64,000 nt of DNA, from assembly GCA_965218425.1 (NCBI GenBank), contig OZ244621.1, forward strand, positions 2,976,001 to 3,040,000, read 5' to 3'. Each line of letters begins with the position of its first letter. Position 1 is the first letter of the stretch. The translations under genes were made by a program, and so were the position numbers. The DNA is from an uncultured Candidatus Binatia bacterium. Lineage in GTDB: Bacteria; Desulfobacterota; Binatia; UBA9968; CAXXLF01. The notes beneath the pieces were generated by a model that had not been told where the DNA came from, searched no databases, and saw only the letters and a list, made by a program, of their open reading frames with translations. Shown piece by piece: positions 1 to 64,000 of the stretch.

Positions 1-2
1 AG

Positions 3-479
3 GCGGTTCTGCGAGCCACAGGCGGGACGCCAGCATTGGCTCCTTTACGGACCACGAAGCCCGTTGCCACGGGGGTCAAACCCGCAGGGCCAAGTCAGGT
101 GGACAATGGACGTTTTGCCTATGAGGAAGCCTGGAAGTCTCTAGAGCGAAAAAATTACCGGGAAGCAATTGCCCGATTAAATGAGTTTTTGAGGAATCAT
201 CCACGGAGCGAATATGCCGACAACGCCCAGTATTGGATAGGGGAAAGCTACTACGCTTTAAGGGAATTCGATCAGGCCATTCTTGAATTTGACGCGGTTC
301 GGCGAAAATACCCGGGTGGAGAAAAAGTGCCGGCTGCGCTGCTCAAGCAGGGCTTCGCCTTTGCGGAACTGGGAGATAAAGTCGACGCCCGTCTCATCCT
401 CCAGGAGCTCATCGCCCGATACCCACAGTCAAAAGAGGCGGTGAAGGCAGAAGAAAAGGTAAAGGCCCTGGAATCGTAA
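3..479 (+). CDS. cpoB: Tol-Pal system / cell division coordinator CpoB (YbgF), TPR domain; 5' end lies outside the window
   Basis: TPR motifs YADNAQYWIGESYY and KVPAALLKQG; frame is open back to the window edge. Confidence 0.85.
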   Translation, partial: AVLRATGGTPALAPLRTTKPVATGVKPAGPSQVDNGRFAYEEAWKSLERKNYREAIARLNEFLRNHPRSEYADNAQYWIGESYYALREFDQAILEFDAVRRKYPGGEKVPAALLKQGFAFAELGDKVDARLILQELIARYPQSKEAVKAEEKVKALES

Positions 480-816
480 TTCCTCGAGGATCCTGAATCC
501 CAACGTCCCGTCTCTTCAACAGCTTCCTGTTGGTAGTTGTCGGCAACTATCCATGGCGGAAGCCCCCTCGGCTCAAAGGCGAAGGTTTGCCTTACGGGGC
601 GTTTGAAAATCAGGGCAACTCAAGGGAGTGTCCCCCTAGTGGGCAGGCACAGAGACCTGGAGGTTGTGTCCGGTTGCATGCCGGCCCGTCGGATACAGTC
701 CCATGGGTCTCTCTGGGCCCGCGACGGTAAGCTTGGATAGAGCGAAGGGTGCGGCTAATTGGATTGCTGGGTGGTTCAATTGGTTAACGACTAGCGGAAT
801 CATCGATGAAACGATC

Positions 817-1773
817 ATGGAGATCCTCCGCCATATAGAAAACCGTCCACTTGCGTTTCCCAGGCCCATATTGACCATGGGGAACTTTGACGGTCTTCAC
901 TTGGGCCATCAATCCCTGTTGCGGCAGTTGTGTCAGGAAGCGAAAGATCTGGGTGGCTCTTCAGTGGTGCTCACTTTTGAGCCCCACCCTTTGAAAATCC
1001 TGGCACCCACACGAGCCCCCAAATTGTTGTTGACCCACAAAGACAAAATGCTTCTCCTCCAATCCAAGGGTGTGGATGTCGTGATTATTCAAGAGTTCAA
1101 TTCTGCCTTTGCAATGTTAGAGGCAGAGGCATTTGTCAGGCGTTATCTTGTGGAAGGGTTAAAGGTGCATCGGATCTGGGTGGGGAAGGGATTCCGGTTT
1201 GGCCGAGGAAGACGAGGAAACGTGGAAACCTTAACGGAATTTGGAAAGAAATGCGGATACGGAGTTAAGATCATTGAGCCCATCTTGGATGAAGGTCAAC
1301 GGATTAGCAGCACTCGCATTCGAGCACTCATTGAAGAGGGCCATGTCCATCAAGTCAACCGGTTTCTTGGGCGGTGTCATTTTGTCTCGGGCCGCGTGGT
1401 CAAAGGCCATCAGAGGGGAAAGGCCCTGGGTTTTCCCACAGCGAATATCTCCACACGCACTGAAGTGCTTCCACCAGATGGGGTCTATGCAACTTTTTTC
1501 TGGGTCCAGGGCCGTCGCTGGTCGAGCGTTACCAGCCTGGGGAGCAATCCCACCTTTGGAGACGGACCGCGGACCCTTGAAACCTATCTTTTCGATTTTG
1601 ATGGGGACCTTTATGATCAGTCGATTCGGTTGTCCTTTGTTAAACGAATTCGGCAACAGATGAAATTTTCCTCTCCCGAACTTCTTATTGCCCAGATGCA
1701 CGAGGACGTCCTACAGGCTCGGGAAGCCCTGGGGAGGGCGGAAGGCAGCGAATTGGCGGAGTTCGGAACTTAG
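817..1773 (+). CDS. ribF: Bifunctional riboflavin kinase / FAD synthetase
   Basis: GNFDGLHLGHQ, TFEPHP, ISSTRIR and GFPTAN motifs; start moved to ATG 817 (MEILRH). Confidence 0.95.
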   Translation: MEILRHIENRPLAFPRPILTMGNFDGLHLGHQSLLRQLCQEAKDLGGSSVVLTFEPHPLKILAPTRAPKLLLTHKDKMLLLQSKGVDVVIIQEFNSAFAMLEAEAFVRRYLVEGLKVHRIWVGKGFRFGRGRRGNVETLTEFGKKCGYGVKIIEPILDEGQRISSTRIRALIEEGHVHQVNRFLGRCHFVSGRVVKGHQRGKALGFPTANISTRTEVLPPDGVYATFFWVQGRRWSSVTSLGSNPTFGDGPRTLETYLFDFDGDLYDQSIRLSFVKRIRQQMKFSSPELLIAQMHEDVLQAREALGRAEGSELAEFGT

Positions 1774-2166
1774 TTTCTCATCCACAAAGGCTCGACAGTC
1801 CGAATCCAAACATGTTTTCCCGTTCGCCAAGGCTTCGGGGAAGCCTCGGAAACCTTAGCGTGGGAGGATTGCACGCCAAGACTCCCCGGAGGACGGATCT
1901 GTCCTTGGCTGAACCGATGCCACAACGAGAAAAAGTAGGCGGATTACAGCATGGAGCAGGAAAATCTAAATTTGGAAAACCCAGGCTGAGCCGTGGACTT
2001 CTAACTGGTTGCTGTTTTGTAATCCCGTGTCCGAATTACTGCCTGGTGCCAGCTGCTAACTGCCAGATGGTTTTGTTTCGTGCCTTGCGTCTCTGCGGTT
2101 ATATTCTTAAAAGGATGTCTTTCTGTGTCCATCCGCGTAAATCTGCGGTTAATAGCTTTTTTGAGG

Positions 2167-2185
2167 CTTTGCGCCTTTGCGCGAG
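2167..2185. repeat. Short REP-like unit CTTTGCGCCTTTGCGCGAG, part of a cluster of related units at about 1870-2185
   Basis: Related units recur at 15716-15735, 23555-23573 (reverse), 41821-41888 and 51122-51227. Confidence 0.6.
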
Positions 2186-2218
2186 GGGAAAATCTCGAAT
2201 ATCTTTGGTTACAATTAT

Positions 2219-3334
2219 ATGACCACCCATGGCGCCATAGTGCGAGACGAATACGCTGGGATGCGATTGGATACTTTCCTGGCGCAACGTTATCTCGACT
2301 CCGGGGAAGGGCCCTCGTTAATGGAACTTCACACTCAAGGAGATGACGACATTTCCATTGGTCCGGTGCCGGACGAGGTGGGCCCCTCATTAGATTTAAG
2401 CCGGTCTGCCGTGCAAAAACTCATTGCGGGAGGACAGGTGACCATCAATGGCCACAGGACCAAGGCTAGCGCACGACTGAAGTCGGGTGATCGTGTGGAG
2501 GTTAATTGGAATCCGCCTGTACCCTCGAAGGTCGGTCCTGAACCTCTCAATGTCCCAATTCTCCATGAGGATGAGGATCTCATCGTCGTCAATAAGCCCC
2601 CGGGAATGGTGGTTCATCCGGCCGCCGGCAATCCTCGGGGTACTTTGGTCAACGCCCTTCTTCATCACTGTCCCAATCTGCCGGGGATCGGAGGAGAACG
2701 ACGCCCCGGAATTGTCCACAGGTTGGACAAGGAAACCTCGGGCGTCATGGTAGTTGCCAAGCATGAAAAACCGTTCCGTCACCTCTCGCTCCAGTTTAAA
2801 GATCGGCGAGTCACTAAGGAGTATTCCGCCTTTGTATGGGGTCGGGTGGACCAAGAAGAGGGAGTCATTGATCGTCCCATAGGCCGACATCGTAGCGATC
2901 GCAAGAGGATGTCCAGCTTGCACTCACTCCCCCATTCGAGAAGCGCGGTGACGGAATGGGAGGTGGAAAATTCCTTTGGCCTGCCCTCTTCACGGGGTCC
3001 ACTGGTTTGGGTGACGTGGCTGCGCGTAAGACCCCATACCGGACGAACCCATCAGATTCGGGTGCATCTGGCGGATCAAGGGCTCCCTGTGGTAAGGGAC
3101 AAGGTCTATGGCAGGAACAAACAGGGGACTCTAAAAGATGACGACACAGCCATTGCCAGGATCGCTAATTTTCCACGACAGGCGCTCCATGCTGAAAGAC
3201 TCAGTTTGATCCATCCGAGAACGGAGCGTTCGCAGGTATTCACAGCTCCCTGGTTTGAGGATATGAAAGATCTATGCGAAATTTTGAAACAACGTTGCGT
3301 TGAAAAAACAATGGAAAAATACTACAAGGGTTGA
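2219..3334 (+). CDS. rluD: RluA/RluD-family 23S rRNA pseudouridine synthase with N-terminal S4 domain
   Basis: VNKPPGMVVHP, catalytic IVHRLDKETSG, TGRTHQIRVH, RQALHA; exact start uncertain. Confidence 0.9.
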   Translation: MTTHGAIVRDEYAGMRLDTFLAQRYLDSGEGPSLMELHTQGDDDISIGPVPDEVGPSLDLSRSAVQKLIAGGQVTINGHRTKASARLKSGDRVEVNWNPPVPSKVGPEPLNVPILHEDEDLIVVNKPPGMVVHPAAGNPRGTLVNALLHHCPNLPGIGGERRPGIVHRLDKETSGVMVVAKHEKPFRHLSLQFKDRRVTKEYSAFVWGRVDQEEGVIDRPIGRHRSDRKRMSSLHSLPHSRSAVTEWEVENSFGLPSSRGPLVWVTWLRVRPHTGRTHQIRVHLADQGLPVVRDKVYGRNKQGTLKDDDTAIARIANFPRQALHAERLSLIHPRTERSQVFTAPWFEDMKDLCEILKQRCVEKTMEKYYKG

Positions 3335-3359
3335 CAAGGAGTTTGATTTTTCCTAAGGT
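3331..3359 (+). promoter_or_regulatory. Sigma70-type promoter upstream of the rho leader
   Basis: TTGACA-17 nt-TAAGGT. Confidence 0.6.
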
Positions 3360-3760
3360 GAATTTTATCGCCCATTCCGTGGAATTAATCCCGCATAAAA
3401 ATTATCATCACAGGTTCCGACATTTATATTTGATTTAAGTATTAGAATAAAGATTCACGTCCGGAACAGAATTCTTGTTGATATGAGATGCCGCAACTGC
3501 CCCAAGGCTTCCTGCTAGACGATTAAGGTTGTCGTAAAATTCTTCGGGATCGTGCATCAATTTGACTCAATTTGTTGGCGGCACAAGAGTTCCGGGGCGG
3601 TTTAGACGGGTTAGGAGATTCACCCCGCCCCCTTTTTCTATAGGTCCAGCGCGAGTATGGGGATGAAATCCAGCCAAATTCCATTTTGAGAAACGCGTTT
3701 CCTATCCAAGATTAAATTGTTACGAGGTGTACATTGAGAGGTGAAAAGAGAGGTGTTTCC

Positions 3761-5059
3761 ATGGCCAGTGCGAGAAGCCGAGCCGAATCGGAGATCACGG
3801 AACAAAACGGATTGAATCTGACTTTCCTCAAAGGGAAGAAAATCAGTGAATTAGCGCAGATCGGAAAGACCTTTAGTATCGATGGCGCCGCCAACATGCG
3901 CAGGCAAGAACTCATCTTCGCCATCCTTCAAGCGCAGACCGAGAAAAACGGGTTCATATGTGGCGAGGGGGTGCTTGAGACACTTCCTGACGGCTTCGGT
4001 TTTCTACGTGCTCCCGACTATAACTATCTCCCGGGCCCTGATGACATCTATGTGTCTCCCAGTCAGATCCGACGCTTTGGTCTTCGCACCGGGGATATTA
4101 TTTCCGGTCAGATTCGACCTCCTAAAGAAGGGGAGCGGTACTTCGCCTTGCTCAAGGTTGAATCCATCAACTACGAAGATCCCGACAAGGCACGGGAGAA
4201 GATCTTATTCGACAACCTCATTCCTTTGTATCCGGATGCTCGGTTGCAGCTGGAATATGTTCCGGACGAATACACGACCCGCATCACGGACCTGTTGACC
4301 CCCATTGGGAAGGGACAAAGGGGCCTGATTGTGGCAGCCCCTAGAACCGGCAAGACGATGATGTTGCAAAACCTTGCCAAGGCCATTGCCATCAACCACG
4401 AAGAGGTGGCTCTCATCGTCCTGCTGATTGACGAGCGTCCTGAAGAAGTGACCGATATGCAGCGTTCCGTGAAAGGCGAGGTGGTGAGTTCCACATTCGA
4501 TGAACCGGCCACACGGCATGTACAGGTTGCTGAAATGGTGATTGAGAAAGCCAAGCGCCTGGTGGAACATGGACGTGACGTTGTGGTCCTCTTGGACAGC
4601 ATCACACGCCTTGCCAGGGCCTACAACACAGTGGTCCCACCAAGCGGGAAAATCCTATCCGGCGGAGTGGACTCCAACGCATTGCATAAGCCGAAAAAGT
4701 TTTTTGGCGCGGCCCGAAATATAGAGGATGGGGGGAGCCTCACCATTATTGCTACCGCGCTTATCGATACAGGGAGCCGCATGGATGAGGTGATTTTTGA
4801 AGAGTTTAAAGGGACAGGTAACATGGAGCTGCATTTGGACCGCCGACTCATGGACAAACGGGTATTTCCCGCATTGGATATCAACAAGTCGGGAACCAGG
4901 AAAGAAGAACTCCTAATTTCACGGGAAGATCTCAATCGAATCTGGATCCTGCGCAAGGTTTTGTCTCAGCTAAGCGTAGTAGAAGCCATGGAGTTCTTGT
5001 TGGACAAGATCAGGGGGACCAAAAATAACAAGGAGTTCCTCGATGCCATGAATCAATGA
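3761..5059 (+). CDS. rho: Transcription termination factor Rho
   Basis: [19 protein letters not shown], Walker [24 protein letters not shown] 3761 follows GAGAGGTG. Confidence 0.98.
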
Positions 5060-5310
5060 GCCCCCCTTACCCTTCCGACCCGCTCAAATCCCCGATACCT
5101 CTTGCAGCAGCATCCAATTTTTGCTAAAAGCCCAACATCGCTGAGTTTTTTCCTTCCCCCGGTAAGGGGGCAAGAGCCTATTGTAATTCCAGGCCGTGCA
5201 GCGCTTAGACATGCGGTTGGCGGGCCCTCGCCACCCCTCCCATGGCCACGGATGGATAGAAAAATAGAAAAGAAGGGAGATTAACCTAGGACAATGAAGG
5301 GTTGGAATTT

Positions 5311-6114
5311 ATGACTGAAGTTTCTATGAAGCTGCTTTTGGAGGCCGGGGTTCATTTCGGACACCAGACGAGTCGTTGGAACCCTAAAATGAAACCCTAC
5401 ATCTTTGGGGCCCGTAATGGGATTCATATCGTTGATCTGCAGCAAACCGTAAAGATGTTTTACGATGTGTATGGCTTTGTCCGTGATATGGCCGCCACAG
5501 GAGGGCAGATCCTGTTTGTAGGCACCAAAACACAAGCCCAGGATGCCATCAAAGAAGAAGCCTCACGCTGTGGTATGCATTATGTCTATCACCGGTGGCT
5601 CGGAGGTACTCTCACGAATTTTCAAACCCTACGACAGAGCATCGAACGGCTCAAGAAAATCACTGAGATGGAAAGTGACTCTAAAATTATTGACGCTTTG
5701 ACGAAAAAAGAGTTGTTGGGTCTCAGCCGGGAAAAGGAAAAGTTAGAACGGTTCCTAGGGGGAATCAAAGGCATAAAGAAACTGCCAGACGCCATTTTTG
5801 TCATTGATCCAAAGCAGGAAGCAATCGCGGTTCGAGAGGCGAGAAAGTTGGGGATTCCCGTGGTTGCCGTCATTGACACGGATTGCGATCCGGATTTGGT
5901 GGATTACAAAGTGCCGGGTAACGATGATGCCATTCGCGCCATCCGCCTCTTTTGTAGTGCGGTGGCTGACGCTGTGAACGAGGGAAAAACCATATACGAG
6001 CAAGCCACAGCGGCCCAGGAAAAGGGAGAGACCTCGGAGCAGGCACCCGCGCCCGACCCTCGGCCTGTGGAGGCCCAAACCAGCGAGATTCCAGTGGTGG
6101 GGAAGAGTCAGTAA
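5311..6114 (+). CDS. rpsB: 30S ribosomal protein S2
   Basis: [38 protein letters not shown]. Confidence 0.98.
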
Positions 6115-6116
6115 AG

Positions 6117-6722
6117 ATGGAGATCAGCGCTGCATCGGTGAGAGAGCTTCGGGAAAAGACCGGGGCCGGCATGATGGATTGCAAGAAGGCCCTGTTAGAA
6201 TCGGCGGGAGATATGGAGAAGGCAGTGGACCATCTGCGTCAGAAGGGTCTCGCGCTGGCATCTCGGAAAGAGGGAAGGGTAGCCGCTGAGGGTTTGGTGG
6301 GTTCTTACATCCACGGGGGAGGTAAAATCGGAGTCTTGGTTGAGCTCAATTGCGAAACGGACTTCGTGGCTCGTACTCCTGAGTTCCAAAATCTTCTAAA
6401 GGATGTGGCGATGCAGATCGCCGCTGCCAATCCAAAGTATATTCGCCGGGAAGACGTACCAGGGGATGAGCTGGAGCGAGAGCGCCAAATCTTTGACCAG
6501 CAAGCGATTGAGTCGGGTAAGCCGGAAAAAGTCGTGGGCAAGATCGTGGATGGGAAGATAGAACGCTTCTATTCTGAGGTTTGCCTCCTGGAGCAGGAAT
6601 ATATCAAGGATCCTGACCGACGGGTGGGGGATCTCATCAAGGATATCGTGGCCCGGCTGGGTGAGAATGTTCAGGTGAGGCGGTTCACGCGCTTCCACAT
6701 CGGGGAAGGGGTCCCGGGGTAA
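6117..6722 (+). CDS. tsf: Elongation factor Ts (short, ~200 aa form)
   Basis: [26 protein letters not shown]; follows rpsB. Confidence 0.98.
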
Positions 6723-6745
6723 TCGTCAAATCGAGCGGAGCATCG

Positions 6746-7477
6746 ATGGGCAGTAGGAGCCTCAAGTATAAGCGTGTTATTTTAAAGGTTACTGGAGAGG
6801 TTCTTGCCGGGGTACAAAAGCATGGAATTGACGGCTCCACCCTACGCGACTTTGCCAAAGAGATTAAAGAGGTCCATGAGCTGGGATGTGAGATAGCCCT
6901 GGTCATGGGAGGGGGAAACATCCTGCGCGGCGCCAAAGCGAGCGAGGAGGGGATGGATCGCGCCAGCGCCGACTACATGGGGATGTTGGCGACGGTTATT
7001 AATAGTCTGGCCCTACAGGACGCGCTGGAGAAAATTGATGTCTCAACCCGTGTGATGTCCGCCATCGAGATGCGCCAGGTGGCCGAACCCTACATTCGTC
7101 GACGGGCGGTGCGCCACATCGAAAAGCGTCGAGTTGTCATTCTTGCCGGAGGAACCGGTAATCCTTATTTCACTACCGACACAACAGCAAGCCTTCGTGC
7201 CATGGAGGTGGGGGCAGAAGTGATTCTCAAAGCAACCAAGGTTCAAGGGGTCTATGACGCGGACCCGTTGAAGACTACTCAAGCCAAGATGTACAGCGAA
7301 GTGAGTCATATGGAGTTGCTGAGAAAAGAGTTGAAGGTCATGGATGCCACCGCCGTATCCCTGTGCATGGACAATCAACTACCCATCGTGGTCTTTAATA
7401 TTCTGGAAAAGGGGAATATCAAAAGGGTCATCTCAGGTGACGCTATCGGGACCCTTGTGACCATGGAGAACAGATGA
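6746..7477 (+). CDS. pyrH: UMP kinase
   Basis: [30 protein letters not shown]. Confidence 0.98.
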
Positions 7478-8031
7478 ACGAACCCTTTTTTGCCGATCTG
7501 CAAAAAGAATTCGATAAAACGGTGACTGCTTTCCGCAAGGATCTCGCGAAGGTGCGCACTGGGCGGGCTTCCACAGCCCTGCTCGAGGGAATGATAGTGG
7601 ACTACTATGGAACGCCAACACCCTTGAATCAACTGGGCAACCTCTCGGTCCCTGAACCTCGCCTTTTGGTAATTCAAGCCTACGATCAATCTGCCATGGG
7701 CAACATTGAGAAGGCAATCCTCAAAGCGGATTTGGGGTTGAACCCCAATAATGATGGCAAGGTGATTCGTATCCCCGTTCCCGAATTGAGTGAGGAACGG
7801 AGGAAAGAACTGGTCAAGCACGTCAAAAAGGTTGCCGAGGAATTCCGAGTCTCCGTGCGCAACCATCGACGCGTCATGATCGACAAGATCAAGGACATGC
7901 AAAAGAGCAAAGAAATTACTGAGGACGATCTCAAGCATAGCCAGGAACGAATTCAGAAGTTGACGGACGACTTTATCGGCCGCATCGACAAGGTGCTCAA
8001 GAGCAAAGAAGACGAGATAATGGAGGTTTGA
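7474..8031 (+). CDS. frr: Ribosome recycling factor
   Basis: [33 protein letters not shown]. Confidence 0.98.
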
Positions 8032-8067
8032 TCCTCCAAGCTTCCTTCCCACCTTTCCACATACAAA

Positions 8068-8805
8068 ATGAATCTTCAGGGCTTAGACAAAAATCGGTTG
8101 CCCAAGCATGTGGCGATTATTATGGATGGCAACGGTCGTTGGGCAAAATTGCGGGGAAAGAGCCGAATCGAGGGTCACCGGATAGGTAAGTCTTCGGTAC
8201 GTGTGGTTGTGGAGTTGAGCCGAAAATTGGGTATCTCTTACCTTTCCTTATACGCCTTTTCGGCGGAAAATTGGCAACGCCCTAGAGAAGAAGTGGGTGC
8301 GTTGATGGAGATACTGGAACGCTACCTTTCCGATGAACAGGAAAGAATGATGCGAAACGGTGTGCGGCTCCTGGCCATTGGTGAGCGGGATCGGCTCCCG
8401 GGTTCGGTACAGCGGATTTTGGACTACATTATTGAAAAAACAAAGAACAATACCATGATTACGGTCATCCTGGCATTGAGTTATAGCGGACAGGACGATG
8501 TCGTAAAAATGGTCAGAAAGATCGCGCACGAGGTAAAAGCAGGACGTTGGGAACCCGAAGATATAAACGCGGAAATTATCTCAGCTCATACGGAGACGGG
8601 TGTGATTCCAAATCCGGATTTACTCATACGAACCAGTGGGGAGATGCGGATCAGCAATTTTTTCCTCTGGCAGATCCCCTATGCGGAACTTTATTTTACC
8701 CCCACCCTTTGGCCTGACTTTCGAGAGACCCAATACATCCAGGCATTGATTGAGTTCCAACGACGTCAGCGGAGATTCGGGGGGATCGATGAGCGGCAAC
8801 TTTAG
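8068..8805 (+). CDS. uppS: Undecaprenyl diphosphate synthase
   Basis: HVAIIMDGNGRWA, FSAENWQRP, DLLIRTSGEMRISNF. Confidence 0.97.
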   Translation: MNLQGLDKNRLPKHVAIIMDGNGRWAKLRGKSRIEGHRIGKSSVRVVVELSRKLGISYLSLYAFSAENWQRPREEVGALMEILERYLSDEQERMMRNGVRLLAIGERDRLPGSVQRILDYIIEKTKNNTMITVILALSYSGQDDVVKMVRKIAHEVKAGRWEPEDINAEIISAHTETGVIPNPDLLIRTSGEMRISNFFLWQIPYAELYFTPTLWPDFRETQYIQALIEFQRRQRRFGGIDERQL

Positions 8806-8838
8806 GGATCGCCTCACAGCGGCTCCGAGCCTGGCCCG

Positions 8839-9639
8839 GTGATGCGGACTAGGGTGATCACAGCCCTGGTGGGGCTACCCCTCCTGATCCTCATGGTAGC
8901 CTTCGGTCACCGTTGGCATTTATTTTCTTCGTTTATTTTTATTTTTACCGTTGGCGCCTTGGGGGAATACTTCTTCATGGCTTTCCCCCACCAGGGAAAG
9001 AGGAGATTTCTGGGAATAGGTTTCGGTATTCTTGTTTCACTGATGATTTTTATCCCGGCAGTGGCGGAACCTGGATTGTTCCTGGCCTTCGTGTTGGTGG
9101 GGCTGTTTTCAAGCTTTCTTTTGTTTAGTGGAAACCTGGAGGATCGGTATCAAAGCCTGGGTTGGACTTTGCTAGGGGTGTTGTACGTAGGTTTTTTATT
9201 TCCCCATTTCGTTTTGATCCATCGAGGACCCGCGGGAATGATGTGGGTTTTCTGGCTGCTGCTGACGGTGTTCCTGTCGGATACGGCCGCCTATATTGCC
9301 GGGATTGCCTTGGGTAAAAGAAAGTTGTATCCTCAGGTAAGCCCAGCAAAGACCGTCGAGGGCGCCATCGGCGCATTACTCATTAGCGTTGCGGTGGGGA
9401 CATTGGCCGGGCGTCTAATGCTTCCCAATCTGTGCTGGTTTGAAGCGGTCCTGCTTTCCCTGGTGGTGGGATTGCTCGCACAAGTGGGAGATTTGGTAGA
9501 GTCAGGGATCAAAAGGGTGTTCTCAGTAAAAGACTCAGGACGGTTTCTTCCGGGACATGGGGGGCTTTTGGATCGGATCGATAGTCTTATTTTTCCCGCT
9601 GTATTCATTGCCCACTATACTCGACTACATTCCCTATGA
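8839..9639 (+). CDS. cdsA: Phosphatidate cytidylyltransferase
   Basis: SPAKTVEG, KDSGRFLPGHGGLLDRIDS; hydrophobic. Confidence 0.95.
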   Translation: MMRTRVITALVGLPLLILMVAFGHRWHLFSSFIFIFTVGALGEYFFMAFPHQGKRRFLGIGFGILVSLMIFIPAVAEPGLFLAFVLVGLFSSFLLFSGNLEDRYQSLGWTLLGVLYVGFLFPHFVLIHRGPAGMMWVFWLLLTVFLSDTAAYIAGIALGKRKLYPQVSPAKTVEGAIGALLISVAVGTLAGRLMLPNLCWFEAVLLSLVVGLLAQVGDLVESGIKRVFSVKDSGRFLPGHGGLLDRIDSLIFPAVFIAHYTRLHSL

Positions 9640-10808
9640 AATCCATTGCTATTCTGGGCTCCACGGGGTCCATCGGGGTCAGTACCCTCAAGTTGGTTCG
9701 AAGCTTTCCAGACAGGTTCCGGGCTCGAGGTTTAGTGGCGGGTAGAAACATTGAGAGGTTGGCGGAACAGACTGTGGAGTTCTCCCCTGAATGGGTGAGT
9801 ATCGGGAAGAAGGAAGACGTCCCCCGTTTGCAAGCCCTGTTGGGAAAACGAAAGACAGAGATCCTGTGGGGGGAAGAGGGTGCAAAAACCATAGCCGCAG
9901 CGCCGGAGGTGGATGTGGTGATCGCCGCAATTGTGGGTGGCGCGGGTTTGGTCCCTACCCTAGCGGCGGTTCAAGCGGGAAAAGAGGTTGGTCTGGCCAA
10001 TAAGGAAACCCTTGTCATGGCGGGGGAGATCTTTGTGCGTGAGGCAAGGCAGAGGGGTTCGAAGCTTCTTCCCGTGGACAGTGAGCATAGCGCTATCTTT
10101 CAGTGTCTTCAAGGTCATCGGAAGGAGGATGTTGACCGTATTATCCTTACAGCTTCCGGAGGGCCTTTTCTGCGTACCGCACTCAAGACTTTGGACCATG
10201 TAACAGTGAAGCAGGCGTTAAAACACCCCAATTGGAAAATGGGACCGAAAATAACCATTGATTCGGCGACCATGATGAATAAGGGGTTGGAAGTGGTGGA
10301 GGCGCGGTGGTTGTTCGATATGGAACCTGATCGGGTAGAGGTTGTCATCCACCCCGAAAGCATCGTTCACTCCATGGTACGGTACCAAGATGGCACAGTT
10401 ATTGCTCAATTAGGGATACCGGATATGCAAATTCCCATTGCCTATGCCCTGTCATGCCCCTATCGCCTAAAGATGAACCTTCCACCACTGAATTTGACAC
10501 AAAAGGGTAGACTTAATTTTCTCCCGGTGGAAAAAAAGAGGTATCCGGCCCTTGATTTGGCCTATGAAGCCCTAGCGGTGGGAGGGACCATGCCGGCGGT
10601 TCTCAATGCGGCCAATGAGGTGGCCGTGGGGGCTTTCTTGGACAAGCGCATCGGATTTCGCGATATTCATCGATTGATCGAGAGGACCACAGGGGCTCAC
10701 TCTTGGACACACCCCCAGGATATTGCGAAGATCCTTGAGGTGGATCGTTGGGCCCGGGATCATACAGCAGCTTTTGTAAATGACGGGCTGAAGGAGAACA
10801 GAAGATGA
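9636..10808 (+). CDS. dxr: 1-deoxy-D-xylulose-5-phosphate reductoisomerase
   Basis: ILGSTGSIG, LANKETLV, PVDSEHSAIFQ, HPNWKMGPKITIDSATMMNKGLE. Confidence 0.98.
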   Translation: MKSIAILGSTGSIGVSTLKLVRSFPDRFRARGLVAGRNIERLAEQTVEFSPEWVSIGKKEDVPRLQALLGKRKTEILWGEEGAKTIAAAPEVDVVIAAIVGGAGLVPTLAAVQAGKEVGLANKETLVMAGEIFVREARQRGSKLLPVDSEHSAIFQCLQGHRKEDVDRIILTASGGPFLRTALKTLDHVTVKQALKHPNWKMGPKITIDSATMMNKGLEVVEARWLFDMEPDRVEVVIHPESIVHSMVRYQDGTVIAQLGIPDMQIPIAYALSCPYRLKMNLPPLNLTQKGRLNFLPVEKKRYPALDLAYEALAVGGTMPAVLNAANEVAVGAFLDKRIGFRDIHRLIERTTGAHSWTHPQDIAKILEVDRWARDHTAAFVNDGLKENRR

Positions 10809-11875
10809 TGAGTGTTACCTACGCGGTGGTGTCGGCCATAATCGCGCTAGGGATATTGATTGTATTCCACGAATTGGGTCACTTCCTTGTGGCAAAAAAG
10901 AGCGGGGTTGGGGTGTTGACCTTCTCCATCGGGTTCGGTCCTAAAATATTTGGAAGAAAAGTGGGGGAAACCGAATACGCGGTCAGTGCCTTCCCCTTGG
11001 GCGGGTATGTCAAAATGGTTGGAGAAGACCCCGATCAAGAGGTTCAGGCGGTCGACCACGAACGATCGTTTTCTAATCAAAGCTTGGCCAAGCGCTCAAC
11101 CATAGTCGCAGCTGGGCCGGTTTTTAATTTTATTCTTTCGATTTTAGTTTTTACCAGTATTTTCGTGTTCTTTGGGATGCCCGTCCTCACGACGCAAATT
11201 GGTGGTGTGGAGCCAAATTCTCCGGCGGATCGGGCCGGCCTGCAGAAAGGGGATCGTATCCTGTCCATCGGTACCCAGGCGGTAGAAAAGTGGGAAGACC
11301 TTTCCATGCAAATCAAGGAGAGTAACGGGAAACCCATGGTGCTTCGTGTGGAACGAGATGGCAGGCAGATGGATATTTCGGTTCAGCCCACAGAGAGGGT
11401 GGGGAAAACGGTTTTTGGCGAAGATACCACCTATTGGGTGGTTGGAATTGCCAGCGCTGTGGCCATCCAGAAGAGCAATCCCTGGATGGGGTTGTGGCAG
11501 GGATTTTATAAAACGGGTGAGTATTCCGTTCTGACGCTCGTGGCCCTCTTTAAAATGGTGACCGGAGATATCTCGCCCAAAAATCTGGGAGGACCTCTAC
11601 TCATCGCTCAACTTGCAGGTGAGCAGGCCCGTCAGGGTGTGTGGAACTTCCTATTTTTCGTTGCCATTTTGAGTGTAAATCTGGGTGTGTTGAATCTATT
11701 GCCAATTCCTATCCTTGACGGGGGGCATCTCTTCTTCTTCCTTCTGGAAGGGATGCGAGGCCGGCCGGTGGAACTCAGGCACCGTGAGAAAGCGCAACAG
11801 GTTGGGGTCTTTTTGTTGATCCTGATCATGATCTACGCTTTCTATAACGACATTGCGAGATTCTTTGAAGGTTAG
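10805..11875 (+). CDS. rseP: RIP metalloprotease RseP
   Basis: HELGH, single PDZ domain, NLLPIPILDGG. Confidence 0.95.
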   Translation: MMSVTYAVVSAIIALGILIVFHELGHFLVAKKSGVGVLTFSIGFGPKIFGRKVGETEYAVSAFPLGGYVKMVGEDPDQEVQAVDHERSFSNQSLAKRSTIVAAGPVFNFILSILVFTSIFVFFGMPVLTTQIGGVEPNSPADRAGLQKGDRILSIGTQAVEKWEDLSMQIKESNGKPMVLRVERDGRQMDISVQPTERVGKTVFGEDTTYWVVGIASAVAIQKSNPWMGLWQGFYKTGEYSVLTLVALFKMVTGDISPKNLGGPLLIAQLAGEQARQGVWNFLFFVAILSVNLGVLNLLPIPILDGGHLFFFLLEGMRGRPVELRHREKAQQVGVFLLILIMIYAFYNDIARFFEG

Positions 11876-12134
11876 TCCTGGCTCGAAATCAATCAGGCGG
11901 AGAAAACAATTCTGACGAGCCCGGGACCTGAACGAAAAGCCCCGGGTAACTTAGATGAGGAATTCACCTCAAATTTATTGACCGAAATGTAATCGATATG
12001 TCGGCAACCCGCGCGCCGTTGGTCAAAGAATGTATCCGGATTGATTCTTTCTGTTGGATCGGGGTTAGCCGTCGGTTCTTGGTCCTCATTGTTCAGTTCG
12101 ATCGTTCTTTCAGCCTTACGCTGCTTGTGCTTTT

Positions 12135-12878
12135 ATGATTATTCTCGGGCTAGACACTTCCACAAGCGCGGCAAGCGTGGCCCTCATAGAAGATGGGAAA
12201 CTCATACTGGAAGATGTTCGTAGGGGGAACGCCAAGGGGCAAAAACCCACGGCTTTGATTCCCAGGGCCAACCACGCTGAAACCCTTCTTCCATCAGTGG
12301 AAGAACTTTTGAAAAACTCTGATCGTTCCTGGGAGCAGATCTCCGCTCTTGCTGTGGCCATCGGACCAGGTTCATTCACCGGTCTCAGGATAGGCCTTAG
12401 TACCGTGAAAGGTCTAGCCTATGGTTGGGATGTTCCCGTAATAGGGGTTCCCACGCTCCTGGCCGTGGCGGCACGTGTGACCGGTTGGACTGGATTGATT
12501 TGTCCACTTCTAGATGCGCGAAAGAAGGAAGTTTATACCGCTTTGTTCCGCACAAAGGAAGGCAGTGGGCCAGAACGCCTCACAGAGGACCTGGTTTGCT
12601 CGCCTGACCACATTTTTCAACATATGCAATCTCTTGGCGGAGAGGCGTACCTTATGATTGGGGATGGGACTGAAGTCTATGAAGGTTTGATTAAAGAGTA
12701 TTTTGGAGAAACGGTACTGGTTACCCAAGGAGACTCTTATCCCTCCATTGCCTATTCAGTGGCATCCATCGCAGAGCAGAGGTTGAGGAGGGGGGAATTG
12801 GATTCGCCGGACTCGCTAGTCCCCCTCTATTTAAGACCCTCCGAGGCGGAGCTCAAGTTGGTGTCCCGTAAAGGTTAA
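12135..12878 (+). CDS. tsaB: tRNA threonylcarbamoyladenosine biosynthesis protein TsaB
   Basis: ILGLDTS, GPGSFTGLRIG, DARKKEVY, PLYLR. Confidence 0.95.
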   Translation: MIILGLDTSTSAASVALIEDGKLILEDVRRGNAKGQKPTALIPRANHAETLLPSVEELLKNSDRSWEQISALAVAIGPGSFTGLRIGLSTVKGLAYGWDVPVIGVPTLLAVAARVTGWTGLICPLLDARKKEVYTALFRTKEGSGPERLTEDLVCSPDHIFQHMQSLGGEAYLMIGDGTEVYEGLIKEYFGETVLVTQGDSYPSIAYSVASIAEQRLRRGELDSPDSLVPLYLRPSEAELKLVSRKG

Positions 12879-12940
12879 ATCCAGCAAATACGGCTTGGAA
12901 AGAGCCGTAATGGCTAGGATTTCAACCCTACGCAGCGTCG

Positions 12941-12969
12941 TTGACAAAATAGCTGGCGTGGGATAAATT
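12941..12969 (+). promoter_or_regulatory. Sigma70-type promoter for DUF465-ilvB
   Basis: TTGACA-17 nt-TAAATT, upstream of an AAGGAGG RBS. Confidence 0.55.
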
Positions 12970-13005
12970 CTCAGCTTCTGAGTCTGCATGTTAAGGAGGC
13001 CCTTC

Positions 13006-13248
13006 ATGGATCAGACTGAAGAAAGGCTTATCATTCCATTATTGGATAAGGACCCGGAGTTAAGAAGGTATTACGAAGAGCACCAGGACCTGGAAAACAA
13101 GCTCATGGCGTTTCAAAACCGGTCGTATCTATCGCCGGATGAGGAGATAGAGAAAAAGAAACTTCAGAAACTCAAGCTTGTGGGCAAAGACAAGATGATG
13201 GAGATAGTGAGTAAGTACCGTCAGACGGAGGCCCGGAAAGAGACTTAA
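13006..13248 (+). CDS. DUF465/YdcH-family small coiled-coil protein
   Basis: EEHQDLE...LSPDEEIEKKKLQKLKLVGKDKM pattern; AAGGAGG RBS before ATG 13006; stop overlaps the ilvB start. Confidence 0.75.
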   Translation: MDQTEERLIIPLLDKDPELRRYYEEHQDLENKLMAFQNRSYLSPDEEIEKKKLQKLKLVGKDKMMEIVSKYRQTEARKET

Positions 13249-15041
13249 TGAAAAAAAATGGGTCCGAAATATTCGTAGAGATGCTCAAGCGCGAAGGGGT
13301 CAACGTTGTCTTTGGTATCCCTGGCGGTGTCGTGCTTAAAATCTTTGACGTCCTTCATCAGCAGAAAGACGTTGAAGTCATACTCACACGCCATGAGCAA
13401 GGGGCTGCCCACATGGCTGAAGGATACGCCAAGGCGACCGGTAAACCGGGGGTGGCATTGGTGACCTCGGGTCCAGGCATGACTAACATTGTCACTGGAT
13501 TGGCGGACGCATTTATGGATTCCGTCCCCCTGGTGGCCTTTACGGGTCAGGTTTCCACCCATCTAATCGGCAACGATGCTTTCCAAGAGGCGGACAACGT
13601 AGGCATTAGCAGACCATGCACCAAGCACAACGTCCTGGTCAAGGATGTAGGGGATCTCGCTGCAAACATTAAAGATGCCTTTCACATAGCCACCACTGGT
13701 CGACCGGGCCCCGTACTGGTGGACATTCCCAAGGATGTCAGTACCGATAGGACCGAGTTCAAATACCCGGAAAAGGTAAACCTACCAGGATATAACCCTA
13801 CCCTTGAAGGGAATAAGCATCAGATCAAGCAGGCCGCTGATGAGATCCTTAAGGCAAAGCGGCCGGTTCTCTACGTGGGGGGCGGGGCAATTTTTTCCGA
13901 TGCGGCCCCTGAGCTTTTAGAGCTGGCTGAGCTGACTCAGATCCCGGTCAATATGACCCTCATGGGTTTGGGATCGTTCCCTGGCACCCATCCGCTTTCA
14001 ATGGGGATGCTGGGGATGCACGGAGGTTATTGGGCAAACAAAGCGATGCACGAGGCGGACCTGCTCATTGCGGTGGGCGCGCGCTTTGATGATCGTGTCA
14101 CTGGAAACGTTGCCGGCTTTTCGCCCGGGGCCCGAGTCATTCATATCGATATCGATCCGACTTCCATCAAGAAGACAGTGAATGCCCATATCCCCATCGT
14201 CGGCGATGTGAAGGCCGTGTTGCGGCAGCTCAATGTCATGCTGCGTTCCCTGGACGGCGACCAGAAGGCTGTAAAGCAGCGGACGGAGGGATGGCTAAAA
14301 CAAATCCAGGGATGGAGACAATCTTTTCCCTTGAAGTATTCCCAAGACGCGAAGATTACCAAACCGCAGTACGTCATCGAAAAGCTCTATGAGCAAACCA
14401 AGAATCAGGCCATCGTGGTTACGGATGTGGGCCAACATCAGATGTGGGCCGCCCAGTATTTCAAAGGGGCGAGTTCAAGGACCTTTCTCACGTCGGGCGG
14501 GCTGGGAACCATGGGATTCGGTTTCCCGGCAGCCCTGGGTGCACAAAAGGCTTTCCCTGAAAAGACCGTGCTCTGTGTGACCAGCGAGGGGAGCTTCCAG
14601 ATGAACCTGCAGGAGCTGGCAGTGGCTCAGATCTATAAATTGCCGGTAAAAATCGCTCTGCTCAACAACCAGTGCCACGGTATGGTGAGGCAATGGCAGG
14701 ATCTGTTCTATGAAGGGCGGTACGCCTCGAGTCAGCTCGGGAACGTGCCCGACTTTGCAAAGCTGGCCGAGGCCTATGGGATCCTGGGACTGCGGGCTTC
14801 CAAGCCTTCGGAAGTGCAACCGCTGATCCGCGAAGGTTTGAAGCACAAGGGGCCGGTCCTGATGGACTTTCAAGTGGATCCCTTTGAGAGTTGTTATCCC
14901 ATGATCCCCGCTGGTGCGGCGCACAATGAAATGTACTTGGAAGACCCGCCTGAAATGAGAAGGGCCCAAAAAGGTGCACCAGCCAAGAAGAAGACCGAGG
15001 AGGAGGAGGAAGAAGAAGGGGAAGGGATTCTTCCCGCCTAA
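13248..15041 (+). CDS. ilvB: Acetolactate synthase large subunit
   Basis: RHEQGAAHMAEGYA, DAFQEAD, MLGMHG, DVGQHQMWAAQ, GMVRQWQ. Confidence 0.97.
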   Translation: MKKNGSEIFVEMLKREGVNVVFGIPGGVVLKIFDVLHQQKDVEVILTRHEQGAAHMAEGYAKATGKPGVALVTSGPGMTNIVTGLADAFMDSVPLVAFTGQVSTHLIGNDAFQEADNVGISRPCTKHNVLVKDVGDLAANIKDAFHIATTGRPGPVLVDIPKDVSTDRTEFKYPEKVNLPGYNPTLEGNKHQIKQAADEILKAKRPVLYVGGGAIFSDAAPELLELAELTQIPVNMTLMGLGSFPGTHPLSMGMLGMHGGYWANKAMHEADLLIAVGARFDDRVTGNVAGFSPGARVIHIDIDPTSIKKTVNAHIPIVGDVKAVLRQLNVMLRSLDGDQKAVKQRTEGWLKQIQGWRQSFPLKYSQDAKITKPQYVIEKLYEQTKNQAIVVTDVGQHQMWAAQYFKGASSRTFLTSGGLGTMGFGFPAALGAQKAFPEKTVLCVTSEGSFQMNLQELAVAQIYKLPVKIALLNNQCHGMVRQWQDLFYEGRYASSQLGNVPDFAKLAEAYGILGLRASKPSEVQPLIREGLKHKGPVLMDFQVDPFESCYPMIPAGAAHNEMYLEDPPEMRRAQKGAPAKKKTEEEEEEEGEGILPA

Positions 15042-15053
15042 TCTCCGCCTGGC

Positions 15054-15572
15054 ATGGAACATATCATTTCAACTCTGGTAGAAAACAAGTTCGGTGTCTT
15101 GGCGCGCGTTGCGGGTCTGTTTAGTGCGCGGGGCTACAACATTGAAGCCCTTTCCGTTGCGCCCACCATGGAACCGTCCACTTCTATGATCACCATCGTC
15201 ACCGAGGGGGACGACCGCATCATCGAGCAGATCATCAAGCAGTTGAATAAGGTCATCGAGGTTCTCAAGGTAGTGGACCTGACCGAGGCGGATTTTGTGG
15301 AGAGAGAAACGGCGTTGATCAAAATCAATGCGAAGCCTGAACATCGCGACGAAGCCATTCGGATCTGTGAGATATTTAGGGCCAAGATCGTAGATTCCAC
15401 ACCCCAAACCTATACCATTGAGATTACTGGAGATCAGGACAAGATCCGAGCCATCATTAATCTGCTCCGCCCCCTGGGCATCAAGGAACTTGTGCGGACC
15501 GGCCGAGTGGCCATTGCCCGCGAAGCCGCCAGGGTGGCTCCCCGACACGAGCTCCAAGGCGCCAAGGCCTGA
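15054..15572 (+). CDS. ilvN: Acetolactate synthase small subunit
   Basis: ACT domain VENKFGVLARVAGLFSARGYNI; ELVRTG. Confidence 0.96.
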   Translation: MEHIISTLVENKFGVLARVAGLFSARGYNIEALSVAPTMEPSTSMITIVTEGDDRIIEQIIKQLNKVIEVLKVVDLTEADFVERETALIKINAKPEHRDEAIRICEIFRAKIVDSTPQTYTIEITGDQDKIRAIINLLRPLGIKELVRTGRVAIAREAARVAPRHELQGAKA

Positions 15573-15584
15573 GTCTTCGGAATA

Positions 15585-16135
15585 GGTGTTAAGTGTAAAG
15601 TGTTAAGTTCGCAGGTCAGGGAAGAAATTCCAAGCCGAAAACCTGATGGTCGTTGACACTCAATTCTTTTCTTAACGCTAAAGACTCAACTCTCAACGCT
15701 TTCTTCGCTGCTTTTTGCGTTTTCTTTGCGCCTTAGTCCTGCCGAAGGATAGAGCTTACTTGTTCTTACGGGAGTTGCCGTCCCCTCGCTCCGGTGGCTC
15801 CTCAGCGGGAAGCCTTAGCTGCTCGTTGAGGGCAGCGCCGAAACTCGCTTCGCTCAAACAGTTGACCCTTCTTTTCCTCAGCTTCGCAGAGGCGTCCGGC
15901 GCCTCAGAGCCAACCCCCGCTCAGGCACGCCCGCTCCCTTTGCATCGGTGGTGGGCTGAGGAGGGCTTGCTGAGCGGAACCTGGACGGAGCAGCGGGCAA
16001 CCCAGGGAGGTCGGCGTCGCATGAGCGCCGGAGTCGGCTCAAGGGGAATCTGAGATCGAGAGGGTTCGTGCGGGCGCTGGCTCGGTGGGCCGTTGCGGGA
16101 GGTCCGTGGAGGGAAGGAAGCCCCCGAAGCCCAGA
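15585..16135. repeat. Composite intergenic repeat region between ilvN and ilvC
   Basis: Heptad-periodic inverted repeat at 15585-15700; AAACTCGCTTCGCTCAAACA unit at about 15841; 16080-16135 resembles 34955-35010. Confidence 0.55.
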
Positions 16136-16289
16136 GTGATAGGAATGGAGAATGTGCAAGCGTCATCTCCTCCAATCGGACCTGGTCAAAGATACAACTT
16201 GCGCCGCACTTTTTGGTACGCGCCTCACCGCAGGTTGACAGGGTGGGCATGGGGCAGATATCCTTAAAGCAATCATTAGAGGAGGATAA

Positions 16290-17309
<1,020 letters not shown>

Positions 17310-17387
17310 ACAAACCCTCAGGGTCAAGTGGTGGGCAATCGGTATGAATTGAAAGTCTATGGACGGTTGCCTGGAAACTAGCAGCCG

Positions 17388-18041
17388 GTGGTAAATGGTT
17401 TAAGGATTAAATTGAGAATCGCGAGAGAAGGTTATCCATGGATACTTGCCGCGGGCATTCTTGCCCTGGTTGCGCTTTTGATCGGCTGGAATGGGATGGG
17501 CGGAATTCTTATTTTGTTCGCCTTGAGTTTCGCCGGTTTTTTTCGGGATCCGGAAAGAACCCCTCCGGCCGGCGATGGTCTTGTCCTGGCTCCCGCTGAT
17601 GGTAAGGTTGTAGCCGTTGTAAAGGAGCCGGAGGAAGGAAAAGAAGGGGAAGGAGCAACCACGAGGGTCAGCATATTTCTGTCCCTGTTTGATGTTCATG
17701 TGAATCGTGCTCCTATCAAAGGAGCGGTAGAAAAGGTACAATATCAACCCGGAAAGTTTCACGCCGCCTATCGGGACGATGCATCCCAGGCCAACGAGCA
17801 GAATGCCGTTCGGCTGGTTGACTCCATGGGTAAGAGTTTGAATGTTGTGCAGATCGCGGGCCTAGTGGCTAGACGCATCATCTGTTACGTGAAAGAGGGG
17901 GAGACATTGGAAAGGGGCCAGCGATTCGGTTTGATCATGTTTGGGTCGCGGGTGGATCTGTTTATGCCTCCAGCTTCCAGGGTGGAGATTGCCGAGGGGC
18001 AAAGGGTGAAGGCTGGAGAGACCATTATAGGAAGGCTTTGA
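17388..18041 (+). CDS. psd: Phosphatidylserine decarboxylase proenzyme
   Basis: FFRDPER, APADG, HVNRAP, self-cleavage motif FGSRVD. Confidence 0.93.
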   Translation: MVNGLRIKLRIAREGYPWILAAGILALVALLIGWNGMGGILILFALSFAGFFRDPERTPPAGDGLVLAPADGKVVAVVKEPEEGKEGEGATTRVSIFLSLFDVHVNRAPIKGAVEKVQYQPGKFHAAYRDDASQANEQNAVRLVDSMGKSLNVVQIAGLVARRIICYVKEGETLERGQRFGLIMFGSRVDLFMPPASRVEIAEGQRVKAGETIIGRL

Positions 18042-18892
18042 TGAATCGGAATAGCGAGCTCGAAGAAGAAAAACTATCCCTGCGCGGAGTCCGACTTCTA
18101 CCCCGCAAGGGATTGGGACGCGGAGCCTTTAAACGGAAGGTGCCCTCGGCTCAGTTGAAGAAAGGCATTTTTCTGATTCCAAGTCTATTTACCACTGGAA
18201 ACCTCTTTTGCGGCTTCTTCTCCATGATCGCAGCCATAGAAGGTCAGTTCCTACAGGCCGCCGTTCTCATCGTTCTGGCTCACCTGCTGGACGGTCTCGA
18301 CGGAGCGATTGCGCGTGTTACCAAGACTACAAGCCAGTTTGGCGTGGAATTCGATTCGTTGGCGGATCTGATCTCCTTCGGTGTCGCACCCGCGATGCTG
18401 GCGTATTTTTGGGCGCTTTCCCCCTTGGGGATCTGGGGGTGGTTGGCTGCGAGCCTTTACGTGATTTGCGGTGCTCTCAGGCTTGCCCGCTTTAACGTTC
18501 AGGCCGGTACCGTGGAAAAGACCCATTTTATTGGGCTGCCTATTCCGGCGGCGGCGGAAATGGTTGTGGCTACGTCCCTCATGTACCAGTTTCTTGGCGG
18601 GGCCGCGGCCTTCCATAAACCGATTATCTTGCTCCTGGTGATCTATGGGCTTGCCGGGTTGATGGTGAGCAATTTCCGGTATATGAGTTTGAGGCAATTG
18701 GACCTGAAAAGGAGGCATCCCTTCTGGTTGTTGCTTTCTGCCATCTTACTCATTAAATTGAGTATTGCGGAGCCGCAGATCATGTTGTTTAGTGTATTTC
18801 TTTTATATACCCTATCGGGACCGCTCTTGGGGCTCTTCTCGATATTCAATCGGGGGAGGGAGAAGAGAGGGGAACACGCAGAGTCACTATAA
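18038..18892 (+). CDS. pssA: CDP-diacylglycerol--serine O-phosphatidyltransferase
   Basis: IPSLFTTGNL, DGLDGAIAR...FGVEFDSLADLISFG, LRLARFN; next to psd. Confidence 0.93.
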   Translation: MMNRNSELEEEKLSLRGVRLLPRKGLGRGAFKRKVPSAQLKKGIFLIPSLFTTGNLFCGFFSMIAAIEGQFLQAAVLIVLAHLLDGLDGAIARVTKTTSQFGVEFDSLADLISFGVAPAMLAYFWALSPLGIWGWLAASLYVICGALRLARFNVQAGTVEKTHFIGLPIPAAAEMVVATSLMYQFLGGAAAFHKPIILLLVIYGLAGLMVSNFRYMSLRQLDLKRRHPFWLLLSAILLIKLSIAEPQIMLFSVFLLYTLSGPLLGLFSIFNRGREKRGEHAESL

Positions 18893-18919
18893 CTCCCTTT
18901 CCATGTTCGAATTTTGATG

Positions 18920-18953
18920 ACTCCCGTTGGCCCCGCCGCGGGAGTTTTTGTTT
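18920..18953 (+). terminator. Intrinsic terminator-like hairpin between pssA and leuA
   Basis: ACTCCCG/CGGGAGT stem followed by TTTTGTTT. Confidence 0.65.
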
Positions 18954-18967
18954 ACGGAGGCCTGTAG

Positions 18968-20536
18968 ATGTCAGAAAAAGATGTGAACGATTCGAGTGTA
19001 AGGATCTTCGATACAACGCTGAGGGATGGAGAGCAATCTCCCGGCGCCAGCATGAACGTGGATGAAAAAGTCCTTCTTGCACGCCAGCTCGACAAGCTTG
19101 GAGTGGACGTCATTGAGGCGGGATTTGCCGCATCGTCAGAGGGGGATTTTGATTCCGTGGAACGGGTCGCCAAAGAGGTCAAAAGGCCCATTGTGCTCAG
19201 TCTAGCACGGGCGCAGGAAGGGGATATCAAAAAGGCCATCAAGGCGGTAGACAAAGCCGAGCAGCCTGGAATTCATATTTTTATTGCCACTTCGGACATC
19301 CATTTGAAGCACAAGCTTCGGATGTCCCGCAGTGAAGTTTTGGATGCCGCGTCCTATGCCATCAGCTACGCCAAGAAACATATTGATTATATTGAGTTTT
19401 CCGCTGAAGATGCCTCCCGGAGCGAACCCGATTTTCTAGTTCAGGTTTTTGCCGAGGCTATTCGAGCGGGGGCGAAAACCCTCAATGTGCCCGACACCAC
19501 AGGATACGCAATTCCTTCAGAGTTTGGCTCGCTGATGCGTCACCTCATAGACCGTACGGGGGGCTCGAATCAGGTCACCTGGAGTGCCCATTGTCATAAC
19601 GATCTGGGATTGGCCGTGGCCAACTCCTTGGCTGCCGTGGCCAATGGGGCCAGGCAAGTGGAGTGCACAATCAACGGTATTGGAGAACGTGCGGGAAATA
19701 CCTCTCTGGAAGAGGTGGTGATGGCCCTCAAGACGAGGAAGAGTCTGTTCGGCGTGGATACCCGTGTGATCACCGAGCAGATCTATCCCACCTCCCGCCT
19801 GTTGTCACAGGTTACGGGGATTCCCATCCCCATCAATAAACCCATCGTGGGCGACAATGCCTTTGCCCATGAGGCGGGCATCCATCAGGATGGAATCCTT
19901 AAAGAAAAGATCACCTATGAAATCATGATGCCGGAGACCATTGGCATTAGCGGGAACCGCCTGGTCATGGGAAAACATTCAGGACGGCATGCCTTCGACG
20001 ATCGGCTTAAGGAAATGGGTTTTAATCTCGATAAAGAGGATCTGAACAGGGCATTTCTCCGATTTAAGGAGCTGGCTGATAAAAAGAAGGAAGTCTACGA
20101 TGAGGATATCGAAGCCATCGTGGCGGAGGAGGTGCTCAGGCTCCCGGGACGTCCTGACCGATATGAACTCCTGTACCTCAATGTGAACTCAAGCTCCAAT
20201 GGGATTCCTTCAGCCTCCGTGAAGATGCGGGTGGACGGTCAAGAAGCCACGGATCACGGAACGGGAGATGGGGTTGTGGATGCCTGCTACAAGAGTATTT
20301 CCAAGATCACAGGCTCGCGTGCTAGCCTCGTGCGTTATTCGGTCAAAGCCATTACCGGAGGGACCGACGCCCAAGGTGAAGTCTCCTGTCTAATCGAGGA
20401 CGGTTTTGTGCGGGTCACGGGAAAGGGATCGCATACCGATATTATCATGGCCAGCGCCCTGGCTTATATCAATGCGTTGAATAGGCTTGAGTATCGAAAT
20501 CACTACCGGCAGTTGGTGGAAAGGCAAGGACCATGA
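18968..20536 (+). CDS. leuA: 2-isopropylmalate synthase
   Basis: FDTTLRDGEQSPG, HCHNDLG, GERAGN, HEAGIHQDG, C-terminal regulatory domain. Confidence 0.97.
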   Translation: MSEKDVNDSSVRIFDTTLRDGEQSPGASMNVDEKVLLARQLDKLGVDVIEAGFAASSEGDFDSVERVAKEVKRPIVLSLARAQEGDIKKAIKAVDKAEQPGIHIFIATSDIHLKHKLRMSRSEVLDAASYAISYAKKHIDYIEFSAEDASRSEPDFLVQVFAEAIRAGAKTLNVPDTTGYAIPSEFGSLMRHLIDRTGGSNQVTWSAHCHNDLGLAVANSLAAVANGARQVECTINGIGERAGNTSLEEVVMALKTRKSLFGVDTRVITEQIYPTSRLLSQVTGIPIPINKPIVGDNAFAHEAGIHQDGILKEKITYEIMMPETIGISGNRLVMGKHSGRHAFDDRLKEMGFNLDKEDLNRAFLRFKELADKKKEVYDEDIEAIVAEEVLRLPGRPDRYELLYLNVNSSSNGIPSASVKMRVDGQEATDHGTGDGVVDACYKSISKITGSRASLVRYSVKAITGGTDAQGEVSCLIEDGFVRVTGKGSHTDIIMASALAYINALNRLEYRNHYRQLVERQGP

Positions 20537-21621
20537 GTTACCGGATTACGGTTCTTGCGGGGGATGGCATTGGACCAGAGGTGGTTAGGGAAGGGAGCGA
20601 AGTCCTTAGCCAAGCGGCTTCCATCTATGGATTCCAGGTCGAGTACCAGGAAGGATTGGTCGGGGGGGCCTCCATTGATGCCACGGGTCAACCTTTGACG
20701 GGTCCGGTCCTGAATATGGCAAAGGAAAGCCATGGGGTTCTCTTGGGGGCAATGGGAGGACCCAGATGGGACGGGTTGGATTACTCGGTTCGACCGGAGC
20801 GCGCATTGCTAGCGTTACGCCGCGAATTGGGTCTGTTTGCCAATCTACGACCGGTGAAACTCTTTTCGGCTTTGGCCTCAGCTTCAACGCTTAAGAAAGA
20901 AGTGGTTGAGGGTACAGATCTGTTGGTGGTACGGGAATTAACCGGTGGAATTTATTTCGGCGAACCCAAAGGAGTGACCAGGCTCCCCGAGGGGACCGAG
21001 CGCGGCGTGAACACGTTGATCTACACCTCCCCCGAGATCGAACGCATCAGCCGGGTGGCCTTTGAAGCCGCGCGACGCCGAAGGAAACAGGTTCTCTCGG
21101 TGGATAAGGCCAATGTCCTTGAGGTTACTGAGTTGTGGCGCAGGGTCGTCACTAGGGTGCACAAGGAGGGGGGCTTTGAGGACATCCAGCTTGAACATAT
21201 GCTCGTGGATAACTGTGCCATGCAACTCATCAGAAATCCCAAACAGTTTGATGTGATCGTTACGACCAATATGTTTGGCGATATTTTGAGTGACGAAGCC
21301 GCCATGCTGACGGGTTCCATTGGAATGCTGCCGTCTGCCAGCATAGGAGGAAAAGTGGGGATGTATGAACCCGTCCACGGAAGCGCTCCTGACATCGCCG
21401 GGAAAGATATGGCGAATCCCCTAGCCACTATTTTGACCGTCGCTCTCATGCTGCGTCATTCCCTGGATCAGGGAGACGCCGCCGAGCGTATTGAGAAGGC
21501 GGTGGGGGACGTTCTCAACGAGGGGTACCGGACGGCGGATATCCAAGAACAGGGTTGTCGCTTGATCGGGTGCAAAGAGATGGGAAGGCTGGTCAGGGAA
21601 AGAATTCAAAGAGCAGGATAA
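20533..21621 (+). CDS. leuB: 3-isopropylmalate dehydrogenase
   Basis: GDGIGPEV, VRELTGGIYFG, NMFGDILSDEA, EPVHGSAPDIAG. Confidence 0.97.
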   Translation: MSYRITVLAGDGIGPEVVREGSEVLSQAASIYGFQVEYQEGLVGGASIDATGQPLTGPVLNMAKESHGVLLGAMGGPRWDGLDYSVRPERALLALRRELGLFANLRPVKLFSALASASTLKKEVVEGTDLLVVRELTGGIYFGEPKGVTRLPEGTERGVNTLIYTSPEIERISRVAFEAARRRRKQVLSVDKANVLEVTELWRRVVTRVHKEGGFEDIQLEHMLVDNCAMQLIRNPKQFDVIVTTNMFGDILSDEAAMLTGSIGMLPSASIGGKVGMYEPVHGSAPDIAGKDMANPLATILTVALMLRHSLDQGDAAERIEKAVGDVLNEGYRTADIQEQGCRLIGCKEMGRLVRERIQRAG

Positions 21622-21644
21622 ATGATTCAGCGGGGTTTTGTGCA

Positions 21645-22667
21645 GTGAAGAAAAAGGAATACCGTGTTGCAGTGGTGGGAGCCACAGGGGCTGTTGGGGA
21701 ACAGATCCGCGAGGTCTTGGAAGAGCGGCTCTTCCCTGTCGAAGAGCTTCGACTCTTGGCATCCAAGAAATCTGCGGGCCGCACGCTCCCGTTCCGCCGC
21801 AAGAACGTTTGTGTGATGGAACTACGGGAGGACTCGTTTCAAGACATGGACTTGGCCCTTTTTTCGGCGGGCGGGGATGTCAGCGCCAAGTTCGCCCCTC
21901 TAGCGGCTGAAGCGGGTGCGGTTGTGGTGGACAATACTTCCCGCTTCCGCATGGATGCCGATATCCCCCTGGTGGTGCCCGAGGTCAACGCCAACGATAT
22001 CGCCCTATACAGGAATCGAGGGATCGTGGCGAACCCCAATTGCTCCACTATTCAAATGGTGGTTGCACTAAAACCCATTTATGATGCCGTTGGCATCCGA
22101 AGAGTGGTGGTTTCCTCTTATCAGTCGGTATCCGGTGCCGGCAGAATGGCCATGGAAGAACTGAGCCGACAGTCCATTGCCCTGTTCAATGGGCGGGAGC
22201 TCACAAAAGAAAAATTCCCTCATCAGATCGCGTTCAACTGCATCCCCCATATCGACGCCTTTTTGGACAATGGTTACACCAAGGAAGAAATGAAGATGGT
22301 CAATGAGACCCGTAAGATTCTCAATGATCCTTCCATAGGCATGACAGCCACGGCGGTGCGAGTTCCGGTCTTCTGCGGCCACTCGGAGTCCGTGAATGTG
22401 GAAACGGAGAGAAAATTGACAGTGGATGAAGTCAAGGATCTCCTCCGGAAGTCGCCGGGGATCCTTCTCTGTGATGATCCGGAGGCGGAGGTTTATCCCA
22501 TGGCGATCGATACGGTGGGGCAGGATGCGACCATGGTGGGGCGGGTCCGGGAGGATGATTCAGTTCCCAACGGTATAAACCTCTGGATTGTGGCCGACAA
22601 CCTTCGCAAAGGCGCTGCCTTGAACGCCGTGCAAATCGCCGAGATCTTGATCAGGGACCATCTCTGA
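21645..22667 (+). CDS. asd: Aspartate-semialdehyde dehydrogenase
   Basis: VVGATGAVG, ANPNCST, SYQSVSGAG, DNLRKGAALNAVQ; start placed at GTG 21645. Confidence 0.96.
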   Translation: MKKKEYRVAVVGATGAVGEQIREVLEERLFPVEELRLLASKKSAGRTLPFRRKNVCVMELREDSFQDMDLALFSAGGDVSAKFAPLAAEAGAVVVDNTSRFRMDADIPLVVPEVNANDIALYRNRGIVANPNCSTIQMVVALKPIYDAVGIRRVVVSSYQSVSGAGRMAMEELSRQSIALFNGRELTKEKFPHQIAFNCIPHIDAFLDNGYTKEEMKMVNETRKILNDPSIGMTATAVRVPVFCGHSESVNVETERKLTVDEVKDLLRKSPGILLCDDPEAEVYPMAIDTVGQDATMVGRVREDDSVPNGINLWIVADNLRKGAALNAVQIAEILIRDHL

Positions 22668-22807
22668 GCCAAGAGTTTCTACGGGGTACACCCCCATACC
22701 CCTCACCGGTAATCCTTTTCATTAAACGTCAGGTCTGCAGCGGAGATCCATGGGGTATCTAAGAGGCCTGTTGTCAAGTCTACATCCAGTGAACTATCCT
22801 GTGAATT

Positions 22808-23539
22808 ATGAACATCAAGCTCACCATAGAGTACGATGGAACGGATTATCATGGCTGGCAGGTTCAATCCAATGGTAAGACCATTCAGGAGGTATTGGAG
22901 CACGCTCTGAGTGAGATCCTCCGTGAAAATGTTCGGCTCAACGGCTCAGGTCGCACCGATGCTGGGGTCCATGCCCTGGGACAGGTGGCCAACTTTATCT
23001 GTAACCGTGAAATAGATCTCTGGAGACTGCAAAGAGGGCTCAACGGATTGACCTCCGCGGACATCGTGGTGAAAAACGTGGAATCGGTTTCCGATACCTT
23101 CGATGCCAGACGCGATGCGCGTAAGCGAGTTTATGAATATAGAATTTGGAACCACCCCTGGCCCTCGGTCTTTGACCGCCGATTTTCATACCATATGCAC
23201 CATCCTCTTGACCTGTCAGCCATGGTGGATTCCATTAAAGTTCTGGAAGGGGAGCATGATTTTTCGTCCTTTCAGGCTTCGGGATGTGACGCGGCTCGCC
23301 CCGTACGGAGGGTCTACCGTAACGCCCTGGAGACGAGGGGAGATTTCCTTGTTTACCGCATCGAGGCAAGCGCCTATTTGAGGCATATGGTACGTAACAT
23401 CGTGGGCACCTTCATGGAAGTGGGTCGAGGGGAGCGTCGTCCCACCGAAATGGCTGGGCTCCTCAGTGCCAAAGACCGAACAAAAGCGGGTCCCACCGCA
23501 CCCCCCCAAGGTTTGTTTCTTGTTGAAGTGGAGTATTAA
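22808..23539 (+). CDS. truA: tRNA pseudouridine(38-40) synthase
   Basis: YDGTDYHGWQ, GRTDAGVHA, HMVRNIVG, TAPPQGL. Confidence 0.97.
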   Translation: MNIKLTIEYDGTDYHGWQVQSNGKTIQEVLEHALSEILRENVRLNGSGRTDAGVHALGQVANFICNREIDLWRLQRGLNGLTSADIVVKNVESVSDTFDARRDARKRVYEYRIWNHPWPSVFDRRFSYHMHHPLDLSAMVDSIKVLEGEHDFSSFQASGCDAARPVRRVYRNALETRGDFLVYRIEASAYLRHMVRNIVGTFMEVGRGERRPTEMAGLLSAKDRTKAGPTAPPQGLFLVEVEY

Positions 23540-23874
23540 ATCGGAGAAAGATCACTCGCGCGAAGACGCAAAGCGACTCATTAGTGACGGGTGCTGAGGG
23601 CTGAGTGAAGAGGGATGAGAATCGAGAATGGAGGATTGAAGATCGAAATAGGGCTGAAAGAGAGATCCGGACGCTATGCGCTGTGCTATTTGCCATTTTT
23701 CGCCTGCGAGAATCGGCGAAAATCCGCGGTTAAGTTATCGGAAGGTCAGTCGTCTGCGTTGATCTGAGGCTGATGACTCTTTGCGCACTGGGTGTCTTGG
23801 CGCCGAAAGCTTTGTTGTAAAAGTAAGCCGCGGCTGGATTCAACTCTTAGGGTCCTAACTGAGGTTTCCCAAAC

Positions 23875-25053
23875 ATGAGGAAGATTCTCCTCGTATTTGC
23901 CACCCTTGTTGTTTTTCTCGTGGCGGTCTTTTTCGCTCAACTCCGTTTAGGGTTCGTGAGCGCACTTTTCATTTGGGATTTTCTGGAGCAAAACGGGGAA
24001 AAGAAACCCCATAGTATGGCCTTGTCTTGGGTAAGCTCAAACCCAACAGTCAGTCGTTTGTCCCTCCCTGTAGGGGACAGAGAGATTAAGGCCGACCTCT
24101 ATTACGTTCAAGACAAGGAAAAAAGGGCCGCCATCCTCCTGACTCACGGAATCATTGCAACCGGCAAGGACGATCCCCGTCTCGTTCGCTTTGCCTCCTC
24201 ACTGGCAAGGGCCGGGTTTATTGTCCTGATCCCTGAAATAAAAGGAATGAAGTCTCTTCGCCTCCTTCTTAGCGATGTGGATGACATCGTTGCCTCATTC
24301 CGCTTTCTCGCTTCTCTGGGTGATCAAGTGGACGTAGACAAAATGGGACTTCTGGGTTTCAGCCTCGGTGCAGGGCCCACCGCGATGGCAGCATCTCACC
24401 CCTCAGTTCGGTCCCAGGTAGAATTTCTCGTCTTGTTTGGTGGTTATTTTGATCCGATCAATGTGATCCGTTTTGTCACCACTGGTTCTTACGAGTATCG
24501 GGGCGAGGAGGGAAAGCACAAACCAGAGCCCTATGGGAAAAAGGTCTTTTTTCTCAACAACCTGGATTATGTGGAGAGCGAGCAGGATCAAAGAACCCTA
24601 AAGGAAATCTTTACCGACGAAGCCTTGAAAAGGAATAAGACGACGAAGGAATTTCGTCCTCTGCTTCGTCCACTCAGTCCAGAGGGGTTGGCCCTTTATG
24701 AGCTTTTAATCAATGAGGATCCGAAACGGGTGGAAGGGCTTATCCGGAGAACGGATCGGAGGTTTCAGGATTATCTCGACCAGATATCGATGGTTCGGGT
24801 CATTCCCTCGGTAGAAGCCCATCTGATCATTGGCCATGGAACCAGTGATCCTCTTGTGCCCTACACGGAAAGCCTCAGGCTAGCAGACGCGGTGAAAGAT
24901 AAAGGCAAAGTTCATCTTGCGATCCTAAACCTCTTTGCCCACGTGGATCCCTCCCAAAAGAGATACTCCATCAAGGATTATTTAACCGTCCATCTCCCTT
25001 CCATATTTCATTTCTATTTGCTGATTTACGACCTCCTGAGCCAGCAGCATTGA
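23875..25053 (+). CDS. Membrane-anchored or exported alpha/beta hydrolase
   Basis: N-terminal hydrophobic helix, LTHG, nucleophile elbow GFSLG, HGTSDPLVP, later His (FAHV). Confidence 0.75.
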   Translation: MRKILLVFATLVVFLVAVFFAQLRLGFVSALFIWDFLEQNGEKKPHSMALSWVSSNPTVSRLSLPVGDREIKADLYYVQDKEKRAAILLTHGIIATGKDDPRLVRFASSLARAGFIVLIPEIKGMKSLRLLLSDVDDIVASFRFLASLGDQVDVDKMGLLGFSLGAGPTAMAASHPSVRSQVEFLVLFGGYFDPINVIRFVTTGSYEYRGEEGKHKPEPYGKKVFFLNNLDYVESEQDQRTLKEIFTDEALKRNKTTKEFRPLLRPLSPEGLALYELLINEDPKRVEGLIRRTDRRFQDYLDQISMVRVIPSVEAHLIIGHGTSDPLVPYTESLRLADAVKDKGKVHLAILNLFAHVDPSQKRYSIKDYLTVHLPSIFHFYLLIYDLLSQQH

Positions 25054-25284
25054 ATGGGCTCGGTGACACCCGGCTCTTCCCTTCGGAGTCGCGAAAAAAT
25101 CCACCTGTTTGGACATTCACAGTCCAATCTGTGGCTGTAGTTGACGCCCACGTGGGCAAAATTTCCTGGGTAGGATTCTTGCATCCATTTCACAGTAATC
25201 CAAGGGGCACTCTACGTTACTTTAGAGTACTGTTTGTCATAGATTGGAGTAATTACGTAGCGTTGGAATAAGGAGGAAGGTCCG

Positions 25285-25383
25285 ATGATGGTACGATACA
25301 AAAGTGGTTTTATACCGCTAGGCATGGGAGCGGTTCTCACCGCTCTGGTTGTTTCTAGCTGCACTACCATCGATAGCGACTGA
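25285..25383 (+). CDS. 32-aa ORF made up almost entirely of a lipoprotein signal peptide (mini-lipoprotein or truncated gene)
   Basis: AAGGAGG RBS; MMVRYKSGFIPLGMGAVLTALVVSSCTTIDSD-stop; lipobox VSSC. Confidence 0.45.
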   Translation: MMVRYKSGFIPLGMGAVLTALVVSSCTTIDSD

Positions 25384-25605
25384 CAAAAAAGGACAAGCAA
25401 AGTCAAAATTTGTGATTTATGGTAATGAGTTCCGATTGCCACGTGGCGCAGGCTTTCCTTAAAAGCTGATCTCCTGACTTTTCCAGTGAAAATCTCCCGG
25501 TGTTACGGTAAGGTTCCTCCGAATCGAGGATGCTATCTCGCAAATGGGCGGAGTTCCCGGGGAGTTCCCGGGTGTCGGCGGAGGCTGGCTTCGGGTGCGT
25601 TTGTT

Positions 25606-26667
25606 CTAACTGAAAAGCTGGAGCTGGTTGTTTAGCGGTGATCTGAATGCCGCCGTCGAAAGCGTTGGTCGTTTGCCGGATATCCCCGCTCTGCGACAGG
25701 CCGCGGAGAAAAGTGAGGCTATCTGATCAGCGAAAATTCCTTCACCTTTCATCCGTGTTTTAAACCTGGGATCGTTCAAGTGACCGCCACGAATGGCACG
25801 GATTCGGTTCAACACTTTTTCCTTCCTATCCGGGAAATGCTCAGTCAACCAATCCTCGAAAAGTTTCTTGACGGCATGGGGGAGTCTCAAGATCACATAG
25901 TTTGCAGACTTTGCTCCAGCCGCCGTCGCGGCTTTTACGATTGAGGGCAGTTCATGGTCGGTGAGTCCCGGGATCACCGGAGCTACCATGACACCAGTTG
26001 GGATACCGGCTCCACTGAGAATGCGGATTGCGTCGAGACGTCGAGCAGGCTGCGAGGCGCGAGGCTCCATATGGCGAGCTAAGCTGCTGTCCAGTGTGGT
26101 GATGGATAGAAACACGGCCGCCGTGTTGTGCAGGGCTAGCTCTCCTAGCAGGTCAAGGTCGCGTGTCACCAGATGGTTCTTGGTGATTATGATCACCGGG
26201 TTTCGGAACTCGGCCAATACCTTGAGGCAACTCCGGGTGAGCTTCAGGTGTCGCTCACCCGGTTGATACGGATCCGTCACTCCGCTGATAGCGAGGACCT
26301 GGGGTTTCCAATGTTTCGATGACAGTTCCCGTCGAAGCAGTTCTGCAGCGGCTCCCTTCACCAGGATATTCGTTTCGAAATCGAGACCTGCGGAAAAGCC
26401 CAGATACTCATGGCTTGGGCGGGCGTAGCAGTAGATACACCCATGCTCGCAACCCCGATAGGGATTGATGCTTGCATCGAAACCCACGTCTGGGCTGTCG
26501 TTGGTGGTTATGATGGAATGGGAAGTGTCCTTGCGAAAGTGCGTGTTGGGTTTTGGATCGTCCGGGCGGGATTGGCCGTGGTCGGGGACAGACCAAAGGG
26601 TTTCGAACCGATTGGGCGGGTTGTCACGGGCTCCCCGGCCATGGATTGGGTGTTGCTTTGCTGCCAT
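25606..26667 (-). CDS. PA0069/Rv2578c-family radical SAM protein (SplB-like)
   Basis: SINPYRGCEHGCIYCYARPSH (CxxxCxxC), TDPYQP, C-terminal QLQLF. Confidence 0.88.
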   Translation of the reverse strand: MAAKQHPIHGRGARDNPPNRFETLWSVPDHGQSRPDDPKPNTHFRKDTSHSIITTNDSPDVGFDASINPYRGCEHGCIYCYARPSHEYLGFSAGLDFETNILVKGAAAELLRRELSSKHWKPQVLAISGVTDPYQPGERHLKLTRSCLKVLAEFRNPVIIITKNHLVTRDLDLLGELALHNTAAVFLSITTLDSSLARHMEPRASQPARRLDAIRILSGAGIPTGVMVAPVIPGLTDHELPSIVKAATAAGAKSANYVILRLPHAVKKLFEDWLTEHFPDRKEKVLNRIRAIRGGHLNDPRFKTRMKGEGIFADQIASLFSAACRRAGISGKRPTLSTAAFRSPLNNQLQLFS

Positions 26668-26840
26668 TGATTGACTCGGTAAAATATTCGCTTAATCTTC
26701 GTCTAATACCAGGGGAATGTCAAGGGATTTTCGGTCCAAAGAATCGCTCCCTGAAAAGTGGCGGAGATAAGGCTCGGGGGCTCGCCCCTCAGCGGGAGCC
26801 GATGGGCCGCTGCCTCGAGACCCCGTCGATGTGATCCGGT

Positions 26841-27025
26841 ATGCCGTTGTGACTTGAAACTCCAGTATCGGACGTCTCCCTTTCTTCGGTGCAAGCCCCC
26901 TTCGCCCTAAAACCGCAGGTCGACGAGGGGGAGCAAGGATGAAGGGCGTGGGCATCGAACGCGTAGCTTCAAATATTCACAAGTTTATTGCCCACGACCT
27001 GAGCACTCGTTCCCTGAAGAGGACC
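26841..27025. repeat. Copy 1 of a ~180-bp dispersed intergenic element
   Basis: Colinear with 34746-34926; identical cores CTCCAGTATCGGACGTCTCCCT and CGTGGGCATCGAACG. Confidence 0.75.
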
Positions 27026-27183
27026 ATTGCTCGTGGGCCTGTCTGTTCGATTGAGCTCGGTTCGAAGCTTTCAGCGGGAGCGGACGGTGTGCTGTTGGAA
27101 TCCCAGATGAGAATATAATAGATTAAAAAATTCATTGAGCTGAACTCAAAGAAGCCGATCTATACCGATAGGATCAACAGGTC

Positions 27184-27891
27184 GTGAGTCTAAAAGATAA
27201 GGTTGCTTTAATTACCGGAGGTGGACGTGGGATCGGAAAGGCGGTGGCTCTTGCCTACGCCCGCGAGGGGGCGAAGCTAGCGATTTGTGCCCGAACCGAG
27301 GCCGAGGTTGAACGATCCGCAGAGAAGATCCGGGCCCTTGGATCGGAGTGCATTGGACTTGTTTGTGATGTTTCAGTGGAAGATTCGGTGGAGAGGATGA
27401 TGAAAAACCTGGAGAATCGTTTTGGCAGGGTGGATGTTTTGGTTAACAATGCTGGGGTGATGACCCGACCTGTCTCTTTGGCGCAGCTAGAGGTGAGAAA
27501 ATGGGACTATACATTAGCGGTGAATCTGCGGGGGAACTTCCTGGTGACCCGTATGGTTCTGCCGCTCATGTTTCGGCAAAAGACGGGTTCCATTATCAAT
27601 GTCTCTTCGACCATTGGGCGGGGCGCCTATGCCAATTTCGCAGCCTATGCCGTCTCTAAGTGGGGGATCGAGGGTCTCACTCAGACCCTGGCGGCGGAGG
27701 TCAAGTCCCATGGGATCCGTGTGAACACGGTGGATCCAGGCTATGTCGCGACCAAACTCACTGGATACACGGGGAGCGCGCCAGAATCGGTTACAGAGGT
27801 TTTTGTCTTCCTGGCCAGTGACGAGTCCTGTGCATTGAGTGCAAGGATGTTGAGTTCGTCCAACTGGAAATCTCAGATCAAGCAAAAGTAG
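27184..27891 (+). CDS. Short-chain dehydrogenase/reductase
   Basis: TGGGRGIG, NNAG, YAVSK. Confidence 0.9.
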   Translation: MSLKDKVALITGGGRGIGKAVALAYAREGAKLAICARTEAEVERSAEKIRALGSECIGLVCDVSVEDSVERMMKNLENRFGRVDVLVNNAGVMTRPVSLAQLEVRKWDYTLAVNLRGNFLVTRMVLPLMFRQKTGSIINVSSTIGRGAYANFAAYAVSKWGIEGLTQTLAAEVKSHGIRVNTVDPGYVATKLTGYTGSAPESVTEVFVFLASDESCALSARMLSSSNWKSQIKQK

Positions 27892-27896
27892 CGGAT

Positions 27897-28133
27897 TTAC
27901 GACAGGCCCAAAAGCTCCTCGATCCTGGCCTGATCAAAGCCGATAACGGCATCTCCGTCGATAAGGGTGACGGGTGTGCTCTGGTACCCCATGCCGAGCA
28001 GCTCCTTCAGCGCCTGCTGATCCTCACGAACGTTCTTGTCCACGAATTCGACGCCCTTTTGAGAAAGAAACTCCTTCTCTGTGTTACAGGGCCCTCACCC
28101 CGGTTGGCTAAATACGATCACTGATTTGGCCAT
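27897..28133 (-). CDS. Glutaredoxin/NrdH-like redoxin, probable selenoprotein (U-G-P-C), 78 aa
   Basis: Hand translation MAKSVIVFSQPG-UGA-GPCNTEKEFLSQKGVEFVDKNVREDQQALKELLGMGYQSTPVTLIDGDAVIGFDQARIEELLGLS; AAGGGGG RBS; cis-Pro motif STP and IGFD motif downstream of the UGA. Confidence 0.85.
28053..28094 (-). promoter_or_regulatory. Putative bacterial SECIS hairpin immediately 3' of the in-frame UGA
   Basis: Upper stem GAGAAGGA/UCUUUCUC with a G-starting loop 23 nt after UGA; lower stem GCCCU/AGGGC. Confidence 0.6.
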
Positions 28134-28491
28134 GGCCGTTTCCCCCTTAATTATGATACCGGAGGCACTCTAGCCCCGATCCAATTAAATTGCCAGTCCA
28201 AAAGGAGGGCCTGACCCGCGGAACCTTAAGCCGGCCAAGTCCCTGAATGAGCCCCTCCGGGCCGTTGGGAGCCCGCCTGACTGGTCACATTTGCTGACTT
28301 CGCGCACAAAGTCGGTTTTCGAGTTATCCTCTGAGATTGGTTCGGCTCGGAGCTGGCAGATCGCCGGAAAACCGACAAATCTCCACGAAAATTCGGAATC
28401 TATTGTATCCCCTGACAGTGGCTTTGTGGTATCCTGATCTTTAAAGAGCAAAGGATTCTATTGTGCGATTGAGGCAAGGAGGGTAGGACCT

Positions 28492-29100
28492 ATGATGAGG
28501 CTTTATCATTTTCCAACTTCAACCAATTCCCGGAAGGTGCGGATTACCCTGATAGAGAAGGGGTTGGAATTCGAGCGGGTTAAAATTGATCTAACAAAGA
28601 AAGAGCATAAAAATCCTGATTATTTGAAAATACATCCTTTCGGCCAGGTGCCGGCATTGGATGACCACGGATTCATTGTTTATGATTCAACCATTATCAA
28701 TGAATACCTTGAGGACGAGTATCCACATCCACCTCTTATGCCAGAAGATTCCGACGGTAGGGCTCGGGCCCGCATGATGGAAGATTTTCGAGACAATCAT
28801 TTTAATCCCCCATTCTTGGAACTCATTCACGAGGTTGCTTATAAAACCGAGCAAGAAAGAGACGCAAGAGTGGTTGAGAGGTCCAAGGCGAAAATCATTG
28901 TTTGCTTTGATCGTATTGAGACGGAATTGGAAGGCCGGGAATATCTGGCCGGGACCTTTAGCCTCGCCGATATCGCTTTCATGCCCAACGTTGCTCTCAT
29001 AGAGCGCTTCGATATCCCCGTTGATCCTAAGTTGACCAATATGCTCGCCTGGATGGCGCGTCTTAAGTCCAGGTCGAGCTTTGCGAAATCTGCTACATAA
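28492..29100 (+). CDS. Glutathione S-transferase family protein
   Basis: STNSRKVRI, HPFGQVPAL, DSTIINEYL, FSLADIA. Confidence 0.92.
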   Translation: MMRLYHFPTSTNSRKVRITLIEKGLEFERVKIDLTKKEHKNPDYLKIHPFGQVPALDDHGFIVYDSTIINEYLEDEYPHPPLMPEDSDGRARARMMEDFRDNHFNPPFLELIHEVAYKTEQERDARVVERSKAKIIVCFDRIETELEGREYLAGTFSLADIAFMPNVALIERFDIPVDPKLTNMLAWMARLKSRSSFAKSAT

Positions 29101-29115
29101 AGCAGTGAGATCAGG

Positions 29116-29811
29116 TTGAGCATCCTCACTGCCTGGCTGGTTCACTTCTATACTGCGCTTGGGGCCCTTCTAGCGTTGGTGGCCCTTTTCTTTGCTCGAG
29201 AGGCAAATTTCCAGGCGGTCTGTTGGCTCATGGCCCTTGCGGTCTTCATAGATGCCACAGACGGAACCTTGGCCCGCAGCTTCCGTGTGAAAGAGATCCT
29301 TCCCTGGTTTGATGGCGACCGCCTGGACGATATCGTAGACTATCTCAACTATGTTCTCGTGCCCTGTGTTTTTATGATGGAGGCCCGACTCCTTCCGGAG
29401 CGTGATTCCCTTTGGTTGGCAGGGCTTCCACTTCTTGCCAGTGCGTATGGATTTTGCCACAAAGAGGCTAAATCCGCAGATCACTTTTTTCTCGGCTTTC
29501 CTTCCTATTGGAACGTTGTGGCTTTCTACTTCTTTGTTCTTAGAACCCCACTTTGGGTCAATGGTTTTTTGGTTATCTTCTTTTCCGCTCTGGTTTTCGT
29601 CCCTATCAAGTATCTCTATCCAAGCCGTAGCCCCATCCTTCGCCGTCTTACAGTCACCCTAGGCGCCCTCTGGGGGATCCTGGTCCTGCTAATAATTTAC
29701 AGTCTTCCTGAGCCCTCCACGTTTCTAGTTTTCTGCTCCTTATACTTTCCCACCTATTATCTGCTGATGTCGTTTTGGCTGGAAATCGCAAGGCGCAGCT
29801 CCGCATTCTAG
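29116..29811 (+). CDS. pcs: CDP-alcohol phosphatidyltransferase, phosphatidylcholine synthase-like
   Basis: AWLVHFYTALG, IDATDGTLAR...DGDRLDDIVDYLNYV, FLGFPSYWN. Confidence 0.75.
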   Translation: MSILTAWLVHFYTALGALLALVALFFAREANFQAVCWLMALAVFIDATDGTLARSFRVKEILPWFDGDRLDDIVDYLNYVLVPCVFMMEARLLPERDSLWLAGLPLLASAYGFCHKEAKSADHFFLGFPSYWNVVAFYFFVLRTPLWVNGFLVIFFSALVFVPIKYLYPSRSPILRRLTVTLGALWGILVLLIIYSLPEPSTFLVFCSLYFPTYYLLMSFWLEIARRSSAF

Positions 29812-29881
29812 CAACCGAGAATTCCCAATCAGGCCCTTTGCTTAGTCAAGTGTCATCGGCTAGAATCTAGCCCACCACTGG

Positions 29882-31345
29882 TTGGAGGGAAACATGAGCT
29901 GGACCATGCAAAGAAGAGCATCCAGGCTTCGACTTTCGGTTGCTGTGCTGGTGGGCACTCTAGTTTTAAGCCCCTTTCGTAGCGATACCGCTGAACTGTT
30001 CGAATCGAGCAGGCCAAAATTTATCTTTATATTTTTAGCGGATGGGGCGGGGATCAATCACCTTGAAGTCACGCGAATATACAACGAGCATGTTCATAAT
30101 AAAGGGTTTAATATTACGGATCGAGTATTCAACGAGGGATACCTTGGTTTCCTGACAACCCACTCTGCGGATTCGCTTGCCTCGGATTCCACGGCTTCAG
30201 CCACTGCCCTTGCGAACGGATGTAAGGCCAACAATCGAGTGGTGGGGATGTGTGCTAACGGTTACAAGTCTGCATCCGTGCTGGAGGTGGCAAGGGGACA
30301 AGGAATGAAAGTTGGAATCGTAACGAATTCAAAAGTCTATGATGCGACCATTGCCGCCTTCAGCACCCATGTCCTTAGTAGAAACTACTATGACGAGATC
30401 TGTGATGCATTTTTAGGCCTCGAACCGGACGTTCTAATGGGTGGTGGGAGGGATCGTTTCCTGCCAAAAGGTGTTGCAGGCAGTCGGAGGAAGGATGACA
30501 AGAATGTCATCCGGCTGTTTAAGGAGAAAGGCTATACCTACGTCTCCGATAAAAAGGGTCTTGAGGAGTCGAACGGATCCAAAGTCCTGGGACTGTTCAG
30601 TTTGGGGGATATGAGCCTGGAAATGGATCGTAAGAAAGACCAGGAGCCTTCCGTCTTTGACATGACCCGAAAGGCTCTGAATATACTTCAAAGGAATTCG
30701 GATAATGGCTTTGTTCTGCTTGTGGAGACTGAAAACATTGACAATGCCTCTCACCAGTCGGATGTGGCTTCTCTAATCCATGATCTTCGCGAGTTCGACG
30801 GCGCTGTGGGCCATGCCTATGATTTCTATCTGAAGCACCCGCGAGAGACCCTCATACTTGTCACCTCCGACCACGAAACCGGCGGGCTTGCCTTTACGAG
30901 GGCTGCCAGTCGAGTAAAAAAGTCGAAAAAAGGCCGCGCCCGGCGGTTTAATCCCACTGTAAAGAGCCTGGAAAAAATCCATGGGATTCCCATATCCATT
31001 AATCGCGCGCTGAAGATACTGGGAAAGCGGCCCACTTCCGAAGATGTGGATAGGCTCATGGCGGAACAATACAAGGGATTCCATCTTGCTCCCGAGCTCA
31101 AAGAAGCGCTGATCACAAAAAGAAAGTCCCTTGGCCCCACATTTTATTCCAGGATAAGGGGTGCCGCGCTAGGAGCCATGGTGGCCGACAATACCCAAGC
31201 CTACTGGCTCGGCCGCGGTCATACCAATCAACCCGTTTTTGTGGGAGCACTGGGTGCGGGGGCTCATCGTTTCAGCGGCTACCAGGACAACACGCGATTC
31301 GCCGGCCATCTGTTTTCAGTCCTTGGGGCCGAAGACCCGCCCTAG
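29882..31345 (+). CDS. phoA: Alkaline phosphatase (PhoA family), exported
   Basis: Signal peptide, FLADGAG, active-site DSTASATA, IDNASH, TSDHETGG, GHT; exact start uncertain. Confidence 0.85.
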   Translation: MEGNMSWTMQRRASRLRLSVAVLVGTLVLSPFRSDTAELFESSRPKFIFIFLADGAGINHLEVTRIYNEHVHNKGFNITDRVFNEGYLGFLTTHSADSLASDSTASATALANGCKANNRVVGMCANGYKSASVLEVARGQGMKVGIVTNSKVYDATIAAFSTHVLSRNYYDEICDAFLGLEPDVLMGGGRDRFLPKGVAGSRRKDDKNVIRLFKEKGYTYVSDKKGLEESNGSKVLGLFSLGDMSLEMDRKKDQEPSVFDMTRKALNILQRNSDNGFVLLVETENIDNASHQSDVASLIHDLREFDGAVGHAYDFYLKHPRETLILVTSDHETGGLAFTRAASRVKKSKKGRARRFNPTVKSLEKIHGIPISINRALKILGKRPTSEDVDRLMAEQYKGFHLAPELKEALITKRKSLGPTFYSRIRGAALGAMVADNTQAYWLGRGHTNQPVFVGALGAGAHRFSGYQDNTRFAGHLFSVLGAEDPP

Positions 31346-31872
31346 GGCCGATTTTTTCCGCCTTCTTGGGCGGCCTCGAGAATGGATTGCGCGATGGCCG
31401 GGTAACACCCGCAGCGGCAAATATTTCCCTTCATCCATTCCGCAATTTGCTCATAACTAGGAGATGGGTTCTGAAGCAGGAGCGCCTTGGCCGCCATCAA
31501 CTGTCCAGGAGTGCAATACCCGCACTGGGCCCCTACGTTTCGGATAAACGCGGTCTGGAGTGGATCCAGGTGTTCCCCAACGGCTAAACCTTCGATGGTG
31601 GTGACGGATCGTTGATGCGCTTCGAAGGCCAGATAACTACAGGAGCTGATGGGCTGGCCATCCACCAGGACCGTGCAAGCCCCACACACCTGGGATTCAC
31701 AGGAACGCTTGGTGCCCGTGAGCCCCACCCGTTCCCTCAGGAAGTCCAGCAGAACTTCCTCTGCCGGCACCGGTCCACTCCACGGTTTCCCGTTGATGCT
31801 CAGCGATACCTCAATGGACTGAAGCGTCCCGAGGTCGTCCAATTTATCTTCCACGTCCCGATTCCCTTCCAC
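31342..31872 (-). CDS. Molybdo-hydroxylase [2Fe-2S] small subunit (CoxS/CutS-like)
   Basis: GTKRSCESQVCGACTV and QCGYCTPG...GNICRCGCY. Confidence 0.92.
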   Translation of the reverse strand: MEGNRDVEDKLDDLGTLQSIEVSLSINGKPWSGPVPAEEVLLDFLRERVGLTGTKRSCESQVCGACTVLVDGQPISSCSYLAFEAHQRSVTTIEGLAVGEHLDPLQTAFIRNVGAQCGYCTPGQLMAAKALLLQNPSPSYEQIAEWMKGNICRCGCYPAIAQSILEAAQEGGKNRP

Positions 31873-32716
31873 TTTGGACTGATTGGTTCAAGGCATTTTT
31901 CAGTAGCACACAGGTGACATGAATCTTGTAATCTGATGAGCCCAGAAGATCATCAATGGGCTGCAGTTGGTCCGCGAGATACGGTTTTGCCTCGGCCATG
32001 ATCCGCTCGGCATCTGCTAGTGTTGAACCCGATAGTTTATCTTCTAACTCTGGGAGACGTTGGGCCTTTGGCCCCACACATCCCACCGCCAACCGAACGC
32101 TATCAATGGTCCCGTCGCTGAATTTTGTTGCGGCGGCGACATTTACGGTGGGACGGTAGAACTGCTCGATTCTCAGGTAGCCGTGCCCCCAGCCGGGTGG
32201 TAGGGGAGGCACCTTGACCTGTGTCAGTAGTTCATCCGGTTGCAGGATGGTTTCATACGTTCCCAAGAGAAATTCGTCCAACGGCAGGTCTCGGCTTCCG
32301 TTGCGCCCAGCGATCCCAACCAATGCGCCATGGACCAATAACGCCGTTGCGGGATCGGCGTGGGGATCCGCGAAGCAGAGGTTCCCTCCCAAAGTGCCCT
32401 GGCAACGGACACGAATATTACCAATGTGGGACTCAGCGTGGGCCAACATGGGGAGGTGCTGGCGAACCAGCGGGTCCGTCTCCAGATGCCGATGGGTTAC
32501 AGTGGCGCCTATGCGAAAATGGCTCCCATCCCAGGAAGTTCCTTTTAATTCTGAGATCCCTTTGATGTTGACGAGGGTGCCGGCTTCAATCAACCCGTAA
32601 CGCAGGAGCAGGATGAGCTCGGCACCGCCTGCATAGACCCTTGCCTGTTCGTCATCTAGTTCCGAGGCGGCTTCTTCGATGGTGGTGGGTTCCTGGATTC
32701 GGAGTGGCTTCAGCAT
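31844..32716 (-). CDS. Molybdo-hydroxylase FAD-binding medium subunit (CoxM/CutM-like)
   Basis: YAGGAEL, IGATVTH, RCQGTLGGNLCFADPHAD. Confidence 0.9.
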   Translation of the reverse strand: MLKPLRIQEPTTIEEAASELDDEQARVYAGGAELILLLRYGLIEAGTLVNIKGISELKGTSWDGSHFRIGATVTHRHLETDPLVRQHLPMLAHAESHIGNIRVRCQGTLGGNLCFADPHADPATALLVHGALVGIAGRNGSRDLPLDEFLLGTYETILQPDELLTQVKVPPLPPGWGHGYLRIEQFYRPTVNVAAATKFSDGTIDSVRLAVGCVGPKAQRLPELEDKLSGSTLADAERIMAEAKPYLADQLQPIDDLLGSSDYKIHVTCVLLKNALNQSVQSGRESGRGR

Positions 32717-32828
32717 GAAATCCTCTCAAGCAATCTCTGCAAAAACATGACAGTAAATCCGGTACTATGTCAACACCTGATCCGATGGGTAAGGCCAGGA
32801 GGATCATGGATTGATGCATGGGAATTAT

Positions 32829-32857
32829 TTGACTGCACCGGGTAATGAGGATATAGG
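32829..32857 (+). promoter_or_regulatory. Sigma70-type promoter for the epimerase gene, divergent from coxM
   Basis: TTGACT-17 nt-TATAGG. Confidence 0.45.
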
Positions 32858-32940
32858 GTTCCTACGCGCCACGTTCCAAGGCTTGTCATAGATAAAGGAT
32901 GGAGTCAGGGAGCATCCCAACCAGTTCTGGGGGGTTATCA

Positions 32941-33783
32941 GTGAAGGTCGTCGTAACCGGTGGATCGGGAAGGATCGGTCAATACGTTGTCAAAGAATTG
33001 CTGGGTTCCGATCATGAAGTAACCGTTTTTGATCGGGTAGCTCCGCCTGCGGAGAAAGGTGTGCGGTGGGTTAGAGGTGACATCGAAGACCTGGGTGAGG
33101 TTATAAGCGCGCTGCGCGGAGCCGAAGCGGTCATTCACCTGGCTGCGTTCACCATGCCCTATCGTGACGTGCCCGACCACGTTTTATTCCGCTGCAATAC
33201 CATGGGAACGTACAATGTCCACGAAGCCGCGTTTACCCTGGGTATCCGGCGTGTGGTTTCCACCAGCAGTGGCGCCGTGGTGGGTTGGACCTACCGAACC
33301 CGCGAGTTGCGGCCACAGTACCTACCCGTTGATGAGGATCATCCTGTCTGGCCTCAGGATCCTTATGGCCTCTCAAAGCTCTGTGGTGAGGCTGTGGCGC
33401 GATCCTATACGTTAAAATGTGACATGGAGACCGTAGCGCTTCGTCCCGCCTGGGTAATGACCCCCGACGCCAGTGATGAGCTGCGGGCGCGGGGTGGACG
33501 GAGCGCCCAGAGATTTGATTTGTTTGCTTATATCGACGTCCGGGATCTTGCCACTGCCTATGGCCGGGCAGTGGAGCAGCCCGGGCTGCGCCATGAGGTG
33601 TTCTATGTGGTGGCAGACGACAGCGTTGCCAAAGAGCCTCTATGCGACCTGTTGCCGAGCTTGATGCCAGGCATTGGAGATATGGCGAAGGATTTGACCG
33701 GTGTCAGGTGTGGGGTCTCCAACGAGAAGGCGAAGCGAATGCTCCAATGGCGACCGCGCCACTCGTGGAGGGATGCTGTTTAG
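32941..33783 (+). CDS. NAD-dependent epimerase/dehydratase (extended SDR)
   Basis: VVVTGGSGRIG, HLAA, YGLSK; start placed at GTG 32941. Confidence 0.88.
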   Translation: MKVVVTGGSGRIGQYVVKELLGSDHEVTVFDRVAPPAEKGVRWVRGDIEDLGEVISALRGAEAVIHLAAFTMPYRDVPDHVLFRCNTMGTYNVHEAAFTLGIRRVVSTSSGAVVGWTYRTRELRPQYLPVDEDHPVWPQDPYGLSKLCGEAVARSYTLKCDMETVALRPAWVMTPDASDELRARGGRSAQRFDLFAYIDVRDLATAYGRAVEQPGLRHEVFYVVADDSVAKEPLCDLLPSLMPGIGDMAKDLTGVRCGVSNEKAKRMLQWRPRHSWRDAV

Positions 33784-33807
33784 GATAAACGGACGTTCAA
33801 TGGAGAG

Positions 33808-34602
33808 TTACTGGACCCGCGCAGCCGCCTGATAGTACCCATCGTAGCTGACCCACTGACGCGCGATGGACCTCTCTTGATGAAGCCACATCTCTTGTTG
33901 TGCTTCTTGGGTGGTGGCTCGACTGATAACGATCTGCTTGCCGATGTCGCTGTGGTCCTCATCGGCTTCTTCATGGGAGGTGAAAAATTTCACCCCTTCC
34001 TTGGACACTTTGTATTTTTCCCTCAACACCTCCGCCCAGATGGGATAGACGATGGAGGTCACCCGTTCTCCAAGCCGCAGGTTGGTGGGCAAGCCGCCGA
34101 TTTTCTGTGTCATGGATCGTGCATGTTCGGCGGTGAGGACGATCTCAGTGATGGCCGTGGGTTTTGAAGTCATGATTTTATCTCGGGAGAGCCCCAGAGC
34201 TTCCCCGAATTGCATCCAGAGTTCCGGGTGGCTGGGCTCCCCGGAGCTTTCCACGCCCACTTCGCAGGCGAGGACCGATGCCTGTTTTTTCATTTCCTCG
34301 AGCGTAGGAGAGGTGGCCACGATCATGGCATCATTTCGGATGGTCTGAACTTTGTCGTGGTAGCCCTCTTTGGCCCACTCTCGAATTTGATTGAGACTCC
34401 ACTCGCCTTTGACCAGCTTCACGATAAATGGATGTTGCACTTTGGGTGAATTGACAAAGACCGCCTCGGCCAGTTGCGCCAGGAATTCCTCCGGAGTAAG
34501 GAAACGGCTGGGCGGAGGTGAAAATTCGGGATTGTGACGGGGTGAGGTATTGCCCTCATACATGGATTTGGCCCGTTCCCGCAACGCTACAAAGTTTTCC
34601 AT
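33808..34602 (-). CDS. Heme-oxygenase-like diiron / TenA-PqqC-CADD family redox protein
   Basis: HPF...GEWSLNQIREW N-terminus; E-x9-H (ACE...PSHPELW), LGE, FFTSHEEADEDH ligand pattern. Confidence 0.75.
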   Translation of the reverse strand: MENFVALRERAKSMYEGNTSPRHNPEFSPPPSRFLTPEEFLAQLAEAVFVNSPKVQHPFIVKLVKGEWSLNQIREWAKEGYHDKVQTIRNDAMIVATSPTLEEMKKQASVLACEVGVESSGEPSHPELWMQFGEALGLSRDKIMTSKPTAITEIVLTAEHARSMTQKIGGLPTNLRLGERVTSIVYPIWAEVLREKYKVSKEGVKFFTSHEEADEDHSDIGKQIVISRATTQEAQQEMWLHQERSIARQWVSYDGYYQAAARVQ

Positions 34603-34745
34603 AGTCGTGTATCCTTTCGAAAAGGCCGTGTTGATATAAACCAGACTCTAAAAACCGTGTCAAGGGAACGGACACTGTGTTACCGGCTCTGCCGCAAAAA
34701 GTGTGGTGTCGTGAGTTGAGAACCTCGTCCTGGCTTTGATCTGAC

Positions 34746-35010
34746 ATGCCAGTATGGCTTGAACCTCCAGTATCGGACGTCTCCCTCTTTTCGGTGCAGG
34801 CCCCTGCACCCAAAAACCGGAAGCGACGCTGGGGAGCGAGACGCAAGGCCGTGGGCATCGAACGTTCAGCTTCAGATATTCACAGACCTGTTACCCGCGG
34901 CCGGAGGCTCGCTCCACGAGGAGCCTTGAAGCTTTGGAGGTTCATAGGAGCGAATGCCCGATGGGTCGCTACGGGAGTCCCGTGGAGCGAAGGAAGCCCC
35001 AGAAACCCAA
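34746..35010. repeat. Copy 2 of the dispersed element plus an adjoining unit shared with 16080-16135
   Basis: Matches 26841-27025; GATGGGTCGCTACGGGAGTCCCGTGGAGCGAAGGAAGCCCC resembles GGTGGGCCGTTGCGGGAGGTCCGTGGAGGGAAGGAAGCCCC. Confidence 0.7.
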
Positions 35011-35113
35011 AGTGTAACAACAACGGAGCATGTGTAATTGGCATCCCGCCCCAGTCGGACACGGTCGACGAAACATTTCGCACCACACTTTCTGAAGGAG
35101 AACCTGTGTTACC

Positions 35114-35143
35114 TTGACTCTCCGCATTCTTGCATGGTATCCG
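35114..35143 (+). promoter_or_regulatory. Putative promoter of cupin paralogue 1
   Basis: TTGACT-18 nt-TATCCG with extended TG; same layout as 48032-48061. Confidence 0.4.
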
Positions 35144-35230
35144 GAGAACAACGAAAGAATTTAGAATGGAGTTAGATAATTACATCTATCAATCGTACAA
35201 AACAGTAACTACGGGGAAGGAGGAACCAAG

Positions 35231-35764
35231 ATGGAGAGGGAAAGGGTCAGAGAGAAAGAACCCACGCAGAAGGGAGAGGGGGAGCATTACGAAGACATGT
35301 TGAAGGCTAACGCGGCGGCTAGAGAGCGAGCGAAAACCGGCAAGATCGTTATAAGGGCCAAAGATCTTCCGTGGCGGCAGTCGAGAATGGGGTATACCAA
35401 GGGATTCCTTGCCTGGAACCGTCCAAAGGACGAGGCTGCGGAAGACTGGACCGTATTCATCAAGGACCTCAAGATCCATTCAGGTAAACATCGGCATCAA
35501 GGGGGCATCCAGTTGTTCATTCTGGAAGGGGAAGGTTGCACTGTGGTGGATGGTGAACCAGTGGATTGGGAAAAATGGGACCTTATAGTCTTGCCGGTGA
35601 AGCCCAACGGCTGTGAGCACCAGCATTTCAGCAAGGTCAAAGGCATGCCATCCAAGTGGATGGCCTTCCGGTATCATCCTTTCTCCAAGGTTCTCGGAAA
35701 CATGTTTGAACACGTGGAGGATTCATCCGACTGGAAGGGTGAGAACCGGGTGGCGGGAGGCTAA
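35231..35764 (+). CDS. Cupin protein, MERERVREKEP family, paralogue 1 (gentisate-dioxygenase-like 3-His site)
   Basis: HSGKHRHQGG..LFILEGEG, WEKWDLIVLP, EHQHF; AGGAGG RBS. Confidence 0.85.
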   Translation: MERERVREKEPTQKGEGEHYEDMLKANAAARERAKTGKIVIRAKDLPWRQSRMGYTKGFLAWNRPKDEAAEDWTVFIKDLKIHSGKHRHQGGIQLFILEGEGCTVVDGEPVDWEKWDLIVLPVKPNGCEHQHFSKVKGMPSKWMAFRYHPFSKVLGNMFEHVEDSSDWKGENRVAGG

Positions 35765-35793
35765 GAGGTGCGGGGCACTGGGATTTGAAGCAT

Positions 35794-36963
35794 ATGAGTT
35801 CCCTCAACATCGCTGAAAACGGCACCGACTTCGTCCGCACGGGTCCAGGGACTCCTGCGGGTCGGTACCTCAGAAGGTTTTGGCAGCCCGTGTATCGCGC
35901 CGAGGATCTCGCCCCCAAGCAATTACGTCCCATTCAAATCATGGGTGAAAGGTTTACTCTCTACCGAGGAGCAACGGGGGTTCCCCACGTGGTGGCGTTC
36001 CGGTGCGCCCATCGAGGCACCCAGCTGTCAACGGGTTGGGTCGAGGGGGATTGCGTGAGGTGCCGTTATCATGGATGGAAGTACGAGGGCTCCGGTCAAT
36101 GCGTGGAACAGCCGGGGGAGGAAGCCTCCTATGCGCAAAAGATTCGCATTCGCAGTTATCCTACCCAGGAATATCTAGGGCTCGTCTTCGCCTACTTTGG
36201 CGAGGGGGAGGTCCCTCCACTACGCCGCTATCCCGGCCTCGATGGCCCTGGAGTCCTCGAGGTGTACCCCGCTGAATACTGGCCCTGCAACTACTTCAAT
36301 CGCATTGACAATGCCTGTGACGTTGGGCACGTTGGTTTCACTCATCGTGATTCCAGGGAGGCGGTTGACCAGCACCCCGAACTCCCCGTCTTGTCAGCCC
36401 ATGAGACACAATCCGGCATCATGACCCGGGTGGAGCGAGGCGGGAAGCTCGTTGCGACACTCCAGTTCCATATGCCCAACACGAACCATTTCAGGACGGA
36501 TCTGAGTCTCAGGGACCCGAAGAGTGGTGTATCCGGCGGGTATCTGGACCGCCTTCTCTTCCGGGTGCCAGTGGACGATGAGTCCTGTGTCAGCTTTCCC
36601 ATAGACTTTGCCCATGTAAGTGGCGACTCGGCCGAAGAGTACCGGGAGCGCCGTGGTCGGGCTCTCCGGACCACCAAGGATTCCCATGTGGAATTGGGTG
36701 AGGCGATGCTTGCCGGAAAGTTGCGTATGGCCGACGTGAAGAAACAGAGCAATCTTAAAAATTTGACGAGCCTGGAAGACTACATTGTTCAGGTGGGTCA
36801 GGGTGAAATCGCGGATCGAATCAATGAAAGGCTTGGGCGGATGGATGTGGGTGTCATTCTCTTGAGAAAGGTGTGGGAACGCGAGATCAAGGCCCTAGCA
36901 GAGGGGAGACCCCTTAAGAAGTGGGTGATCCCGGAATCCTTTAACGAAAGGGGTCTCGTCTAG
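35794..36963 (+). CDS. Rieske non-heme iron oxygenase alpha subunit 1 (phthalate-4,5-dioxygenase/VanA-like type)
   Basis: GPGTPAGRYLRRFWQP, CAHRG-x-CRYHGW Rieske motif, DNACDVGHVGFTH, EDYIVQVGQ. Confidence 0.92.
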   Translation: MSSLNIAENGTDFVRTGPGTPAGRYLRRFWQPVYRAEDLAPKQLRPIQIMGERFTLYRGATGVPHVVAFRCAHRGTQLSTGWVEGDCVRCRYHGWKYEGSGQCVEQPGEEASYAQKIRIRSYPTQEYLGLVFAYFGEGEVPPLRRYPGLDGPGVLEVYPAEYWPCNYFNRIDNACDVGHVGFTHRDSREAVDQHPELPVLSAHETQSGIMTRVERGGKLVATLQFHMPNTNHFRTDLSLRDPKSGVSGGYLDRLLFRVPVDDESCVSFPIDFAHVSGDSAEEYRERRGRALRTTKDSHVELGEAMLAGKLRMADVKKQSNLKNLTSLEDYIVQVGQGEIADRINERLGRMDVGVILLRKVWEREIKALAEGRPLKKWVIPESFNERGLV

Positions 36964-37020
36964 CAGGTCGGTGACGACATCTTCGGGATTTTCCGTCGAG
37001 AGAGACATGGGTATGACATT

Positions 37021-37863
37021 ATGGTGAGCAAGGTAGGTTACATCGGTATCGGCAATATTGGCAAGCCCATTGCTGCCAACGTCATCAAGGGTGGATTTGA
37101 TCTCATGGTTTGCGATCTCCATGAGGAGCCCATGAAGGAACTGGCCGCCTTGGGCGCAAAAACGGCCGCTTCCCCCATGGAGGTGGGTAGGCACGCGGAG
37201 ATCATCGAAATGTCCGTGGTGGATGATGCCCAGGTGGAGAAGGTCATTGCCGGGGAAAAAGGGATTTTGAGTGGAGCCAGGCCCGGGGTCATTATCGCCA
37301 TTCACAGCACTATCCATCCAAGAACGGTCAAGCGTGTGGCTGAACTTGCAAAGGCCGGCGGGATCCATGTGGTGGATGCTCAGGTTAGCGGTGGTGAGAG
37401 GGGGGCACGTGCCAGGACCCTGTGCTACATGGTGGGAGGAGAGAAAGAAGACTTTGAGAGATGCAGGCCGGTGTTTGAAACCTCTGGCAGGGAAATCTTT
37501 CACGTGGGCCAGGTGGGCATGGGGGCAGTGGCCAAACTCGCACAACAGGTCATCGTCATGATGAACAGGCTTTCCGCCTACGAGGGGATGCTTTTGGGTG
37601 AAAGCGCAGGCCTTGATCCCAAGATCCTACAGGATGTGGTTCGAGCCAGTAGCGGAGATAGCCGGGTGGCAAGCAACTGGGACCAGTATCGGGATGTGGG
37701 AACTTCTGACCTAGCCATGGCTCAAGAGCGCCTGGATGGTTTCTATAAGGGTCTGATACCCGCCCTTGAGCTGGGCCATGAACTTGGACTTTCCCTCCCC
37801 GGGCTAGCCTTGACGCAACAGCTTTTAGACCGCGTGCTGGGCGTGCGTTCTCTGGGGAGTTAA
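37021..37863 (+). CDS. NAD(P)-dependent beta-hydroxyacid dehydrogenase (3-hydroxyisobutyrate dehydrogenase family) 1
   Basis: GYIGIGNIG, DAQVSGG, MVGG, catalytic Lys in AKLAQQ. Confidence 0.88.
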   Translation: MVSKVGYIGIGNIGKPIAANVIKGGFDLMVCDLHEEPMKELAALGAKTAASPMEVGRHAEIIEMSVVDDAQVEKVIAGEKGILSGARPGVIIAIHSTIHPRTVKRVAELAKAGGIHVVDAQVSGGERGARARTLCYMVGGEKEDFERCRPVFETSGREIFHVGQVGMGAVAKLAQQVIVMMNRLSAYEGMLLGESAGLDPKILQDVVRASSGDSRVASNWDQYRDVGTSDLAMAQERLDGFYKGLIPALELGHELGLSLPGLALTQQLLDRVLGVRSLGS

Positions 37864-37919
37864 GAGAGACCTCACTCTCATCCTACGATTCCTATGAGAC
37901 CATAAGGAGGAGCAACCCA

Positions 37920-39107
37920 ATGGAACTTTCTCAGGACTATAACGATTTTGTCCATACGGGGCCAGGCACCCTCGCTGGTCGTTTTCTGAGAAAATTTTGG
38001 CAACCGGTGTATCGTGTTAAAGATCTGAAGCCGGGGCGTGCGGTACCCATCCAACTTATGAGTGAACGGTTTACCCTTTACCGTGGCGAGGGTGGAACAC
38101 CTTATCTGGTGGACTTTAACTGTGCCCATCGCGGCACCCAGTTGTCAACGGGATGGGTTCAGGGTGAATCCATTCGCTGCCGTTACCACGGGTGGAGATA
38201 CGATGGTACGGGGCAGTGCGTGGAACAGCCAGGGGAGGATGAAGTTTACGTCAGCAAGGTAAAAATTTGCAGTTACCCCGCCAGTGAATATTTGGGTCTG
38301 ATCTTCGTGTACATTGGTGAGGGGGATGCCCCGCCCCTGAGGCGACATCCAGACTTTGAACAGCCCGGGGTGCTGGATGCGGGTGTTCCAGAGATTTGGC
38401 CGTGTAACTATTTCAACAGAATTGACAACGCCTGCGACGCGGGTCACGTGGCCTTCACCCACCGCGAATCCATCTCACGGGTGAAAAACATGGAGAGACA
38501 GCTTGCCGTCCGTTCCTTAACCTCGGAAGAGACGGAGTATGGAGTCCGAACCGCCAGTAAGGTGCCCGGGAGGGATCCTTTCTATCTCCATTTCCATATC
38601 CCAGTGACCAACCAGAACAGATCCCAGGCGAGAGTTGAGGGTACATTGGAAGATGCTGCCAACCTTTGGGTAGACCGTTTGTTCTGGCGGGTACCCATCG
38701 ATGACGAAAACTGTATCAGCTTCGTGGTTGACAAAGTGCCTTTGACGGGAGAACAGGGCGAGGCCTATCGCAAACGTCGCCGGGAGGCGGAAGAAACCCA
38801 GGCGGCGCCGCTCAACCAGATCGCCGAAGACATCCTTGCCGGGAAGACGACTCTGGCCGATGTGGATAAGAGTTTATCCACCTACAAGCTTTTCTGGATT
38901 GAAGACTACGTGGTCCAGGTGGGACAGGGTGCCAGAGAAGATCGTCCTGAGGAGCATTTAGGGCGAATGGATGTAGGTGTCTTCCTGCTGCGAAAAATCT
39001 GGCAGCGCGAGCTAAAGGCACTGGCCGAGGGACGGCCTCTCAAACAGTGGAAGACTCCTGAGGGGCTGGCTGATATGAGTAAACTGGCTGTTCCCAAGGC
39101 ATCCTAA
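37920..39107 (+). CDS. Rieske non-heme iron oxygenase alpha subunit 2
   Basis: CAHRG...CRYHGW, DNACDAGHVAFTH, EDYVVQVGQ; AAGGAGG RBS. Confidence 0.92.
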   Translation: MELSQDYNDFVHTGPGTLAGRFLRKFWQPVYRVKDLKPGRAVPIQLMSERFTLYRGEGGTPYLVDFNCAHRGTQLSTGWVQGESIRCRYHGWRYDGTGQCVEQPGEDEVYVSKVKICSYPASEYLGLIFVYIGEGDAPPLRRHPDFEQPGVLDAGVPEIWPCNYFNRIDNACDAGHVAFTHRESISRVKNMERQLAVRSLTSEETEYGVRTASKVPGRDPFYLHFHIPVTNQNRSQARVEGTLEDAANLWVDRLFWRVPIDDENCISFVVDKVPLTGEQGEAYRKRRREAEETQAAPLNQIAEDILAGKTTLADVDKSLSTYKLFWIEDYVVQVGQGAREDRPEEHLGRMDVGVFLLRKIWQRELKALAEGRPLKQWKTPEGLADMSKLAVPKAS

Positions 39108-39455
39108 ACAGTGAGGAGTGGAAATCAAATACCGAGCCCGGATAATTCATCGCTCTCGGAACGAGCCCTTCGGTTCGGCCGTCTTCGACCCCGAGGCTCA
39201 GACCCGAGGGGAGCGCACCGTCGAGGCCCGCTCCAGGGCAATAGGCCTGTGCCTTGAGGTGGCCTGCAAACTCCAGGACACCAGCGCACGGCATGAGCGG
39301 ACGCGGAGCGGATAGGCAAGCACCGTAGAAGTCATCGAACTTTCAAACTCGGTGCCCTCGCCCGTCATGGCTCGCCCCCCGGCCGACACTGTGTCATGGT
39401 TTTTCCCAGTATCATGAAAAATGCCGGCTGGTAGCAGACAGCGGAGGAAAATGCA

Positions 39456-40283
39456 GTGGTAAAAAAAGTTGGATTTATAGGGTTAGGCACCATGGGGAAG
39501 GCCATGGCCGCAAATGTCCTCAATGCCGGTTTCGACTTGATGGTCTATGATCTTCGAGAGCAGCCCTTGAAAGAACTGGCAAGGCTGGGTGCCGGGATAG
39601 CTCAATCTCCCAGAGAGATCGGCCAGCATGCGGAGGTGGTGGAAATTGCCGTAGTCGATGATGCTCAGGTAGAAGAAGTGGTGCTCAATGAAGGTGGCGG
39701 TGTGCTGGCTGGGGCGCAGTCAGGCGGTGTGATTGCCATTCACAGCACCATACACCCAGATACGACGAGAAAACTAACACCCCTGGCCAGGGCCAAGGGA
39801 ATGGATGTGGTGGATGCACAGATGAGTGGTGGAGAGAGGGGAGCCAAAGCCAGAAGCCTATGCTTCATGGTCGGTGGCAGGAAGGATTCCTTTGACAAGT
39901 GCCAGCCTGTTCTATCTGCGTCAGGAACCAATGTCTTTCACATGGGTGACGTGGGGACAGGGTCCATAACCAAGCTGGCTCAGCAGACCATGGTCCTTAT
40001 TAATATGCTTTCCGCCCATGAGGGTATGATGCTGGCTGGAAAGGCGGGGATTGACCTCAAGGCCTTTCAGGATCTCGTTCGGGTGAGCACCGCTCAGAGT
40101 TCCATCGCCGACAATTGGTTGCGGTTTCAGGAAGACCAGAGAACTGACCCTGTCCATCGTGCGGAACTCTTCTATAAGGGGGTCGGCCCAGCCCTTGAGC
40201 TTGCCCACGAGCTGGATGCTCCGCTTCCCGGGCTTGCTCTCGCTCGACAGCTTCTGGGGAGAGTGCTCGGTACAGGAAAATAG
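39456..40283 (+). CDS. NAD(P)-dependent beta-hydroxyacid dehydrogenase 2
   Basis: GFIGLGTMG, DAQMSGG, TKLAQQ; clear paralogue of 37021-37863. Confidence 0.88.
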   Translation: MVKKVGFIGLGTMGKAMAANVLNAGFDLMVYDLREQPLKELARLGAGIAQSPREIGQHAEVVEIAVVDDAQVEEVVLNEGGGVLAGAQSGGVIAIHSTIHPDTTRKLTPLARAKGMDVVDAQMSGGERGAKARSLCFMVGGRKDSFDKCQPVLSASGTNVFHMGDVGTGSITKLAQQTMVLINMLSAHEGMMLAGKAGIDLKAFQDLVRVSTAQSSIADNWLRFQEDQRTDPVHRAELFYKGVGPALELAHELDAPLPGLALARQLLGRVLGTGK

Positions 40284-40400
40284 CATTTCCCTGCGCAATA
40301 ATGTTACCTTCCAATAATTTGAGTCTCAGTGCCCGAGCAATTCTAGGGGGCACGCAAAGCATAAGTGCAATCCCGTAGTGCGGGAAGTCCGTGCTCTAAT

Positions 40401-41651
40401 CTAGGAATTTTCCTTGATCCTGGGCATATTGATGGTGGCGAAGGCGGCTATCCCAGTGGCAATGACAAAGGCCGGGTAATAGCTGTCTGCCATGTCGAAA
40501 ATAACACCACTCAAATAGGCACCCGTGGCCATGCCCAGATGGTGTGTCACTTGCAAGGCTCCATACACGGTTCCGACGGAACGTTGACCGAACACTCGGA
40601 CCACGAGGGTGCTTGTGGAAGGGAACCCCATCATCACGGTGGCACCGTATATTGGTGTGAAAAGAATCAACCAGACGAGGTTGCCCGTGAGGCCGAAGAG
40701 GATCAACATGGGGAGACTGACGGCCCTTAGACCATGCATCAAGCACAGGGCGGACTTGCGGTTATAGTGGTCACACATCCACCCGGAGGCGATGCTCCCG
40801 GCTACGGCCGCCAGATGGCTTGCGCTTAGGAACATTGCGGCAAAGAGGTCTGTTTGCCCTTCATCGGAGACGAATGGAATGAAGTGAACCGAAACCACAT
40901 GGTCCACGATCCCGCAGCTCACCTGGCTCAAAAGGAGCAGACGAAAAAGTGGGGTCCCCATTGCCTCACGTAAAGTCATTCTTGGTCCAATGGACAGAGA
41001 TTGAGAGGTCAAGAGCTGTTCCGTCTCAGGCACCTCCTTCGCGGTTGGCCCATTGCGTAGAAACAGTAGGATCAACGGCAAGATCAAGAGGAGAGTTGCG
41101 CTAAGAACAATGTAGGAGATTCTCCAGCCCATATGTGGAACCAGGAGTGCTGTGAGGGGGGTGAAAACCGCCCAACCCAGGGGTAACGCCGACGATATAA
41201 TACCGGAGGCAAACCCAGCGCGGTTGTGAAACCACCGGCCCATGAGGCTTGCAGCGGGAACATTGGTGGAACCAGCGATGGCAGCACCCGGTAAGATTCC
41301 GAAGAACAAATAGAGGGCCCATAACGATTTTACCCAGAAGATGGGTAGCACCACAACGATCATGAGAACAATGCTAGCCACCATGACGCGCTTGGCTCCG
41401 TAGCGATCCACAAGGGGGCCCACCAGGGGCAAGGTCAGAGCCCAGGCCAGGGTGCTGATGGCATATGAGCCAGCGGTGGTGCCTCTCCCCCAACCGAGGT
41501 CCTTTTGCATGTCCTTGAACAGGGCTCCAATGGTTCCCTTTGTGCCCGTGACGACGAATACCGTGGCGGTGCAAATGCCTACGATGACCCAGCCGTAGTA
41601 CCGGGTGTTTGTGGTTGGCCGCCTATTCAACCGGGAAGTCTCAGATGTCAT
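40401..41651 (-). CDS. MFS transporter (OFA/MCT-like)
   Basis: RYYGWVIV N-terminus, motif A GPLVDRYGAKR, about 12 hydrophobic segments. Confidence 0.88.
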   Translation of the reverse strand: MTSETSRLNRRPTTNTRYYGWVIVGICTATVFVVTGTKGTIGALFKDMQKDLGWGRGTTAGSYAISTLAWALTLPLVGPLVDRYGAKRVMVASIVLMIVVVLPIFWVKSLWALYLFFGILPGAAIAGSTNVPAASLMGRWFHNRAGFASGIISSALPLGWAVFTPLTALLVPHMGWRISYIVLSATLLLILPLILLFLRNGPTAKEVPETEQLLTSQSLSIGPRMTLREAMGTPLFRLLLLSQVSCGIVDHVVSVHFIPFVSDEGQTDLFAAMFLSASHLAAVAGSIASGWMCDHYNRKSALCLMHGLRAVSLPMLILFGLTGNLVWLILFTPIYGATVMMGFPSTSTLVVRVFGQRSVGTVYGALQVTHHLGMATGAYLSGVIFDMADSYYPAFVIATGIAAFATINMPRIKENS

Positions 41652-41666
41652 AATTATTCTTTCGGG

Positions 41667-41888
41667 TTCGAAAGCCGAATTTTAAAGCTCGAAATCTTTA
41701 ACAGACCAAAACGCTGCGCTCCAAAAATCGAAATCCAAATCCGGATAATCTTGAAATTTTGGTTCTTGAGCATTTGAGTTTATTTCGAATTTCGGATTTC
41801 GAATTCATGGTTGATTTATACTTGGCGCGCTTTGTGGTTCGACTCTGCTCGCCACCCTGAGTCTAGTCGAAGGGCGCCTTTGCGCGAG
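41667..41888. repeat. ~140-bp imperfect palindrome followed by a REP-like unit carrying a nested 40-bp insert
   Basis: TTCGAAAGCCGAA (41667) pairs with TTCGGATTTCGAA (41791); nested unit at 41821-41888. Confidence 0.7.
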
Positions 41889-42026
41889 TCTTCTTTTCCC
41901 TTAAGTGTCTATAGATGAGCCATGTCATGAGTGCGAAATTCCTGTGTTAGAGGAGAGAGACTAACCGATGGTAGGGTGCTGTGTCAAAGAGCCGGTGAAA
42001 GTCTTTGTTGCCCACGATCTTCTGGT

Positions 42027-42056
42027 TTGACATTGGCTTACCGGTGAGGCTAAGGT
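42027..42056 (+). promoter_or_regulatory. Sigma70-type promoter for the MFS-SDR-amidohydrolase-Rieske-UbiD run
   Basis: TTGACA-18 nt-TAAGGT; a divergent TTGACA on the minus strand at about 41982-41987. Confidence 0.5.
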
Positions 42057-42103
42057 CAGTACAATTTTTGAATTTGTTCATTTGCTCCTAGGAAAAAATC
42101 CTT

Positions 42104-43372
42104 TTGGCCACAAGCATTTCACAAACCGCAGTGCCAAGGGCGGAGCCCGCGCCGCGCTTTGCGGCCCTGCGTAACCCAACATTCCGTCTTTACTGGTTGG
42201 CCACGGTCAGTTCCGCTCTAGGTGATATCTCTGAGGCGGTGATCCGAAACTGGCTGGTTTGGGAGTTGACCAAGTCGCCTTTTTGGCTGGGCATCGCAAA
42301 CTTCTGTCACTGGCTACCCTTCAGTCTCCTGTGCCTTCATGCCGGGGTGTGGGCCGACCGCGTTAACAATAGAAAACTGGTCCGACTGTCGGAGTTCTTT
42401 TACCTCGCTTCGGCCGTCGTCATGGGAGTGCTTGTCCTGGCTGGAGTCATTCAGCTTTGGATGGTTTTGGTGCTGTTGATCTTACATGGCACCGGCGGGG
42501 GAATGAGCCAGCCCAGCAGAATGGTGATAGTGCATAATATGGTGGGAAAAGAGGCGCTTCTCAATGCCGTCAGTTTGAGTTCCTCAGCGCGTCATTCCTT
42601 GCAGGTCATCGGGCCCCCATTGGCAGGTCTGGCCCTTGTATCCATTGGAGTGGGGTGGGCCTACCTCATCATTGGAATGCTCTTTTTGCCTCTCATCCTG
42701 ACTCTGGGCGCCATGCGAATCGCTGAAACCCCTCATACAACAGAGGGGGAGCCCGTATCCGCATGGCTGAGCCTTAAGGAAGGGCTTCACTATGCAAGGT
42801 CAAATCCGATACCGTCGAGCCTATTGGCTCTGGCGGCCGCCCCCACCATACTCATCGGTAGCAGCTTTCAATCCATGCTTCCTTATTTTACGGAAAAGGT
42901 GTTTGGCCTGGGAGCACAGGGGTACAGCTTCTTACTGGCGGCCACCGGGGTTGGGGCCATTTTGGGGGCTCTAGGATTGTCCTGCATGCGCAGTGTCACC
43001 CACAAAGGGGCCGTGGTGCTCGGGTTTACCCTTGCCTATGCATTATTCATTATCGCCTTCGCTTGTTTCTCCTGGTATGTACCCGTGGTTGCGGCGTCGC
43101 TCTTTCTGGTGGCTTATGGTTCATCCTTTGTCATTCATCAAGCCTCAATCAATACGCTCCTGCTAATGGTGGCGCCACAGGCCGTGCGCGGACGGGTCAT
43201 GGGACTTTACAGCATGTCGGTATTTGGTCTACAGATCTTTAACGGGCCTGCTGTGGGTACCCTGGCGGTCGTCATCGGCATGTCCTCCGCCTTGTCCATT
43301 GTTGGGGCGTTAATTGTCATGATTACTCTAACCATTACTCTGAAGGTTCCGGCCTTGAGACGATTGCAATAA
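42104..43372 (+). CDS. MFS transporter (DHA3/EntS-like)
   Basis: FAALRNPTFRLYW, AGVWADRVNNRKL, RGRVMGLY. Confidence 0.88.
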   Translation: MATSISQTAVPRAEPAPRFAALRNPTFRLYWLATVSSALGDISEAVIRNWLVWELTKSPFWLGIANFCHWLPFSLLCLHAGVWADRVNNRKLVRLSEFFYLASAVVMGVLVLAGVIQLWMVLVLLILHGTGGGMSQPSRMVIVHNMVGKEALLNAVSLSSSARHSLQVIGPPLAGLALVSIGVGWAYLIIGMLFLPLILTLGAMRIAETPHTTEGEPVSAWLSLKEGLHYARSNPIPSSLLALAAAPTILIGSSFQSMLPYFTEKVFGLGAQGYSFLLAATGVGAILGALGLSCMRSVTHKGAVVLGFTLAYALFIIAFACFSWYVPVVAASLFLVAYGSSFVIHQASINTLLLMVAPQAVRGRVMGLYSMSVFGLQIFNGPAVGTLAVVIGMSSALSIVGALIVMITLTITLKVPALRRLQ

Positions 43373-43434
43373 GCCCTGGCAGGGAAGATGCCGCCTATTC
43401 ATCTAAAATCTATTTATGGAAAGGAGTTGGAACC

Positions 43435-44178
43435 ATGCGCTTAAAAGATAAAGTCGCCATTATTACGGGAGGAGGTGGTAAGATTGGCAAAGCCTATGCT
43501 CTGGGAATGGCCAGGGAGGGGGCAAAGCTGTGTCTCCCTGACATGGTTGATGCCACTCCGGTGGTGAAGGCCATTACAGACGTTGGTGGGGAGGCTATGA
43601 CCGTCCAGTGCGATGTCTCCGATGAGAAGAGCGTTCAGTCCATGGTGGAGGCTACCGTAAAGCGATTTGGCAGGGTGGATATTCTCGTGAACAATGCAGC
43701 CTATTTCATGAACATCAAGAAGAGTCGCTTCTGGGAAATGGAGGTGGAAGAGTTCGACAAGGCCATGGCGGTGAACGTACGAGGGGTCTGGCTTTGCGCC
43801 AAGGCCGTTTTCCCGCATATGAAAAAACAATCCAAAGGAAAGATCATTAATATTTCCTCCGGTGTGGTCCTCAACGGTACTCCTGATTACGTGCACTACG
43901 TCTCCTCTAAGGGCGCGGTCATGGCCATGACCCGTGCCATGGCTCGAGAGTTGGGAGACTACGGGATTTGCGTCAACACCATTGCCCCGGGATTTGTGGT
44001 GACGGAGGGTCGAAATGTGACTCCCGAGCAAGTAAAGAGGGCCAACGAGCGGCGTAGCTTCAAGCGGTCACAGGTGGAGGGGGATTTGGTGGGGACCATG
44101 CTGTTTCTTGCCTCTTCGGAAAGCGATTTCATGACGGGGCAGCTCCTGTCAGTGGACGGGGGCACCAATTTTCTATAG
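43435..44178 (+). CDS. Short-chain dehydrogenase/reductase
   Basis: TGGGGKIG, NNAA, YVSSK, VNTIAPG, MTGQLLSVDGG. Confidence 0.92.
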   Translation: MRLKDKVAIITGGGGKIGKAYALGMAREGAKLCLPDMVDATPVVKAITDVGGEAMTVQCDVSDEKSVQSMVEATVKRFGRVDILVNNAAYFMNIKKSRFWEMEVEEFDKAMAVNVRGVWLCAKAVFPHMKKQSKGKIINISSGVVLNGTPDYVHYVSSKGAVMAMTRAMARELGDYGICVNTIAPGFVVTEGRNVTPEQVKRANERRSFKRSQVEGDLVGTMLFLASSESDFMTGQLLSVDGGTNFL

Positions 44179-44215
44179 AGTCTAACCCAATTCAAAACGA
44201 AAAGGAGATTACCCT

Positions 44216-45241
44216 ATGGCAAAGGGATACGTTGACGCCGATGGTCATGTCATGGAAAACGAACAGGAGTTGAACGAATTCATTGAAGCCCCATTCAACA
44301 ATCGTTATGTCTCCGCGCGTCTGATGCTTCCGAGCCTCGACGAGTTTCATACCCCCAACGCTCGCCCGCGCCAGCCCGGAACCTTCGATCCGACTGTTGG
44401 GCCTGAAAGATGGCTTGAGTTCCTGGATAGGACGGACACCGATCATTCGGTGCTGTATCCCACCCTAGGGTTGGCCTATGGTCATGTGGTTTATCCTGAT
44501 TGGGCAACGGCCTTTGCCAAGGCTTACAACAATTGGCTGAGTGAAAAGTATTTGAGATTTAGCCCCCGCTTCAAGGGTATCGCACTCATCCCGATGCAGG
44601 ACGTTCCCAGCGCCGTGGCCGAGCTGAAGAGGGCAATGAAAGAACCTGGAATGGTCGGAGCCATGATCCCCTCCAACGGTCTCAAGAGGCATGTCAGCGC
44701 CCGGGAGTTCTGGCCCATTTACGAAGAGGCGGAAAGGCTGGATTGTGTGATGGCCGTGCATGGTGGGAGTTACAGCGACCTGGGGTTCAATACCTTTACG
44801 GTTTTCCCGCCCACCAGGGCGTTGGGGATGCCTGTCCCCTTGGCCATTGCAATGACGGGCATGATCGCGGACGGAGTGTTCGATCGATTCCCCAAGCTCC
44901 GGGTGGGGTTTTTAGAGGGAGGAACCAGCTGGATTCCAATGGTAATCGACCGGTTGGAGCGGGAGGTGGAGTATGGGGGGCTGCGCCTGAAGAGTTCCCC
45001 GGAGGATTATTTTCGCAACGGTAGAGTGTTTGTGGGGTGCGAAGGCAATGAGAAGGCCTTGGCCTATTCCATTGACCGCATCGGGCATGAGCCGTTTATG
45101 TTTGCTTCCGACTACCCCCACGAAATTGCCGCGGACAACGCCATGGGTGAGATTGATGAAATACTGGAGCGCAAGGACCTGAAAGAAGAACATAAGGCGG
45201 CGATCCTGGGGGAAAACGCCAAGAAGTTTTACAAGATTTGA
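44216..45241 (+). CDS. Amidohydrolase_2 family metalloprotein (decarboxylase/hydratase type)
   Basis: DADGH, AYNNWL, AVHGG, FLEGGTSW, FASDYPH. Confidence 0.88.
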   Translation: MAKGYVDADGHVMENEQELNEFIEAPFNNRYVSARLMLPSLDEFHTPNARPRQPGTFDPTVGPERWLEFLDRTDTDHSVLYPTLGLAYGHVVYPDWATAFAKAYNNWLSEKYLRFSPRFKGIALIPMQDVPSAVAELKRAMKEPGMVGAMIPSNGLKRHVSAREFWPIYEEAERLDCVMAVHGGSYSDLGFNTFTVFPPTRALGMPVPLAIAMTGMIADGVFDRFPKLRVGFLEGGTSWIPMVIDRLEREVEYGGLRLKSSPEDYFRNGRVFVGCEGNEKALAYSIDRIGHEPFMFASDYPHEIAADNAMGEIDEILERKDLKEEHKAAILGENAKKFYKI

Positions 45242-45269
45242 AGGATCGACTTCAAGGCGATCATAGGGA

Positions 45270-46457
45270 GTGGTAATCGTGGCCACACATTCCTTCGATT
45301 TTGCCCGCACGGGACCCGACACCTTGGCCGGACAGTATCTGCGAAAGTTCTGGCATCCGGTCTACCGATCTCAAGATTTATCGCCCGGCAGGATGGTTCC
45401 CATACAAATCATGAGTGAAAGGTTCACGCTCTACAGGGGAGAGACGGGGACTCCCCACGTGATTGCATTTCGATGCGCCCATCGTGGAACTCAGCTATCC
45501 ACCGGTTGGGTCGAAGGGGACTCTGTTCGATGCCGTTATCATGGGTGGAAATACGATGGCTCCGGACAGTGTGTGGAACAGCCGGGTGAGGAGGAGTCTT
45601 GCGCCCCCAAGGTCCAGATTCGCAGCTACCCCACGAAGGAGTACCTAGGTCATATCTTTGCTTATCTCGGTGAAGGTGAAACCCCGCCTCTGAGGCGGTT
45701 CCCAGATTTTGAAAGGCCAGGTATTGTGGAAGCGGCGACCCCGGAGATCTGGCCCTGCAACTATTTCAGCCGGATTGAAAACGATCCAAACCACGTGCCG
45801 TTTGTCCATCGGGAGTCCCTGTTGCGAGCAGGTCGCACTGAACGACTCTTTCCACGCAAGGTTTCAGCCGAAGAGACGGAGTACGGTGTTAGAATGGGCA
45901 TGAGCGTCCCCGGAGAACCGCAAGCCTTTCTTCATTTCCACATGCCGAATATCATACAGTCGAGATCACGAGTCCGGGTAGAAGGCTCGCAGGAGGACGT
46001 GAATACCCTATGGGCGGACCGTTATCTCATGCATGTCCCCATTGACGATGAAAGTAATGTTACCTTTATCGCCGATTGGATCCCCGTTATCGGCACGGCG
46101 GCACAGAGCTATCAAAATCGGCGCCTTCAGGCGCGGAAAACCATGAGTGTCTCTCCAAATCAAATTGGGGAAGCCGTTTTAGCCGGGAAAATGCGTATCG
46201 AGGACATGGATAGAGAGACTCCTACTTATTACTCATTTTGGGTGGAGGATTACGTGTCCCTGGTGGGGCAGGGCCCCATTGCCGACCGCGCCCAGGAGCA
46301 ACTCATCCAAGCGGATATAGGAGTTGTGTTCATACGCAAGATTTGGGAGCGTGAGCTTCGCGCGCTGGCAGAAGGACTCCCCCTCAAAGAGTGGACCACG
46401 CCGCCAGGGCTGGCAGATCAGAGCGTGGTTGCGGCTCCCCAGCGGATTTCCACGTGA
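45270..46457 (+). CDS. Rieske non-heme iron oxygenase alpha subunit 3
   Basis: CAHRG...CRYHGW, ENDPNHVPFVH, EDYVSLVGQ. Confidence 0.92.
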   Translation: MVIVATHSFDFARTGPDTLAGQYLRKFWHPVYRSQDLSPGRMVPIQIMSERFTLYRGETGTPHVIAFRCAHRGTQLSTGWVEGDSVRCRYHGWKYDGSGQCVEQPGEEESCAPKVQIRSYPTKEYLGHIFAYLGEGETPPLRRFPDFERPGIVEAATPEIWPCNYFSRIENDPNHVPFVHRESLLRAGRTERLFPRKVSAEETEYGVRMGMSVPGEPQAFLHFHMPNIIQSRSRVRVEGSQEDVNTLWADRYLMHVPIDDESNVTFIADWIPVIGTAAQSYQNRRLQARKTMSVSPNQIGEAVLAGKMRIEDMDRETPTYYSFWVEDYVSLVGQGPIADRAQEQLIQADIGVVFIRKIWERELRALAEGLPLKEWTTPPGLADQSVVAAPQRIST

Positions 46458-46586
46458 CGCTATCTATTAAGAGATGTATTGCTCGATTTGCTCGTGTATT
46501 AGTTCAAGTGTCTGGTTGGGTAATGACAGGGGCGACGTTATTTTTATCGGCGTAAAATCCCCCACGGCTTTTCAAGGAGTGTAGTT

Positions 46587-48008
46587 ATGGGTATCTACGA
46601 TCTTCATTCCTTCTTGGATGAATACGAGCGAGATTTCCCGGATGAGGTGGTGCATATCGAAGAACCCCTGAACGCCGCCTGGGAGATCACCGCGTTGGCC
46701 ACAAAGATGGAAAAAGCCAAACGGTTTCCTGTGATCATCTGCCATAACGTTATGGTGGAAGGCCGACGGATGGAAATGCCGCTGGTCACTTTTCTCATGG
46801 CCAGCCGAATTCGGTTGGCCCGTGCCTTGGGAACGGACATACAACAGGCGGGGGTCGCCTGCTACCAACGAGTGCAGGAGAGACGGAAGCCGCAAGTGGT
46901 TCCTCGTGGTGATGCACCGGTGAAAGAGGTGGTGGAAAAGGGCTCAAATGTGGATGTTCAGGGCTTTCCCGCCCCCCTGCACCACCGCATGGATCCGGGT
47001 CGGTACATTACGGAGGGACTGTTTCTCACACAAAACCGCAATTCTCGGTTGGACAACTCAGCCATGCATCGGGGATGGTTGTATGGGAGTGATGAAATTC
47101 AAGTATTCCTGGGGCGAAACTCCCATAATGCGGACAACCTCAGGCAGTACGAGCAGGCGGGTGAGGATATGCCCGCTGCCTACTGGGTGGGACACCATCC
47201 CCTGGTCCTGCTGGGAGCGGCAACCCATGTGGGGCCGGATGAGAGCCATTTCGAGACCGCGGGTGGTACCGTTGGTTCACCCCTTAGGCTCGTGCCGTCC
47301 GAAACCCTGGGTGAGGACTTTCTGGTGCCAGCCGATGCGGAGATCGTAATTGAGGGGTATGTCCCCAAGGGCAGTCGCAGGCCGGAGGGCCCCTTTGGTG
47401 AATACACCCGGTACGTTGGCCCCCAGCGTTGGAATCCGACCTTCAAGGTAACGGCAGTGACCCGTCGTCGCAATGCCTTTTGGGATGACGTCATGGTGGG
47501 CCATACCCATTGGATCACTAGCCTCAGCCGCGAAGGCGTCATCCTCCGAGCCATACGAAGCATCGTTCCTGGAGCGCGTGCCGTTCACCTGCCCATGTCA
47601 GGTGGTGGAGGTGTGCACGTTTACGTGCAAATTCGTAAGACTGTGGAGGGACAAGGTAAGGCTGCAGCCGTGGCGGCACTGTCATCAGGATTCGGGCATA
47701 AGCATGTGTTCGTGTTTGACGAGGATGTTGACATCTTCGATGAGAAAGAGGTGCTGCTGGCGGTTGCCATGCGGTTTCAGGCGGATCGCGGATTGATTGT
47801 GTTGCCCGGATTGACCGGCGGGGTGCTTGACCCCAGCTCTCCGGACGGAACCACCGCCACCAAGATGGGTTTTGACTGTACCAAGCCTGTGGGCACGGCC
47901 TTCGCAGAGCGTCTTTCGGTACCCCCAGAAGTATTGCAAAAGATTGACCCCTTAAAGCTGCTAAGCCGCGAGAAGTGGGAGCGTATCCCAGTGGAGCCGT
48001 GGGGCTGA
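46587..48008 (+). CDS. UbiD-family prFMN-dependent (de)carboxylase
   Basis: DPGRYIT, MHRG, VPADAEIVIEG, EGPFGEYT, DEDVDIFD, LDPS, KMGFDCT. Confidence 0.9.
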   Translation: MGIYDLHSFLDEYERDFPDEVVHIEEPLNAAWEITALATKMEKAKRFPVIICHNVMVEGRRMEMPLVTFLMASRIRLARALGTDIQQAGVACYQRVQERRKPQVVPRGDAPVKEVVEKGSNVDVQGFPAPLHHRMDPGRYITEGLFLTQNRNSRLDNSAMHRGWLYGSDEIQVFLGRNSHNADNLRQYEQAGEDMPAAYWVGHHPLVLLGAATHVGPDESHFETAGGTVGSPLRLVPSETLGEDFLVPADAEIVIEGYVPKGSRRPEGPFGEYTRYVGPQRWNPTFKVTAVTRRRNAFWDDVMVGHTHWITSLSREGVILRAIRSIVPGARAVHLPMSGGGGVHVYVQIRKTVEGQGKAAAVAALSSGFGHKHVFVFDEDVDIFDEKEVLLAVAMRFQADRGLIVLPGLTGGVLDPSSPDGTTATKMGFDCTKPVGTAFAERLSVPPEVLQKIDPLKLLSREKWERIPVEPWG

Positions 48009-48031
48009 GGTGGAGCGGAACCCTGCCAGCC

Positions 48032-48061
48032 TTGACTCGTCTCAAGGCGGTGTGCTATGCG
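48032..48061 (+). promoter_or_regulatory. Putative promoter of the cupin-cupin-EutA-Cdc48 cluster
   Basis: TTGACT-18 nt-TATGCG with extended TG; mirrors 35114-35143. Confidence 0.4.
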
Positions 48062-48152
48062 AAGTTGAATTCAATAGAACTTTTGTAACTCAGAGGAGTT
48101 AGTCTTGCCTGCGCCATTGGCCGGGTGATTTCATCGGCCGGAGAGACGCTTC

Positions 48153-48686
48153 ATGGAGAGAGAAAGAGTCAGAGAGAAAGAGCCGGTACAAAAAGACCGG
48201 GGAGAGCACTACGAAAACATTCTGAGACTCAACGCAGAGGCCAGGGATCGTGCCCGAAATGGAAAAATCGTTATCAAGGCCAATGAACGGCCCTGGTACC
48301 AGTGCAGACAGGGTTTGATCAAACAATACCTTTCCTGGCACGACATGGAAGACTCCGCCGCAACGGACTGGTCCTGTTTTGTTCATGATATCAAGCGTCA
48401 TTCAGGCAAACACCGACACCAGGGTGGATTCAATCTATTTGTACTCGAAGGTGAAGGGATGACTGAAGTGGATGACCAGACAGTGGAGTGGGAGAAATGG
48501 GACCTGATACTGTTGCCGGTTAAACCGGGTGGGTGCGTTCACAAACATTACAACAAAGTCGAAGGAGAACCGGCCAAGTGGATGGCTTTCAAATACAATA
48601 CCTTTTCACAGGTTTTGGGCAGTATGTTTGATCAGGTGGAAAACTCGCCGGATTATAAAGGGGAGAAAAAAGCATCATCGGCATGA
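48153..48686 (+). CDS. Cupin protein, MERERVREKEP family, paralogue 2
   Basis: HSGKHRHQGG..LFVLEGEG, WEKWDLILLP, VHKHY. Confidence 0.85.
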   Translation: MERERVREKEPVQKDRGEHYENILRLNAEARDRARNGKIVIKANERPWYQCRQGLIKQYLSWHDMEDSAATDWSCFVHDIKRHSGKHRHQGGFNLFVLEGEGMTEVDDQTVEWEKWDLILLPVKPGGCVHKHYNKVEGEPAKWMAFKYNTFSQVLGSMFDQVENSPDYKGEKKASSA

Positions 48687-48733
48687 TTTAGTTGGAATTT
48701 TAGCACAGTAGAAGTCAGCAGGGAGGTTCCTAG

Positions 48734-49219
48734 ATGGCAAAAGACTTACTCGATAATCTGTTTTCGAAACGGGATGCCTGGCGCAAGAAGATGGAAGGTG
48801 CCAGGGCCTTGATCAAGTGGAAGGATCTCAAGTGGGAGATTAACAAACAAGGCAGGTTCAAGTGGTATCTTCACCCGGATATTGAAGATATTGCCAGCCC
48901 GGCCCATTTGTTTTTTATGCAGGAGATCCTCCCCGGGAGCCGCAGCGGGAAGCAGAAGGTCCAGGGGGGGATTGTACACCACATCCTGGAAGGAAACGGT
49001 TACACCATCGTAGATGGGGTGAAACATGACTGGGAAGCCGGAGATGTGGTGGCGTTGCCATTTCTACCCGACGGCTTGGAGTATCAACACTTCAATTCCG
49101 ACCCGGAAAAGTCAGTAATGCTAGTGGCAGCCATGCCCAACTTCTTCGACGTTTTCGGGGTGGACATGGGATCGGGTTTTGAACAACTCGAGGCCTGTCC
49201 CGAGTATCAGGCCGGCTAG
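48734..49219 (+). CDS. Divergent cupin lacking the canonical His ligands
   Basis: RSGKQKVQGG..HHILEGNGYT, DWEAGDVVALP, EYQHF; GGGAGG RBS. Confidence 0.8.
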   Translation: MAKDLLDNLFSKRDAWRKKMEGARALIKWKDLKWEINKQGRFKWYLHPDIEDIASPAHLFFMQEILPGSRSGKQKVQGGIVHHILEGNGYTIVDGVKHDWEAGDVVALPFLPDGLEYQHFNSDPEKSVMLVAAMPNFFDVFGVDMGSGFEQLEACPEYQAG

Positions 49220-49478
49220 GGTCTATTACTCTCAGCTGTTTTCGACGGGAAAGCGCGGGGTGGTCCCTTTTCTCAGTTGGTCTTGTGGTTCGCGGAGCGG
49301 AAGACCATCTGACCTTTTTAAGGCAACACCTTCGCCGTCTCCATACTTAACCGCCATTGGAATCAGTGAACCTGACCCACGGGTTTGTATGAAATCCGAG
49401 GGTCTCGGCCGGATTGTATGGGTGTCGAGTTGTGTGTTTGGAATGCCGGCAATAAATTCATGCGGCATAAGCTAGTTT

Positions 49479-51029
49479 ATGCATTTGGAAACATCCATTG
49501 CTGAGCCTCAGTTCCCGGCGTTCAATCTTCACGAGGGGCACTGGGACGAAGATGAGTTCTCAGAGGCCATGGACATCGCCCTGGGTGATGAATTTCTCTA
49601 CGGCAAGACCGACCTGGTCAAGGTTACCAGTATGGGCGTGCACATCGGCTCGGCAACGACCCATCTTGGAATCAGCAAGCTTTCTTTGCGCAAAGGCGGC
49701 AAGAATCTATCCAGTAAATCTGTGGTCAAAAGCAGAGAGATCTTTTACGAGTCTGCGGTGATTTCGACCCCGTTTCAAGATGACGGGCAGCTCCATGGGA
49801 AACAACTGAAAGCGTTTATTGAAAGTTCTTATAACGAGGCCCGCCTTGTGGGTCATCTGATCGAGACCGGAGTGGTGGTGATGAGTGGTAAGGCGACTGG
49901 GCCGAAAAATCTATCCGTGGTTGAAGAAGTGTTGGGACAGGAAAAGAGTCGGCTTCTTTTTGTTTCAGAGGGTTTGAAATTGCAGGCCATGCTGGCCGCA
50001 TTGGGGGCGGGAGCCGTGGAAAAATCCGGCAATGAGAAAAAAAGAGTCCTCAACGTGGACCTTGGAGCCGACGGAATCAGATTCGCATGGGTGGCCAATG
50101 GGTCCTTTGAGAATTTTTACTTTACCCGGGCCGGGGCGAAGGTGCTGGACATGGATGAGCAGGGGGAATTGACTCATTTGAGTGAGACGGGGCAGAAGAT
50201 AGCGGCTCAACTAGGTCTCAAGCTGCAGGCGGGCAAGCCGGTATCACGTTCCGAGAAACAGGCGCTGGGCAGGTTTCTGGCCGAGACCTTGCTTGACTAC
50301 CTGGAGGGGGAAAGTGTCTCAGAAAAAGGTAAGATCATATTCGACTCGACTCCTCCGCCCTTGGACAAGGTGGATTTCGTCCAGTTCTCCGGTGGGGTGG
50401 CTGAGTTTGTCTATGGTTACGAGAGTCAACCAGGAGTAGACGTTGGCTTTGATTGGGGAACCGCAATTCGTAAACGAGCACCCAGACTGGGTGTCAAAAT
50501 GGGAGTGCTGACACCCGGAAACCGGGTGCGTGCAACTCCGGTGGGGGTAGCCCTTTACTCGACTCCTGTGCCCCCTGAATCTTTCTTCTGCTCCCATGGC
50601 CATGTCCATGGTTTGAAAAATCTATTGGTGGTTTCTCCAAAGTTTGAGCCGGGATTGAAGAATGCAGAGGGCACCCAAAAAGAGATTGAAAAGGCACTCT
50701 CCCGTTTTGAGCTTCTTAACGGCTCGAGACAACCCTTTGCCTTGTCCATGGATTTGGTTGAAGGGCAGGACTCCGATGAGGCCGTCACCATGGGACTTTC
50801 CTCTGCCCTGGGCCATCTGTGGAATCATGACTTCCCCCTGGTCTTGGTGGGTGAATCGGATGCGCCATGTCGCCTCGCCAGAGAACTGGCCGCTCGAAAT
50901 CCGGATAACAATGGTAGTTTCATCGGGTTGAGTGGGCTCCATGCACACGATATGGACTTCATTGAAGTCCGAAACGCGGATCCAAATGGTGAGGTGCCGG
51001 TGCTGGTTCGTTCCATGGTGTTTCGGTGA
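49479..51029 (+). CDS. EutA-like ASKHA (actin/Hsp70-fold) protein
   Basis: SMGVHIGSATTHLGISKL, TPF, IETGVVVMSG, AMLAALGAGA, LNVDLG, FSGGVAEFVYG, VRATPVG, C-terminal VPVLVRSMVF match the EutA layout. Confidence 0.75.
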   Translation: MHLETSIAEPQFPAFNLHEGHWDEDEFSEAMDIALGDEFLYGKTDLVKVTSMGVHIGSATTHLGISKLSLRKGGKNLSSKSVVKSREIFYESAVISTPFQDDGQLHGKQLKAFIESSYNEARLVGHLIETGVVVMSGKATGPKNLSVVEEVLGQEKSRLLFVSEGLKLQAMLAALGAGAVEKSGNEKKRVLNVDLGADGIRFAWVANGSFENFYFTRAGAKVLDMDEQGELTHLSETGQKIAAQLGLKLQAGKPVSRSEKQALGRFLAETLLDYLEGESVSEKGKIIFDSTPPPLDKVDFVQFSGGVAEFVYGYESQPGVDVGFDWGTAIRKRAPRLGVKMGVLTPGNRVRATPVGVALYSTPVPPESFFCSHGHVHGLKNLLVVSPKFEPGLKNAEGTQKEIEKALSRFELLNGSRQPFALSMDLVEGQDSDEAVTMGLSSALGHLWNHDFPLVLVGESDAPCRLARELAARNPDNNGSFIGLSGLHAHDMDFIEVRNADPNGEVPVLVRSMVFR

Positions 51030-51121
51030 TGGCCGCAACTCGTAACGAGAGAGTGCTTTTATTGAATTTGATCAATAGAATGCTAAATGGGATGAATTTG
51101 AGAAAATTTTTTGCGTTAAGA

Positions 51122-51227
51122 CGCCAAGGCGCAAAGAAAAAATTTTTGTTGTTTCCAATCTTGGCGTGCTTTGTGGTTCGACCAGGCTCGCCACCCTGAG
51201 TCCATCGAAGGGCGTCTTTGCCCCTCG
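51122..51227. repeat. REP-like palindrome with a nested 39-bp insert (sister of 41821-41888)
   Basis: CTTGGCGTGCTTTG[TGGTTCGAC..GCTCGCCACCCTGAG..TCGAAGGG]CGTCTTTG; left arm CGCCAAGGCGCAAAG. Confidence 0.7.
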
Positions 51228-51353
51228 ATTCCCCTTGGGGTCCTGAGGCTCTCGAAGGACGCGAGCCGTCTTGTTCCGGATTCGGAACGCCGGTTTAGAG
51301 CTCACAGGTGAATTTACATATAGCTAGGACAGCAAAATGAGGGAGGAAGGTTC

Positions 51354-53513
51354 ATGGCGGTTTTCTTGCAGGTAGAAGAGTGTCCTGCCGCCTATTCGGC
51401 TCAGGGACGTGTGCTTCTGGATCCGGAGATCATGAAAAAAAACGGTATCAAAGCGGACGATGCCGTGGAGGTGGAGACCAACAATGGCCGGAGTGTTCTG
51501 GCGCGGGTGGCCAAGCCACAAGAAGAGGATGAAGGGAAGAAATACATCCGCATGGATCAGTACCTCAGGCATTCCACCAAGAGCCTCTTGGGTGACTGGG
51601 TTTCGGTGGTTCCCATTCAGATGAAGACGGTAAGCAGGGTTACCCTCGCTCCCTTCGTTAATATCTCTGACATCAAAGGGGTCGATGCCTATCTGATCAA
51701 GAATTTTGCCTCTAAGGGATTGCTGGTCAGTGACGGGCAGGTCCTCTACGCGACGTTGCCGGGGCAGAGTCAGGGCACCGCGTTCAAGGTCACTGAGATT
51801 GAGCCGGAAGCCGGCCTGATGACGGCAGAAACAAAACTCGACCTGGACTATGTGTTCTCGTCATGGGGCCAGGTCTCGGATCAGGTCACCTTTGAGGACG
51901 TAGGAGGTCTCCAAAAGGAAATCGGTCTTATACGGGAACTGGTGGAACTCCCGTTGCTCTTTCCGGATGTCTTTCGTCACCTTGGCATCAATCCGCCCCG
52001 TGGAATTATCCTGTACGGTCCGCCGGGGAGCGGCAAGAGCCACACGGCCAGGGCCATTGCCAATGAGATCAATGCAAAGTTTCTTTACATCAATGGTCCC
52101 GATATCGTGAGCTCGGTGTATGGTGAGACGGAATCCAACTTGCGTAAAATTTTTGAGGAGGCGTCCCATCATCTCCCTTCGATCATTTTTATTGACGAGG
52201 TGGACGCCATCGCACCTATGCGGGGGGAAAGCGGCTCGCATTCCGACACCCGGATGGTGGGCCAGCTTTTGGAGTTGATGGACGGCCTTAACCGAGTAGA
52301 GGGGATAATAGTCCTGGGGACCACCAATAGGGTGGAGTCTCTGGACAAGGCCATACGACGTCCCGGCCGATTCGATAGAGAGATCTTCATTGGACCGCCC
52401 GATGCTCAAGGGAGATTGGAGATACTACAGATCCATAGCCGGGGCATGCCGCTTGCCGAAGGAATATTTGAGACCTTGAGGGAGGTGGCACGTGTTACCC
52501 ATGGCTTTGTGGGGGCGGACCTGATGGAGCTGTGTCGTGAGAGCGGGCTGAACTGCCTGAGAAGGATCATGGGGGATCGGCGCCTTTCGCCGGCACGATT
52601 CAAGGTAGGTCTCGACGATCTGGTGGTTACGGGTGAGGATTTTACCAAGGCCGCAGGCCTGATTCGACCCTCTGCCATGCGGGAGACCATCACCAGCATT
52701 CCTGATGTTGGATGGGACGACATCGGCGGATTGGAAGTGGTCAAGAATAAACTTCGCGATCTGGTGGAAAAGCCGCTGGTGGACCCGGAGGCCTTTCGCG
52801 CAACGAATATCCGTCCCCCCACTGGAATTCTCCTCTATGGACCTCCGGGTACAGGGAAGACCCTTCTAGCCAAGGCCATCGCACGGGAGTCGGGGGCGAA
52901 CTTCCTCTATATCCGGGGGCCTGAGGTGTTCAGTAAGTGGCTGGGAGAATCGGAAGAGAGTGTTCGTCACGCCTTTCAGGTGGCCCGGCAGGTGGCCCCA
53001 GCGGTCATTCTATTCGATCAAATCGATGCCATTGCTCCAAGCCGGCGCGCCGACAGTGATACGAAGGCTTCCGAACGGGTCGTCAACCAAATCCTGACCG
53101 AAATGGATTCCATTGATAACTATAGTCGCATTGTCGTGGTGGCGGCATCCAACCGGCTGGATTTGTTGGATCCGGCAATTCTTCGACCTGGACGATTTGG
53201 GGTCCACATTCACGTGCCCCTACCTGAGTTGACCGATCGTAAAGCTATCCTGGAGTCCAAATTGAAGAAGGCTTCGTTCAAGAACAACGATAATCGAAAG
53301 AAGGTTGTCGTTGAAGTGGCAGAAAAAACTGAAGGGTTCTCAGGCGCTGAGCTTGAAGCGCTTTGCAATGAAGCACAGCTCATCTCCCTCAAGGAAAACA
53401 ACTATGCAGGAACAAATAAACTTGAGGTGATTCATTTCCTTCGGGCGCTGGACGATATGGAAAAGGCCCGGGAGATCTACCACGCCGAGAAGAAGGAATT
53501 GTCCCTGAGTTGA
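51354..53513 (+). CDS. Cdc48/VCP-like double-ring AAA+ ATPase
   Basis: N-domain plus D1 (VTFEDVGG, GPPGSGKS, FIDEVD, RRPGRFDRE) and D2 (WDDIGG, GPPGTGKT, LFDQID, LRPGRF). Confidence 0.92.
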   Translation: MAVFLQVEECPAAYSAQGRVLLDPEIMKKNGIKADDAVEVETNNGRSVLARVAKPQEEDEGKKYIRMDQYLRHSTKSLLGDWVSVVPIQMKTVSRVTLAPFVNISDIKGVDAYLIKNFASKGLLVSDGQVLYATLPGQSQGTAFKVTEIEPEAGLMTAETKLDLDYVFSSWGQVSDQVTFEDVGGLQKEIGLIRELVELPLLFPDVFRHLGINPPRGIILYGPPGSGKSHTARAIANEINAKFLYINGPDIVSSVYGETESNLRKIFEEASHHLPSIIFIDEVDAIAPMRGESGSHSDTRMVGQLLELMDGLNRVEGIIVLGTTNRVESLDKAIRRPGRFDREIFIGPPDAQGRLEILQIHSRGMPLAEGIFETLREVARVTHGFVGADLMELCRESGLNCLRRIMGDRRLSPARFKVGLDDLVVTGEDFTKAAGLIRPSAMRETITSIPDVGWDDIGGLEVVKNKLRDLVEKPLVDPEAFRATNIRPPTGILLYGPPGTGKTLLAKAIARESGANFLYIRGPEVFSKWLGESEESVRHAFQVARQVAPAVILFDQIDAIAPSRRADSDTKASERVVNQILTEMDSIDNYSRIVVVAASNRLDLLDPAILRPGRFGVHIHVPLPELTDRKAILESKLKKASFKNNDNRKKVVVEVAEKTEGFSGAELEALCNEAQLISLKENNYAGTNKLEVIHFLRALDDMEKAREIYHAEKKELSLS

Positions 53514-53585
53514 TCAAGCAAAGCGTTGATTTCGGGTGAGTCGGACAGGCCGTATTGATTCATTCCCAGGAAGAAGAGGGGGGAC

Positions 53586-54332
53586 ATGGCGAAACAGTCA
53601 ATAGTGAAGGATTTAAAAGATCGATTAATGGATGGAATCAAGGTGTTAACAGGGGAACAGGTTTTGACCGGCTCGGGGCATCTAAGCGTCAGAATCCCGG
53701 GAACGGATACTTTCTTGATCAACCCCAGGTACGCGGGAATTCTTGCCGACGTCAAGGATATCTGCACGGTCAACATGTCCGGCCAACGAGTTTCGGGTTC
53801 GGAGCCCATCCCCCTGGAAATACCCATTCACGCCGTGGTGTATCGGGCCAGGCATGACGTCATGAGTGTCCTTCACTGTCACGCCCGCTATGCCGTCATG
53901 GTGGGACTGCTGGATTCGGGGCTGGTCCCGTTTCACCGGGAGGCCAGGGCCTTCGAGGCCGGCGTGCCCGTATTTCCCGACAGCAACGGAATCAACAATG
54001 CGGCTCTTGCTCAACGGATGGTGGAGAGCCTGGGGTGGCACTCCGCAGTGTTTCTCAGGGGACATGGGATCGTTGTGACAGGAAAGAGCATAGAAGGGAC
54101 CTGTGTCTCCGCCATTCAGTTGGAGCGGGCCTGTGCGGATCAACTCCTCATGTCGAGTTCCACAACCATCAAGCCCTTAACCGAGGAATACACCACCAAG
54201 GTGCCGGGCAAGGATGAGAATCCCTACCGGGCCTGGCCATTCCTCCTGTATAAACACAAGGTCAGGTCCCGGCAGGCGATCAAATCCACCACGAAGAAAA
54301 TGATCAAAACCTTGTGGCCGGATGAGAGGTAA
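53586..54332 (+). CDS. Class II aldolase/adducin-family metalloenzyme
   Basis: GHLSVR, PLEIPIH, VLHCH, LRGHG. Confidence 0.88.
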   Translation: MAKQSIVKDLKDRLMDGIKVLTGEQVLTGSGHLSVRIPGTDTFLINPRYAGILADVKDICTVNMSGQRVSGSEPIPLEIPIHAVVYRARHDVMSVLHCHARYAVMVGLLDSGLVPFHREARAFEAGVPVFPDSNGINNAALAQRMVESLGWHSAVFLRGHGIVVTGKSIEGTCVSAIQLERACADQLLMSSSTTIKPLTEEYTTKVPGKDENPYRAWPFLLYKHKVRSRQAIKSTTKKMIKTLWPDER

Positions 54333-54463
54333 TCAGATGAGCTGCTTTCTTTCGGCCCGTAAAACACAATTAAAGCGTCGTTTAGTTTCTTTCTGGAATG
54401 AAAACATTTCTTAGGCACCTAATCATTGGGCACCGTTTTGTAGGATAAATACTACAAAACGTA

Positions 54464-54846
54464 TCAACCCAACCTCTTTAATTCCGCTTCCGCCTGCTCC
54501 AACCACAATCCCATTTGCATTGCCCGTATCATTGAGATTGCAGTCGTGAGGTGTCTCTTTGCTTGCTCCGGATTATCTATCCGCCGATACAGTCTTCCCG
54601 GACCGAGATGACACTGGGCCATGGGCGGGCGCGTGCCGAGTTCTTCAGCAAGGGCGAGAGCTTGATGATAGTAGTCTTCAGCTTCCCCCAACACTAGGGG
54701 GATCCATTAGCCCCGCCAGCGGATAGCCCTTGGTGAGCCACGCCATAGGGAGCGAATCGCCTTGAAGTCTCCTGCCGCTCTGACCCACGACCTCCTCTAG
54801 GAGCTCGATAGCCTGGGCGACCCGACCTGAGTTGAGATACAAGGGA
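54464..54846 (-). pseudogene. Fragment of a TPR-rich C-terminus (ATPase/adenylate-cyclase regulator type), frameshifted and cut by the IS
   Basis: AEDYYHQALALAEELGTRPPMAQCHLG...HLTTAISMIRAMQMGLWLEQAEAEL; the upstream piece is in another frame and ends at the IS end. Confidence 0.7.
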
Positions 54847-55954
54847 TGAACTGGATCAAACACATGTGAGACAGATTTAAGCTACAAAGGAGAGGTTTTG
54901 TAAGTATAAAGAAAGGACCCCTCCATGAGCTACTTTGGACTGAACTGGCAATTTAACTGGGCTTGCCGTCATCTCCACACTAACCTCTCGCCCAAAGAGC
55001 GCGATCGACTTAGAGCCCTCCTTCTGTGGCAGGAGACCAAAGACATAAAGCTTACCTACCGCACTTTTGACCTGAGCCGACCCACTGTTTACCTCCGGCT
55101 CCAACGCTTTGATCCCAACGACCTCGGCTCCCTTCGAGAGCGTTCTCGCAAACCGCACCGGTTCACACAGCCCCAATGGCCCCTGGCCCTCAAGCAGGCA
55201 ATACTACGCTTAACAGAGCAATATCCCCGCTGGGGTAAAAACAAACTCGTAGTGCTACTTCAAAACGAAGGCTTTGAGGTCTGTGCTCCTACCGTGGGCC
55301 GTATTCTCAGCTCTGTCAGGCAGCGCGGACAACTCATAGAGCCAAAACCCCAAGCTATCTCCACAAAAAGACGGCGTAAGCTAAGACCCTACGCTATCGG
55401 TAAACCCAAAGACTATCAGCCCCTTTACCCTGGCGACCTGGTTCAAATCGACACCCTCGACATCGGTCCCGTGCCAGGCGTGATCCTCAAACAGTTCACT
55501 GCCCGCGATGTGGTCTCGCGCTGGGACGTACTCAAAGTTCATCGTCAAGCTAGCGCCCCCCTAGCCGCCTCGTTCATCGATACCATCAAGGCTCGTATGC
55601 CCTTTGCCGTACGTGCCTTTCAGGTCGATGGAGGCTCAGAGTTGTTCTCTGACTTTGAGACCCACTGCCAACAACATGGCATCCGGTTGTTCGTCGTGGG
55701 GCCTAAAAGTCCTAAGCTCAATGGTGCTGTGCAACGGGCTAACCGTACTCACACTGAGGAGTTCTATGAGGTCCAACAGTGTGCTTGGACCGTTGAGGCT
55801 CTTAACCAATCAACTGCTCGAATGGGAACGGACCTACAATACGGTACGGCCCCACCAGGCACTTAATTACTTAACTCCCTTGCAATATCTCCAAGACCGA
55901 GGCATCGTATCCTCCAAAAATCCCTCCCTGTCTCATATGTACTGATCCACTACA
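54847..55954 (+). mobile_element. IS481-family-like insertion sequence with a frameshifted transposase (54925-55945)
   Basis: HTH plus integrase core (PGDLVQIDT, QVDGGSE, PKLNGAVQR, YNTVRPHQAL); +1 shift near 55810; imperfect terminal IRs TGAACTGGATCAAACACATGTGAGACAG / TGTAGTGGATCAGTACATATGAGACAG. Confidence 0.85.
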
Positions 55955-55959
55955 GGGGA

Positions 55960-55988
55960 TTGACAACAGCCAACGCACGGGGTATTTT
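55960..55988 (+). promoter_or_regulatory. Sigma70-type promoter just right of the IS end
   Basis: TTGACA-17 nt-TATTTT. Confidence 0.5.
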
Positions 55989-56119
55989 TTCTAGATGCTC
56001 GCTTAGGCAGGCAATAACGTTTCAGTGGATTTCCGTGGGTAGCGACTAGCGCTACGAGCGCTCCAGGGGAAGGACCCGTAGCATCGGCGGCGCACACACC
56101 ACTGAAGAAAGTAAGGCGT

Positions 56120-57226
56120 ATGGGTTGGATAGACTCGGACGCGCACGTAGTGGAGACGACTCAGACGTGGGACTACCTCTCGGCCTCGGAGCAACGGCTC
56201 CGCCCCCTGCCCGTCTTCACCGATCGCGAGAACTCCAAGCAGCGGGCCTGGCTGATCGATGGCAAGATCGGCGGCCTCCACAACGAGCCTCTCTCCGCTG
56301 AGGAGTTTGCGGAGCTCTCTCGTCGCATGTCGGGCAGGCAGATGGCGACGACGAAGGAAACCCGCGAGATGGGGGACGTCGAAGCCCGCGTGGCCCACAT
56401 GAATGAGCTGGGGATTGAGATCCAGGTCGTCTACCCCACCTTCTTTCTGGGCCCTTATGCCGATCGGCCCCAGGTCGAGGTGGCGCTCTGTGGCGCCTAC
56501 AACCGGTGGATGGCGGACGTCTGGAAGCAAGGAAAGGGCCGCATCCGCTGGATGTGTGTGCTGCCCTTCCTGAGCATTTCCGACGCCCTGGACCAAATGC
56601 GGTTCGGAAAAGAGCATGGTGCCTGTGGCATCTTCATGCGGCCCATCGAGGGCCACCGTCGCCCGGTCGATCCCTATTTCTACCCGGTGTACGAGCAAGC
56701 GTCGCAACTTGACCTGTGCATCGGATTCCACCAGTCCAACGGGAGCTATAACATCTTTGATTTCTTCCGTCCGCCCCAAGGGGGCAACGACTTCTTCGTG
56801 CAGTACCGGATGTTCTGCGTAGCAGCCTTCTTCTCCATCGTCAGGGCCGGCTTGCCGGAGCAGTTCCCGCATCTGCGCATGGGGATCATCGAGTGTGCGG
56901 CCTCATGGCTCCCCTGGCTCCTCACGCACCTCCACGGCCTGACGAGCCTTGCGGGTGGCAAGCTGCCCGAGGACCTGCTCAAGGAGTACCGGCTGTTCGT
57001 GACATGCCAGAACGACGACGACGTGCCCTACCTGGTGAACAGCGCCGGAGAGGACAACCTGCTGGTGGGGACGGACTACGGCCACCGGGACTTCTCCACG
57101 CAGATTGACGCGCTGCGGCTGTTGACGGAGAATGGGCGGCTCAGCCCGAGCGCGGTGAACAAGATCGTCGACGACAACGGCAGGACCTTCTATGGCCTGG
57201 AGCAGGTTGCCTCTAGAAGCCCGTGA
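56120..57226 (+). CDS. Amidohydrolase_2 family protein (GC-rich gene)
   Basis: IDSDAHV, AYNRWM, IGFH, IECAASW, GTDYGH. Confidence 0.88.
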   Translation: MGWIDSDAHVVETTQTWDYLSASEQRLRPLPVFTDRENSKQRAWLIDGKIGGLHNEPLSAEEFAELSRRMSGRQMATTKETREMGDVEARVAHMNELGIEIQVVYPTFFLGPYADRPQVEVALCGAYNRWMADVWKQGKGRIRWMCVLPFLSISDALDQMRFGKEHGACGIFMRPIEGHRRPVDPYFYPVYEQASQLDLCIGFHQSNGSYNIFDFFRPPQGGNDFFVQYRMFCVAAFFSIVRAGLPEQFPHLRMGIIECAASWLPWLLTHLHGLTSLAGGKLPEDLLKEYRLFVTCQNDDDVPYLVNSAGEDNLLVGTDYGHRDFSTQIDALRLLTENGRLSPSAVNKIVDDNGRTFYGLEQVASRSP

Positions 57227-57324
57227 GACACCGGCCTTGGCCCTGTCAATGCTGATTGCAGAACAGCACAGTAGTCCCAGCTATCGATAAGGTTTAGGAA
57301 TTCAAGAAAAAAGGAAGGCATGAC

Positions 57325-58506
57325 ATGAATACAGGATGGTCAAAGCGAATAGTGTTTTCTGTGGCAGGCGCAGTCTTGCTTGGTCTTGTGGTTGCATGTT
57401 CGGATGAAGAGTCAGCCACCGGTACTCCTAGTGCCCCGGTTGCTCCCGCCGCTTCCGCATCGAATGAACAGCAAATGTCGCTGCCGCAGTCGGGCCCAGC
57501 GCTCACCCCCGCAATGAAGCAACTCATCAAAGACGCTCAGGCCGAGGGCACCCTCGACATAACGGAGACAATCTTGGGCGAACCTAAGTTCCTGAGCGAC
57601 GTTGAGAAGGCGATGAATACCAAGTACGGCATCAAAATTCGTCTCGAAGCAGGGGCCGGGTCATTCATGGGCGCAATGGTGTCGCGCATCGTTGAGGAAC
57701 GGAAAGCAGGACAACCCCCGTCGTCCGACGTGCTCTACGTGAGCCCTCAATCACAACTCAATTTGAGTAGGGGAGGGGGCGTGGTTACGGGAATCAACTG
57801 GAAGCAGTATGACCCTGCCATCACAGACTTCGAGATTGTTGACGATAGTTCCGGGCTGATATTGTTCGCCGACTCCATTGGGCTCGTCTACAACACAGAG
57901 GTTATCGCACCGAAGGACGTGCCCAAAACCGTGGAGGAGCTGCAGGACCCGAAGTGGAAGGGGCTGGTGACCACGACGCCATACGGCACCGGTTGGGGAG
58001 AATGGGCGTTCTTCGTTGGGCCGGACAAAGCCTTTGAGGTGGCGAGGGGGATAGCCAAGAATGTTGGAGGGACGACTGGGAGCACCGACTTTGGGCCCAT
58101 CATCTCGGGTCAGTTCCCGATAATGGCCTGGACCGGGAGCACACAGAAGGCACTAATGGACAAGGAAAAGGGCGCCCCCATTGACATTGTCCGCCCAGAT
58201 TTCGTGTATTTCCTGTCCTCGGTCGTCGTCATCGATGGAACGCCTCATCCGAACCTGGCGAAGCTCTTCATCCTCTTCCTCCGCACGACAGAGGGTCAAG
58301 ACATCCTTTGGAAACATAACCGCCAAGACTCTCCCTATTTGATGGGGCGTCATATCTGGGCTCAAATCCAGGATGCTCTCGACAACCCGAATGTTCGCAT
58401 CCATTTGGAGACCCAAAGCTCGCTCAAGAAATGGCCAGGGGGCGGCCTGGACGCCTATTTCGGGTTCCGGAAGAAGATCAACAAACTCATGAAGCAAGGG
58501 GGCTAG
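57325..58506 (+). CDS. ABC transporter substrate-binding lipoprotein (Fe3+/thiamine/polyamine class)
   Basis: Lipobox VVAC, Pro/Ala linker, LVYNT, LQDPKWKG, PHPNLAKLF. Confidence 0.85.
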   Translation: MNTGWSKRIVFSVAGAVLLGLVVACSDEESATGTPSAPVAPAASASNEQQMSLPQSGPALTPAMKQLIKDAQAEGTLDITETILGEPKFLSDVEKAMNTKYGIKIRLEAGAGSFMGAMVSRIVEERKAGQPPSSDVLYVSPQSQLNLSRGGGVVTGINWKQYDPAITDFEIVDDSSGLILFADSIGLVYNTEVIAPKDVPKTVEELQDPKWKGLVTTTPYGTGWGEWAFFVGPDKAFEVARGIAKNVGGTTGSTDFGPIISGQFPIMAWTGSTQKALMDKEKGAPIDIVRPDFVYFLSSVVVIDGTPHPNLAKLFILFLRTTEGQDILWKHNRQDSPYLMGRHIWAQIQDALDNPNVRIHLETQSSLKKWPGGGLDAYFGFRKKINKLMKQGG

Positions 58507-58626
58507 AGCGCGGCCCCCCCCTGCTCGTTACCTCGGCAGGGCCGAAATGAAGAGCGGCGATCGAACGCAGTCCATGGGCACTGCATCCCCATCGGCTCAG
58601 GATCCCTGTGTTCTCCATATGATAAA

Positions 58627-60441
58627 TTGGCTAGGGCATCCCGCGCCGGGGCGAGAGATGGAGCGAGGGCGGTGGGCGTAAGTCAACCAGCACATACACG
58701 CTGGTCCCCGCAGAATCTCTCGTGGAATCTCTTGGGAGACTTGGGCAGGCGCGGCCCCATATACCTCCCTGCCTTCGTCACGATAGGGGCAGTGGTGGCC
58801 CTACTTGCCGTCATTGCGATGGTCGCGTTTCAACACCGCGTGGGCGCGACCGGCAAGGAAACGAGCTTCACCCTCGACAACTTCGTCGAAGTCTATACAA
58901 ATTCCTTTGTTTACGAGAGTTTGCTGAACACCGTTGGGTTCGCCCTTATAACGGTGGTGGTCGCGTTGGTTCTCGCAATTCCCATAGCATGGCTTTCAGA
59001 GCGGACGGACCTGCCGGGACGTTCGTTGGTCTTCCCGGTCATGACCATGACGATTATCATCCCTTCGTTCTTCACCGCGATGGGGTGGCAATTCCTCTTT
59101 GGAAACCGGGTCGGCTTCGTTAACCGATGGATTCAGCAGATCACGCCGTTGGAAGTTTCCCCCTTGAACATCAATACGGTGGTCGGTATGGGATGGGTGG
59201 AGGGATTGGGCCTGACCGCGTTGGCCTACATCATGGTTGCCGGTGTCTTCAGGGCCATGGACCCCTCCCTTGAAGAAAGCGCGCAGGTCCACGGCATTTC
59301 GCTGTTTAGGCGCCTCTGGACCGTGACGTTGCCGCTAACGTGGCCAGGCATTCTGGGGGCGGGGTTGTACTGTGTCACTATTGCCTTCGCCGCCTTTGAC
59401 GTTCCCGCAGTACTGGGCCTGACGTCAAACGTCTACACGTTCAGCACCTTCATCTTTACAGAGATAAATGACCCGAGCGGTAAAGTGCCGAACTACGGCC
59501 TCGTTGGCTCGTCCAGCGCAATCATGCTGGTCGCGGCGCTGTTCATGAGCTGGTGGTACCTGAGCGTCATCAGCAAGTCAAACCGTTACGCCGTTGTTAC
59601 AGGCAAGGGCTATCGCCCCAGTCTTATCTCACTGGGGCGCTGGTGGATTGCGGGCTGGGGTTTCATCCTTGTATACACCACCCTGAATCTCGTGCTTCCT
59701 TTCATCACACTCGTGTGGGTGTCGCTTACGCCATTTATCCAGATGCCTTCCATCAGCGCCCTCGAGGCGGTGTCTTTGGACAATTTCCGCGAGATCCCGG
59801 TGAAGGGGGTAATGCGGGCAGCCGGGAACAGCGCCATTTTGGGCATTGCCACGCCGACGCTGACCACGATAGTCGCTCTCACAATCTCTTGGATCGTAGT
59901 TCGAAGCCGCCCACGCTTCGCCCCGGCGATGGATGTGCTGGCGTTCCTGCCGCACGTCGTGCCCAACCTGATCTTCGCGGTGGGCGCATTGCTGTTGGCG
60001 CTGTTGTTCCTACCGAAGTGGACTGGCATTTATGGGAGCGTCAATATTATCTTGTTGGTGTATGTAGTGACGAGGATCAGTTTCGCCACTCGCATTTACA
60101 ACAGCTCCTTGTTGCAAATCCACCGAGACTTAGAAGACGCCGGCTATGTTTTCGGCCTTGACTCCGTGCGGGTGCTGTGGCACATCTTTACACCCTTGAT
60201 TCGCCCGGTGTTAGTGTACATTTGGCTATGGATGGGGCTCATAACACTGCGTGAGCTCACGGTTGCCGTGTTCCTGGCATCGCCCCGGAATGCGACCATT
60301 CCGGCTTACATTTGGAGCGTCTGGGCTACCAGCGACTATAACGGGTCGGCCGCGATGTCATTGGTGTTTGTATTGGGGCTGATTCCTTTGATATTGCTCT
60401 ACTTCCTCGTAACTCGACGTTTCATAACTTCGCCCGGGTAA
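58627..60441 (+). CDS. ABC transporter permease with two fused membrane domains (FbpB/ThiP-like)
   Basis: ERTDLPGR, EAA-like loops DPSLEESAQVHG and HRDLEDAGYVFG; start uncertain. Confidence 0.88.
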   Translation: MARASRAGARDGARAVGVSQPAHTRWSPQNLSWNLLGDLGRRGPIYLPAFVTIGAVVALLAVIAMVAFQHRVGATGKETSFTLDNFVEVYTNSFVYESLLNTVGFALITVVVALVLAIPIAWLSERTDLPGRSLVFPVMTMTIIIPSFFTAMGWQFLFGNRVGFVNRWIQQITPLEVSPLNINTVVGMGWVEGLGLTALAYIMVAGVFRAMDPSLEESAQVHGISLFRRLWTVTLPLTWPGILGAGLYCVTIAFAAFDVPAVLGLTSNVYTFSTFIFTEINDPSGKVPNYGLVGSSSAIMLVAALFMSWWYLSVISKSNRYAVVTGKGYRPSLISLGRWWIAGWGFILVYTTLNLVLPFITLVWVSLTPFIQMPSISALEAVSLDNFREIPVKGVMRAAGNSAILGIATPTLTTIVALTISWIVVRSRPRFAPAMDVLAFLPHVVPNLIFAVGALLLALLFLPKWTGIYGSVNIILLVYVVTRISFATRIYNSSLLQIHRDLEDAGYVFGLDSVRVLWHIFTPLIRPVLVYIWLWMGLITLRELTVAVFLASPRNATIPAYIWSVWATSDYNGSAAMSLVFVLGLIPLILLYFLVTRRFITSPG

Positions 60442-60612
60442 AGCAATGACGGGACTCTGGGACCATCCCTCGGAGGACAGCGTTGTGCTGCCTTCTATGG
60501 TTCTGCGCTGTTGGTTGCTCGCTACTTTGCCTCCATGGGGCGAACGCCACCAGGGGTCCGTCAGCTTGACTTGTAAGTTCCGAAATTCAGAGATTGGATT
60601 GATAACTAGGGT

Positions 60613-61728
60613 GTGGAACTCATGATCACCATTCAGGATCTGGGCAAGGTATTTAAAGCCAAGGACAGTGAGGTCGTCGCCCTGCATGACCTCAACCTTC
60701 AAGTAGAACCGGGTGAGTTCTTTGTATTACTGGGGCCAAGCGGGTCCGGTAAGACAACGCTCCTTCGTTGTGTGGCAGGTTTAGAAAAAGCGGACCAGGG
60801 CGAGATGTACTTGGCTGGGAGATGCGTGTTCTCCAGTGCGCGGCGGATACTCGTGCCGGCTGAGGACCGGAAAGTTGGGATGGTATTCCAATCCTACGCC
60901 ATCTGGCCGCACCTGACGGTCTTTCAAAACGTTGCTCTTCCCCTCAGGCACGGGAAAGGCAAGATTCCCAAAGCAATGATCACAGACCGGGTGCGGCGGG
61001 CATTGGCACTGGTGGGTTTGGAAGAGATGGAGTCGCGACCGTCCCCCCTCCTTAGCGGAGGTCAGCAACAGCGAGTAGCCCTGGCCCGGGCATTAGCCAT
61101 TGAACCCTCAATCCTGCTCATGGACGAGCCCCTCAGCAACCTGGATGCCCGGCTGCGGGAGGAGGTGCGCGCCGAGATCAAGGCGCTTGTGGAGAGGTTG
61201 GGAGTCACGGTCCTTTACGTGACGCACGATCAGGCTGAGGCTATGGACCTGGCCGATCGAGTAGCGGTTATGCATCATGGTGGCGTGCTTCAACTAGGAG
61301 CGCCCGAAGATCTGTATATGTTTCCGGCTCACTCCGAAGTGGCTCAGTTCCTCGGCTCAACAAATTGGCTGCAAGGCGAGATGGGGGCTGATGAGGTAGT
61401 ACAGACCTCTGTCGGCAAATTGCACACCAAAGCGGACGGCAGGTTCGGTCCACACGATTCCGTGACGCTCGCAATCCGGCCCGAGAGCATCGAACTTCTC
61501 GCAGATGCTCCAGAGGGCGACCTCGCTGAGAACTCATTCAGCGGTGAGATCATCTCCGCCCGGTTCTTGGGAGATCACCGGCTTTATACCATTAGGGTAA
61601 ACGATGCAACGCTCCTTGTAAGGACTGCGCAATCCCAGAAGCTAACGGGCCAGGTTCACGTCAGGATAGCCAGAACAGACATCCGGCTGTTCCCCAAGGA
61701 TGCCGCTGGACAAACGGCGAACTCGTAG
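60613..61728 (+). CDS. ABC transporter ATP-binding protein with TOBE domain
   Basis: GPSGSGKT, LSGGQQQR, LLMDEPLSNLD, VTHDQ. Confidence 0.93.
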   Translation: MELMITIQDLGKVFKAKDSEVVALHDLNLQVEPGEFFVLLGPSGSGKTTLLRCVAGLEKADQGEMYLAGRCVFSSARRILVPAEDRKVGMVFQSYAIWPHLTVFQNVALPLRHGKGKIPKAMITDRVRRALALVGLEEMESRPSPLLSGGQQQRVALARALAIEPSILLMDEPLSNLDARLREEVRAEIKALVERLGVTVLYVTHDQAEAMDLADRVAVMHHGGVLQLGAPEDLYMFPAHSEVAQFLGSTNWLQGEMGADEVVQTSVGKLHTKADGRFGPHDSVTLAIRPESIELLADAPEGDLAENSFSGEIISARFLGDHRLYTIRVNDATLLVRTAQSQKLTGQVHVRIARTDIRLFPKDAAGQTANS

Positions 61729-61769
61729 CAAATGCCCCGGCTCTGATTTGTAGCATGAAACTACTCCAA

Positions 61770-62819
61770 TGCCGTTGGCGGGCGCAAGCTGCCGTCGCAG
61801 GCTTCCAGGGGATGGAGCGGAACGCATGATGAGCTACGGAACAAGCAACGGAAGTAGCCGGTCATCGGGGTAGAGAAGCCAAGGAGAAGCTGAGTCCCAG
61901 GGGCCGCAGGGCAGGACGAGAAACCGGCCCCCTGCAAGCGCAAGATTGGGAAGATTAAGAGTTTTCTGAACTCCAGCCCCAACAACATCGGCTCCAGTGC
62001 TACCGAGCCCAAGAGCAACACCACCGATCCCCAAAGCGCCAAGATGTGGACGAACCACGCAGTGGTTCAGGGCTACAACGGATTGGCAGTGGTGGATGAA
62101 AAACATCGAGTCATGGTCAAGGCTAAAGCCCACGGGGGCAGGACAGCAATCGCACTTGCTTGAGCCCATGGTTGAGAGCACGGGGGAAGAACTCAAAGCT
62201 GTTAAGATGGCCCAAGATGTTTACCAACGAACGAAGTGACCGCCGACGCGGGTTATCCCGGCGGAGCATGGGTCAGTTGCGCCCCAGACAACGGCCTGGA
62301 TGCCTAATGGCCGATGGCAGCTATCGCCAGGGTGATCGAGCATTTGCGGATTACCGTCGGTGTAAGGTTCGATTCCGAAAAGACAAGGGTCGTTATTATG
62401 GGATTGATTCTCACGGTTTCACGGCTAAAGAGTTCATTTACGATGAGAGGAATCGGAGTTGTGGTTGTCCGGCGGGAAATCGCCTGTAGCGTAACGGCAA
62501 CGACATCAACGTCCATGGGTTTATCGGCATGAAGTTTTGCGGCGCCAAGTGGGTATGCGGGCCAGGCATGCTGAGAGAGGGTTGTCTAAAGACGCCTAAG
62601 ACAACCGAGACCGGGCAGGTGAGCATCTTTATGGACCGTTCTGACCAAACTAAGGACAGCCCGATGGAAAGGATGAAACGGAGGTTCGACACCTTATTCG
62701 GCCAGTTCATCTACGACATGCGGCTTGGGGTCGTGGAGCCGGTGTTCGGCAATCTGAAAAACAAGGGGATGGGTCGATTCACGCTACGGGGAAAGAAGAA
62801 AGTAAATACTCAATGGCAG
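61770..62819 (+). mobile_element. Degraded IS1182-family transposase remnant
   Basis: Fragments in shifting frames: KLPSQASRGWSGT, SNTTDPQSAKM...VQGYNG, VTADAGY, VEPVFGNLK...RFTLRGKKKV; internal stops. Confidence 0.8.
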
Positions 62820-62882
62820 TGCCCTGAAATGATAGATTTTTGGCGGTTTTTTGCTGCTCCACTGAAATGAACTAGGGCCTGC

Positions 62883-63413
62883 TCAAGCGGGGGCCTTTTC
62901 TTCACCCTTCCAATCGGGGGAGTTCTCCACCTGCTCGAACATGTTTCCCAGCACCTTAGCAAATGGGTTGTAGCGGAAGGCCATCCACCTGGCGGGCGCC
63001 CCTTTGACTTTATTGTAGTGCTTGTGGGTACAGCCTTCGGGCTTCACCGGCAGGATAATCAGGTCCCACTTGTCCCATTCCACTCTCTGATTGTCCAATT
63101 CCGTATGTCCTTCACCTTCGAGGACAAATATCTGAATTCCTCCCTGGTGCTTGTGCTTTCCTGAATGGACCTTGATATCATGAATAAAACAGGTCCATTC
63201 GGTAGCCGCCGTGTCATCATGACCGTGCCAGGAAAGAAAGGTCTTCGTTAAGCCCTGGCGACCCTGGTGCCAGGGACGCTCCTTGGCCTTGATTACGATC
63301 TTGCCCGACTTGGCACGATCCCTGGCCTCGGCGTTTAACCTCAGCGTGTTCTCGTAGTGCTCTCCCTGGTCTTTCTGTACGGGCTCTTTCTCTCTTACCC
63401 TTTCCCTCTCCAT
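62883..63413 (-). CDS. Cupin protein, MERERVREKEP family, paralogue 3
   Basis: Start placed at ATG 63413 after AAAGGAG; HSGKHKHQGG, THKHY. Confidence 0.85.
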   Translation of the reverse strand: MERERVREKEPVQKDQGEHYENTLRLNAEARDRAKSGKIVIKAKERPWHQGRQGLTKTFLSWHGHDDTAATEWTCFIHDIKVHSGKHKHQGGIQIFVLEGEGHTELDNQRVEWDKWDLIILPVKPEGCTHKHYNKVKGAPARWMAFRYNPFAKVLGNMFEQVENSPDWKGEEKAPA

Positions 63414-63459
63414 GTTCAAAACTCCTTTTTTCGGTACTAAATGACCTAGTCCGTGCGGA

Positions 63460-63993
63460 TCAAGCCGAGGTACTTTTTTCTTCACCCTTCCAATCAGGAG
63501 AGTTCTCCACTTGATCAAACATGTTGCCAAGCACACTAGTAAACGGATGATACCGAAAGGCCATCCACTTGGCAGGTGAACCTTTTACCTTATTATAGTG
63601 TTTGTGGGTGCAGCCATTGGGTTTCACGGGGAGGATGATCAGGTCCCATTTCTCCCACTCAACTTTTTCATTATCCACTTCTGTATATCCGTCCCCTTCG
63701 AGAACAAACAACTGGATTCCACCCTGGTGCCGATGTTTTCCCGAATGGGCTTTCACGTCATGGATAAAGCATGTCCAGTCTTGTGCAGCCGTGTCATCCA
63801 TGTCATGCCAGGCGAGGTATGATTTGATAAACCCCTGTTTGCCTTGACTCCAGGGGCGCTCTTTGCCCTTGATGACGATCTTGCCTTTCTTGGCACGTTC
63901 CCTGGCCTCGGCGTTGAGTCTCAATGTGTTTTCGTAATGCTCTCCCTGGTCTTTTTGTACCGGTTCTTTCTCTCTGACTCGTTCTCTCTCCAT
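63460..63993 (-). CDS. Cupin protein, MERERVREKEP family, paralogue 4 (tandem with paralogue 3)
   Basis: HSGKHRHQGG, WEKWDLIILP, THKHY. Confidence 0.85.
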   Translation of the reverse strand: MERERVREKEPVQKDQGEHYENTLRLNAEARERAKKGKIVIKGKERPWSQGKQGFIKSYLAWHDMDDTAAQDWTCFIHDVKAHSGKHRHQGGIQLFVLEGDGYTEVDNEKVEWEKWDLIILPVKPNGCTHKHYNKVKGSPAKWMAFRYHPFTSVLGNMFDQVENSPDWKGEEKSTSA

Positions 63994-64000
63994 GTATGTT

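Follow-up and report, generated by a model that had tools for sequence, protein, structure and literature searches.

The MoxR/vWA pairs CbbQO and NorQD, as well as rubisco activase, mature or reactivate metalloenzymes, and they have in common a motor and a non-catalytic adaptor placed beside the client. In NSF, a two-ring ATPase, the D1 ring is active and the D2 ring is structural. We know of no ATP-dependent helper for the gentisate and salicylate 1,2-dioxygenases (3bu7, 2d40 and 2phd), bicupins with one 3-His barrel and a degenerate second barrel, and to our knowledge the cupin dioxygenases are generally regarded as independent of assembly or repair factors. Among AAA+ proteins with the N-D1-D2 layout (archaeal VAT/Cdc48, eukaryotic p97 and actinobacterial Cpa), the Cpa study, in its accessible part, describes a protein without an HbYX tail, with a strictly conserved D2 and a mildly degenerate D1, in which a D2 E-to-Q change was engineered to block hydrolysis (PMC6017811). 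The EutA reactivase (PF06277) of E. coli and Salmonella serves the adenosylcobalamin-dependent ethanolamine ammonia-lyase EutBC, whose spent cofactor it swaps, as stated in the accessible part of its report (PMC9426561).

The window, that is, the whole 64,000-nucleotide stretch of DNA that was analysed, contains five genes related to these proteins (Table 1); the EutA-like and Cdc48-like proteins of the locus are hereafter designated EutA* and Cdc48*. As an earlier note on this DNA had described, the five ORFs are co-oriented. All lie on the + strand and match the expected Pfam domains, cupin B below the cut-off. They are separated, in order, by 47, 259, 324 and 72 bp. Upstream of them lies a catabolic block, mostly retained in G002 and L131, whose genes were labelled from Pfam, except for the MFS transporter, whose label is a reading of the sequence. 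The "island" proposed for this region was not borne out by composition, since the GC content is 0.50–0.60 throughout the stretch, which also led us to reject a horizontally acquired island. Compared with the MoxR/vWA pairs and rubisco activase, this system would have a Cdc48 in place of their motor, an ASKHA pseudo-enzyme as its proposed adaptor and a cupin as its client. Our results suggest that the union of cupin, EutA* and Cdc48* is an undescribed machine for the loading or repair of cupin metal sites. The literature, searched by title or abstract start and for the most part outside subscription journals, yielded no description of this system; no paper on EutA together with Binatota was found, and the papers on EutA and cupins concerned, by title, canonical eut operons or ectoine.

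Table 1. Features of the locus, with positions in the window
Feature	Position	Strand	Length	Basis or remark
Upstream catabolic genes: MFS transporter, SDR, amidohydrolase, Rieske oxygenase, UbiD decarboxylase	42104..48008	+		
Cupin A	48153-48686	+	177 aa	Cupin_2 27.6 bits (cut-off 27.2)
Cupin B	48734-49219	+	161 aa	Cupin_2 21.6, below cut-off
EutA*	49479-51029	+	516 aa	EutA PF06277 191.8 bits, cut-off 27
Short dispersed repeat	51160..51287	no strand		blastn; outside system
Cdc48*	51354-53513	+	719 aa	CDC48_N + two AAA modules (Pfam)
Class II aldolase-fold enzyme	53586-54332	+	248 aa	Aldolase_II 111 (Pfam)

The five-gene order was found again in three other loci, and the order cupin, EutA*, Cdc48* recurred in all seven informative loci (G000, G001, G002, L131 and L133–L135), down to 53% identity, so that the linkage suspected in the earlier note holds in genomes other than this one. 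The five genes do not keep together as a single unit: in L134 and L135, cupin B does not lie in the interval from cupin A to EutA*, and the aldolase is present in four loci, absent from L135 and was not seen where Cdc48* occurs without EutA*. Cupin–EutA*–Cdc48* forms the core, and the aldolase is peripheral to it. The latter protein, a putative pathway enzyme, carries E78, an HxH motif at 97–99 and GHG, and its nearest named models, PRK06208 and the PhtC decarboxylase, both score below cut-off.

The proposal that cupins are the partners held up separately for the EutA and the Cdc48* families when compared with controls, the cupins concerned being gentisate-dioxygenase-like. In this genome, which abounds in UbiD, Rieske, amidohydrolase and cupin genes, with about 101 cupin-like ORFs, nine EutA-like genes and one Cdc48*, a cupin lies directly upstream of seven of the nine EutA paralogues, as compared with 67 of 2825 genes overall and with 5/72 UbiD, 4/80 Rieske and 6/115 amidohydrolase genes, the denominators being the genome-wide family counts. 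A cupin of the matching subtype is directly upstream at 39 of 40 chosen EutA loci of relatives, a choice that excluded the EutA type E_962k, solitary in each of the 17 loci inspected in relatives. Adjacent cupins were also found at 12 of 13 EutA loci in the class of G452, and, in another phylum, that of G449, at 15 of the 28 eutB-free EutA loci; the flanks in that phylum are mostly 1.5 kb, and the other 13 EutA loci showed no adjacent cupin. For the Cdc48 family, in the same phylum and with the same short flanks, a cupin is adjacent at 8/11 loci of the DQ type (none at the other three) versus 0/9 of the canonical DE type. Of 82 canonical Cdc48 loci, none had an adjacent cupin. A search of the genome contigs with Cdc48, in which the matches listed were mostly canonical proteins, served as a control. 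All of these counts overstate the linkage, since kin are not independent. Two unrelated ATPase families track one cupin superfamily in at least three phyla. The cupin-like ORFs of this genome nevertheless far outnumber its EutA-like and Cdc48* genes, and neither helper is obligatory, because most genomes with cupin A/B-type genes (17 of the 41 surveyed, including drafts that may hide some helper genes) lack them: Cdc48* occurs in six of the 17 and EutA* in three.

EutA* has the ASKHA fold, with PPX/GppA, PilM and dehydratase activators as fold matches, and a PDB sequence search with it returned no match. It shares with the EutA reactivase a full-length family match, the fold and the adenosine-loop motif FSGG.AE. 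However, it scores far below the equivalog cut-offs (at best 143.6 bits against an NCBIfam cut-off of 598), it is linked to cupins and Cdc48*, and its catalytic Asp, Glu and Thr are replaced. The replacements D55H (21/21), E169Q (21/21) and T199G (22/22) run through the EutA* clade, and G197 is also replaced, by Ala; the intact eutBC-free EutA proteins have D in 97/98, E in 98/98 and T in 98/98 at the same positions, which we take to be the phosphate-1 Asp, the connect-1 Glu and the phosphate-2 DxGGGT. Meanwhile, the clade has gained five conserved histidines, H488 and H490 in 22/22 members and H373, H375 and H377 in 20–21 of 22, at positions where the intact eutBC-free set does not commonly have His. 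As a hint of metal handling, an N-terminal extension with at least three His is found in 55 of 98 intact eutBC-free EutA proteins, as compared with none of three eutB-linked ones. Actin hydrolyses ATP with a Gln at the connect-1 position, so E169Q by itself does not prove inactivity; given the replacement of three catalytic positions across the clade, EutA* is probably not an ATPase. We propose, from these motif changes, that it is a pseudo-ATPase adaptor or metal carrier.

Cdc48* shows about 40–46% identity to archaeal Cdc48 and scores 720.1 bits against TIGR01243 (CDC48), below the cut-off of 802.65. In its N-D1-D2 layout, D1 is intact (GPPGSGKS and IIFIDEVD), while D2 retains Walker A and the pore Trp but reads VILFDQID at Walker B (E556Q). 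The D2 Walker-B Glu is missing from all 37 members of the Cdc48* clade, 31 of which have Gln, and D1 retains DE in 37/37; outside the clade, D2 has DE in 91 of 94 sequences. Thus, the change engineered in Cpa occurs naturally in Cdc48*, and the pattern given for Cpa in the accessible part of its report (PMC6017811) is reversed, with D1 conserved and D2 degenerate. Like Cpa as described there, the clade is without an HbYX-like tail (0/37), a weak test given that only 11 of the 94 outside sequences fit the tail pattern. Unlike VAT, p97 and Cpa, Cdc48* is linked to cupins and has no 20S proteasome pair: the only proteasome-family gene in the genome has the size and sequence of HslV. With one active and one presumably structural ring, Cdc48* resembles NSF, and it is the proposed motor of the system. 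The locus therefore does not encode the two ATPases of the earlier note in their full form, as EutA* lacks the catalytic residues and Cdc48* the D2 Walker-B Glu, conserved losses that the note had overlooked. An assembly error behind these motif changes was ruled out, as they are common to all orthologues. In the public DNA contigs that fit the stretch, no change is listed at the altered EutA* and Cdc48* motifs; one of these contigs, which may be the source of this DNA, covers the stretch whole with 0 differences.

Of the cupin pair described earlier, the 3-His cupin A was confirmed, with H87-x-H89 and H132 as the metal-site histidines, whereas cupin B is not ligand-less: it reads KQKVQ where KHRHQ is expected but retains the last His, and thus one of three ligands. 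Cupin A has nine close paralogues in the genome (55–76% identity). Cupins A and B align to the N-terminal and C-terminal half, respectively, of fused proteins of 358 aa, found in this genome and in G005, and a fused A–B homologue matches the gentisate dioxygenase 3bu7 (E 3e-12). The two are likely to make up a bicupin of the gentisate-1,2-dioxygenase-like kind that has been split, in which cupin A would be the metal-bearing client and cupin B its structural partner. The apparent likeness to gentisate dioxygenases is distant. The top fold matches of the cupin A model include salicylate and gentisate 1,2-dioxygenases but are weak (E about 1e-3), the model being mediocre (pLDDT 65.5), and a PDB sequence search with the C_505k bicupin gave no match. 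As compared to those dioxygenases, cupins A and B are split over two genes and, at 17 and 16 bits, score far short of the 442 bits set as the TIGR02272 cut-off.

Taken together, we infer a function in cupin maturation or repair, and put at about 0.5 the probability that the core is an ATP-driven machine for loading or repairing the metal sites of cupins, Cdc48* being the motor and EutA* a metal-binding adaptor. This reading draws directly on the gene order, the linkage with controls, the motif losses and gains, purifying selection and the lack of eutBC matches; the inactivity read from motif loss, the physical contacts, the binding of metal, the client and the direction, loading or repair, are put forward conditionally. 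The clients would be gentisate-dioxygenase-like cupin metalloenzymes, with cupins A and B together forming a split bicupin. Cdc48* would act as a hexameric motor hydrolysing ATP in D1 alone, while D2, unable to hydrolyse but with nucleotide bound and the aromatic pore residue retained, would act as a clamp, so that the pull would act on one part of the client, with no threading into a protease. EutA* would stem from a large branch of the EutA family that is independent of eutBC and in which the intact proteins pair with bicupins; beside Cdc48* it may have given up its own ATP hydrolysis and been retained as a client-binding or metal-carrying adaptor by way of the newly gained His cluster. The cupin site would thereby be opened, and metal loaded or an oxidised or stuck metal exchanged. 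A more detailed version, in which EutA* is an ASKHA pseudo-ATPase that carries a metal, possibly nickel, on its His cluster and docks onto an NSF-like one-ring Cdc48 for cupin metal insertion or swap, is tentative; if true, the EutA and Cdc48 families would be alternative solutions to one unrecognised maturation step, merged here.

If the metal sites are indeed serviced in this way, this would explain the many genes that are wrongly annotated as reactivases of ethanolamine lyase, and a bacterial Cdc48 clade would have a specific, non-proteasomal job. The cupins, with about 100 copies here, could then be inactive when expressed alone, which may account for the lack of assigned activity in such proteins. 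The natural D2 E-to-Q ring also offers a ready test of how work is divided between the rings of Cdc48/p97.

The two helpers might instead share an operon without working together, Cdc48* serving cupin A/B alone and EutA* having an independent, non-catalytic role in metal buffering or in regulating the intact EutA paralogues by pairing. In keeping with this, cupins adjoin Cdc48* in all six loci that lack EutA* (G005 twice, G017, G039, G413 and L045), no EutA match was obtained in the genome G448, and eight intact-type EutA paralogues are present in trans in the genome studied here. However, Cdc48* follows directly behind EutA* in 7/7 loci, at only 40–108 bp in five other loci (250 bp in G001), and the simplest explanation for the loss of catalysis in EutA* is that the energy comes from a partner; we therefore consider separate action unlikely. 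Cdc48*–cupin loci without EutA* came from this order plus one acidobacterial record.

It is rather improbable that the cupins are subunits or ligand-sensing adaptors instead of clients, with the ATPase-fold proteins acting alongside them on other targets, either in an ATP-coupled catalytic step or in servicing the UbiD, Rieske or amidohydrolase enzymes encoded nearby. ASKHA subunits do take part in ATP-coupled catalysis in oxoprolinase-type enzymes, the likeness of the cupins to gentisate dioxygenases is distant, tandem arrays of four to six bicupins upstream of Cdc48* would fit a set of specificity adaptors, and EutA follows UbiD in L197 and L201. Yet cupin A retains its full 3-His site, the UbiD, Rieske and amidohydrolase neighbours vary between loci, and catalytic phosphorylation would be beyond a dead EutA*.

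Co-regulation alone, with Cdc48* as a general quality-control chaperone for oxidatively stressful catabolism and EutA* as a slowly decaying passenger, has a low probability. EutA* does form a long branch, and in two of three comparisons it evolves 2–3 times faster than its neighbours, with the highest dN/dS of the five genes. Even so, its dN/dS is still 0.08–0.15 (0.05–0.08 for Cdc48* and 0.02–0.06 for cupin B), its replacements are each fixed to a single residue (H, Q, G or R) without scatter, and the link is specific to cupins and does not extend to Rieske or UbiD genes, which are just as abundant.

No eutBC or shell gene had been noticed in the window, and this extends to the whole single-contig genome (97% complete), in which searches for EutB, EutC and BMC, including the shell family PF00936, gave no match; a check for eutBC elsewhere in the genome was thus negative. 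EutB was likewise found in none of 41 genomes, all of which carry EutA-like genes. Methylmalonyl-CoA mutase had no match in the genome; a diol dehydratase search carries no weight here, as it gave no match in any control genome. Reactivation by EutA* of a B12 enzyme encoded elsewhere, which the Pfam name EutA and three B12-binding domains in the genome, all far from any EutA-like gene, would favour, is highly improbable, given the lack of EutB, EutC and methylmalonyl-CoA mutase matches, the lost catalytic residues of EutA* and the separation of the eutB-free EutA clade from the eutB-linked proteins (support 0.98; tree rooted on E. coli).

With respect to nickel, Ni/Co transporter genes adjoin EutA-like genes in L141, L143, L144 (together with NikR) and L201, while no nickel link was seen among the 40 relatives' loci and NicO had no match in this genome. 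A small downstream ORF in L136, considered as a Ni transporter, was not supported by Pfam and was left out of the counts.

The 259-bp gap before EutA* could contain a promoter. It holds no ORF conserved among five orthologous spacers and, given that an Rfam scan of 40–56 kb of the stretch gave 0 matches, no known riboswitch; a scan for promoters and terminators found two and four sites, respectively, versus 4.3 and 7.8 expected. The 324-bp gap between EutA* and Cdc48* is enlarged by the short dispersed repeat, which has 11 other blastn matches in the genome and is the only piece of the stretch matched by many unrelated public contigs.

All five open reading frames claimed in the earlier note were found in place, with Pfam matches, in order, to Cupin_2, Cupin_2 (under the cut-off), EutA, CDC48_N plus two AAA modules, and Aldolase_II. 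The genome, G000, is a single contig of 4.46 Mb and 97% complete. EutB, EutC, BMC and methylmalonyl-CoA mutase had no match anywhere in it, so that the absence of eutBC and shell genes noted for the window holds genome-wide. The setting had been called an oxygenase-rich island; catabolic families are indeed abundant, but the richness extends over the whole genome (72 UbiD, 80 Rieske, 115 amidohydrolase, 101 cupin-like ORFs, 12 class II aldolases and 9 EutA-like genes), and GC does not set the block apart from its flanks. The paralogue expansions of the first four families are very large. Given this abundance, adjacency to cupins needed controls.

Table. Coordinates of the five genes and of features in G000 and other loci
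Feature	Location	Remark
Cupin A	window 48153-48686	+ strand
Cupin B	window 48734-49219	+ strand
EutA*	window 49479-51029	+ strand
Cdc48*	window 51354-53513	+ strand
Class II aldolase	window 53586-54332	+ strand
Short dispersed intergenic repeat	window 51160-51287	11 other matches in genome
Transposase-like ORF	window 54925-55866	straight after aldolase; right border of block; near-identical N-terminus at genome position 3907890
Cupin A paralogue	window 35231-35764	
Cupin A paralogue	window 62883-63536	
Cupin A paralogue	window 63460-63993	
E_962k	G000:C1:961788-963416	stand-alone EutA-like type
Split EutA paralogue	G000:C1:1738881-1740388	two frames
NikR homologue region	G000:C1:1795863-1805105	
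EutA-like gene, His-rich N-terminus	L138:7815-9437	
Phyllobacterium plasmid cluster	L144:5332-15032	

A cupin lies directly upstream of 7/9 EutA-like genes in G000, as compared to 5/72 UbiD, 4/80 Rieske and 6/115 amidohydrolase genes, and 67/2825 of all genes of at least 200 aa. EutA-like matches occurred in 41/41 genomes searched (2-10 per genome), and EutB in none of the 41. The earlier note had proposed surveying EutA homologues in eutBC-free genomes, and cupin linkage was found in three lineages. Among relatives, 39 of 40 loci, hand-chosen and omitting the E_962k type, have a cupin upstream, every EutA subtype with its own cupin subtype. In the phylum of G449, reached via a Ktedonobacteraceae record, 14 of the 201 genomes sampled had EutA matches (30 loci); two loci are linked to eutB, and a cupin adjoins 15 of the remaining 28. 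A Sphingomonas record led to the class of G452, in which 7/401 genomes had matches and a cupin was adjacent in 12/13 loci. The window's own phylum yielded matches in just 3/151 sampled genomes, G000 included. With E. coli EutA as root, the tree places the eutB-free proteins in a single clade (support 0.98), inside which EutA* occupies a long branch with no clear sister. The EutA-like genes here track cupins rather than EutBC.

The E_962k type (also L014-L030) has intact motifs, His/acid-rich tails and mostly one syntenic position. None of the 17 such loci inspected in relatives has a neighbouring cupin, and the type could be a housekeeping helper working in trans. In L138, L139 and L140, an EutA-like gene with a His-rich N-terminus and without a cupin lies beside a formate-dehydrogenase-like cluster (labels read from sequence), possibly another client class. 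The G000 paralogue split over two frames, intact in G001 and G002 (L217, L218), is a frameshift or assembly error.

For Cdc48*, 1.84 billion representatives were searched with a profile; 107 of the best 150 matches (600-860 aa, plus P0049) entered a tree, together with 8 canonical proteins and the 16 query rows. Among the best 150 matches and the queries, Cdc48* belongs to a clade (support 0.986) of 37 sequences, which include 21 representatives. The D2 Walker-B Glu is missing from all 37 (31 have Gln instead), as is an HbYX-like tail, and all retain DE in D1, the Walker-A Lys of each ring and the pore Trp of D2; outside the clade, 91/94 sequences have the D2 DE. The second ring of the clade is thus predicted to be dead. 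In mycobacterial-type Cpa, according to PMC6017811, E-to-Q at the D2 Walker B was made to block hydrolysis, and D2 is the strictly conserved ring, whereas the Cdc48* clade has a D2 lacking this Glu. The one proteasome-family gene in G000 is HslV-like in size and sequence.

In the phylum of G449, a cupin adjoins 8/11 loci with the D2 Gln versus 0/9 with the Glu, and cupins were beside 0/82 canonical Cdc48 loci, many of them archaeal or short. Among the 41 genomes, A/B-type cupins are present in 6/6 having Cdc48* and in 11 more without a Cdc48* match. In the 201-genome sample, 7/8 Cdc48* genomes, probably kin, carry EutA-like genes. Loci with Cdc48* and no EutA* have flanking cupins in 6/6 cases (G005 twice, G017, G039, G413, L045), some as arrays of 4-6 bicupins. 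In L125, L126, L127 and L283, 4-6 cupin genes in tandem sit immediately next to Cdc48*. Two unrelated ATPase families each track the same cupin superfamily, and meet in this block.

The proposed linkage of cupins, EutA-like protein and Cdc48 is kept in 7/7 informative loci (G000, G001, G002, L131, L133-L135); the fragment L132 was excluded, as was L044, a record titled Candidatus Binatia bacterium that has the same block (Cdc48 88% identity). As a unit of five, the block fared less uniformly. The complete order is also found in G001, G002 and L131, a metagenome locus, and L133 has its first four genes before the locus ends, but L134 and L135 (EutA* 53-54% identity) have no cupin B between cupin A and EutA*-Cdc48*, and the aldolase is absent from the following 2.1 kb in L135. 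Between eutA* and cdc48* lie 40-108 bp in five loci, 250 bp in G001 and 324 bp in the window, where the dispersed repeat inflates the gap. The system is rare: EutA* comprises 22 protein clusters from protein searches, with orthologues in 2/40 relatives, and Cdc48* occurs in 7/301 genomes of the class, G000 among them.

The model of EutA* is confident (pLDDT 83.5) and has the ASKHA fold. Of the two ATPase-fold proteins of the earlier note, EutA* has catalytic residues replaced and Cdc48* has lost the D2 Glu. Compared with 98 intact eutB-free proteins and 3 canonical ones, the 22 EutA* sequences (one without its N-terminal third) show the replacements D55H (21/21), E169Q (21/21), G197A (21/22), T199G (22/22) and K201R (22/22); the intact eutB-free set has D in 97, E, G and T in all 98, and K in 97. 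D55 is the phosphate-1 Asp and E169 the connect-1 Glu, and positions 197-201 lie in the phosphate-2 loop. EutA* is probably a pseudo-ATPase; as it retains D194 and the adenosine motif FSGG, it may still bind nucleotide. It has gained His residues (H488 and H490 in 22/22; H373, H375 and H377 in 20-21/22) at positions whose common residues in the intact set do not include His. Because the replacements are fixed to single residues and accompanied by new conserved His, the changes point to a new function rather than decay.

Cupins A and B are two halves of one bicupin, A matching the N-half, and B the C-half, of 358-aa fusion proteins in G000 and G005. Cupin A has H87, H89 and H132; cupin B, described earlier as ligand-less, keeps the last His alone. 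The fused form matches gentisate 1,2-dioxygenase 3bu7 (E 3e-12), and salicylate and gentisate dioxygenases are, weakly, among the top fold matches of a mediocre cupin A model, while both cupins score far under equivalog cut-offs. The G000 cupins form groups of 63 and 35; cupins A and B belong to the second, which Cdc48* follows, and the first precedes 5/6 of the intact EutA paralogues with an upstream cupin. Cupin A is duplicated far more often than cupin B in G000, which may mean that a single B subunit partners many A subunits. Three further cupin A paralogues (61-76% identity) lie in the window.

The simplest reading, to which we give a probability of roughly one half, is a helper machine for the cupin metal site. 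Cdc48* would deliver force from D1, its D2 serving as a nucleotide-bound clamp, as D2 does in NSF. EutA*, freed from hydrolysis, would recognise the client or carry metal. Canonical EutA swaps the spent cofactor of its client (PMC9426561), and metal exchange would extend this family behaviour to a new client. That the two proteins are independent helpers sharing one operon is rather unlikely: the cupins beside Cdc48* at loci without EutA* speak for it, and the presence of Cdc48* directly behind EutA* in every informative locus speaks against it. It is also unlikely that the cupins are subunits or adaptors rather than clients, as cupin A keeps a complete 3-His site. Co-regulation only is improbable; purifying selection acts on each of the five genes (dN/dS 0.08-0.15 for EutA*, 0.02-0.08 for the other four). 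A B12 reactivase, as the EutA family name suggests, is hardly credible in a genome with no EutB match. The system is provisionally counted among ATP-driven metalloenzyme helper systems, with EutA* placed outside the EutA reactivases and Cdc48* regarded as an atypical Cdc48. A literature search covering openly available papers found nothing on cupin-linked EutA, a D2-dead bacterial Cdc48 clade, or their union.

At least three His occur in the N-terminal extension of 55/98 intact eutB-free EutA proteins versus 0/3 eutB-linked ones. Ni/Co transporter genes adjoin an EutA-like gene in L141 and L143 (HupE/UreJ), L144 (NicO, with NikR) and L201 (NicO, weak match). None was seen at the 40 chosen relatives' loci and NicO has no match in G000, so the nickel link is a hint only. 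In G000, two sets of metal ABC transporter genes flank a NikR homologue, at a distance of 6-15 kb from the bicupin-EutA pair E_1788k. Phyllobacterium (L144) and Sinorhizobium (L146) plasmids carry a Rieske oxygenase, ferredoxin, class II aldolase, bicupin and intact EutA-like gene, and these culturable hosts are good genetic test systems.
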